Shown in pieces: positions 1-64,000 of a stretch of 64,000 nt of DNA. The notes below the pieces were generated by a model. It was not told the DNA's origin and ran no database searches. It was given only the letters and a program-made list of their open reading frames with translations. Source of the DNA: Eledone cirrhosa (lineage: Eukaryota); assembly GCA_964016885.1 (NCBI GenBank), contig OZ024762.1, forward strand, positions 13,516,001-13,580,000, written 5' to 3'. The translations under genes were made by a program, and so were the position numbers. Positions within the stretch are counted from its first letter, which is position 1. Each line of letters begins with the position of its first letter.

Positions 1-248
1 ATGTATGTATATATATATATGAGATACAATAGAACAGCCAACAACGACACGCTATACTACAAATAAAGAAGTCTACGAACTAAATATGAGACAATGGATT
101 ATCTCCCCCTTCCCACCATATATAATAGTTCAAGCTGACGTCTATGGTTGTATTTACATAGAAATCCTTAAAGTTTCTACAGCTGTCCTCTTACAGAACA
201 GCTTTCTCTTCAGATGTAGCTCCGTTTACACTTGATGACAGAATTGCA

Positions 249-1924
<1,676 letters not shown>

Positions 1925-2124
1925 NNNNNNNNNNNNNNNNNNNNNNNNNNNNNNNNNNNNNNNNNNNNNNNNNNNNNNNNNNNNNNNNNNNNNNNNNNNN
2001 NNNNNNNNNNNNNNNNNNNNNNNNNNNNNNNNNNNNNNNNNNNNNNNNNNNNNNNNNNNNNNNNNNNNNNNNNNNNNNNNNNNNNNNNNNNNNNNNNNNN
2101 NNNNNNNNNNNNNNNNNNNNNNNN
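1925..2124. other. assembly gap (200 N)
   Basis: Run of N. Confidence 1.
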
Positions 2125-2700
2125 ACCTTTTGTTTAAAAAAGGAAAACATTGGTACGGACGTAAGAGTTTTTACAACTTTGTATTTTTACAACGTATTAT
2201 TTAGTAATTTTTTTTTTCAAAAAGCATGATTATTTAAGACTGTTTGAAAATTTACTCACAGCTTTTAGCATCACAAACGACACCATTAAATTTGGTTCCC
2301 TTTTCAGATAGGGATAATACTGTATTTCCACTTGAATAATGTGGAATATGAACAGATAAACTCTTTAATGGTTGGTCGTTTACTGAGACAGCTCGCAAGA
2401 CATGCAGCTGGCCGTCCAATCAATAACGCACGTCCTTATATGGGCATATGAAATTTATTTTTATTGCGCCAGATGTAAACTAAGAGTTCTTGTGTTCGAA
2501 TTCACATAAAATTTCATTGGAATCGAAAAACATTCTGTCATAGGGCCCGATTATCGATTTTTCGAAAATTTCAAGTAGCCTATTCCACTCTGCGCGTTGA
2601 GATTTATATATGTGTGAGGTTTCATGAAAATTGGATGAATGGTGTAGCATGCAAGTTCGGAACACCAAACAATGCCCATCTTCACTTTATATATATAGAT
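2125..2700 (+). mobile_element. non-autonomous Helitron/Helentron-associated (HINE/Lep1-like) element, 3' part
   Basis: Contains 'tgtgaggtttcatgaaaattggatgaatggt' and ends 'cactttatatatatagat', resembling invertebrate non-autonomous rolling-circle elements; recognised by eye only. Confidence 0.4.
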
Positions 2701-4220
<1,520 letters not shown>

Positions 4221-4226
4221 TATAGA

Positions 4227-4281
4227 TGAGATTCTACAGGACTAGAACTGTTTCATTCTTTAGAAATCATCAGGAATCTCA
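4227..4281 (-). ncRNA. type I hammerhead ribozyme (antisense copy)
   Basis: Reverse complement reads tgagattc-CTGATGA...GAAAcag...ctgTA-gaatctca, with a perfect 8-bp helix I. Confidence 0.82.
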
Positions 4282-4334
4282 GGGATTCCTGATGATTTCT
4301 AAAGAATGAAACAGTTCTAGTCCTGTAGAATCTC
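4282..4334 (+). ncRNA. type I hammerhead ribozyme
   Basis: gggattc-CTGATGA-t ttc taaa gaa t-GAA-Acag ttctagtc ctgT-A/gaatctc; all core nucleotides present, predicted cleavage after GUA (A4327). Confidence 0.8.
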
Positions 4335-4429
4335 ATCTATATTAAAACCTTTATACTCTGCAATGTATTGATTACCTTACTTACTGTGGTTACCTCCAAT
4401 TCAACCCGGAATAACGTATATTATATATA

Positions 4430-4477
<48 letters not shown>

Positions 4478-4601
4478 ATATATATATATATTATATATAT
4501 ATATATAATATATTATATATATATATATATTATGTATATTATATATTACTAATATATATATATATTACTAATATAACACAACTCGTGTGTTACACCTCTA
4601 T

Positions 4602-4674
<73 letters not shown>

Positions 4675-4746
4675 TATTTACATATATATATATAAAATTT
4701 ATATATATATATATATAATATATATATTTACATATATATATATAAA

Positions 4747-4784
<38 letters not shown>

Positions 4785-4866
4785 TATATATATATATATA
4801 TATAAAATTTATATATATATATATATATAAAATATATATATATATATATAAAATATATATATATAT

Positions 4867-4902
<36 letters not shown>

Positions 4903-4998
4903 TATTATGTATACATACACATATTGTATATACAGGTATGTATGCATATATACAAGCCAACGTGATATACATATTTACATATACACAGATGTATATAT

Positions 4999-5065
<67 letters not shown>

Positions 5066-5095
5066 GTACATATGTATAAACATATATATATATAT

Positions 5096-5165
5096 TTCCC
5101 ACTCTACTACCCTAAGTATTGAGTACTCTGGTGCATTATGGTCCATCTGGGATAAATGTACACAC

Positions 5166-5167
<2 letters not shown>
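5096..5167 (+). mobile_element. family C element, 3' tail fragment
   Basis: 'cccactctactaccctaagtattgagtactctggtgcattatggtcca' matches 12684-12731; inside (TA)n. Confidence 0.7.
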
Positions 5168-5217
<50 letters not shown>

Positions 5218-5658
5218 CTAAAGAATGTAAAGAAAGACAATGTCGTATTTAGAAGATTAAAATTAAAAAAAAAAGGTTTTAAAACGTGATGTTACATATT
5301 TCGACATGAAACACGTAAGATTCTGATGTAGTTATTCACAATATCATTGTTTTTATTGTTTACAAGTCCTTCATTGACAGGTTTTTCTTTTAAGATCTAC
5401 TTGGAGAGGGACTAGAGGCGCGTATACGGGGGGAGCTAGTGCTCTTAGGAAGAAAAAAAAAAGATAGGGAAAGATGGGCTGCTCGTCAGTAAGGTTGTTG
5501 AGACGAAGCTTGGTGAGAATTGAGACGAGAAGACGAGAAGACCCACATGAGTAACCCTACTTGACAGGTATCGCACGTGTACCATGGAGAGAGAGCTGGG
5601 TGGGAGATAGGGACAGACAGGCTTGGGGAGGGGAAAGCGACGGGGAAATGAGACAGAC

Positions 5659-5706
<48 letters not shown>

Positions 5707-5725
5707 TATACATATATATATATAC

Positions 5726-5766
<41 letters not shown>

Positions 5767-5859
5767 AATATACATATATATATACATATATATACATATA
5801 TATACATATATATATACATATATATACATATATATACATATATATACATATATATACAT

Positions 5860-5948
<89 letters not shown>

Positions 5949-5959
5949 CATATATATAC

Positions 5960-5996
<37 letters not shown>

Positions 5997-5997
5997 C

Positions 5998-6032
<35 letters not shown>

Positions 6033-6034
<2 letters not shown>

Positions 6035-6107
6035 CCCCAAAAAATAAAATGTAAACACACTTTGATTAGAATGCTGTTGAAGTGTGTATAATTTTTGGGG
6101 GTAAACC

Positions 6108-6111
<4 letters not shown>
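6033..6111. mobile_element. ~80-bp Tc1/mariner-like MITE, degenerate
   Basis: Reverse complement aligns to 60147-60226 (cacttcaacag..ttctaat..tgtg); CAGGG terminus abutting TA. Confidence 0.5.
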
Positions 6112-6143
<32 letters not shown>

Positions 6144-6235
6144 AATTAATTCAAAAATGTAAAATGTGGCTTCGTTTATTAAAAATCATATATATTTCGG
6201 TGACAGCCAACATATACTCAATATATATATATACA

Positions 6236-6267
<32 letters not shown>

Positions 6268-6569
6268 CATACATACACATATATGTATGTATGTGAATAT
6301 ATATATACGTGGGGAGGACAATGGCTCCGCTAGGCTTAAAATGCCCAAGAAATGCTATATGTCAATAAGGTGCCTCTACGACTTCGCCCCCTCCCAGGAG
6401 TTACCCTGTCTATGTATACAAGTATGTATGTATAATATATATATATATGTCCTTTCCTCATAAAATAGCTGTCTACTTTTTCAAGTATTTCCCTTTGTGT
6501 TTACCACTTCATGTCATTTAGAAAAGCGACCACCACAACACCAAGAAGAAGGAATAAAAATGACATTCA

Positions 6570-6700
6570 GGTGATGTGTTATGTCCTTGAGCAAGATACT
6601 TTATTTCATGTTGCTCTTTTTGCCAGCAGTTGCGACTGTTAGATAGTATCAACAGTGGAAAGACCAATGGAAACGTTGTTTCCTTGGTCCGATTTGACGA
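6570..6700 (+). mobile_element. CORE-type SINE, partial
   Basis: 'tgtccttgagcaagatactttatt' CORE motif plus tail shared with 44365-44564. Confidence 0.75.
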
Positions 6701-6734
6701 ATTCTACGCCACTCGGTATGTGAATTTTGATCGA

Positions 6735-7060
6735 TGCAACCCCATTTTGCTTGGTGAGGAGGGTGATTTTAGACACCTTGCAGGATGAAAATCAAAACCC
6801 TGCAAAGGGCGGATAAACTCGGGAGCGTTAACGACCGTCCGATAAAGTATTTTTTTTACGTGGAGCGAGAGACTCCTAGTCATAATTAAGACATCTCTCT
6901 AGGAGAAGATCTCGCCGATATAAAACCTATGACTTCGTTTCTATCCAATGATGTAGACCAATTCCTTTTGCGTAAATGCATTCGATATTCAGAGCAGGAT
7001 TGGCCTCGTGCAAAACCTTTCCCCACTTTAAAAAAGTCTAAAAAAAGCTTCAGCATTTAA
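6735..7060 (+). mobile_element. RTE-like LINE 5' UTR remnant
   Basis: Homologous to 54145-54455 ('cttggtgaggagggtga', 'ctaggagaag', 'aaaagcttca'). Confidence 0.55.
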
Positions 7061-7179
7061 ACCGACCCTCTCCGGCCAGAATTCTAACCTCTTTCTGTTC
7101 AAACCTGCTTTAAGCAGCTCCTACTTATGTTAAGGTATTGTTTTCAAAATAAATAATATCAAAATCTCATAGATTCTAT

Positions 7180-7601
7180 ATATTATGAGATATTATGTGT
7201 GATAAATCCTTTACTGTGAAAATACAATAGTATATATAGAGTAATGTAAATGTTATGTGAGGTATTATGTGAGATAAAGCTTTACTGTGAAAATACAATA
7301 GTATATATAGAGTAATGTAAATGGTATGTGAGATATTATGTGAGGTAAAGCCTTTACTGTGAAAATACAATAGTATATATAGAGTAATGTAAATGTTATG
7401 TGAGATATTATGTGAGATAAAGCCTTTACTGTGAAAATACAATAGTATATATAGAGTAATGTAAATGTTATGTGAGATATTATGTGAGGTAAAGCCTTTA
7501 CTGTGAAAATACAATAGTATATATAGAGTAATGTAAATGTTATGTGAGGTAAAGCCTTTACTGTGAAAATACAATAGTATATATAGAGTAATGTAAATGT
7601 T
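7180..7601. repeat. minisatellite, ~70-bp unit x6
   Basis: Unit 'tttactgtgaaaatacaatagtatatatagagtaatgtaaatgttatgtgagatattatgtgaggtaaagcc'. Confidence 0.95.
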
Positions 7602-8118
7602 TTGATAGTCACAATAATGACGCTAATGTTGCTGTAGTGATGATGATGATGATGATGATGCAGCAGAGGTAACGGAGATGTGGTAATACACGAGGTCGGG
7701 TCGACTCAGTGAAATTGAGGGGTCCACCATTTACACATCACAAACGTCAATTTAACAATTTCTAATATCCATTATTCCCCTCCAGTTATGAAGACAACAA
7801 CTCTGGCATTGTTCTAGTTATCAGGAATTACTGATATCTTAGCTTCCATATTGAAAAGTTGTCAGACGAAAAAGAAAAAAAAATTTTGAAAATATCAAAT
7901 TATATTTTCTAAAATCAAAATAATAAAAAACAAAACAAAAAAAAAAATAAACAACACAACAATAACAACAACAGCAATAACAATAATAATGATAATAATA
8001 ATAGTGATAATAATATTAATGATAATGATGTATCTATAATTTGAGTGAATTAGTTGTCATGTAGAAATTTTTCAATTTGTTCTGTTCACATGTTTGTATA
8101 TTATTGTTTGTTTTATGT

Positions 8119-8813
8119 ACACACACACACAGACATCCATACACATACATACATACGTACACACATACACACACACACACACACATATATACAATCACAT
8201 ACACACACACACACAGACATACATACACAGACATACACACATACACACATACACACATACACACGCACACATATATACAATCACATACACACACACAGAC
8301 ATACATACACAGACACATACAAACACAAACAAATATACAATCACATACACACACACACACATATATACAATCACACAGCCACGCACACAAACATGCACAC
8401 ATACAGACATACACACACACACACATATATACAATCACACACACACGCACAGACATACACACACACACACACATACTGGTATCTTAAGTCTTCACTCCAC
8501 ACAGACACACATATATATATATACACACCCACACAATCACACACACACGCACACAGACATACACACATACAGACACACACATATATATTTATATATAGAG
8601 AGACACACAACACAACCACACACACATACATATACAGACACACAAACATAATCTGTTATCTTAGGTCTTCATTCCACACACACGCACAGATGTATATATA
8701 TACACACACACATATATATATATGTATATATATACACACACACATATATATGTATATATATATATATACTGCCATCTTCTGTCTTCACTCCACACACACA
8801 CACATAGGTATAT

Positions 8814-8846
<33 letters not shown>

Positions 8847-8900
8847 CACACACATATATAGTGCCATCTTCTGTCTTCACTCCACACACACACACATATG

Positions 8901-8932
<32 letters not shown>

Positions 8933-9882
8933 GACCTTATGTCTCCACTGCACACACACACGTGTGTGTGTGGTGGTGTGTAAGGTGGTGTGTGTGTCTG
9001 TGTGATGGTGTGTGTGGTGGTGGTGGTTGCGTGGTGGTGAGTGTGTATGGTGGTGTGGTGGTGTGTGTGTGTACGATGGTGTGTGTGGTGGTGTGTGTGT
9101 GTGTGGTGGTGTGTGTGTGTGATGGTGTGTGTGTGTGTGTGGTGGTGTATGTGATGGTGTGTGTGGTGGTGTGTGTGGTGTATGTGGTGGTGTATGTGAT
9201 GGTGTGTGTGGTGGTGTGTGTGTGTGGTGGAGTGTGTGTGTGATGGTGTGTGTGGTGGTGTGTGGTGGTGTGTGTGGTGGTGTATGTGATGGTGTGTGTG
9301 GTGGTGTGTGTGGTGTATGTGGTGGTGTATGTGATGGTGTGTGTGGTGGTGTGTGTGTGTGGTGGAGTGTGTGTGTGTGATGGTGTGTGTGGTGGTGTGT
9401 GTGGTGGTGGTGTGTAGATTGAAGGAGAATGACATGGTGGTTTCTTGTGTGCATGACATTGAAGAAAAGCAAAATAACGGGTATACGTATGTATATATGT
9501 GACTGTGTGTCTGTTTGTGTGAGTGTGTGAGAGTTTGTGAGTGTATGTATGTATGTATGTGTATGTATGTGTGTGTATGTGTGTGTATGTGTGTGTGTGA
9601 GAGGGGAAACTATGAATAAAGAAAATGTGGCATGTTTCAACTTTTTATCTGTTCTCAAGTAGTTGTAGTGGTGGTGGTGGTGGTAGTAGTGGTGGTGGTA
9701 GTAGTAGTGGTGGTGGTGGTGGTAGTGGTGGTGGTAGTAGTAGTAGTTGTGGTGGTGGTGGTAGTAGTAATAGTGGTGTTGGTGGTAGTAGTAGTAGTGG
9801 TAGTAGCTATAGTGGTAGTAGTAGTGGTGGTAGTAGTGGTAGTAGTAGTGGTGGTAGTAGTAGTTGTGGTAGTGGTGGTAGT
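8119..9882. repeat. compound CA / TG / TGG / GTA microsatellite block
   Basis: Direct reading of the sequence. Confidence 0.95.
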
Positions 9883-10179
9883 ACGGATCAGTGAGAAAGT
9901 ACTGTAATCTGAATTATTCTCACTCAATTTGCATATTTGATTAGCAAGATAGGAGGAAGTTGGTGGTGGGGCGTGTGAGGGTGGTGGTGTGAGGGTGGTG
10001 ATGGTGGTGATGTGAGGGGGGGGCGTGGGGGGCGGCTTAAAGAAAGGGAACAAAAGAAAGACTGAAGAAAATTAAGAGAAATAAAAACAACCACAACAAC
10101 AACACATAAATTAAACAACAATCAATACAACAACAATTTACAGAATTTATGAAAAGAAAGTAATTCAATAAATATGTAA

Positions 10180-10212
<33 letters not shown>

Positions 10213-10241
10213 AAGAGAGCAGCAACGGACACACGCATATA

Positions 10242-10282
<41 letters not shown>

Positions 10283-10317
10283 GGGCATGTCCATACACAC
10301 ACACATACACACCCACA

Positions 10318-10354
<37 letters not shown>

Positions 10355-10395
10355 AGAGAGAGAGGGAGAGAGAGATACAGAGAGAAAGAGAGGGT

Positions 10396-10430
<35 letters not shown>

Positions 10431-10917
10431 GGAGAGCGAACACACACAAGCAGAGAGAGAGGGAGATATATACAGAGAGAGCGGGTGTAGATGCTGAGTG
10501 TGAAAAGAACAGAGAGAGAGAGAGGAAGTGAAATAATGAAAGTAGTGGGGTGACTTCAGTAATAATTTCACTGCAATTTAACAATTTGAGAAAATAATAT
10601 AACAATAGATTATAAAGAGAATGATGATGATGATAATAACAATATTGATAATAATAATATTATTGATAATAATAATTATTATAATGATAACAATGGCGGT
10701 TGGTGATGATAAAAAAAAAATAGAAATATTTTCACTTAAATAAAAAAAATATACAAGACAAAAATATCCCCCCCCCCCCCCCCCCCCCCCCACCTGCTCC
10801 ACCTTAACCAAAAACGCAACCAAAACAAACAAGAAAATTGAACAAATAAAATATAAAAAATATCTATATATAGAAAATACATAAATAAATATATAGAATA
10901 ATATATTTAGAAATATA

Positions 10918-10955
<38 letters not shown>

Positions 10956-11364
10956 GGAGAGAGAGAGAGAAAACAGTGAGTGAGAGAGACAGATACAGGG
11001 AGAGAGAAATGTAGAGAAAGAATGTAGAGAGAGAGAGAGAGAAAACAGTGAGTGAGAGAGACATATACAGGGAAAGAGTGTGATAGAGAGAGAAATGTAG
11101 AGAGAGAATGTAGAGAGAGGGAGAGAGAGAGAGAAAACAGTGAGTGAGAGAGACAGATACAGGGAGAGAGTGATAGAGAGAGAAATGTAGAGAGAGAGGG
11201 AGAGAAATGTGTAGAAATATAGAAAAATATATAAATAACATTTATACATAAAAAGCCCCCCCCCAAAAGCGTAAAATAAAGATTATATTTGGGAGATTCT
11301 TGAATAGAGATAAAGATTATTGTATGATTACGTCTAGAAATTATTGTTGTCATATTGTAGTATT

Positions 11365-11889
<525 letters not shown>

Positions 11890-11959
11890 GTGTGTGTATA
11901 TATACACACACACACACACACACGTGTGTGTGTATATATATACACACACACACACACAC

Positions 11960-11991
<32 letters not shown>

Positions 11992-12144
11992 TCATTCACA
12001 CATTGAGAGAGAGAGAGAGAGAGAGAGAGAAACGATAATATTTCATTATTTATTCATTAACCCAGGGCGGTAAATTCGCAGAACAGAACCGGTAGAGCGA
12101 TGCATTAAATGTATTTATTGTTTTTATTATTATTACCCATACAA

Positions 12145-12366
12145 GGGCGGTGGATTGGCAATATCGGTAGGGAGTCGGACACCATGCTTTGAAGCATAGA
12201 GTTACGTCCCTTTATGATCTGAGTTCAAATCCCGCCGAGGTTAACTTTGCCTTTCATCCTTAAGGGGTCGATAAAATAAAGTACCAGTCACACACTGGGG
12301 TCGATTTAATCGATCTTCCCTTCCCCCAAAATTGCTGGCCTTGTGCCTATATAAGAAATGATTATT
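12145..12366 (+). mobile_element. tRNA-derived SINE with Meta-like domain, full length
   Basis: Box A 'tggcaatatcgg', box B 'gagttcaaatcc', central 'gcctttcatccttaaggggtcgataaaataaagtaccag', (ATT) tail; more than 10 copies in the window. Confidence 0.88.
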
Positions 12367-12552
12367 ATTCTTTTTAATTTTTCTATTTCTAGTTTTCGTA
12401 GTCTATTTGCAGCATCTGAGTTCTGTGTTCGATCCCTTCGAGTGTTCACTAGTTATTGAAAACTGTCTGGGATGTTGGGGAATCAATAAAAATGAACCCT
12501 TTTGATACGAAGTCGATTGAAACCGCTTCTGGTTCTACATTACAAATTCGTT

Positions 12553-12590
<38 letters not shown>

Positions 12591-12594
<4 letters not shown>

Positions 12595-12757
12595 AACGAG
12601 TAGGACCCCGACGGCAGAGCTCAAGCCGTTTCGACGGCTAAACGGCTTGAGATCAGCCGTCGGGGTCCTACTCGTTCCTATTACCCACTCTACTACCCTA
12701 AGTATTGAGTACTTTGGCGCGTTATGGTCCACCTGGTTCCTTACCACATTTCCTTCG

Positions 12758-12759
<2 letters not shown>
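12591..12759 (+). mobile_element. Penelope-like non-autonomous element, family C (fold-back, 3' half of HHR)
   Basis: Inverted arms 12591-12631/12640-12680; family reads GAAAcggc-ttgagctca-gccgTC/ggggtcc; tail 'gtattgagtac'; flanked by (TA)n. Confidence 0.7.
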
Positions 12760-12792
<33 letters not shown>

Positions 12793-12832
12793 CAACGTAA
12801 TGTTCTGGTGATGATGATGCTGATGATGATAA

Positions 12833-13025
12833 TAATAGTTGTTTCTACTTTTGTCACGAGGCCAGCAAATACCCCAGTGCATTGCTGGTACTTTATTTTA
12901 TCGACCCCGTAAGGATGAAAGGCAAAGTTAACCTCGGCGGGATTTGAACTCAGAATGGCAAGGGCCGTAACTCTTTGCGTCAAAGAATGGCGTCCGACCC
13001 TCTACCGATTCTGCCAATCCTCGCT
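12833..13025 (-). mobile_element. MetaSINE-like SINE
   Basis: Reverse complement matches 12145-12366. Confidence 0.88.
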
Positions 13026-13544
13026 GATGATAATAATGATAATAATAATAGTGCAACCTTCTAAGGTTAAAATAGAACGAACAATATAACAATTAAAAAA
13101 CAAGAAAAAATAAAAATGAAGCGAAACAAATATTGAGGAAAATTGAAAATCTAAAAAAAAAAAGATGGCGGCCACGAAAATGTTTGAAAACAGCGGAAAC
13201 ATCTGAAAACAAGATGGCTGATGGAGCGATAAAACTGTAGCATAGATTTCTACAATATTTCTGTTGTGTGTTGTTGTGTGAAGTAGGGGGATGACAGGGA
13301 GGGGGTGTAGGAGGAGGAAGAGAAAGAGGAGGGGGAGGTGGAGTAGAAGGAGTGGGGAGAGGAAGCGTAGGAGAAGGAGGAGGGGGAGGAGGAGATGTAG
13401 GGAGAGGGACGATTGAATGATTATTCCTGATTTTTTAGTTAATGAAGTCTTTTGTTTGCAGGAATCAGTGCAAACTAATTAGATAATTTAGATAATTACA
13501 GTGGAATTAGACAGAGATAAATATAATAAAAATATAATATATAT

Positions 13545-14068
13545 ATAGAGAGAGAAGGAGGCGAGAGAAAGAGAGAGAAGGAGGCGAGAGAAGGGGAGAG
13601 AGAAGGGGACGATAGAAAGAGAGGGGAGAGAGAAGGGGGCGATTGAAAGAGAGAGGAGAGAGAAGGGGAGACAGAGTGAGAAAGAAAGAGAAGAGGCGAG
13701 AGAAAGAGAGAGAGATGGAGAGAGGGAGAAGGAGCCGAGAGAAAGAGAGGAGAAAAAGAGAGGTGGCGAGAGAGAGGGAGAGAGAGGAGAGAGAAGGGGA
13801 GACAGAGTGAGAAAGAAAGAGAAGAGGCGAGAGAAAGAGAGAGAGATGGAGAGAGAGAGGGAGAAGGAGCCGAGAGAAAGAGAGGAGAAAAAGAGAGGTG
13901 GCGAGAGAGAGGGAGAGAGAGGAGAGAGAAGGGGAGACAGAGTGAGAAAGAAAGAGAAGAGGCGAGAGAAAGAGAGAGAGATGGAGAGAGAGAGAGGGAG
14001 AAGGAGCCGAGAGAAAGAGAGAAGGAGAAAAAAGAGAGGTGGCGAGAGAGAGGGAGAGAAAGAGAGAA
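13545..14068. repeat. GA-rich purine tract with ~125-bp unit x3
   Basis: Repeated 'gagaaggggagacagagtgagaaagaaagagaagaggcgag...gaggtggcgag'. Confidence 0.9.
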
Positions 14069-14089
14069 AGATTTTAATGGATTAACGGT

Positions 14090-14450
14090 TGCTGAAACTT
14101 GTCTGACTGGTTAAGAACTTCACTTTGTTATCATCAGATGCCGGGTTCGATTCCACTACATGACATATTGATTATTATGTGACTGCCTTTGAGAGAGATA
14201 TGTCGACCTCTCGGGTATATCTGTCGTGGTACGTAAAAAGAGAGTAAGATTTGCTGGCCACTGCCAGCCATCGTGCCACCTCTGAGGCTGTGTCCCCACT
14301 TGTGCTTTGGAAACCACAAGCAGTCAATAATAACATGGGGCGTAAGCTCTCCTATCCCGATGTCATCTCCAGAGAGTCTCGTACTGAAATCCAGGACTTG
14401 GCAACGGTAAGAAACCGCTGGAGCTCAGCCATCGGGGACCAGACTCTTTT
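14090..14450 (+). mobile_element. SINE-like chimera: tRNA head plus RTE 3' end
   Basis: 'tggttaag...gggttcgattcc' A/B boxes; 14217 onward translates ISVVVRKKRVRFAGHC / HRATSEAVSPLVLWKP..RKLSYPDVISRE (frameshifted RTE C-terminus). Confidence 0.65.
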
Positions 14451-14479
14451 CCTTTATATATATATATATATATATATAT

Positions 14480-14648
14480 TGGTTTCTTGTATAGGCACAA
14501 GCCAGTGATTTTGGGGGAGGGGAAAGTCGATTAAATCGACTCCAGTGCGTGACTGGTACTTTATTTTATCGACCCCGTGAAGATGAAAGGCAAAGTTAAC
14601 CTCGGCGAAATTTGAAATCAGATCATAAAGGGCCGTAAATCTTTGCGT
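14480..14648 (-). mobile_element. MetaSINE-like SINE, 5' truncated
   Basis: Reverse complement matches family consensus. Confidence 0.85.
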
Positions 14649-14672
14649 ATATATATATATATATATATATAT

Positions 14673-14880
14673 ACGGGGTAACAGACGTAGCCATGCCTGT
14701 ATATTCCTTTCATTCTCACAAGCTCCGATGAATTGATTGGTTATAACTTTGTATTGGTGATCGAATAACGTGAAAACAAGCGGGTAGCGATCTCTAGACC
14801 TACCAGTTCAGAGAAACAATTGTCAGCAATGAGATTAAAAACCTTTTTTGTATAGCAAACCTTTTCACTCTTCTTTCCTG

Positions 14881-14884
<4 letters not shown>
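14673..14884 (+). mobile_element. Penelope-like element, family B (HHR with long loop 2)
   Basis: tctcacaagct-CCGATGA-ttgattggt...accagttca-GAAAcaattgTC/agcaatgaga; homologous to 40581-40691(-); inside (TA)n. Confidence 0.65.
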
Positions 14885-14928
<44 letters not shown>

Positions 14929-14993
14929 GTAATAATAATAAATTTGAAGACTAAAGCAGCGATTCTTTGCTTAAACTTTAATCTGTTATTTTA

Positions 14994-15053
<60 letters not shown>

Positions 15054-15844
15054 CGTCAAATATATTTAACTGACATGCTAACGAATGAAGGTCAGTGACG
15101 AGGTGTGTTCGTTACCAAAATCCACAGTATATTGTATTTGGGTAATGAAGGTTATAGACGAGGCAATAGCTATCACTGAAATATTTATAGAAGTCTGATT
15201 ACAATGTCGGGCCATTGTTCTTATATCGAAGGAGGAAAGTTGTAGAGTTTAGCAAGAGGGTTCTATATTTAGTTATTTATGTAGTGGTTGTTGGTGGTAG
15301 GGTGAATTGCTGGGGGTGGGGGGGGGGTGTTAATGTTGGTTAAAGTGGGCGTGATATATGGTTGTGGTGGTGATGGTAGAGGCGCTGGTGATGGTGAAGG
15401 TGGTGATAGAAGCGCTGCTTGTGGTGGTAAAGGTGGTGTTGGTGGAGGTGATGGTAGCGGCGCTGGTTGTGGTGGTGACGGTGGTGGTGAATGTGTTAAC
15501 AGGGGGGGGGGGGTTCTGGTGTTCGCGGAGCTGCACTCGCATACATACACACACACACACACATACTTAATCAAGCATACACACACAAACATACGCACAC
15601 ACACACATTCAAATATATATTGACACAGGCATTTGTACAGGCATACACACACCCCTGGAATCACACACACATACAGGTACACACACACACACACACACAC
15701 ATACAAGTAGACAGACACACACTCATATATATAGAGAGAGACATTTTAAATAATTAAGCCGCGTTGTTAACTGATTACATGCTAGATATTCATTAAATTT
15801 CAATATATAGCACACACATACACACACACATATAGGCACACACG

Positions 15845-15876
<32 letters not shown>

Positions 15877-16087
15877 CACACATACACTCGCACATATATA
15901 TATATACATACACACACACGCACACATATATATACATATATATATATATTTATATATATATATATACAAACATATATATAGATATATATATATATATACT
16001 CACATATATATGCACATATTCACAAATATATATCCACAGATACACATGCATATATACCCATACACACACACACATATACACACGCAC

Positions 16088-16138
<51 letters not shown>

Positions 16139-16398
16139 CATAAGAGGAGAAGAATGACAAAAATTCAGTCGTCTTCACTTTTACCCTCCTCCTCTCTCAC
16201 TCCTTTATACACACACACACACATACCCACACACACACTCATATATATATACACACACACACAAATATATACACATATGTGTGTGTGTGTGTGTATGACT
16301 GCGTATACATATATATAGGCATGTATGTGTATATGTGTGTATACACATAGAGTAAGACATTAACAGTCACCTGCCCACACATACTCGCACACTGACAC

Positions 16399-16429
<31 letters not shown>

Positions 16430-16554
16430 AACTCACACACACACACATGCACACAGACACACACACACTCACACATACACCTCGTAAATAATTAAAAAGC
16501 ACAGTTAACTGATTTCATGGAAGTTAAATAATCTATAACTCACACACGTACACT

Positions 16555-16586
<32 letters not shown>

Positions 16587-17024
16587 CACAGACAGAGATA
16601 CAGACACACACACACACTCACACACATATATATATACAGACATGTACACACACACATATACACAGACAGAGATACATACACACACACACTCACACACATA
16701 TATATATATATATATACAGACATGTACACACACATATATACACAGACAGAGACATACACAGACACATATACACAGACACACACATATATATACACAGACA
16801 CGTACACACACACATATACAGAGACAGAGAGACATACACACACACACACACACACACAAACATATATATACAGACATGTACACACACATATATACACAGA
16901 CAGTCATACACACACATATATATATACAGACACGTACACACACACATATATACACAGACAGACACACACATACACACATATATATATATATGTATACACA
17001 CACACATACACACATATATATATG

Positions 17025-17059
<35 letters not shown>

Positions 17060-17150
17060 TAATACCTCCAGTACTGTTACCACCGCCAACACAATAACCA
17101 CCACACTCACAGAGAGAAACAACTGCAGCGCCGCCACCATCTCTCTCTCC

Positions 17151-17219
<69 letters not shown>

Positions 17220-17221
17220 AA

Positions 17222-17256
<35 letters not shown>

Positions 17257-17305
17257 ATTATATATATTTGCATGTATGTATATATATATGTATATATATA
17301 TATAT

Positions 17306-17356
<51 letters not shown>

Positions 17357-17615
17357 TATATATGTTTGCATGTATGTATATATGTATATATCTATATATG
17401 TGTGTGTATATATATATATATAGTTTATTGGTGTGTAACGTAATTATCATGCTATATTGAGACCTCGTTCCTCTTTATTATACATACATACATACATACA
17501 TATACATATATATTTATATTTATATATACATACACATATATATATATTTATATATACATACATATATATATATATTTATATATATACATATATATATATA
17601 TTTATATATACATAC

Positions 17616-17649
<34 letters not shown>

Positions 17650-18115
17650 GCATACATATATATATTTATATATATTTATATATATATTTATATATACATA
17701 TATATATTTATATATATATACACACACATATATATACATAGAGAGAGAGAGAGAGAGTAAAATTATACTTATACGTAGGTAATAAAATAAGCGAGAAAAT
17801 CTCGATCAGTTAAGGTTATCGGAGCAACTAGTAGAACACAACGCCCTCTAGGTGCTTTAAAATATATACACAAAAGAAAGGGAGATAATACTAATATAAT
17901 TAGTTGATCAACATTTTCAGACATTCCAACCAATACATATTGGGGAAGATTTAGATTTTAAAAGAAATATCTCGCTCTGTTCTGGTTTACTTATGATTCA
18001 ACAATGTTCTATTCGTGACCAACTCGTACTGACAGCCCATCAGTACCAGTAATACACTGATATAATTGCTGACCTTGTGCCGAAAGTAGAAACAATTATA
18101 TATATATGTATGTTT

Positions 18116-18328
18116 AATGATTTCTACTATAGGCACAAGGCCAGTAATTAGGGGAGGAGGGGAAAGTCGATTAAATCGACCCCAGTAAATTACTGGTACT
18201 TTATTTTATCGATCCCGGTTAAGGATGAAAGGCAAATGTTAACTTCGGCCGGATTTGAAACTCAGATCATAAAGGGGCGTAACTCTATGCTGCAAAGCAT
18301 GGCGCCCGACCCTCTACCGATACTGCCA
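18116..18328 (-). mobile_element. MetaSINE-like SINE (tail-to-tail with a + fragment at 18042-18097)
   Basis: Reverse complement matches family consensus. Confidence 0.85.
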
Positions 18329-18468
18329 TATATGTATAATGCCATATTGTCCACGGGGTACAACTGATACCCCACTCAGACACGGGGGGGAGGGGGGATC
18401 CTGTCCCTTCCTTTCTCCATTACTTGATTCACTTTTTTACTGTTTCTTCTTTTCATTTCGATTTTATC

Positions 18469-18500
<32 letters not shown>

Positions 18501-19012
18501 TTTTGTACCCTTTAATATTGAACATCAATTTGAGAATGCGATCGATCTTAACAGGTTTACGAAGATTGGGATCGATCTCTGCATTAATCGATAGATTGTC
18601 AGCCTAAACTTCTCATTGTAGTCTAGATAATAAGACATCATTAACAAACTACATATCTTGTATACACACAGTTACACGCATTGTGTGTGTGTGTGTGTGT
18701 ATGTTTATATATAGGTATATATGTGTATATATAAACATGTATGTATGTATATATATATATATGTGTGTGTGTGAATGTGTATGTATGTATATATATATAT
18801 GTATGTATACCTGTATATGTATGTATATATGTTTGTATACATGTATATATGTATATGTATGTGTACCTGTATATATGCATCTGTATCTATACATGGATAT
18901 ATACATATACATGTATATGTATGAATACATACATATACGTGTATATATATATATATATATATACACATGTATATGTGTGTATGCATGTGTGTATATTTGT
19001 AAGTATATCTAA

Positions 19013-19055
<43 letters not shown>

Positions 19056-19770
19056 CACATATGTATACATGTATATATATATACATGTATATATACGTGT
19101 GTATATATATGTAGATAAACAATTACATGTTTTATAGACACAAAATATTTACTTTACAAAGAATTAAATTAAAATTTTAATAACTGCTTAGAAAGTTAAA
19201 CAACACAATAACAACAATGGCGGTACGATGTTAAATGTAAATATATATCGATCTCTATATCTATCTATCGATCTATATATCTCTCTCTATATATATGTCT
19301 GTCTATCTATCTATCTCTCTATATATATATACATATTTATTTATCTGTCTATATCTTTCTATCTATCTATCTCCCCGTCTCTCTCTACTCACACATACAT
19401 ACACACACACAAACACATGCTGAGATATATATATATGTGTGTGTGTGTGTGTGTATTCACGCAAACATATACATACATGCATAAAAACATATATACGCCA
19501 AGTAAATATAGGTTTCAGAAAGATACACACACACTGACATACACACACTCACAAACTAATAGATTCACACACACGCACTCCCCCCCGACACCCCGCCACC
19601 ACATACATACCTAGAGCGGAAGCAATGACAGTAACAATAAATAGATGAAGGCATCAAAACAAAAACAACAAAAAATAAAAACAATTAATGGCGAATAGAA
19701 GCTACCCCGCATCTCCTCACAATCACCACACCCCACAATCTCCACTACATCCCCCCACACTCCCCCACAT

Positions 19771-20254
19771 CACCACCACCAACACCACCACCACCAACAC
19801 CACCACCACCAACACCACCACTACCAACACCACCACTACCACCACCACCAACACCACCACCACCAACACACCACCACGAACACCACCACTACAAACACCA
19901 CCACTACCAACACCACCACCACCCCCACCACCAACACCACCACTACCAACACCACCACTACCAACACCACCACTACCAACACCACCACCACCAACACCAC
20001 CACTACCACCACTACTAACACCACCACTACCAGCACCACCACTACCAGCACCGCCACCGCCACCACCGCCAACAACAGCATCACCACCACCAGCATCACC
20101 ACCACCACCACTACCACCACCAACACACCACCACCGACACACCACGACCAACACACCACTACCAACACCACCACTACCAAAAAACACCACCACCACCAAC
20201 GCACCACCACCACCACAACACACCACCACCACCGCCACCAACAACAACAACAAC
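19771..20254. repeat. degenerate (CCA/CAA)n
   Basis: Direct reading of the sequence. Confidence 0.95.
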
Positions 20255-20444
20255 TGTTAAAGTATGATTTCTTGGAAAAGGGGGAAAAATATAATGAAAT
20301 TTTTCAAGCTACATTCTAGGATATTCTTATTAAAACATATTGAATATATAACATGCTTTTGTGTGTGTATATATATATACACATATATATATATACATGT
20401 ATATATACACATGTATATATGTATATATATACATATATATATAC

Positions 20445-20491
<47 letters not shown>

Positions 20492-20613
20492 GTGTAGATT
20501 GTTCTGATTATATATTTATATAATTGCCATACATATACGCAATTCAACATACACACACATACATATATATGTGTATGTATATAACATGCATTTGAGTATA
20601 TGTACATGTATGC

Positions 20614-20681
<68 letters not shown>

Positions 20682-20783
20682 ATAACACGTACCCAAACAG
20701 ACATGGATTCAAACAGCCACAGAAATGTCGGTATTTACTGAATATATATATAAATATATATACACATATGCTGATACTTGTAT

Positions 20784-20825
<42 letters not shown>

Positions 20826-20917
20826 GCATAGACATGTTTATTGATGTACATATATCTGTGTTTGTACACACACATATATACATACAATATATATATATAT
20901 TTGTATATAATATATAT

Positions 20918-21010
<93 letters not shown>

Positions 21011-21585
21011 TATACATATATAGTTATTTTCTATGGTGGCTTTCCTCAATTTCAATCTATAGAAATATGTAAAGCAGGTAAGAGAGATCGATGTAGAAAT
21101 CAATGAGATTCATAATCGATTCATTTCTTTAGAAGAGAATCACCTTTCTTTAATTACTTTAAGGTTTCTAAAGGAGAGGAACCAACCTTATATGACAGCT
21201 ACACACATACACACACATGTACACACACAAGCACACACACACACATACACTCGCTATCTATACCCTTTCCTACACACTCATACACATTCACACAAACACC
21301 ATGTCTTTCTATCTATCTCTTTTCCTGCTCACACAGACATATCTGTGTATATATGTGCATATACATACACGCACACAAAGAAATATATGTGAATATACAT
21401 ACACGTACAAACATAGGTGTGCCTGGATGTATATATTAGGAGAATATGAATTGAAAGGTAAATGTTAAAATATTGATAACAATGAAGTTGTGACGTAACC
21501 TTGCAGTTCTTTATAGGCTCTTATATTTCGGGATAAAAATCCTCTCATCAACATTATTTTCTGGTCTAATCGTTATTATTTTACT

Positions 21586-21776
21586 GGAGTTGTGAATTGG
21601 CAGTATCGGTAGAGGGTCGGACGCCATGCTTTCCAGCATAGTTACGTCCCTTTACGATCTGAGTTCAAATCCCGCCGAGGTTAACTTTGCCTTCCATCCT
21701 TACGGGGTCGACAAAATAAAGTACCAGTAATGCACTGGGTAATTGCTGGCCTTGTGCCTAAAGTAGAAACAATTAT
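21586..21776 (+). mobile_element. MetaSINE-like SINE
   Basis: Matches family consensus. Confidence 0.88.
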
Positions 21777-22790
21777 TTTACTGTAGTTGAGTTTACTCAA
21801 GAAAAATCGACGGTAAAATTCATATTTATTAACAGCTTAGAAGATTTTGGTTTAAATGTTTCAGCTTGACAAAAACATTGGATTTTGAGCTTAGCCGAGG
21901 TTTAATAATATTTGAAACACTGTAATGTTTGTGATTGGTATAAATGATGTTAGGGCGATACAGATAATACAACAAAGATGACAACGACGTCAGCGACAAC
22001 AACAACAATATCAACAATATCAATTGAAACGATGACAAGAAGAATAAGAACAAAATAAACTACAGCAACAATACTGACTACATAATGACTACAATAACGC
22101 TGACAACAACAACAACAACAACAACAACCACATTGGCAGCACAGCACGGAAATATCAACAAAGACGGTGATGACATCAACAAAGGACAATGACAATAACA
22201 TCAACAATAATAAGAAAACCTAACATCACCAGTGAACCTCTTCCAACAACAATAACAAGAACTACCTAGAAAATATGAATCCATACCGCACCTAGAATTA
22301 ATATGAACTAGCTACCCTCATTACCTCGCCATCGCAGCCACTCACCTCCATCTTAACACTTTAACCAATAACAACAATAGTAACAACAACAGCAACAACA
22401 TAAACAACAACAACAATATAAACAACAACAACAATAGCATCACTAATGGCACCACCAACAATAATAAAAACAATATACCTCCTAACAAATAACAATAACA
22501 ACACCAACAACAGCACCAACAATAACAGCACTAATAACAACACCAACAACAACACCAACAACACTAATAATAACAGCACGAATAACAACACCAACAACAG
22601 CAACAATAACACTAATAACAACAACACCAATAACAACACCAACAACTATAACATCAACAATAACAACAACAACAACAACAATATATTGATTAACCTCAAT
22701 CAACTTAACGCATTTTAAAGTCAAATGTTCCAGAATATTTGACAACAGATCCCACATCAATTAAGATAATGGATGATATGTATGTAGTCA

Positions 22791-22843
<53 letters not shown>

Positions 22844-22871
22844 CCCTCCCAAAGTATAACAATATATATAT

Positions 22872-22938
<67 letters not shown>

Positions 22939-22947
22939 AATATATAT

Positions 22948-23088
22948 ATAGAAGTAGTAACACAAGTTAGTTCACCATACCGAGAACAAATATGGTGAAC
23001 TAACTGTTGTGTTTCTACTTCTACCAAACTCGTCCCATGGACTGAGTGCTTTACCACTACGGATATTACCTTCCAGTGGTCTAACCCC
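22948..23088 (+). mobile_element. fold-back element with a family A-like tail (putative PLE remnant)
   Basis: ~33-bp inverted arms (tagaagtag..gttagttcaccata / tatggtgaactaac..ctacttcta); tail 'ctgagtgctttaccactacggatattaccttcc..aacccc'. Confidence 0.5.
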
Positions 23089-23284
23089 CTCTCTCTCTCC
23101 ATCTCTCCATCTCTCCCTCTCTCTCTCTCTCTCTACATACATATATGCATACATATCTCTATATATACGTACGATAATATATGCTTACATGCACATGTAT
23201 GCATACATTACCTAAATAGGTAAACTCCATTGCAATCAGGCGATAACTTATATCTAAACATCCCCATAGTTACACAGATCCGAC

Positions 23285-23950
23285 TTACGATCATAATGTC
23301 ATGGGTTCGATTCCTGGACAGGGTTGTACGTTGTGTTCTTGAGCAAAACACTTCATATTCACGTTTCTCCAGTATACTCACCTTACAATAAGTACCAGCA
23401 ATAGCTGCGGGTTTAAACCTCTGATGGTCAAGCGTCCTATCCATGGAGGGAGTCTAGGGTGTCCTGGTGGTAAGGGTGCTGGACTTGCGATCATAATGTC
23501 GTATGTTCGAATCCTGAATTAAATTGTATGTTGTGTTCTTTTGCTGAAAAAACCCACTTCATTTCGCGTTGCTCCAGTATATTCCGCTTAAAATAAATAC
23601 CAGCAATAACTGGGGCTTTAACCCTGTGATGGACTGGCGTCCTATCTATGGGAAAGTCTTGTACTTTTAGTCGCTTAATGCCACGAAACTGGGATAGGTA
23701 CCGGCCTGACAAGTGTCAAGGCTTGAGACAGGCTAGGACATTGTTGGACTGGTGTTCTGTCCAGTGGGGAGTATTGTACTCTCAGTGGTTTCGCGCCACG
23801 AAACCAGGATAAGCATTGGCCTGGTGAGCCTCTGGACTTAAGACAGACTTAACTTGTGATGGACTAGTGTTCTTTCCAGGGGCAAGTCTGGAATTCTGTC
23901 TCTTGTTGGGATAAACACTAGCCTGATTAAGCTCCTGTCATGAGACAGAC
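23285..23950 (+). mobile_element. tandem old CORE-type SINEs with reiterated 3' module
   Basis: Box B 'gggttcgattcc' and 'gttcgaatcc', CORE 'tgtgttcttgagcaaaacactt', module 'gatggactggcgtcctatc..gccacgaaactgggata' repeated 3-4 times. Confidence 0.7.
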
Positions 23951-24299
23951 TTTAGAGACATTAAACTATTGTAATGGACATATTTCCAAAGCAGTGCGAT
24001 CAAACTCTGGATCTCATCATTGCGAAGCAAGCGACGTAACCATTCAGCCATTTCTGTATTATAAAATTCTGAAAGGCTTTCAGCAGAGCCTCAATGATAT
24101 GCCATTCAGTTCAATGAGATCATTAGATCAAAGTAATTGATTTATAGCTTATTGAACTTTAGAAATCTCCAACAATTTAATAAAATGTATTTTCTTGGTA
24201 ATCAGAAAATTCAATGCAGAAATATGTTTGAATATTTTCATGCTAAAGAATCAAGCACATACATATAAATATATACATATATACATACATACATGCATG

Positions 24300-24349
<50 letters not shown>

Positions 24350-24524
24350 TGCATGCATAAGAATCACTCGTTGTACGTTGAATATTTCTCTGTTTTCATT
24401 GTTTAAAAATGTAATCCGCCATTTTAGCTCCAATGAATTCAGTTTAATTGTGGGATATTGAGAATATAAAATGAACTATGAGGAACGGATTCCTTGAAAG
24501 ACGAACAGGCAGAAACATACATTC

Positions 24525-24570
<46 letters not shown>

Positions 24571-24828
24571 GTAATTCACATACACAAACATATGTATAAA
24601 GTGTATACACATATATGTATATAATATATATATATATATATACCATACTTATATGTGTAAATATATTTATATATATCACATATGTATGTATACACATACA
24701 CATACCCCCCCCCCCCCCCCACACATACACACAAATGCTTACTCACTAAGACACAAACACACTCACGCAGATATCAACGCATTTGCAAACACTTACATGC
24801 GTAAACAATCGAACGGAATCTACAAAGC

Positions 24829-24959
<131 letters not shown>

Positions 24960-24984
24960 TATTTATATACATTATATATATATA

Positions 24985-25173
24985 TGGTGGTGGATTGGCA
25001 GTATCGGTAGAGGGTCGGACGCCATGCTTTCCAGCATAGTTACGTCCCTTTACGATCTGAGTTCAAATCCCGCCGAGGTTGACTTTGCCTTTCATCCTTA
25101 CGGGGTCGGTAAAATAAAGTACCAGTAATACACTGGGGTAATTGCTGGCCTTGTGCCAATAGTAGAAACAATT
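24985..25173 (+). mobile_element. MetaSINE-like SINE
   Basis: Matches family consensus. Confidence 0.88.
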
Positions 25174-25738
25174 ATATATATTTATATATATACAATGTAT
25201 ATATATATATATAGTGTGTATATATATGTGCATATATATATATATATATATTGTATATATTAATGTATACACAGGCAGACACACGTATACATAGTTTCAT
25301 TGCATTCTGGGATAAGATTGAATGGTAGTTCCAGTAAAAGTTTAGAACGGAAATAAGGAAGAAGTAAAGATCATTCTGGAACAAAAACATAAAATGGCGG
25401 AGACTGTATGATAGAAATCATTTTACAGTTTACACATTTGGAACTAATATAGTTTTATTGTGTGTTCTGTGTCTGGTGTGTGTGGTGTGTGTGTGTGGTG
25501 TGTGTGTGTGTATGGAACTAATGTCGTCTTGTGTGCGATGTGTGTGTATGTACCTTATGTGTGTGTGTGTGTGTGTATACCTTGGTTGTGAGTGTGTGTA
25601 TACCTTGGTTGTGTGTGTGTGTGTGTGTTTATATATATATGTGTATATATATATACAGGTGTGTGTGTGTGTGTGTATATATATATACATACACGTGTGT
25701 GTGTATATATATATATATACATACACATATACACACGG

Positions 25739-25769
<31 letters not shown>

Positions 25770-26092
25770 CATGTGTGTGTATGTGTGTATATGGTTTCAA
25801 TTTGATTTACGACTCCCAAAGACAAAATAAAATCAACCGCAACACACACAATGAACGCTGCAGCACAGTTGTATATATATATACACACATATATACACAC
25901 AAATGTATATACATATAACTCAAACACACAATATATATATATACAGACAGACCTATCAATCTTTGTACCTGTCTATATATATACACGCAATGTCTCTCTC
26001 TCTATCTCTCTCTCTCTATATATATATATACACATCTCTCTCTCTATATATATATATACACATCTCTCTCTCTATATATATATATATACACA

Positions 26093-26126
<34 letters not shown>

Positions 26127-26153
26127 GTCATCTCTCTCTCTCTCTCTCTCTCC

Positions 26154-26184
<31 letters not shown>

Positions 26185-26280
26185 CACATCTCTCTCTCTC
26201 TATATATATATACACATCTCTCTCTCTATATATATATATACACATCTCTCTCTCTCTATATATATATGTATATATACGCA

Positions 26281-26311
<31 letters not shown>

Positions 26312-26354
26312 TCACATCTCTCTCAATCTCTATATATATATGTATATATACGCA

Positions 26355-26402
<48 letters not shown>

Positions 26403-26440
26403 TCTCTCTCTATATATATATATATATGTATATATACACA

Positions 26441-26475
<35 letters not shown>

Positions 26476-26489
26476 GCATGTATCTCTCC

Positions 26490-26538
<49 letters not shown>

Positions 26539-27138
26539 TATTCCTAATAAATCACATTGTGGCATATCATTGTTGTGTGGCAACATCTAATATAATAGAT
26601 GACATCTGTTGAGATTCCATTGCTAACCAGTAGTTACTGGTTCTTCACATATGATGGTCTACTTATGCTGGTATACCTGACACACCGAAACACTATATAC
26701 ACCGCTCTATATATACACGTATGTATATATATATGTATATATATGTATATATGACTATATATATATATGACTATATATATATGTATGTATATATATGTAT
26801 ATATGACTATATATATATATGACTATATATATATATAAATATATATATATGACTATATATATATTTCGTTTCTGATATATTTATATATATATATATATCA
26901 TATATATATATATATATATAATATATATATTTATATATAATATATATATTTTATATATATAAATATCATATATATATATATATATATATAATATATATAT
27001 TTATATATATATATATATATATAATATATATATTTATATATATATATATATAATATATATATTTATATATATATATATATATCATATATATATTTATCTA
27101 TATATATATATATATATATAATATATATATATATATAA

Positions 27139-27190
27139 ATTAGCCGTCGAAACGGCTTGAGCTCCGCTGTCGGGGTCCTATTCGTTCCTA
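27139..27190 (+). mobile_element. family C fragment (HHR 3' half)
   Basis: 'attagccgtcgaaacggcttgagctccgctgtcggggtcctattcgttccta' inside (TA)n. Confidence 0.7.
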
Positions 27191-27239
27191 TATATTATAT
27201 ATATATATTTAATATATAATATATATATATATATATATA

Positions 27240-27296
<57 letters not shown>

Positions 27297-28395
27297 TGAG
27301 GACAAGGTAATAAGTGAATCAGGAGGCGGGATCTCACACACGGATATATATATATATATATATATTCACCTATAAATGTAAAACAATTTTCGAATTGCCC
27401 CTTTATTTTTTGGAGGGTTCTTTATGTTTATGTCTCCTATTACTCTGACAAGATATATTTTCTCATTATGGAGTACATTCCTTAACCTAATGGCATCAAC
27501 TAACCTTTTCAGAGTGGTAGAATGGTTAGAATTTATATTAATGTACAGTAATTCTCGTTAGGCTCAAACCTACGTCCATATTTATCATTACCTAAATCTA
27601 GATTTATATTTAAGGAGCTAACTACGCTTGGATTTATATCATTGTGATCTTAAAAAGAAAAACTTTAAATGTGATTTCTTTCCTAACAGCTTCCATTGTA
27701 TCGTCATTCATTGCCCAGATGATGATAATCAGATCGAAGATCGAAGCATGTGTATAATGGAATATCTTTCCAGGTAAGAGAAGTCTTGATAATCCAATTC
27801 AATAAATATTCACAAGACTCTGTTTCCTTGTTCAATAGTTTGACGAGACTCCAGAAATAGATTTATTGTGTAATATCAACGATTTCCTATCTTGTCTCAT
27901 TACATCAATTACCGAATCTCTAATTGGAATAAAACCTCTAACCGAATTCTAAAGATTTCAGAAGAATAAAGCTGTTATAGTTGGATACAAATCTAACAAT
28001 CTACCTCATGGAGCTGTGTAAATTTACACAGGTAGTTATTACCTATATTATTGAATCATTTAGTGACAGATAAACTATTATACCATGATGGAAGATTTGT
28101 GTCATGTTTAAGGTTACAAACGACAGAATGTAAAATAATTTTGACTTCACTAACTTCTCCATTTATCCGGCATTATCCAGCATTGACCGGTATTATCCGG
28201 CATCATCCGGCATTATTTCTCTGCTTTTCGGGTTACCAAGATAATTATATTTACGATGTTTAAGATCATGTATGGTACACGTAACTCACAAGATTGTATT
28301 TTATCGTCTGCTCTTTAGGCTGCGGGCTATTTCTATCCTTTCTATATTAACACTATCGTTAATGTCGGATCTACGTGTCCTATAGTTAGGAGTTT

Positions 28396-28750
28396 GGCGG
28401 CGACGAATTGGCAGATTCCTTAGAATGACTGATATAATACCTTGCTGTATTTGTTCTGCCTCTCTGCTCTCTGAGGTCAAATCCCGCCGAGGTCAATTTG
28501 GCGTCTTTACCTTTGCGTGGTTGATGAAAAAAGTACCAGTCAAATACTAGGGTCGATTCTTCCTCTCTCTCGGTTAGGCAGTATCGATAGGGGGTCGGAC
28601 GCCATGCTTTGCAGTAAAGAGTTACGGCCATTTATGGTCTGAGTTCAAATCCAGCCAAGGTTAACTTTGCCTTTCATCCTACGGGGTCGATAAAATAAAG
28701 TACCAGTAATACACTGGCATAATTGCTGGTCTTGTGCCAAAAGTAGAAAC
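28396..28750 (+). mobile_element. two tandem MetaSINE-like SINEs (older 28396-28560, younger 28571-28750)
   Basis: Both match family consensus. Confidence 0.82.
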
Positions 28751-28876
28751 TAGTATATATGATTGTTTCTAGTATATATAATGTGTGTGAGTGTGTCATT
28801 ATACATGTTTGTGCTTGCTAAATTTATTTTGTCTGTCTTTCCATATACATACATAAGTGTGCATGCATGTGAGTGT

Positions 28877-28923
<47 letters not shown>

Positions 28924-29485
28924 TGTGTGTGTATGCGTGTTTAGAGTAATTTCAATTTCAACATCAAATTTGAATATTTAAAACAAAATAAATATTGAAT
29001 TATAAACAAGAATAAAATATCTCATCTAGAATTCATTCAATATATCAAATAAACAAATATATAAATAAATAAACAAGAAATAAAATAGCGATCGTCTGCG
29101 TTGTTTGACATATTCAAAACGAGGCTAATCAGCGCCATTTTTTTTCTATATTTTCTCTCATTTATTTGTATTTAGACAGCAAATGAAAAAATTTTCATCT
29201 TTATATAATGTAAAAAGATTTGTTATTCAAACAAGTTCGTTTTATACAACTTCACTTGATTAATTACTCAACAGATTAACACATTCATAGAAGTTTATAT
29301 ATTATGTGTGCGTATGTGTGCGTATGTGTGTGTATGTATGTGTGTGTGTATGTGTGTGTGTGTGTATTTGTATATATGTGTATATATATATGTGTGTGTG
29401 TATGGATTGTTGTGAGTTTTTAACTCTACCATTTAATTTGATATACATATGTATTTGCGTGTGTGTGTGTGTGTGTGCGCGTGTG

Positions 29486-29554
<69 letters not shown>

Positions 29555-30139
29555 CTTGGTGATTGTGTTTAATTAAAATATGGAATTTCCACGAAGTCAG
29601 CAAGTAAGTATGAATATATAAAAATAATTATTTATTCTTTCTTCATATTTCTGAAATTATAGAATGAGGGTGGGTGGTTCAGGCGGAGCGGGGGTCGGGT
29701 CGAGTCGAGTCAGGTGAGGTCGGGTTTTGTATCCAAAGGGTTAAATCAAAGAATCGTCTGTAGATGACACAAGAACCCAGTAATGAGTTAGTGGGTCTCA
29801 GTAAAATATCAATGGAGTACAAGTCGATTCACAATCACTGTTGCTTCAAGCAGTTAAGATCTCTAAACAGATACATCAACACCAACAACAAAAAATGGCG
29901 TATAACACATTTCTCTCTATAACGTTCGCATTGACGCCATTTTGAAAAATTCTGTCTGTCTTACTTTCATCCATTTATTTTCTTTCTTTCCATCTCTGTT
30001 TTTTTTTGTGTTCAATGTCTTTGTTTGTGTCTTTCGCTCATTCATTTTTTTCTTCTTTTCTTAAATTTGTTAAAATTTCATTCTTTCTCCTTCATTTTTA
30101 CCTTTCATTTTCATCTCTTTCTTTTATATAATCGTAAAA

Positions 30140-30330
<191 letters not shown>

Positions 30331-30892
30331 TTTACTTCTTCATTTTTTCAATTTGACCTTCTTTCTTTCTCCTTCGTATTTTCAATATTTTTTCCTTCTT
30401 TCTTTATTCTTCGTTTTTTTTTCGACTTTCTTTCTTAATTCTTCATTTTTCACCTTCATCATTCTTCTGTTTTGCCTCTTCGTCTATCTTTTTTCTTCAT
30501 CCCTTTCCTTTCATATTCTCATTCTCTCTCCCCCTCTCTGTCCCCCTTCTCTCTCTCTGACTGTATGTCTCTCTCCCTCCCTTTCTACACCCCTCTCTTT
30601 TCGTCCCCATCTCTTTCTTCAACACATCCCTCTCTCTTTCTTCAACACGCCTCTCTCAGTCACCCTCTCTGTCTTTACCACGCCACTCTCTGCCCCTCTC
30701 CTCTCACCACTATCTTACCATAGTACACTAGTAGTACTATCCCTGCCAGCTATCTAGATCCTATCAACTCTATCTTTAGTTAAAGAACCACTTATCACCA
30801 TTACACACCTAAAAACATCTAAAAACAGCTTTTTTTTAAAATAAAATATCTCAACAGATCAACCGACTGATCTCTCCAAACATTTCTGGAAA

Positions 30893-31350
30893 GTTGTTGT
30901 TGTTGTTGTTGGCGTTGCTGTTGTTGTTGGCGTTGCTGCTGTTGTTGGCGTTGCTGTTGTCGTCGTCGTTGCTGCTGCTGCTGCTGCTGCTGTTGTTGTT
31001 GTTGGCGGCGTTGTGGCTGTTGTAGTTGTTGGCGTTGCTGTTGTCGTTGTTGTTGCTGTTGTTGTCGTTGCTGTTGTCGTTGTTGGCGTTGCTGTTGTTG
31101 TTGTTGTTGTTGTTGGCGTTGTGGCTGTTGCTGTTGTCGTTGTTGTTGCTGTTGTCGTTGTTGTTGCTTTTTTTGGCGTTGCTGTTGATGTTGTTGGCGT
31201 TGTGGTTGTTGTTGTTGTTGGCGTTGCTGTTGTCGTTGTTATTGTTGGCGTTGATGTTGTTGTTGTTGTTGTCGTTGCTGTTGTTGTTGTTGTTGTTGCT
31301 GCTGGCGTTGTGGTTGCTGTTGTTGTTGCTGCCGTTGCAGCAGTTGTTCG
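30893..31350. repeat. degenerate (GTT/GCT)n
   Basis: Direct reading of the sequence. Confidence 0.95.
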
Positions 31351-31398
31351 GGTTGGTATTGGTGCTGTTAGTATTGGTATTAGTATTAAAGTTATTAA

Positions 31399-31601
31399 GG
31401 CGGTGGATTGGCAGTATCGGTAGAGGGTCATACGCCATGCTTTGACGCATAGAGTTACGACCCTTTCCCTTCTGAGTTCAAATCCCGCCGAGGTCAACTT
31501 TGCCTTTCATCCTTACGGGGGTCGATAAGGTCGATAAAATAAAGTACCAGTAATGCACTGGGGTAATTGCTGGCCTTGTGCCTAACGTAGAAACAATTAT
31601 T
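31399..31601 (+). mobile_element. MetaSINE-like SINE
   Basis: Matches family consensus, with an internal duplication of 'ggtcgataa'. Confidence 0.88.
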
Positions 31602-31783
31602 ATTACAGTTGTTGGTATTAGTGTTGTTGGTGTTGTTGTTGTTGGTGGTGGCAGAGGCAGTGTTATTGGTATTGCGTTGCTGCTGCTGCTGCTGCTGTTG
31701 GTGTTGGTGGTGTTGGTCATGCTGGTATTGTTATTGGTGCTAGTGTTGCTGGAAATGGTATTGATGTTGTATCTCTTTTCTTA

Positions 31784-31814
<31 letters not shown>

Positions 31815-32352
31815 TCTTCCTTTCTCTGTTCCCTCCTCTACTATCTCTTCCCTCTCCCCCCACCATCTCTCCCCTCTCTCCCCCAACATTATAAATAGCT
31901 ACAGAAAGCCTCCAACAACGTGAAAATCGAAACTGATGACATGACATTCTCAATATCCTTACCATTCCTCCACATTCCTTCACATTCTCGTTCTCGTTCT
32001 CGTTCTCCTTCTTCATATACATTCTCATATTCGCTTAATCTGATATTCGCATTTAGCTGGCGTATTTAGCTGAGCGTTCTATTAGATGCTTCATTGAATA
32101 ATAGGAACAGGAGCAAGATTAAAGAACAGCTTGTGACATCTTCTCACACACACTTCGTTGAACATATTAAGTATTTAGGCTTGGCCATCTTCCTCCCTAT
32201 TATAAATTCTGATTGGCTTACAAAGGCGAGTTTCGTGGCTGTGTGAAGGTGTAAGGAAGAGGAAGTAGGGAAGGGGAGATAAGCTGAATTGGATCCGACT
32301 TAATTACTGAAAAATTAATGAATGCACGAAACACTTTCGAACACACGGATAC

Positions 32353-32404
<52 letters not shown>

Positions 32405-32741
32405 CAATGTATGTATCTATGTATATGTCTCTCTCTCTCGCTCTCCCTCTCTCTCTCTATATATATACATAGACATATGTGTATACACGTAGACATAGCC
32501 GTATATAGAGACATTGATATATTCGTATACATAGACATATGCATAGAGCTATATACATTAACATATACACACACACATATATATATATATATGTAAATTC
32601 CAACACACATACATACCCAAGCATATATATATATATGCATGCATATACATTAATATGTACGTAAATTCAGTTGCAGATACACATATGTTTATATGTGTGT
32701 GTGTGTATATATGAATATATATGTATGTATACATGGGCACA

Positions 32742-32801
<60 letters not shown>

Positions 32802-33309
32802 TGAATATAGGTATGCAGAGATATATGTCCACATGGGAGTTTATATACACACATGTATGTATGTATTACGTATGTATTAAGGCCTATATACACTCAAAGG
32901 TATATGTAGAAGGCAAGCTACGAATTTGGAGAGTGGTTAGCACATCGGCTTTAAAATGTCGCAGCCTGACTTCAAATTCCTCCGAGGCCAACTTTATCTT
33001 TCATCTGCTGAGGTCGAGAAATAAAGTCCCAGACCAGTTCTTCATCTATATCTTTTAATTACATTCTCTCCCTAGCACTCCTTTTTTTATTTTTTGCTCT
33101 GGATGAAATCGACCGTTCTGGTCTAGATAAGGAATGGATCTACCAGGTTTAAACTGTGTCACCGGAGGGCATCCCTATGACACTATTAGGAGTTAAGCAC
33201 CTTTTATATTCATTCTGTTGCTAGCAACGTCGCCTCTGTTTCCAAACGAATGAGAAGACAAGTTTGATGTTTTGAGTAAAACTATTTTAAATTCAAAGCT
33301 ATTTCGTGG

Positions 33310-33652
33310 CAGCGTTTTCAAAGCAACTCTGCGGGAATATTACAAAACTGGTGACAGGGAATATTTTAAAGCAACTACACAGCAATATTTCAAAGCTACG
33401 ATGCAGTAACGTTTCAAAGTTGGTGACAGGACACATTTCAAGGCAGCCCCAGAGCAATGTTTCAAAGCAACCTCAGAGCAACATTTCAAAGCAACTACAC
33501 AGCAACATTTCAAAGCAACTACACAGGAATATTTCAAAGCAACTGTGCAGTAACAGGTCAAAGCAACTACATAGCAACATTTCAAAGCAACTGTGCAGTA
33601 ATATCTTAAAGGAACCTCACAGCAACGTTTCAAAGCAACTCTGCAGTAACGT
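33310..33652. repeat. 24-bp minisatellite x~14
   Basis: Unit 'atttcaaagcaactacacagcaac'. Confidence 0.9.
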
Positions 33653-33939
33653 CGATTTGCGAGGCAGCCCTGCAGCACTGCACAGATGTGCACCAACAAA
33701 ACCTCGCACGTTGGTTGCACATATACAGGGCCAGGTCACCTATCTAAATATAATATATTCTCAAGTCCACATCACTTTACACCAGTCCAGGGGGGGGTGG
33801 GCAGAGTGGAAGTGTGAGGGTTCTGGAAAGCCATGGGCGCTGCTCCTCCATCTCTGACGAGAGCTACAATTGGTATTATGTCAATTGACTAAATACATAT
33901 ATATTACAAGATAGATAGGAAGAGAGAGAGAGTGGGAGA

Positions 33940-34212
33940 GCGAACATAATGACAGATAGGGGGAGAGAGAGGGGACATAATGACAGATAGGGAGAGGACA
34001 TCATGAGAGAGATAGAGGATATAATGACAGAGAGAGAGAGAGAGAGGACATCATGACAGAGAGAGAGAAGATATGACAGAGAGAGAGAGGACATCATGAC
34101 AGAGAGAGAGAAGATATGACAGAGAGAGAGAGGACATCATGACAGAGATATGGAGAGAGAGAGAGAGAGAGAGGACATCATGACTGAGATAGGGAGAGAG
34201 AGAGGACATCAT

Positions 34213-34246
<34 letters not shown>

Positions 34247-34312
34247 ATCATGACAGAGATAGGGAGAGAGAGAGAGAGAGAGAGGACATCATGACAGAGA
34301 TAGGGAGAGAGA
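33940..34312. repeat. minisatellite 'gaggacatcatgaca(ga)n'
   Basis: About 10 variable-length units. Confidence 0.9.
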
Positions 34313-34571
34313 CAGTGGAAGGAGTCATGGTAGGATTGGGTGTGAAAACGAATTTCTCATTAGTGAAATGTTGGAGGGTTGCCTTGATTGATAATAAAGC
34401 GTAATTAGTTTACGTTGAATAATCCTCTCTCTCTCCCACTCCCTCTATCTCTCTTTCTCACTCACACTCTCTCTCTATCTCTCTCTCTCTATGTGTGTGT
34501 ACGTGTGTGTAATAGCATTATACATCAATCTATGTATATATATATATATATATACATAGATATACATACAC

Positions 34572-34607
<36 letters not shown>

Positions 34608-34724
34608 ATATATGTATGTATGTGTGTGTGTATATATGTATGTGTGTGTGTGTGTATATATGTATGTGTGTGTGTGTATATATGTATGTGTGTATATATG
34701 TATATGTATGTGTGTGTATATATA

Positions 34725-34767
<43 letters not shown>

Positions 34768-34864
34768 GTGTGTATATATATATATGTGTGTGTATATATA
34801 TATATATGTATATATGTGTGTGTATATATATGTATGTATGTATATATATATATGTGTGTGTATG

Positions 34865-34895
<31 letters not shown>

Positions 34896-34995
34896 ATATA
34901 TATGTATATATATATATATATGTGTGTATATATATATATGTATATATATATATGTGTGTGTGAGTATATATATATATGTATGTGTGTGTGTATGT

Positions 34996-35061
<66 letters not shown>

Positions 35062-35228
35062 ATATGTGTGTGTATATATATATATGTGTGTGTGTATATA
35101 TATATGTGTGTGTGTATATATGTATATATATATGTATATATATATATATATATATGTGTTTGTGTATATATGTATATGTATATATATATATATGTGTGTG
35201 TATATATATATGTGTGTGTGTATGTATG

Positions 35229-35282
<54 letters not shown>

Positions 35283-35348
35283 TGTGTGTGTGTATATATA
35301 TATGTGTGTGTGTGTATATATATATGTGTGTGTGTATATATGTATATA

Positions 35349-35382
<34 letters not shown>

Positions 35383-35414
35383 TTTGTGTATATATGTATA
35401 TGTATATATATATA

Positions 35415-35460
<46 letters not shown>

Positions 35461-35528
35461 ATATATATATATATATTTATATAGAGGGAGATATAATGTT
35501 TGTATATTTATGTATGTATGTATATATA

Positions 35529-35570
<42 letters not shown>

Positions 35571-35627
35571 ATATATTAAATAGAATGGACATTACAATTA
35601 TCTCTATTTTCCTTCTCATAACGTCTG

Positions 35628-35659
<32 letters not shown>

Positions 35660-35869
35660 AAATGGTTCTATCTCCCTTTCACCTTTTCCGCCTCTTTCTC
35701 ATGACCATCCTCTGCCACCACCACGCCACCTGGTGGTTATTTAACGTTTCGCTGAGTTCTGGCACTGTAACAGCAGATCTATTCAAGATTACCTGTAAAT
35801 GCCGCCATCTTGCTAGCATCTTTGGCTTGCACTCACCTCATCTTCGTACCTCCGCCACCTTGGGGAAAT

Positions 35870-36795
35870 AATAACAGCAGCAACAGCAACATTAACAACA
35901 ACAACGATAACAATAACCACAGCAGCATCAATAACAACAACAACAACAGCAACAATAACAATAACAATAGCCACAACAATAGGAGCTACAAAAACAGCAG
36001 CAGCATCGCCAACAATACAAAGAACAGCAATACCAACAACAACAACAGTAACAACAGCAACAACAACAATAGCAACTACAACAGTTACAATAACAACAGC
36101 AGCAACAGTAACAACAACACCAGCAACAGCAGCACCACCACCAACAACAATAACAACAGTGACAACAGCAACAATAGAGTCAACAGCAACAATAACATCA
36201 TCACCAGCAGCAACAAGAGACACAACAACAACAACAACAACAACAACAGCAGCAGCAACAGCAACAAAAACAGCAGCACTAACAACAACAGCAGCAACAA
36301 TATCGACAACAGTAACAACGACAATACCATCAACAGCAACAACAACAACAGCAATAGCCAATATATTAGCCACAACAGCAACAATAGCAGCAACAGCACC
36401 AATAGCAGCAACAGCAATATCAACAGCAGTAATAGCAGCGCGCTTCAGCAACAATAGTAACAACAGCAACATCTTCAGAGACCCTCACCTCCTCATCAAC
36501 CACACCATCACAACCATCGCTATTACAACCACCACCACCACCACCACCACTACAGCTACTACAACTGCTACTACCATCAACACCTCCATCAACCTACCAC
36601 CAACGCCATCACTACTACTACTACTACTACCATCAACAACCCCATTACCCATCATCTCCCTACCACCACCATCACCAAAAATACTACTGCTACTACTACT
36701 ACTAACACTACTACTAGTAACACTACCACCACCATCAACACCCTCTCATAAGCCAACATCAGACCCAACCACGACCACCACCACCAACAGCAACA
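35870..36795. repeat. degenerate (CAA/CAG/CTA/CCA)n
   Basis: Direct reading of the sequence. Confidence 0.95.
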
Positions 36796-36929
36796 CTGAA
36801 ATGGGGTTACCCCGAAAGATTTGAGGGCGTTGGGTACCTCTACTGTGAGGACTGAAATCTGGTTCCACTGTTGTACTCAGAGACCCACAGTCACAGGATT
36901 CAATAATATCCTGGCTTGCAGTATAGGGG

Positions 36930-36966
<37 letters not shown>

Positions 36967-36967
36967 A

Positions 36968-37068
36968 GGAACGATCGACTTTCGTCAAATCGGACCGAGG
37001 GAACAATGTTTCCGTTGGTCTTTCCAATTGCTAATACTATCTATCGGTCGCAACTCCAGGTAGAAGGA

Positions 37069-37070
<2 letters not shown>
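36968..37070 (-). mobile_element. CORE-type SINE 3' tail
   Basis: Matches 39345-39438. Confidence 0.75.
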
Positions 37071-37115
<45 letters not shown>

Positions 37116-37300
37116 CAATAGGAAATTGTACATTGCTCAACACACTTGGTGCCTGACAGTGAGTGACGTATCCAGCAAGCTTGTCTAAAACAACATATGT
37201 GTTTGAATGTTTGAGGCTCCACAAGTTTGTCCCAATAATGTCATTGCCTCCAATGAAGAAATAACGTCGGATAGTGTTCCGACAGGCCATAAATATATAT

Positions 37301-37604
37301 CAGTGGCGAAGGGTAACTAACCTGGAAAGCAGGGCATGCAGTCCAATTGCCATAGCGGAAAGTGGGGCTGTGCAGCCTTACCCCCCGCCCCCCGCCCCGC
37401 CCTCCAATTCCCTCTGAATCACCCTCCCGGTCAAAGCCGCATGTAGTGTTATCTTGTGTGTGTGGTGTGTGCGTGTTATCTTTTTTTGTGTCAATACGTT
37501 TTAGTAAGCAGCCACAATTCTGCTTGCTTCAACCGACGCCATTGTTCAACTCAAGATTCTATAACGCCTGCACTGCATGCGTTGCATGCACGGACCCTTC
37601 GCCC

Positions 37605-37607
<3 letters not shown>
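37301..37607. mobile_element. hAT-like MITE
   Basis: TIRs CAGTGGCGAAGGGT / ACCCTTCGCCCCTG (13 of 14 match); flanks atatatat on both sides, compatible with an 8-bp TSD. Confidence 0.75.
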
Positions 37608-37667
<60 letters not shown>

Positions 37668-37968
37668 ATATATCTCTCTATATATAAAGCTATATAAATT
37701 TGTGCGGGCGTATGTATAGGAGCTGTATGTAGCCGTATACACACACGCACGCACGCACGCACACGCACACGCACACGCACACGCACACACACACACACAT
37801 ATATTAATTTATAAATTCATATACATACATACATAAACATATGTAGGTATACACATACACACACACATTTATACCAATTGATAAATGCATGTATATACAT
37901 ATATATATATATATATATAGGTATACACACAAACATGTACATATATATATCTATATATACATGTATAC

Positions 37969-38006
<38 letters not shown>

Positions 38007-38276
38007 ATATATGGATGCATAAAGCCTGGAAGCTAAGCTGATATAATCGAAACAATATACGGTGAATGACAAAGCCATTTCCTTAAAAAATACATCTTTT
38101 TCAAGAAGCTGAAAAACTTGCCTAATGTAATTAGTGTTTCACTATAGTTTCCTTATAACAATTTTTACCTGCCATTAACCATACGTTGCACTGGTACTGA
38201 TGCGTGTACATGCATTCTCTCTCCTTATCACTGCAACGCTATTATATATATATGTATATATAATCTACATTTCCCT

Positions 38277-38369
<93 letters not shown>

Positions 38370-38453
38370 ATCTACATTTATCTCTTTAATCTCTCTCTCT
38401 CTATGTCTCTTTTTCCCTCCCTCACTGCCGCACTATCTATAGATAAATAGATG

Positions 38454-38530
<77 letters not shown>

Positions 38531-38583
38531 TAGTGCATGTTAATGTACAAATCTCAGTCGCTTTATCTATTTTTCTATGTAAT

Positions 38584-38632
<49 letters not shown>

Positions 38633-38905
38633 TATATATATATATATATATATAGTATATACACTTATTTGTTTAAATATGAGATATCTATATTCGTTTG
38701 TCCCTTATACAATGACTATATCTTCCCTATCTTCTCTCGTCCAGTGTGTCTTAGTGTGTGTGTGTTACTGTGTGTGTATTTGGTAATGCACAGGCATAGG
38801 GTATATACACGAACACACAGAGATACACACACACGCACGTATACACATATTTAGATGGAAAACACACATATACACACACAACGGAATTTGTTTCTCAGTT
38901 CCTGC

Positions 38906-38936
<31 letters not shown>

Positions 38937-38938
<2 letters not shown>

Positions 38939-39201
38939 ATTGTTTCTACTTTTGGCACAAGGCCAGCAAATATCCCAGTGCATTACTGGTACTTTATTTA
39001 TCGACCCCGTAAGGATGAAAGGCAAAGTTAACCTCGGCGGGATTTGAACTCAGATCATAAAGAGGGATATATATATAACATTATATATATATATATATAT
39101 ATATATATAACATTATATATATATATATATATATATCGATAAAATAAAGTACCAGTAATGTACTGGGTAAGTGCTGGCCTTGTGCCAAAAATAGAAACAA
39201 T

Positions 39202-39257
<56 letters not shown>

Positions 39258-39330
39258 GTTTCTATTTTAGGCACAAGGCCAGCACTTACCCAGTACATTA
39301 CTGGTACTTTATTTTATCGATCCCGTAAGA
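38937..39330. mobile_element. MetaSINE-like fragments: 38937-39066(-), 39135-39202(+), 39253-39330(-)
   Basis: All match the 3' half of the family consensus. Confidence 0.85.
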
Positions 39331-39339
39331 TATATCGAC

Positions 39340-39550
39340 AGTCGTTCGACTTTCGTCAAATCGGACCGAGGAAACAATGTTCCCATTAGTCTTTCCAATT
39401 GCTAATACTATCTATCGGTCGCAACTCCAGGTAGAAGGAGCAACGTGAAATAAAGTGTCTTGCTCAAGGACATAACGCATCGCCCGGTCCGGGAATCGAA
39501 CTCAACTTCACGAGTGCGAATCCAGTTCTCTAACCACTCAACTACGTGCC

Positions 39551-39553
<3 letters not shown>
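39340..39553 (-). mobile_element. CORE-type tRNA SINE, full length
   Basis: Reverse complement: 'gagtggttagag..gagttcgattccc..tgtccttgagcaagacacttt'. Confidence 0.88.
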
Positions 39554-39589
<36 letters not shown>

Positions 39590-39820
39590 TATTTATATGA
39601 CATACCCACACAATGATATACACAAACACACGCTCGTTCCAACACACATACTAATACACACACACAGACACACTAATATACACACATATACACACTGATT
39701 CATTCACACACACAGAATTAGTCTTTTATTTTTCTTACACACATTTGTCTGACTGTACATCTATCTCTCTGTACGCCTGCTTGTCTGTCTGTGTATCTAT
39801 AAATCTACATCTATATACTC

Positions 39821-40062
39821 GACTAGCTTCACCAGTTGCTGATAAAATGACTAGCTTCACCGGTTGCTTCTAACGCGCCTATCTTCACCGGTCGCTTCTA
39901 GTGTCTATCTTCACCGGTTGCTTCTAGTGTCTATCTTCACCGGTTGCTTCTAAAGTGTATAGCTCCAGCAGTTGCTGATAAAGTGTCTAGCTTCATCGGT
40001 TGCTTCTAATGTGTCTAGCTTCACCGATTGTTTCTAGCGTGTCTAGTTTCACCGGTTGCTGT
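39821..40062. repeat. ~25-28-bp minisatellite x~9
   Basis: Unit 'tgtctagcttcaccggttgcttctaa'. Confidence 0.9.
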
Positions 40063-40362
40063 TAACGTGGTGTCAATGTTAAGACATTTGTTCAAGATGT
40101 TGCGCTGTGAGATTGAAAAACAGAACAACGTGGTTGCAAATTCTTTAACCTCGCCCCCTTGTCTAAATCTATATATACACACAAACTCATGTTGATAGAT
40201 ATGTGTGTGCATACGTGTATAGATATATGTGTGTAGATGTATATAGTGTACAGATATGTTTGTGTAAATATGTGTAAATATGTGTATGTATTTGTGTATA
40301 TGTATTTAGATACATATATATATATATATATTTGTATGTGTCTCTAAATATATATATATATA

Positions 40363-40691
40363 TGGGATAACAAGTTATCTTTATAGGTAATCCAGTTAGA
40401 GGTTGTGAGTACTCTGCGTCGTGGATAGTTTTAACGTACGGCTTTGTTTGACTCAACAAGATGCTTCCATAGTTATGCAGCGAGTTCTCGGTAATTTCTA
40501 TGCAGGTTATACTTGGAGTAATAATAGTTAAAGAATGAAGAGTAAGATGGTTGGCTGTACAATAAGGGGCTTTATTTAAAGTACTGACAATTGTTTCGTT
40601 GATCAGGTGAGTCTAGAGTTCGGTAATCGCTTGAAGTTGCGTAACTCGATCTCCAATACATTATTTACCTCTGGTCAACACATCAGAATAC
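40363..40691 (-). mobile_element. Penelope-like element, family B, with HHR at 40581-40691
   Basis: Reverse complement gtatt-CTGATGT-gttgaccag...ctgatcaac-GAAAcaattgTC/agtac, then AATAAA and a ~200-nt tail nearly identical to 56345-56568. Confidence 0.75.
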
Positions 40692-40750
40692 GTAGATATA
40701 AAGGTAATTCACTCGAGGCAAGATATATATAGAAAAATAGCGTATAATCA

Positions 40751-40813
<63 letters not shown>

Positions 40814-40966
40814 ATCTCATATGTGCATAGGTATTTGTGTTTCTGCATGAGTGTATAGATGCGCATCTGTGTATCGATATGTATGTGTGTTTGTGGATTT
40901 ATGTATAGATATGCATTTGGGCATATATATATATATATATTTCGTTTCATGACCCTCCCAAAGTAT

Positions 40967-41028
<62 letters not shown>

Positions 41029-41441
41029 TTATAAACTTCTATAGACACACACACAATCCCCTAAATTAGAAGCGAATGCAAATCTAATCACTATCGGTCG
41101 AATAACTGAACCGTATTGAAGAATGATGACATACACACACACACACGTACACACACACACACACGTACACACACATACACACACTCATCTAATAAAAACA
41201 ACATTAAAAATAAAATAAAAACAAATAGACTGATAAAGGAAATGTATATTGAGAACAAACAAAAAAGAAAACCGTAAACGGAAAGAAAATATATATAGTT
41301 GGATGTATGTATGTGTATGTATATATTTATATACCTATGTATGTGTCTGTTTGTATATAGTTGAATTTATAGATATATATATATATACGGTTATTTACCT
41401 GTATATATATATATATATGCATGTTTATTTACCCCCCTCTC

Positions 41442-41479
<38 letters not shown>

Positions 41480-41542
41480 ATATATATTTATATAAATATA
41501 TATATATATATACACCCCACACATATATATATATATTTACAT

Positions 41543-41596
<54 letters not shown>

Positions 41597-41751
41597 CCTA
41601 CATATATATATAAATCTACATACACACATATATATATATATATATATATACACCCCACATATATATATAAATCTACATACACGTATATATATATATATAT
41701 ATATATACATAGATAGATAGATATAGATAGATAGATATATTTACATACACA

Positions 41752-41785
<34 letters not shown>

Positions 41786-42131
41786 CGGACAATTACACAC
41801 CTACACACACATGAACACACATGTACACACACACCTACACACTAAGTGTATATCCATCCAAAGTAAATAAAACGAAATATCCCACTAGGTTGAATCTATC
41901 TTTTGCAAAGTAAGAATGTTGTAGAAGAATGAAGCCTTTGTAGAAATGTCACCAGGAAGACAATAGAACGACATGAGATACCTATAGAAATCTTGGCATC
42001 GAAGCGTGATTCCATTTCTCCATTTATACTAGAATATCCAGGATCCAACATCTTTGGAAAAAACAAACAAACATATATATATATGTATATGTGTGTGTGT
42101 GTGTGTATATATATGTATATGTATGTGTATG

Positions 42132-42180
<49 letters not shown>

Positions 42181-42454
42181 ATGTATATATATATGTGTGT
42201 GTGTATGTATATATATATGTATTTGTATGTATATATATATGTATATGTATGTATATATGTATATGTATGTATATATGTATATGTATGTATATGTATGTAT
42301 GTATATATATATGTATGTATATATATGTATATGTATGTATGTATATGTATGTATGTATGTGTATTTATATATATAGGTATATAAAAATATATAAATATAT
42401 ATATATGTTTATATAAATATATGTACACATACATATATATATATGTATATATAT

Positions 42455-42496
<42 letters not shown>

Positions 42497-42628
42497 GTGA
42501 AGTAGAAACAAAAAAGTCAACGAATAAATATAAAATAAAAGTTATTCACCCCCCCCCCCCCTCCGCCACACAAAAAAGACAAAAACCCTTAACATCATGG
42601 TGGAAGTAGGGAGAATTCTATATGTATG

Positions 42629-42679
<51 letters not shown>

Positions 42680-42782
42680 ATGTATGTATAATATATATAT
42701 AAAATATATATATATAATATATATACACACACACATATATATATATATATGTGTGTGTGTGTGTATGTATGTATAATATATA

Positions 42783-42876
<94 letters not shown>

Positions 42877-43119
42877 GTGTGTGTATTTAGTGTGTCTGTG
42901 TGTGTCTGTTTGGATGGATGTGTATATTAACGAAGGTTAAATGGGAAAGAGATAGAAAGAGAGAGGGGAATTGGCAGATAGAGTGAGAGGGAGAGAGAGG
43001 AGAATGAACCGAGAGAGAGAGAGAGAGAGAGAAGAGGAAGATGTCTTAAAAAGAGAGGGGGGAAGAAGGGGTTATGGAACGAACAAATACAAAAGATGGA
43101 AAAAATACTAACTAGAAAG

Positions 43120-43582
43120 AAGACGACAATAACAATAACAACAACAGTAACTACAACAACAACAACAAGAGTAACTACAATAATAGCAACAACAATAATC
43201 ACAGAAGTAATATCAACAAAATCAAACATAACAAACTCAACAACAACAACCACAACAATTGTAAAAACAACAACAGCAACAACAATAGCAACCACAACAA
43301 AGATAGTAGCCAGAACAACAACATTAGCAACAACAACAACAAGCATCTTGGAAACAACAACAAAAACAGCAGCCACAACAATAGTAACCAGTACAACAAC
43401 AACAACAGCCTTGTCTACAATAACAACAACAACAACACTAACTACAACAACAATGACAATAGCCAGAACAACAAAGACAATAATAGAAGCTGCAACAACT
43501 ACAACAACAACAACAACAACAACAATAATAATACTAATAATAATAATAACTACAACAATAAGCCGCAGCAACACAATCAAAG

Positions 43583-43585
<3 letters not shown>
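43120..43585. repeat. degenerate (ACA)n
   Basis: Direct reading of the sequence. Confidence 0.93.
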
Positions 43586-43623
<38 letters not shown>

Positions 43624-43966
43624 GTATGTATAAACAATCAAAGCAATATATATATATAATGTATGTATAAAGGAAGAAATTTAGGGCAACAAACGAAAGA
43701 CTGAAGTAAAACAGACGTTTAAAGAACAGATCAAGGCATATGTTATTATTGATTATTGAATATATATATATATAAATATATATATATGTGTGTATGTATG
43801 TATATTCATCTGCGCAAGTTGGTCCTCAGGGCTAACGAAACGTATGTACCTGGTATGGCACCGTTGTAGTAACGGGCCTTCAGAACTATATTCAAACTCG
43901 CCCTACGGGCTTGAGTTGTACCATACCTTGTATGTTTTTACCGACCTACCTACTACCACCACTACT

Positions 43967-44013
<47 letters not shown>

Positions 44014-44178
44014 ATATATATGTGTGTAAGTATCTGTGTATGTGTGTTTGTGTGCGCTCCTTTTCTTTGAACAGAATCAAGTGCACATTCCCTTAAGAAT
44101 GATTACTTTCTCCACAACGAGGTTGACTTGTAGATATTGATAAATCCTTTTGTACTTTCCTTTTATTACAATAATTAT

Positions 44179-44560
44179 TGGTAGAATCGGTAGAGCGCCG
44201 GACAACATGCTTTGAGGCCTTTTAGTTACATTCCTTGACCTTCTGACTTCAAATCTGATCGAGATTAGCATTGCCTTTCATCCGTCCCGGGGTCGAAAAA
44301 ATAAAGTACCTGTCGCACACTGGAGTCGATTTAATCGACTTTCCCCCTCAACCCCCAAATTGTTGGCTGAATGGTTAGAGAATTGGATTCGCAATCGTGA
44401 GATTGTGAGTTCGATTCCTGGACCGGGTAATGCGTTATGTCCTTGAGCAAGACACTTTATTACACGTTGCTCCTTCTACCTGGAGTTACGACCGATAGAT
44501 AGTAGTAGAAATTGAAAAGACCAATGGAAATATTATTTCTTCAGTCCGATTTGCCGAAAG

Positions 44561-44564
<4 letters not shown>
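44179..44564 (+). mobile_element. MetaSINE-like SINE (44179-44361) directly followed by a CORE-type SINE (44365-44564)
   Basis: Matches both family consensuses. Confidence 0.85.
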
Positions 44565-44599
<35 letters not shown>

Positions 44600-44601
<2 letters not shown>

Positions 44602-44690
44602 CGAAGGAAATGTGGTAAGGAACCAGGTGGAGTCCAGAATTAGCCGTCGAAACGGCTTGAGCTCAGCCGTCGGGGTCTTACTTGTTCCTA
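44600..44690. mobile_element. family C element with inversion
   Basis: Tail on - strand (44600-44631) joined to HHR 3' half on + strand 'agccgtcGAAAcggcttgagctcagccgTCggggtc'. Confidence 0.72.
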
Positions 44691-46121
44691 TATATATATA
44701 TATAATGAAAAACTAGAAATTAGAAGTTAGGATTATCCATCATCAGTTGTCTGTTAGACATCATAGGTATTTCTTCGCGTTAGAGACAAGATACCTCATC
44801 CTAGGGCGATTCAATAACTAAAATAAGTTATTGGGATATATATATACACACACACACATACACACACACACACACACAACCATACACACATAGAAAGTAC
44901 TAAACTAAACCAGAAACAGTGGTCGTATTGATCCACTAAGACGCAAAACGCTCGGAGTGATTGCTCCAGTATTGCCGGGATGCCAAAACAACTGCAAAAA
45001 CGAAAAAAAAAACAAAAAACAGTTCGGTTAGAGATTAAAAGAATAAAAGAACGAGAGAATAGGAATAGCAAAATAGGAATCAATGTCCATTAGAATTGTG
45101 AATGAGATCAGAGGAATGAAGGAGATAATTCAACGGTGAAGACAAACGTTTTTATTCTCAACAGATATCCATTTTGTTGCTATGTGAAAATTTACGTTTG
45201 ATAACTTTGATCTAGCGGGGTTTTTTATCTTTATTTTTGAGAGGTTGGGGTGGGTTGGCGGTGTATTATTTCTGTCATTCGTTCGTTTTTTGTTTTTTTT
45301 TTCTCTCTCTCTCTTTCTTTCGTTGTATATTTCGTTCTTTCTTTCGTTTTCTTTTTCTTTCTTGATTTATTTGTTTGTTTCTTTATTTTTTTTTCTACTT
45401 TTCCTTCAATTATTATTATTTTTTTATTGTCTTGTTTTCTTTTTTCTTGTTTCCTTTTCTTTTCTTACTAAATTCCTTAAACTTTGTCTCTGCTCATGAA
45501 AATATACACACACACACACATACACACACATACACACACACACATACACACATATATATATATACATATATACATAGACATACATACACGTATATACACA
45601 CATTTACATACATACATAAATATACACACATACATAGACATACATACACATATATACACATATACATACATATACGTACATACACATATACACACATACA
45701 TATACGTACATACACATATACACACATACATATACATACATATACATACATACACATATATACATATACATACATATACATACATATACATACATACAAG
45801 CAGACAGAAATATTCATACACCTACTTATACTTGTATGTATGTCTTTATGTAGTCGTGGGTGTGTGGGTGTAATTGTATATATATATAGATATGTGTGTG
45901 TGTATATGTGAGTGTATATATATATATGTGTGTATGTGTGAGATAGAGAGAGAATAAGAGACTAATGCTGCATTTAACGTGTGTGTATGAGAGAGAGGTA
46001 GAGAGAGATGTGCTGCATTTAACATAAGATATGTATTATATGCAACACGGAATATTGTAAATGTCAAATACGTTCGAATTTATATTATAGCTAGTGAAAA
46101 AATATGTTATATATATATATA

Positions 46122-46437
46122 CATTAATCAGTATACACTGAGGATGAAAAACTCAAAGCTGTATGGGAGCATCCCAAAAGTCAACTCAAAAGTGACACAG
46201 AGGAGACTGAGGTTAGCTGGACATGCTCACCGACATCCAGAGTTGACATTGCACTCAGTGCTCCTTTGGGAGCCCCTAAACGGACACACTAGAAGAAGAA
46301 GACCAAGGTTAACGTATGTTGATGCCCTAAGGACAGACACTGGTCTGTTGGAGCCGCAGGACATGGCAGCGATAATGAGGGACAGAGACCGCTGGAGAGA
46401 ACTCGTCCATGGATCTCGGGAATTTTACCCGCCTTAG
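46122..46437 (+). mobile_element. RTE-clade LINE 3' end
   Basis: Translates NSKLYGSIPKVNSKVTQRRLRLAGHAHRHPE..VLLWEP..RRRRPRLTYVDAL..DRDRWRELV, a typical RTE C-terminus. Confidence 0.88.
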
Positions 46438-46445
46438 ATATATAT

Positions 46446-46765
46446 AGGGCGAGCAAAATTCCCGAGATCCATGGACGAGTTCTCTCCAGCGGTCTCTATC
46501 CCTCATTATCGCTGCCATGTCCTGCGTCTCCAACAGACCAGTGTCTGTCTTTAGGGCATCAACATACGTTAACCTTGGTCTTCCTTTTCCAGTGTGTTCA
46601 GTGTGTCCATAAAGGCCGCCGCAGGAGCACTGAGTGCAGTGTCAACTCTGGATGTCGGTGAGCATGTCCAGCTAACCTCAGTCTCCTCTGTGTCACTTTT
46701 GAGCTGACTTTTGGGAGGCTCCCATACAGCTCTGAGCTTTTCATTCTCAGTGTATACTGATTAAT
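46446..46765 (-). mobile_element. RTE-clade LINE 3' end, inverted copy
   Basis: Reverse complement of 46122-46437 with scattered substitutions and indels. Confidence 0.88.
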
Positions 46766-46771
46766 GATACA

Positions 46772-47477
<706 letters not shown>

Positions 47478-47727
47478 GCGGAGTAAAGTATTAAAACAAC
47501 AGAAGGCCGGACTGGAAAATTTACTTTAGAATTTTAATTCCGTGAACTCATTATACATATTTCGATGGACCCGCTCCATCAACCGATTATGATGTAAGAC
47601 GATACGACCTCATCAGGTGTTGTTTGCAGAATTAGGTAACAAGATTACGTTGAACCTAAATATATAATGGAAGATAGATGGAAATAGAAAATTCGATATT
47701 TATAATTATATATTTATATATCTCGAA

Positions 47728-47780
<53 letters not shown>

Positions 47781-48152
47781 TGTGTATGTGTCAAGAATGA
47801 GAGATAGGAAATTTCAGTTAATTAGTATGTTGTTGGTATTCTCGCGTAAGTATGTATATATGAAAGAGAAGAGAGGAGAATTGGCAGAGAATAAGTTGGC
47901 CTCGGATACTTAGGAGATAATATGATAAACTGAAGAAGATATTGAAAGACTTTCCATCTCTTCGTTGTAATTGAGTCAACGTATGTGTGTGTGTGTGTGT
48001 GTGTGTACATGGAGATATGAATGTATGTGTGTGATTGTGTTAGTGTATGTATGTGTATATATGCGTACTTGTACACATGAATGTATATATGTCATTAACT
48101 CAATGTGTGTAAGTAGGCATCTATTTATGAATTTATCTATGTGATTGAGTCA

Positions 48153-48210
<58 letters not shown>

Positions 48211-48366
48211 GACTGCATCTATTTATGAATCTATGTATATTGTTAAGTACGTATGTTAAGTATGTATTTCAAGATTTCTTTAATATACATCAATACAGAC
48301 ATAAGAAAAGTATATATATATTTATATATATATATATATAATGTATATATATATATATATATAATG

Positions 48367-48399
<33 letters not shown>

Positions 48400-48403
48400 A
48401 ATG

Positions 48404-48434
<31 letters not shown>

Positions 48435-48444
48435 ACATATATAA

Positions 48445-48476
<32 letters not shown>

Positions 48477-48582
48477 TGTTATACTTGGGGAATATATAAA
48501 TATATATATACAGATATATATATATATATATATATATGCATATATATATATACAGATATATATATATATATACACACACACA

Positions 48583-48616
<34 letters not shown>

Positions 48617-48777
48617 GAGAGAGAGATATAGATATATACATATATATATATATACATATATATATATATGCATATATATATATACAGATATATATATATG
48701 CATATATATAGATATATATATATATATATATATGCATATATATAGATATATATATATAGATATTTATATACATATAG

Positions 48778-48840
<63 letters not shown>

Positions 48841-48879
48841 TATATATATAGACATATATATATACATATATATATATAC

Positions 48880-48910
<31 letters not shown>

Positions 48911-48925
48911 AACATATATATATAC

Positions 48926-48978
<53 letters not shown>

Positions 48979-49005
48979 GATATACATATATATATATATA
49001 TATAG

Positions 49006-49044
<39 letters not shown>

Positions 49045-49073
49045 TATATAGATATACATATATACATATATAT

Positions 49074-49108
<35 letters not shown>

Positions 49109-49589
49109 GAGAGGAGCGAAAATGAGTGTGCACGTACATAATATATAAAAAAAGAGTATTATCTACATATATAGACATGTTTATATATATATATATATAT
49201 ATTTCAATCTCTCTCTCTATCTCTCTGCTTCTCTCTCTATCTCTCTGCTTCTCTCTCTATCTCTCTGCTTCTCTCTCTATCTCTCCCTCTCTCTGCCTAT
49301 CTCTCTCTCCCTCTCTTTCTCTCTCCCTCTCTCTCTCACCCTCTCCCTCTATGGTAGGCTGTCTTTGACATTCTGGGAATGTTCCAGGTAATTAAAAAAG
49401 GAACGAAACATCTCCAAAACACTCTAAACGTTCTCATTGTTTTATCTGTCCGTGTGTCCGACTTCTATATCTCTTCTATAGACATATACATATATATATA
49501 TATATATACACACTATATAACATATATATATATAATTTATATATACATAATTTATATATATATAATACATACATAAATATATATATAAT

Positions 49590-49661
<72 letters not shown>

Positions 49662-49862
49662 GTGTGTGAGAGGGTAATCATCATCACGGTATAACCGCCA
49701 TTTTCCGTGTATCTGACTTCTCTGTTCTTACACACCTCTCTATCTCTATCTCTCTCTCTATATATATATATATGTGTTTGTGTGTGTGTGTGTGTGTGTG
49801 TTTGTGTGTATATTTGTGTCTGTGCGTGTATATATGTGAGTGTGTGTATACATATGTGGGTA

Positions 49863-49893
<31 letters not shown>

Positions 49894-50525
49894 GTGTGTG
49901 TGTATGTGTATAAATATGGGTGTGTGTGGGTGTGTTTGTGTGTATATATATTTAAATATATATACACATTGGGAATATATATATACATACATACATACAT
50001 ACACAGATACCACTTACATGTATACACACATACGCAGATACAAGCATATATATATATATAAATATACATACATATATGCACACTTTATATACACACATAT
50101 ATATACATACAAAAAACGTGGTTGCTATCCTCACTTTCTCTACATTGATTGATTAGAAAGATCTGCTTCATCACCCCCGGACTCCCACCCCATCCTCACC
50201 ACCTCCTCTCATCCTCATCCACTACCCCCACGCTAATACAAGGCCGATAACCCCTCCACCATATGATCACTATATTGTCTCCCCCTGCCAACTCCAACTC
50301 CTTAAATACCATTACAAACCCTGTACAACCCACAAATCCCACACAATCTGATCACTTTGAAAGATATTCCCCTACTCACCCCTCTCTCTCTTGCTTTTCA
50401 ATATGCCGGACACGTCTTCAGCTTCAATTATCTCCCTTGCTTCTTACCTCTTCTGTTGATCAAGCGTCCCGTCTTACGTGATTTGTCTGAAACTTTCATA
50501 CTCACAATGTCTTTAATACCATTGA

Positions 50526-50570
<45 letters not shown>

Positions 50571-50704
50571 GTGGTTGTGGGTGGTTGTTGTCTCCATATA
50601 TGCAAGTATCTATGCTTATGTGTGTGTATTTGAATCTGTGGATGGACATGTGTGTATAAATGTGTAAGTATGTACGTGTGTGCAAATAAATATACTTACA
50701 TATA

Positions 50705-52710
<2,006 letters not shown>

Positions 52711-54074
52711 ATATATGTATGTATGTATAGTCTAGCAGTATAATAATATTACAATTTGCTTTAGAAAAATGCACCATACATTGTGTTTACAATATAATAT
52801 ATATATTGTTTGCAATATATATTGTAAACAATAGAGTTATTTTAGTATGTGTATAAAAGGGTGTAGAATTAAATACACTGGAGAACAACCGAATAATAAT
52901 TATTAGACATTAAAAAAAAACAATATATATCCTACCACCATACACACACACACACCACATATATATATATATATATATATACATGTGTGTGTGTGACATA
53001 AATATATATAACAGCGAATATGAATAAACGAAATTAAATTTAACCTGTTGACTTACACTTATCGTTTATATATATATATATATATAGATATATAGATATA
53101 TAGATATATAGATAGATAGATAGATACACTTAAATAACACACACACACATATGCAAATCCTATCAGTCGTTGTTTGATAATTTCTTCAGTGTCTGGGTTA
53201 TGTTCTGAGAAATATTTATTAAGAACCTAAATACCGAAATTCGGACGTCCAAACCTCATTCGGAGGTTTGAATATCAGGACTTTGTTTGGGTGTTGTTGT
53301 TGTTGTTAGATCTTAGAAGGCCAAGGCTAAACAGAAAGAATGAATGGAATAACAACAACACCCAAACAAACAACACTGACCTAAGAGAAGTATAAATAAA
53401 TAAATAAATAAATATATAAATAAATAAATAAATACATACACAAGCACGATAACAACAAACACATATAAACACACACTAGTAAAGATAGAATACATTAACC
53501 AATACACAGTCACCCAATCACGAACACACATCAAACAAAACACTATACACACACTCAAACGCATGCGCAAAGAAGACAAAATAAAATAAACAAGTAAATA
53601 AATATATAAACAGACTAAATAAAGATGGCGTAGAAAATACAATGCAACGGGAGGAAACAATAGCACCACTGACGATCGAGTAAGAACATTTTCGAAACAG
53701 CGAGTTGGTTTGAAATTATTAGAAATATAAGCTATCGCCGTATTTTGACTAAAGAAATTAAAGAACTTATTTACCCTGATAGTGGGGTTAAGAATATGTA
53801 TATATATATATGTCTATATACATATTAATATATATATTTATATATATATATGTATTATTGAATGTAAATATATATATATATATCTATATATATTTATATA
53901 TATATTTACATACAATAATACATATATATATATAAAAATATATATATTAATATGTATATACATATATATATATACATATATATATATACATATGTATTCA
54001 TATATATACATATGTATATATATATACATATGTATTCATATATATATACATATGTATATATATATATATACATA

Positions 54075-54116
<42 letters not shown>

Positions 54117-54126
54117 CATATGTATA

Positions 54127-54673
54127 GTCGTTGGCGACTAAACTGGCAACCCCACCAAGGTTTCTTGGTGAGGAGGGTGACTTTGGACATCCTGCAGGAC
54201 TAAAAACAAAACCTGTCAAAGGGCAAAGGAGCTCTTAAGAGTCAATGGCCATCCAAAATCACCGGGAGAGATGACCCCTTAGCCTTTGTCAAGGCAGAAT
54301 TCTAGGAGAAGGAAAACTCTGATATAACACCTGCAACCCTGATGGTATCCAATGATGTTGACTTGTTCTTCTTTTTGGTAAATATCATCTTGGTTAAGAG
54401 AGTGGGACTGGCTTTGTGCAGTGCCTTTGCTCACTATAAAAGCTTCACGGCACAGGCATTGCTTTATATCTGGAGATCTCTCTGCACTTGTCGTCACATG
54501 GTACCATGGGCCCAACACTATGTGTCAATAATTGTCACAAGTGTAGTCTTTGTACCAGAGTTTTCAAGTCGCTGGCTGGACTAAAAAGTCACACTCGTTC
54601 AGCGCATCAGTAGGGGTTCTCCTACATGGATATAAAGTAGTGGCCGTACTCGAAAACGAGTTGGCAGCCACCA
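54127..54673 (+). mobile_element. internally deleted (bipartite) RTE element
   Basis: RTE-like 5' UTR ('ctaggagaaggaaaactctga') joined to a terminal C2H2 finger [23 protein letters not shown] (54541-54612) and a short 3' UTR; inside (TA)n. Confidence 0.7.
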
Positions 54674-54711
54674 TATATATATATAAATATGTATATATAT
54701 ATATATACATA

Positions 54712-54745
<34 letters not shown>

Positions 54746-54958
54746 CATATGTATATATATATATACATATGTATATATATATATATATACATATGTATAC
54801 ATATATATATATATACATATGTATATATACATATGTATATATATATGTATATATACATATTAATATATATATTTATATATATATATGTATTATTGTATGT
54901 AAATATATATATAAATATATATATATAGATAGATAGATAGATATATGTAATAGACATA

Positions 54959-55000
<42 letters not shown>

Positions 55001-55087
55001 AATACGAGTGTGTGTGTGTGTTTGTAAGTGTGTAATTATAAAGATAACTACATAAGTACACTGATACATACATAAATATATATATAT

Positions 55088-55430
<343 letters not shown>

Positions 55431-55432
55431 GT

Positions 55433-55611
<179 letters not shown>

Positions 55612-55938
55612 CATATATACATTCAGGTATACCTACATATATACATCTTCCTAAGCGTGGGAAAACCACCTCTGTTCCTGATACTGTTTATCAGAATCAT
55701 TCTATAATTGTAGATTTTTTTCTCTGAAAAACATGAAAAATATTGCAGTAAACAATGTTTTTTAATCTGTAGGTTTTAGCTTATTCTAGGTCCTTAAGTT
55801 TCCATCTTACATATAAGTAATTGTGAATGTGGTGTAATATTAATAAAGGTGTCGACGGATGTAGATTGTTATAGTGAAGTTGTTGTCGATTATCCTTTCT
55901 ATCCGTGAATTTATTTATTTCTCTCTCCCTCCTTTATC

Positions 55939-55991
<53 letters not shown>

Positions 55992-55993
<2 letters not shown>

Positions 55994-56091
55994 CGAGGTA
56001 GTTGTGGTAAGGAACCAGATGGACATAACGCACCAGAGTACTCAATACTTACGGTAGTAGAGTGGGTAATAGGAAAAAGTATACTTTTTCC
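55992..56091 (-). mobile_element. family C tail with short fold-back
   Basis: Reverse complement matches 12676-12758; ends in palindrome 'taggaaaaagtatactttttccta'. Confidence 0.7.
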
Positions 56092-56092
56092 T

Positions 56093-56127
<35 letters not shown>

Positions 56128-56157
56128 GTAATAATAATAATAATAAATGTAAAGATT

Positions 56158-56567
56158 AAAATCCGGAAAGAATGAAGAGTAACATGGTTGGCTGTACAAT
56201 AAGGGGCTTTATTTAAAGTACTGACAATTGTTTCGTTGATCAGGTGAGTCTAGACGTCGCTAATAAATAATGTATTGGAGATCGAATGACGCAACTTCAA
56301 GCGATTAGCGAACGGTAGATTCACCTGATCAACGAAACAATTGTCAGTACTTTAAATAAAGCCCCTTATTGTACAGCCAACCATGTTACTCTTCATTCTT
56401 TCACTATTATTACTCCAAGTATAACCTGCATAGAAATTACCGCGAACTCGCTGCATAACTATGGAAGCAACTTGTTGAGTCAAACAAAGCCGTACGTTAA
56501 AACTATCCACGACGCAGAGTACTCACAACCTCTAACTCGATTACCTATAACGATAACTTGTTATCCC

Positions 56568-56568
<1 letters not shown>
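56158..56568 (+). mobile_element. Penelope-like element, family B, fold-back
   Basis: ~95-bp inverted arms 56166-56263/56305-56402, each with the HHR 3' half GAAAcaattgTC; tail matches 40363-40580. Confidence 0.78.
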
Positions 56569-56639
<71 letters not shown>

Positions 56640-56784
56640 ATATATTTATATATATATATCTTAAAATAACAGATTAAAGTTTAAGCAAAGGATCGGAACT
56701 TGAGAGAATATGTTCCGAAATCATTAGAAGTGTCCGTCGAACCTGCGGGTCCAGAATCAGACAGATCCACGCAATGATCCCAAT

Positions 56785-57345
56785 ATATAATGAGGGAGAG
56801 TGAGAAAATAAACCAGATATATATAGGGAGGGGTAGAGAGTGAACTAGATATAAATAGAGAGGGGTAGAGAGTGAACTAGATATATATAGAGGGGGGAGA
56901 GAGTAAATCAGATATATATAGGGAGGGGGAGAGAGTGCACTAGATATATGTAGGGAGGGTTAGAGAGTGAAACAGATATATATAGGGGGTGGGGGTGGGA
57001 GGGAAACAGATATATATATAGGGAGGGGGAGAGAGTGAACTAGATATATATAGAGGTGGAGAGAGTGAACTAGATATATATAGGGAGGTGTAGAGAGTGA
57101 ACTAGATATAATGAGGGGGGGGGGTGAGAGAGTGAACAGATATATAGAGAGGTGGAGAGAGTGAAACAGATATATATAGGGAGGGGCAGAGTGTGAACTA
57201 GATATATATACAGGGAGGGGGAGAGAGTGAACTAGATATATATAGGGAGTGGGAGAGAGTGAACCAGATATAATGAAGGAGGGAGAGAGAGAGAACCAGA
57301 GGTATATCTGAAGGGGTAGAGACTGAAACAGATACACATAAAGAG
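56785..57345. repeat. ~33-bp minisatellite
   Basis: Unit 'gagagagtgaactagatatatatagggagggg'. Confidence 0.9.
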
Positions 57346-57404
57346 TGAACCGAACCTAATATAATGAGAGAGAGGTGAGAGTGATAGTTTTGTATCTTTC
57401 CCCT

Positions 57405-57535
57405 CTCTGAATATATCTGTCTTACTCTCTTCCCCCTCTCTTAATATATCTCTCTTACTCTCTTCCCCCTCTCTTAATATATCTCTCTTACTCTCTTCCC
57501 CCTCTCTTAATATATCTATCTTACTCTCTTACCCA
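57405..57535. repeat. 33-bp minisatellite x~4
   Basis: Unit 'ttactctcttccccctctcttaatatatctctc'. Confidence 0.88.
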
Positions 57536-57692
57536 TCTTTTGTTGTATGCAATTTGCTCTCTTTCCCCCTCTCTCAGCTTATGTAACTACTCTCTTACCT
57601 CTCTTTTAATATATGTAGACACTCTTTTCCCCCTCTCTCACTATATGTGGCTTACTAGCTTACCCCTCTTTCAATATACATGGGATGGGTTC

Positions 57693-57741
<49 letters not shown>

Positions 57742-58037
57742 TGTGTGTTTGCCGGTTACTGAAAGTATTTTTGTTATTGAGAATACTCTTGCGAATGTGT
57801 CCTGTTTGTATATATACATATACATATACATATATATAACCATGTGTGTATATATATATATATACATGGGTATATATATGTGTATATATATATATACATG
57901 GGTATATATATGTATATATATTTATATATACATACATGTGTGTGTATGCATATATGTTCACAGATATATATATATATATATCTGTGAATGTATATACATA
58001 TATATATACATATATACGTGTGTGTATATATATTATA

Positions 58038-58070
<33 letters not shown>

Positions 58071-58432
58071 TTATATGTGTGTGTGTATATATATACATTT
58101 TTATGTGTGTGCGTGTATATATATACATGTATGTATATACACGTGTGTATACGTATATATATATTTGTATATACGTATACGTATATATATATGTATATAC
58201 GTATATATATATATATATCTGTGAATGTATATACATATATATATACATATATACGTGTGTGTATATATATATATGTGTGTGTGTGTATATTATATATATA
58301 TATATATGTGTGTTGTGTATATATATACATTTTTATGTGTGTGTGTATATATATACATGTATGTATATACACGTGTGTATACGTATATATATATTTGTAT
58401 ATACGTATACGTATATATATATATGTATATAC

Positions 58433-58467
<35 letters not shown>

Positions 58468-58798
58468 GTACATGACACAAATAAAATTTTTTCTATTTCA
58501 ACAGAATTATTTCGGTACTTTGCGTGAGAATACACGGCTGAAAGCAAATGGGGATATATGTACACATACACACACACACACACATACACACATATATATA
58601 CACATACATACACTTTCACACATACACACACCTACCCACACACGCACATATGTGCGCACGTACATATGTGCGCACGTACATATATATGTACTATGTATGG
58701 ATGAATATTTATGTATATATAGATGTGTGTTTCGGTCTTTGTGTGTCTATATACCAATCCGCTCACAGGCATAATAACATACACACATACACACACAT

Positions 58799-58829
<31 letters not shown>

Positions 58830-58867
58830 GTATAATATATATATATATATAAAAACAAAGAATGTGG

Positions 58868-58937
58868 GAAAAGAGTCAGGACACCGACGGCTGAGCTCCA
58901 GCCGTTTCGACAACCGTCAGGGTCCTGACTCTTTTCA
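58868..58937. mobile_element. family C variant, fold-back
   Basis: 'gaaaagagtcaggacaccgacggctgagctccagccgtttcgac..ccgtcagggtcctgactcttttc'. Confidence 0.65.
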
Positions 58938-58941
58938 TATA

Positions 58942-58975
<34 letters not shown>

Positions 58976-58981
<6 letters not shown>

Positions 58982-59168
58982 GAAGAGCTTCTACAGGACT
59001 AGAACTGTTTCATTCGTGAGAAATCACCAGGAAGCTCCTGATGATTTCTCACGAATGAAACAGTTCTAGTCCTGTAGAAGCTCTTCTAAATTAAAACTTT
59101 TATACTCTGCTACGTATTGAGTACCTTAATTACTGTGGTTACCTCCGAGTCAACCCGGAATAACTTAT

Positions 59169-59172
<4 letters not shown>
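58976..59172 (+). mobile_element. family A element, copy 2
   Basis: Fold-back with HHR; + core intact (CTGATGA 59038-59044), - core mutated (CTGGTGA). Confidence 0.8.
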
Positions 59173-59217
<45 letters not shown>

Positions 59218-59226
<9 letters not shown>

Positions 59227-59412
59227 GAAGAGCTTCTACAGGACTAGAACTGTTTCATTCTTGAGAAATCATCAGGAAGCTCCCAATGATTTCTCACGAA
59301 TGAAACAGTTCTAGTCCTCTAGAAGCTCTTCTAAATTAAAACTTTTATAGTCTGCTACGTATTGAGTACCTTAATACTGTGGTTACCTCCGATTCAACCC
59401 GGAATAACTTAT

Positions 59413-59413
<1 letters not shown>
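59218..59413 (+). mobile_element. family A element, copy 3
   Basis: Tandem duplicate of copy 2; + core mutated, - core intact. Confidence 0.8.
59230..59283 (-). ncRNA. type I hammerhead ribozyme
   Basis: Reverse complement gagcttc-CTGATGA-tttctcaagaat-GAAAcagttctagtcctgTA-gaagctc; 7-bp perfect helix I. Confidence 0.82.
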
Positions 59414-59451
<38 letters not shown>

Positions 59452-59809
59452 GTATATATATATGTCTGTGTGTGTCCCAAAGGAAATGATAAGTAACTAA
59501 AATCGATTTCGATAAGTATTCGACAAAATCCGTTGAATTACTACTGGAGACAGAAAGAATGTATAGAGGCCTTTTTTGATGAATCGAACGTCGCATCTGC
59601 CAGATGACGTTCGTGGGTATTAGTGCAACTTATCCCAGTTCTACTCAACCTCAGTGTCCAGTGTCGTAGAATTACTTACACCGTCTTTTTAGTTGTACCT
59701 CAGCTGGTTTTCTCAACTATTAGAGTTGTTGACTATTATTGTGTTTCTTTGCGTTGGGATGCACATTTTTCAATCTGCAAATATTCACACACAATATCTA
59801 TGCCAATAT

Positions 59810-59810
59810 G

Positions 59811-59884
<74 letters not shown>

Positions 59885-59899
59885 AAATCTATCTATCAA

Positions 59900-59975
<76 letters not shown>
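59810..59975. repeat. (TCTA)n
   Basis: Direct reading of the sequence. Confidence 0.97.
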
Positions 59976-60045
59976 CTCTATCTATACCTCTCTCTCCATA
60001 TATATATGTGTATGTCTGTGTGTTTTCGAGTGTTTTATATTTATA

Positions 60046-60088
<43 letters not shown>

Positions 60089-60146
60089 TTGTGTGTATAT
60101 ATATGTATATATGGATGTATATATTTATATATATATGTGTACATAT

Positions 60147-60226
60147 ACAGGGAGTCAAAAAAATGTATACACACTTCAACAGTCTTCCTTCTAATAAATA
60201 TGTGTATACTTTTTTGAGGACACCCT
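60147..60226. mobile_element. ~80-bp Tc1/mariner-like MITE
   Basis: TA-cagggagtcaaaaaaatgtatacac ... gtgtatacttttttgaggacacccta-TA, imperfect TIRs. Confidence 0.6.
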
Positions 60227-60371
60227 ATATATACATACATACATACATATATATATAAATATATATATATATTCATACATACATAGAGAAATTTTTCTAG
60301 TTTCAATATTTTTCTCTTCGTTACAATGTTGTATGGAAATACTGTATTTACAGCGATATTTATTATTATTG

Positions 60372-60415
<44 letters not shown>

Positions 60416-60570
60416 ATTATTATTATTATTATTATTGTTATTATTATTATTATTAATCTCTTCATTGTTGCTGTCGATATATTTGTATATAACCAGTTTG
60501 TTTATTTAATATAATACGAGTAAATAAACTTATGATGGAAAACAAAAAATAGTTCATTAAATCGATACAA

Positions 60571-60636
<66 letters not shown>

Positions 60637-60859
60637 TTATATATATATATATATATATATATACATTATGTGTGTGTGTGTGTGTGTAAAGTGAAACAGA
60701 TGTAAATGGGAAATGACAGACATGTTGATATGCTTATTATATATATGTGTAAATGTGCCCATGTCTATATCTATGTGTGTGTATATATATATATGTATGT
60801 GTGTATATATGTATGTGTGTATATATGTATGTGTGTATATATATATATGTATGTATATA

Positions 60860-60893
<34 letters not shown>

Positions 60894-60940
60894 CATATAT
60901 ATATATGTAAATGTACATGACATGTATATATATATATATG

Positions 60941-60985
<45 letters not shown>

Positions 60986-61010
60986 ATATATATGTATGTA
61001 TATATATATG

Positions 61011-61046
<36 letters not shown>

Positions 61047-61644
61047 TATATATGCATATATATGTATATATATGAATATATATGCGTATATATGAATATA
61101 TATATATATATGTATAAATATGTATATATATGAATATATATACATATATATATGAATATATCTCTCTATGTATTTATATGTTTACATATGTATTAATGTA
61201 TGTATCTCTTTCTCTCTCTCTCTCTCTCTTTCTATATATATATATATATATACATATATACACCAAATAACGCCTCAGTGAAATATACCAGAAATGGGAG
61301 ATAAAAAAGTGAAGAAGTCGCCATATTTACTTTTTTGTGTAATTGTATTTGACGACCTAAGAAGATTCCTAGGTGAAAATATTCATTTTTGTGTGGCGCA
61401 ATATGCGCATGCGCACACACTTATACACGCACTAACACATGTATACATACGCATACATATGTATTTATATGTATATATATATATATATATAATTTTATAT
61501 TTATATATATATATATACATAAATATATGTATATATATAAATATACATACATATATATATACACACACACACACATATATATATATATAATTTTATATTT
61601 ATATATATATATATATATATACATAAATATATGTATATATATAA

Positions 61645-61679
<35 letters not shown>

Positions 61680-61684
61680 CATAC

Positions 61685-61838
61685 GTGAAGGCTGAGTGGT
61701 TAGAGCATTTGTTTGACAATCATGAGGTTGTGAGTTCCATTCCCGAGCAGGACACTTCATTTCGCCTGGTGTTGAGACCGATAGATAGTATTAGCAATTG
61801 GAAAGACCAATGGAAACATTGCTTCCTCGGTCCAATTT
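61685..61838 (+). mobile_element. CORE-family SINE, internally deleted
   Basis: tRNA head 'gagtggttagagc..gagttccattccc' plus family tail. Confidence 0.78.
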
Positions 61839-62017
61839 GTTGGCTTTCTGTGGCTCGGGCTTCAGTAACTTCTCCCGAGACTTCTATAAACTGGTGAGAT
61901 AAAATATAACACACATATATATCTATCTATCTATCTAAATATATATATATATATATATATATACATGCAAGCAAGAAAAAGTTGTTTGGTGAAATTAAAC
62001 CAATCTATAGTAAGATT

Positions 62018-62067
<50 letters not shown>

Positions 62068-62619
62068 ACACACACTTATACACCCTTTAATATACACATT
62101 CACAAATACATACACACCTATACACACACATGCACAAATACATATACTGATACACACGCATGAATACACCTACATAAACTTACATACAACACACGTGTAC
62201 ACACATGCAGACGCATGCACACACATATATACACATAAATACACACACACTTACATGCTTATAATCAAATTCACACGCACACGCACACGCACACATACAC
62301 ACACAGCACATAGCTTTAAAAGCTTTAGGAAATCACAAGTGTTTCGTTGGACGATCGCTGTACATAAAATGGCGGTTGATTTCTGAAGGTGTTCAAAACA
62401 GTCGCCATTAGACGAGAAACTAACCACCTTAGACATGTCTTCCAGATTCTTATTTACAGACAACAAACGAAAGACCAACAGCAATGTCACCACATACAGT
62501 TTATTTCCTTACCTTTTAGCTACCCACACCCCTACCGTGTAAACATAAAACTAAGTGCTGCAAATAATTCCTATTAGTGAAAAATGAAAGTAGTATGTAT
62601 GACATAGTATTTGTATATG

Positions 62620-62853
62620 GGTACATATATATATATATATATGTATGTATGTATATGTATGTATATGTATATGTATGTATATATATATGTATATGTGTAT
62701 ATGTATGTATATGTATATATATGTGTATGTATATGTATATATATATATATGTATATGTATATATATATGTATATGTATATATATATATATGTGTATGTAT
62801 ATGTATATATATATATATGTATATGTGTATATGTATGTATATATATATGTATG

Positions 62854-62889
<36 letters not shown>

Positions 62890-64000: not shown

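Follow-up and report, generated by a model that had tools for sequence, protein, structure and literature searches.

How did a palindrome with a hammerhead ribozyme motif on each strand arise in the DNA of Eledone cirrhosa, and does it move as an element of its own? The palindrome lies near position 4,300 of the window, by which we mean the whole stretch of 64,000 nucleotides that was analysed. An earlier note, made from the letters of this stretch, had proposed a tiny ribozyme-bearing, non-autonomous mobile family. Our analysis indicates that the fold-backs are likely to be real and abundant debris of a Penelope-like element (PLE) and not a new mobile family.

Structure of the fold-back and its hammerhead motifs

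Alignment of the arms showed that residues 4220-4278 and 4284-4342 form perfect 59-bp complementary arms with a 5-nt loop between them. A tail of 74 nt follows at 4343-4416 and (TA)n flanks the fold-back on both sides, where the outer bases of the short arm blend into the TA run. The palindrome, the tail and the (TA)n setting are therefore present as the earlier note had described them. The RNA fold of 4225-4345 has a predicted energy of -95 kcal/mol (z = -20), which was equalled by 0 of 200 shuffles. The unit contains neither a TATA-like box nor ORF sequence, and the filler between its arms (Table 1) would consist of a cap copy together with terminal additions. Tandem-repeat masking covers 37,664 of the 64,000 bases of the window, which also includes 200 N.

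Table 1. Location of the fold-back, its parts and its neighbours in the window
Feature	Position	Strand	Description or evidence
Short arm	4221..4279	-	Element RNA +1 to about +60: stem I 5' strand, hammerhead, stem I 3' strand, up to the first 3'-end site
Junction filler	4280..4283		Untemplated: one G at left-arm start, two G at right-arm start; plus one linking base
Type I hammerhead, long arm	4284..4333	+	Motif scan, fold, stem I covariation between subfamilies
Element 5' UTR: spacer and PLE 'tail' between the two 3'-end sites	4334..4416	+	128/133 identity of 4284-4416 to L120
(TA)n-rich target, left	3600..4220		Sequence
(TA)n-rich target, right	4417..4560		Sequence
Second fold-back, related subfamily, 86% identity, other junction	58978..59167	+	Motif scan and comparison
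Third fold-back, related subfamily, 85% identity, other junction	59223..59411	+	Motif scan and comparison

A motif scan located one type I hammerhead motif on each strand, with cores at 4289(+) and 4273(-) and the cleavage A at 4327(+) and 4235(-). On the plus strand, stem I is formed by residues 4284-4288 with 4328-4333 and is followed by CUGAUGA (4289-4295), helix II (4296-4307) with a U.U closure, GAAA (4308-4311) and helix III (4311-4314 with 4323-4326), and the cut is predicted after A4327. The CUGANGA core, GAAA, UH and helices I-III of a type I hammerhead are all present. Published Hydra-clade ribozymes share this layout, the U.U closure included (File S2 of PMC8557442, in the part compared). 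Among relatives in metagenome contigs, this closure was observed in 12 of 23, and 24 of 77 of their metagenome loci carry the hammerhead motif. Three pairs of stem I are altered on both sides among 25 related rows, which were selected with helix III fixed so that the invariance of that helix is uninformative. Helix III is predicted to be more stable as a dimer (-12.8 kcal/mol) than as a hairpin (-1.4 kcal/mol), which agrees with the PLE-type, dimer-capable hammerhead that had been suggested. The monomer hammerhead fold (-4.3 kcal/mol) is not the predicted minimum (-7.7 kcal/mol). Recognition by a hammerhead model was not borne out: an Rfam search of the fold-back returned no hammerhead match, neither at gathering score nor at E<=10, and the top sub-threshold match was mir-3199.

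The antisense arm is transcribed first on either strand and the predicted read-through hairpin is strong (about -106 to -109 kcal/mol), so ribozyme cleavage is unlikely in read-through RNA. In the folding model, such RNA from either side would form the 59-bp hairpin before the ribozyme folds, in line with the trapping by the antisense arm that the earlier note had envisaged. Core bases were not seen to be better conserved across copies than other bases: they differ from the master at 4 of 348 positions and other bases at 16 of 1,450, that is, equally often in these small numbers. The core of the fold-back copies thus appears to carry no sign of selection.

The parent Penelope-like element

An ORF of the parent beside the ribozyme of the window was not found in the 30 best Pfam GIY-YIG loci nor in 20 long-ORF loci; it was reached by walking outward from single-arm ribozyme matches. 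The locus found in this way (L120; C1:14204500-14214499, minus strand) carries, in order, a ribozyme, the tail, an ORF that encodes 713 aa counted from its ATG, a 3' UTR of 3.7 kb, a TATA-like box and a second ribozyme. Window residues 4284-4416 are identical to the 5' end of L120 at 128 of 133 bases, and the tail runs on into the ORF in L120 and in L171-L200. Both the link to PLEs and the autonomous partner with RT and GIY-YIG that shares the tail, as predicted in the earlier note, were therefore located. Intact ORFs of 711-713 aa were observed in 6 of the 13 long loci examined. When 411 bases of the ORF start were used as the query, 422 candidates were obtained, of which 40 were scored and matched at 99-100%.

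The 713-aa ORF contains the motifs RWR, DKT, CNCLNKEAC, CDLC and CMH. Marks of the Hydra clade (Craig et al. 2021, PMC8557442, section 11) are RWK, DKT, a CxCx5C linker, and CxxC and CxH around conserved E and N, and the ORF carries this motif set with an RWK-like first member. The parent also resembles that clade, as far as it was compared with this source, in its single ORF with a telomerase-like RT followed by a C-terminal GIY-YIG, its type I ribozyme with a U.U-closed helix II in the pseudo-LTR, its tail, its (TA)n targets and its tandem and inverted 5'-truncated copies. The model of the 713-aa protein (pLDDT 88) has telomerase RT (TERT) as its best fold match, and the protein aligns to an RVT_1 plus GIY-YIG protein with a profile-match probability of 92%. 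Pfam gave only a weak GIY-YIG match (E 0.012) and no RVT_1, and a sequence search against solved structures returned 0 matches. A total of 1,404 homologues were found. Judged from its sequence, the parent is an intact RT and GIY-YIG element of the Hydra clade of PLEs. It is a new family of this clade, where the consensus sequences of PMC8557442 were compared by word search alone and may include a relative; none of the Hydra rows of File S2 in the part compared matches the window ribozyme.

The family differs from the Hydra clade as described in the compared part of PMC8557442 in having a longer helix III loop and about half of its exact ribozyme matches in short fold-backs. The parent unit is also larger, about 5-6 kb whereas the described families are mostly <3 kb, as a result of the 1.7-3 kb of (TA)/(TG) repeat in its 3' UTR. 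This mixed repeat measures 1.7-3.0 kb, with landmark words common to 6 of the 7 copies (L120:1330-4300, L232-L238), and the seventh measured 3' UTR span is 6.2 kb long and less repetitive. Given the landmark words and the repeat, the element is likely to seed a compound microsatellite across the genome.

Among L179, L182, L192, L200, L233 and L236-L238, several full-length copies were seen to start at the short-end site and one starts beside the ribozyme cleavage site. Such starts give permuted copies of about unit length, which could reflect either a circular template or integration of the element at its own site. The full-length copy of L120 lies inside a short TA run of another repeat (L120:700-760, 6790-6830, 8130-8200). 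We noticed a similar empty site 1.4 kb from this copy, the filled site having the longer TA run.

Abundance, outer ends and junctions of the fold-backs

In the genome of 3.0 Gb, 27,663 sites match a 27-nt word of the arm exactly, against 0 for the control. The first 100 matches comprise 53 short fold-backs, 20 matches with the upstream region of the element, 4 longer inversions, 8 inside another repeat and 15 others. The 8 (L061, L065-L067, L073, L081, L202 and L220) lie in one other, longer repeat with identical flanks and are an old ribozyme fragment that rides as a passenger. Over all subfamilies, 4,212 junctions per strand were found within 17 nt of the core, with a few loci counted twice, and the genome holds about 4,200 fold-backs of the window type whose junctions are varied.

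The outer ends of the fold-backs are fixed at two places. Short arms stop at +15 or +21-23 past the cleavage site and tail arms at +88-92, and the tail is present on one arm in 39 of 45 sampled fold-backs. A TA run is found next to both ends in 36 of 45 sampled fold-backs, next to one end in 8 and next to neither in 1, as expected from the (TA)n targeting that had been proposed. An assembly artefact is disfavoured, as DNA contigs of other runs, one of which may be the assembly's own source, also show the joints as well as loose ends at the ribozyme.

Fifty unselected junctions of the window's subfamily fall into 27 types. The exact junction of the window was observed in 29 copies, of which 18 have the tail on the right, 10 have it on the left and 1 has no tail. 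These copies represent at least three loop-II types, with both arms of each copy alike. Since the exact junction is found in several subfamily backgrounds and with the tail on either side, it recurs independently. Loop II is the same in both arms of 35 of 40 unselected copies, against 17% expected by random pairing, and in the remaining 5 the two loops are one base apart. Judged from the matched arms and the recurring junctions together, every palindrome is likely to have formed afresh on RNA of a single kind.

Non-LTR retrozymes (PMC7229834; 10.64898/2026.07.22.740005), so far as these sources were compared, are likewise short, non-coding and derived from PLEs with a type I ribozyme. They differ in being direct tandem repeats that give circular RNA, whereas the window unit is inverted, mostly single and without a sign of replication. 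Direct tandem repeats with a ribozyme in each were not observed in the window, where the two adjacent copies (Table 1) differ in their junctions. A tandem array with 12 ribozyme-bearing units about 1.08 kb apart was seen elsewhere (G000:C1:83679809-83691700) and is a possible retrozyme-like or satellite derivative.

The junction hot spot and the origin of the fold-backs

The junctions cluster at the initial bases of stem I of the ribozyme, 30 nt past the TATA-like box of the parent. We observed 1,159 junctions with both arms intact to GATT in the window's subfamily, 16 just upstream (both arms past -14, joined within 17 nt) and 295 in helix II over all subfamilies; the counting patterns and the breadth of subfamilies differ between these intervals and the ratios are therefore rough. 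An excess of junctions at the cleavage site was sought and was absent, with 25 matches, including 1 in which both arms meet the site exactly. The starts of single insertions on (TA)n coincide with those of the fold-back arms (769 matches, overlaps included), and in two subfamilies the start lies 30 nt after TATAAATA. A TATA-like box was found at -46 to -34 from the core in 11 of 21 relatives, against 0-2 of 20-22 relatives in each of five other intervals, where the interval was picked after looking, the relatives are not independent and the count excludes L329 (weak, minus strand) and L336 (near duplicate). In the parts of the sources compared, TATA and Inr are noted for the rotifer PLE pLTR (PMC3846280) and the D. 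virilis Penelope promoter is TATA-less (PMC2377424).

Upstream of the start, promoter-bearing copies read CCC and then AGATTC. Before AGATT, where the element's own base is C, an extra G was observed in 25 of 36 fold-back arms and in 19 of 44 single insertions. Before GATT, where that base is A, an extra G was observed in 14 of 100 arms and in 9 of 24 singles. The templated C precedes AGATT in 14 of the 44 singles and 7 of the 36 fold-back arms, so the start may spread over -1 to +2. In L1, an extra 5' G is a sign of cap copying (PMC11702581, in the part compared). Part of the extra G before AGATT can come from folding of the cDNA on stem I, and two junction fillers continue with self-templated sequence of the stem I type; such self-templating cannot explain the G before GATT. 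Inverted 5'-truncated copies, tails and (TA)n targeting have already been described for PLEs (PMC8557442, in the part compared), whereas a stem I junction hot spot with an extra G was not found described in the literature covered, which included PLE papers and left most subscription journals and Repbase entries outside.

The unit is probably a head-to-head pair of 5'-end fragments of the Hydra-clade PLE, which arose from one abortive insertion on capped, uncleaved RNA when two cDNAs were joined. The RNA of the element would start at the A of stem I, 30 nt past the TATA-like box, and would be capped. The protein would cut a (TA)n site and both target ends would prime reverse transcription within the 5' UTR, one at each tail end. 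With linear, uncleaved RNA as the template, the two cDNAs, of about 60-68 and 135 nt, would extend through the ribozyme and run off the cap, picking up a C opposite the cap plus other untemplated bases, after which the two cDNA 3' ends would be joined by end-joining. The product would have neither promoter nor ORF and would be dead on arrival. Inr, strong-stop and end-joining serve here as general labels. As head-to-head fragments that would be formed afresh each time, the fold-backs are likely insertion debris and not a mobile element of their own.

An in vitro precedent comes from an element of the Poseidon clade and not of the Hydra clade. The protein of the Poseidon PLE of Anolis (Frangieh et al. 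2024, PMC11167929) cleaves and extends both strands at an AT-rich target, uses an uncleaved RNA template and has two internal RT start sites which equal the tail ends. By analogy, the fixed outer ends of the fold-back arms would fit these two sites. A 5' run-off product, a stem I start and head-to-head joining are not among the features described in the part of that paper compared. L1 twin-priming inversions (PMC11702581, in part) are similar in that the second target end primes a second cDNA and that full-length 5' ends carry a cap G, but the L1 arms are adjacent, mostly non-overlapping parts of the RNA whereas both arms of a fold-back are copies of one and the same 60-nt stretch. Opposite-strand ribozyme pairs and inverted pLTRs of PLEs (PMC4209133; PMC3846280, in the parts compared) also have head-to-head ends and close ribozymes and were read as truncated PLEs. 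Those pairs are 100-700 bp apart or few in number and were explained by self-priming on antisense RNA, whereas thousands in the window family abut at one position with an extra G.

Self-priming of this kind, where one cDNA or an antisense template snaps back at the RNA 5' end and copies itself, was our initial idea and is now considered unlikely. It would account for the matched arms (35 of 40), for the lack of pairs in which one arm stops at the ribozyme and the other passes it, and for those fillers that appear self-templated, and it has already been proposed for head-to-head junctions of rotifer PLEs (PMC3846280, in the part compared). It also predicts that the tail arm always reaches furthest 5', and this test failed, as the same asymmetric junction has its tail on either side (18 against 10). 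Among 23 scored longer inversions, the tail arm is the longer in 12 and the shorter in 11 (for example, 33 against 275 and 41 against 456 nt), with 6 of 29 pairs unscored and lengths through microsatellite being rough. By eye, the reach of the tail arm is about even in short fold-backs as well, and the window copy has extra G on both arms.

It is very unlikely that the hot spot instead reflects a splice acceptor, or a pause or processing site at the ribozyme edge, in an RNA that is longer or circular. The sequence upstream of stem I is T-rich and ends in CAG, an intron of D. virilis Penelope ends at the 5' end of helix I (PMC4209133, in the part compared) and many arms pass the hot spot, all of which would suit this reading. 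However, splicing would add one constant upstream exon, whereas the sequence preceding the start becomes variable beyond one or two letters, and the 30-nt TATA spacing is retained in two subfamilies. A pause is also disfavoured since RT would unwind stem I before it reaches the 5' strand of that stem. It is hardly credible that, in some lineages or more widely, the protein of the parent copies the fold-back as a unit. The 29 copies of the window's exact junction and the best 40 matches to the unit, which are 96-100% identical over it, are what such copying would leave. Against it are the spread of those 29 copies, whose two arms match, over three or more loop-II types and over both orientations of the tail, the 27 types among 50 unselected junctions, the lack of a TATA-like box or ORF sequence in the unit and a core without sign of selection (small numbers). 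Copies that descend from one another with a fixed structure, as in a non-autonomous family, were not observed. Unit copying is already largely refuted for the window's junction, and a self-propagating 195-bp family is not supported.

Run-off of two cDNAs from a capped RNA is not the sole outcome, since 4,818 arms of the window's subfamily read through the start. Of 16 head-to-head pairs, 9 have two arms that stop at the ribozyme or within it, 7 have two arms that pass and none is mixed. For 20 further passing arms, a passing partner was found within about 1.5 kb in 1 case and a stopping partner in 0. The like-with-like pairing (16 of 16) suggests two template forms, one capped and linear, the other circular or tandem. 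The template would decide the outcome, where a capped linear RNA halts both RTs and a continuous template lets both pass. We tentatively extend this to a possible scheme in which capped, uncleaved RNA from stem I gives strong-stop-like cDNAs seen as thousands of fold-backs, and new working copies come solely from a continuous template, be it a circle cut by the ribozyme and ligated or a tandem read-through, so that two template forms of one PLE RNA might be recorded in the genome. A ribozyme-made circular template has been proposed before (PMC4209133, in the part compared). If the two-template reading is true, the ribozyme would determine whether an insertion is productive, and its placement right where the transcript begins would be a design shared across the clade.

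The origin of inverted PLE ends and pseudo-LTRs and the role of the ribozyme are stated as open in the compared parts of PMC8557442, PMC11167929 and PMC3846280. With thousands of young insertion records plus intact ORFs, this family is a large natural record of PLE reverse transcription. These records speak for priming from both target ends on RNA that is capped and uncleaved, and they yield exact predictions of the start site, the two RT start sites and the product lengths. They are also a warning for annotation, as PLE debris of the fold-back type resembles a MITE or a microRNA hairpin.

In addition, a second TA-inserted family with the same head-to-head, one-tail fold-backs was noticed in the window at 12593-12758, about 14410-14452, 27146-27179, 44646-44677 and 58866-58940. 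The canonical CUGANGA was not seen in its copies, which have GAAA and GUC as well as a long helix III whose loop is the palindrome GAGCTC. Its tail has a word in common with the first family, and 64 matches to its arm were found among the loci examined, some of which overlap.

Follow-up and report, generated by a model that had tools for sequence, protein, structure and literature searches.

Penelope-like elements (PLEs) that bear an endonuclease, namely Penelope/Poseidon, Neptune and Hydra, carry a type I hammerhead near their 3' end. Their described insertion layout is an inverted pLTR plus a tail, that is, a head-to-head, 5'-truncated inverted copy with 30-40 nt of extra sequence at one end only. 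Partial direct tandems, AT-rich or microsatellite targets and insertion next to earlier copies complete the picture. The origin of the head-to-head pLTRs and one-sided tails was listed as open by Craig et al. 2021. In the accessible part of PMC11167929, anole PLE protein in purified form cleaves AT-rich DNA on both strands and extends both, and it reverse transcribes mainly uncleaved RNA from two internal start sites whose spacing equals the tail. Recently active Penelope-like families are described in O. vulgaris, as far as the accessible text of PMC13282606 goes. The minimal and dimeric type I hammerheads of PLEs (Cervera and de la Pena 2014, PMC4209133) combine a CUGANGA/GAAA core, a GUH site and a short helix II with a self-complementary helix III region and a conserved G-C at 10.1/11.1; they occur as opposite-strand pairs, and their families show compensatory changes. 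Two further groups are relevant: Naiads, which share a (TA)n bias with the family studied here but have no canonical hammerheads, and metazoan non-LTR retrozymes.

The window, a stretch of 64,000 nt from Eledone cirrhosa, is AT-rich, microsatellite-laden DNA of animal type and holds three copies of a compact hammerhead repeat that we call family A (Table 1). Copies 2 and 3 are decaying members of a very abundant 195-base repeat, for which a Penelope-like retrotransposon is the likely origin. In every family A copy, two type I hammerhead arms of 57-59 bp meet head to head as a palindrome, a layout overlooked by the initial annotation of this DNA. All three are flanked by (TA)n on both sides, and in all three a tail of about 75 nt follows the right arm only. 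The arms are identical over 59 nt in copy 1 (100%), and agree at 96% of 57 nt in copy 2 and 91% of 57 nt in copy 3. The centre of the palindrome is 8 nt shorter in copies 2 and 3 than in copy 1, and copy 2 has a predicted fold of -92 kcal/mol (z -20).

Table 1. Features of the hammerhead repeats and other dispersed repeats, in window positions
Feature	Position	Strand	Details
Copy 1, family A	4220-4419	+	arms of 59 bp, perfect; centre of 5 nt; tail at 4343-4419; (TA)n context
Copy 1, hammerhead motifs	4220-4419		both complete, A-U at 2.4/1.4
Copy 2, family A	58976-59168		
Copy 2, short (left) arm	58976-59037	-	type I hammerhead, helix I 7-8 bp, C-G at 2.4/1.4; core A6G (59027); GUA site 58992; (TA)n starts ~15 nt beyond site
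Copy 2, long (right) arm, hammerhead part	59038-59092	+	core intact, helix I 2 bp because of the inversion junction, GUA site 59076
Copy 2, tail	59093-59168	+	~75 nt, on long arm only
(TA)n tract separating copies 2 and 3	59172-59220		
Copy 3, family A	59221-59412		
Copy 3, short arm	59221-59282	-	sole complete hammerhead motif of the tandem, site 59237, buried in palindrome
Copy 3, long arm, hammerhead part	59283-59337	+	broken: U4C, G5A, G16.2C; 2-bp helix I
Copy 3, tail, then (TA)n	59338-59412	+	
Family B copy	58852-58936	-	40 nt upstream of copy 2, same microsatellite cluster; short inverted arm plus long arm, tail shortened
Family B copy	12590-12760	+	layout of palindrome plus tail; helix III palindromic; lacks first core box, with the 5' limit inside helix II
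Family B copy	44600-44691		two head-to-head arms without template overlap
SINE-like family, pieces	12146-13020, 14480-14646, 18042-18328, 21589-21789, 24986-25175, 28470-28760, 31399-31614, 38933-39331, 44177-44346		
Second dispersed repeat family	6570-6701, 36972-37068, 39343-39540, 44368-44565, 61765-61839		

The resemblance to endonuclease-bearing PLEs extends to most of the features by which their insertions are recognized. The head-to-head, 5'-truncated inverted copy and the one-ended tail are present in three of three family A copies, and each arm is essentially the hammerhead, which places the motif within the terminal repeat. The target is AT-rich or microsatellite DNA in all ten copies of family A and a related family B, and two recurrent 3' ends, about 70-80 nt apart, are found in both families; partial direct tandems and insertion next to an earlier copy also recur. 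Arguing against filing family A with PLEs, its tail of 70-80 nt is about twice as long as the 30-40 nt described, and a U.U at 10.1/11.1 departs from the PLE consensus. Family A further differs from these elements in lacking an ORF and in having both arms cut within about 60 nt of the first of the two start sites proposed below. No PLE ORF is evident by eye among the window's 209 stop-to-stop frames of at least 100 aa, two repeat-derived frames scanned against Pfam gave no match, and no frame with RT and GIY-YIG, as an autonomous PLE would have, lies in or beside the family A copies. An ORF starting at the hammerhead, as in PAc, was considered and rejected, as both ATGs of the arm run into a stop within 5 codons. 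Exact motif scans found no loci in metagenome contigs, viral contigs or prokaryote genomes, and the supplement of PMC8557442 contains no family A or B motif, although line breaks could hide one. A literature search, with most subscription journals and Repbase/Dfam outside its reach, returned no description of family A or of PLE twin priming.

Read outward from the centre, each arm consists of helix I, CUGAUGA, a U.U pair and a 3-bp helix II with a 4-nt loop, followed by GAAA, a 4-bp helix III with an 8-nt loop, and GUA. Our hammerhead calls come from a descriptor scan for the consensus core and helices. Complete type I hammerheads (core C3-A9, G12-A14, A15.1-U16.1, H17 and three helices) are found in three of the six arms: both arms of copy 1 and the left arm of copy 3. 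In all six, position 10.1/11.1 is U.U instead of a paired N10.1-N11.1 (usually G-C); the accessible text of PMC3088659 presents U.U as a natural variant and the mismatch best tolerated there. None of the 31 Rfam matches at E<=10 for the locus 58960-59430 is a hammerhead, and the 150 matches listed out of 578 for the window are only generic hairpin or miRNA matches below gathering scores; we took such matches, at the locus as in the window, as chance. With the PLE minimal hammerheads family A shares the core, the GUH site, the short helix II, the opposite-strand pairs and compensatory changes within the family. Its helix III region is likewise self-complementary, with a predicted self-pairing of -12.8 kcal/mol as a dimer, as in PLE hammerheads. 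It differs from them in U10.1.U11.1 in place of G-C, and in a 4-bp helix III whose 8-nt, partly palindromic loop could allow folding as a monomer.

The initial annotation had described loop 2 as freely varying and stem III as nearly invariant, and both observations hold: loop II is TAAA in two arms, TCAC in three and TCAA in one, and helix III is intact in five of six. It had also described the core as intact only on the plus strand in copy 2 and only on the minus strand in copy 3. This is correct for the core letters, given A6G on the minus strand of copy 2 and the three changes on the plus strand of copy 3, but it does not make copy 2 (+) a complete hammerhead. We rejected that arm as a complete ribozyme because it has only 2 contiguous bp of helix I. 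The plus arm of copy 3 has the same 2 bp; in both, helix I is cut short because the palindrome centre removed its 5' strand.

The change from A-U to C-G in helix I, also reported in the initial annotation, is confirmed. The pair N2.4/N1.4 is A-U in copy 1 (4277/4231) and C-G in copy 2 (59034/58988) and copy 3 (59279/59233), and in all three copies it lies in the left arm, the minus-strand hammerhead. A mirror image generated by the palindrome was rejected as its source, since both strands of helix I lie within one arm. In the window, covariation is confined to one of 14 pairs and to one evolutionary event between two subfamilies. As 472 of 500 shuffles reached the covariation seen, it has no significance in the window's six arms. 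Of the five arm substitutions that separate the subfamilies, two make up the helix I pair, two fall in loop II and one lies where helix I ends. In a post-hoc simulation, five random substitutions produced any compensatory pair with P ~0.03, and one with nothing else broken with P ~0.002. The double change is genuine yet belongs to an already described kind; since compensatory changes in PLE hammerhead families were published in 2014 (PMC4209133), the covariation claim adds little.

A broader view of the family comes from public reads. Four of the 23 listed runs were aligned to one arm plus tail (4281-4419) at 80% identity or more. Run X1 yielded 6903 contigs, X4 279 contigs and X21 5677 raw reads; run X12 (share 0.07) gave 0 contigs on the arm and tail. 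Of the words sampled from the window, the run organism contains only a fraction of 0.33-0.35; it may be a relative. The X4 depth peaks were left out of the evidence. Across the core, X1 reaches a summed depth of about 2 million, versus 6-28 for eight listed contigs, which suggests a number of family A arms of order 10^4-10^5, in rough terms only as a depth sum is no copy number. The reads reveal thousands of relatives with a conserved core and a hypervariable loop II, in aggregate and unphased, and with conservation inflated by an alignment threshold that favours conserved reads. Among the variants listed for X1, loop II positions 4301-4303 vary in 15-52% of depth and 4300 in 3.5%, and four core or helix III positions vary in 0.07-0.8%. 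The corresponding figures among those listed for X21 are 18-49% for loop II versus 5-6% for the core and helix III. Aligned across the genome, family A would also offer a deep covariation data set for a hammerhead with U10.1.U11.1.

The reads also bear on helix I. The change U>G at N1.4 is frequent in the family, with 545 of 2128 reads in X21, and clipped ends among those listed point to two further matched types, GAC/GUC in X1 and GGC/GCC in X4 and X21, again unphased. The clipped letters behind 4330 are GTC.. in X1 and GCC.. in X4 and X21, and those before 4286 are ..GGACT in X1, ..GGGCT in X4 and ..CGGC in X21; they are consensus letters with an agreement of 0.4-0.7, and the register in X1 and X4 was assumed with a one-letter shift. 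This matters for an explanation of the double change that dispenses with selection, in which the 5' strand of helix I, standing at the junction, was rewritten from the 3' strand by templated insertion or template switching. Indeed, all three copies have the 5' strand at the palindrome centre, N1.1-N1.7 recur in that centre on the plus strand, and the 5-nt centre of copy 1 resembles a duplicate of the adjoining letters. We nonetheless consider such rewriting unlikely: the clipped ends agree run by run, as further matched pairs in many copies would (at the agreement and assumed register just given), and the G at N1.4 is widespread in the family. Selection on hammerhead structure in the source elements is likely, and such selection has been described before for PLE hammerheads. 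The initial annotation's proposal of selection on ribozyme structure in the source lineage is supported, mainly by the family-wide reads.

Upstream of 4284, the commonest sequence (857 reads, X21) is a T-run followed by GATACCCA. By eye, it could pair with an A-rich stretch past helix I, forming an internal loop 1 and a distal stem, and this arrangement could be nearer to a canonical type I hammerhead.

Joints within the reads describe how arms are connected across the family. Nine opposite-strand joints are listed, clustering at 4285-4292 (the start of helix I) and 4304-4306 (just past loop II), and six of the nine are common to X1 and X21, among them 4286/4289, which matches copies 2 and 3; fold-back chimeras formed in the libraries could imitate such inverted joints. 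Two 3' ends join (TA)n, behind 4348 (347 reads) and behind 4414 (455 reads), and the listed reads that run past the tail enter (TA)n. Four joints lead from 4342-4347 back to 4284 with 14-19 additional letters in between; the result is a direct tandem with a hammerhead unit of ~77-78 nt, like the partial tandems of PLEs. In one X4 contig the sequence returns to 4294 after 4394. Among the 15 of 17 joints listed, none connects the end of the tail with the start. As a separate observation, the 5' limits of the arms cluster at predicted loops.

The junction and flanks of copies 2 and 3 are the same, and the two sequences differ at 8 of 197 columns, a pattern compatible with duplication of one insertion between its (TA)n tracts. 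A misjoin during assembly, linking two alleles across these tracts, is improbable. The duplicated unit does start and stop in microsatellite, and a 200-N gap exists elsewhere in the assembly, but the eight differing columns are inconsistent with a plain duplication. A difference of ~4% would be high for alleles. Five changes are private to single arms of copies 2 and 3, none common to both copies; three fall in the core, one in helix III and one in loop II. Disruptive changes make up four of these five and none of the five that separate the subfamilies (Fisher p 0.048, post hoc). The signal of selection comes from the source elements; copies 2 and 3 themselves are in decay.

The initial annotation had compared the two direct copies, set ~242 bp apart, with the HHR-to-HHR layout from which retrozymes yield monomer or circular RNAs. 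The spacing is 245 nt, and neither strand has two complete hammerheads: only the minus-strand arm of copy 3 is complete among the four, which leaves none of two on the plus strand and one of two on the minus strand. Metazoan non-LTR retrozymes, as presented in the accessible parts of PMC7229834 and bioRxiv 10.64898/2026.07.22.740005, resemble the tandem in being non-coding and low in GC, in bearing type I hammerheads and in their proposed origin from PLEs, and the 245-nt period lies within their usual repeats of 150-450 bp (PMC7229834). The tandem differs from them in that its units are palindromes split by (TA)n. Could it nevertheless be a working retrozyme, with cleavage from GUA to GUA freeing a 245-nt monomer that circularises? 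Both minus-strand GUA sites and helix I 3' strands are intact, the core of copy 3 could in principle serve both sites as a dimer, and direct hammerhead tandems do exist elsewhere in family A. Their unit of ~78 nt is, however, shorter, falling below the usual range and inside the 51-972 bp of the bioRxiv study (accessible part), and the full-unit head-to-tail joint is missing from the reads among the joints listed. Counter to this reading as well, the same study takes complete motifs in two consecutive units as its criterion, about 50 of the 245 nt are microsatellite, and damage after insertion strikes the core. Forcing the one complete hammerhead fold carries a predicted penalty of 60 kcal/mol against the hairpin in the tandem, versus 3.4 for a single arm plus tail, and the site of copy 2 is predicted to lie inside a 57-bp helix. 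We judge a functional retrozyme here very unlikely; a transcript through a copy is predicted to form one long hairpin, and the tandem is predicted to yield no circular RNA. For genome scans, this is a caution that two hammerhead motifs ~245 nt apart, each within a palindrome, are not equivalent to a retrozyme.

Family B, represented by seven pieces at 5.1, 12.6, 14.4, 27.1, 44.6, 56.0 and 58.9 kb, follows a comparable plan. Its pieces contain the second half of the hammerhead with a palindromic helix III, and the first core box is missing in all. The short and long 3' ends are fixed at 20 and 100 nt beyond the cleavage triplet, and a tail block is common to families A and B (5 of 5000 shuffles as good). 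Flanking (TA)n, no more than 15 nt away, is present on both sides in eight of the ten A and B copies and on at least one side in all ten, versus 20% of background positions. The copy at 44.6 kb consists of 35 nt of tail end, an 8-nt filler and a 52-nt short arm. Three family B short arms, at 12641, 27140 and 44640, share a single 5' stopping point in helix II, which suggests either a fixed end of the template or a stop site.

Long inverted repeats, high copy number and TA context would also suit a TA-targeting fold-back or MITE-type DNA transposon with a hammerhead-like motif in its inverted repeats by chance, and DNA transposons that target TA microsatellites are reported (PMC4486113). We find this extremely unlikely. 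The one-sided tail lies outside the inverted repeat, junctions and arm lengths are variable, and single-arm and direct-tandem forms are present; the conserved core and free loop II suit an RNA fold.

We think it probable that the family A copies are minimal insertions made by a PLE reverse transcriptase/GIY-YIG protein, in which both cut target strands were primed, at two start sites, on one uncleaved RNA. The source RNA would have carried, in its pLTR, a hammerhead under purifying selection, which would have produced the compensatory pairs in helix I. The PLE protein would cut AT-rich DNA on both strands, and one target end would be primed at site 1 and the other at site 2, respectively 15-21 nt and ~90 nt past the point of cleavage. 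The tail of copy 2 is likely the stretch between the two start sites, an interpretation that follows the accessible part of PMC11167929. Both cDNAs would halt in or just before the hammerhead and be joined by microhomology, producing the palindrome. At the tandem, one insertion would then have been duplicated locally between its (TA)n flanks, with the two copies decaying neutrally since, and a read-through transcript would fold into a hairpin of ~57 bp, without self-cleavage. The copies span the GUA site; therefore, the template was uncleaved or re-ligated. In L1 twin priming, two primings on two target ends give an inverted 5' segment with a microhomology joint, and the two segments do not overlap. 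Family A would resemble this in two-end priming and differ in that usually the same stretch is copied, yielding a palindrome, and in the two fixed start sites.

Alternatively, the elements could have the same PLE origin and the palindrome could have arisen by self-priming or fold-back on one template, possibly antisense, instead of from two target-primed cDNAs. This was proposed for rotifer PLEs in PMC3846280, and the junctions, with 2-nt microhomology and short loops, are compatible with it. Loop II is identical in both arms of copies 1 and 2 despite its hypervariability, an identity equally expected from one RNA copied twice. Arguing against fold-back, it is the tailless arm that contains the centre in copies 2 and 3 and in the 12.6-kb family B copy, so that fold-back of a sense-templated cDNA could not have added the tail. 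The arms of the 44.6-kb copy do not overlap, and therefore fold-back copying cannot make it, although this copy could alternatively be a later deletion of a full palindrome. Weighing these points, we regard fold-back as possible but doubtful. Family A is very abundant and very short, with two fixed 3' ends and variable inverted junctions, and a genome-wide alignment could therefore decide between two-site, both-strand priming and self-priming for PLE inverted repeats.

A more tentative extension of two-strand priming is that the source is a non-autonomous PLE parasite of ~150 nt, made up of 78 nt of hammerhead-only pLTR and 70 nt of tail and present at some 10^4-10^5 copies, whose insertions might form a genome-scale record of priming on two strands from different start sites of one RNA. 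If true, head-to-head pLTRs and one-sided tails would be explained without antisense self-priming.

Other repeats in the window were noted in passing. At 46122-46766, an inverted repeat of ~650 nt (90% identity) sets two 3' ends tail-to-tail around a short (TA)n; they resemble those of an RTE-type LINE ORF, with no Pfam match for the frame. On the same inverted plan, two 64-nt SINE 3' ends stand tail-to-tail around (TA)n at 39135-39321. A 304-nt repeat is present at 40364-40667 and 56167-56567 in opposite orientation (96% identity), with a 98-nt internal duplication in the 56-kb copy; its 141-aa frame has no Pfam match. An abundant SINE-like family of ~190 nt, with a dozen or more pieces at 70-95% identity, may resemble octopus SINEs. 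In a second dispersed family, the 39.3- and 44.4-kb copies seem to bear a tRNA-like head. Finally, a nested hairpin at 22949-23023, with an outer stem of 17 bp and an inner stem of 15 bp, adjoins (TA)n and then a unique stretch, and is possibly another small palindrome-plus-tail element.
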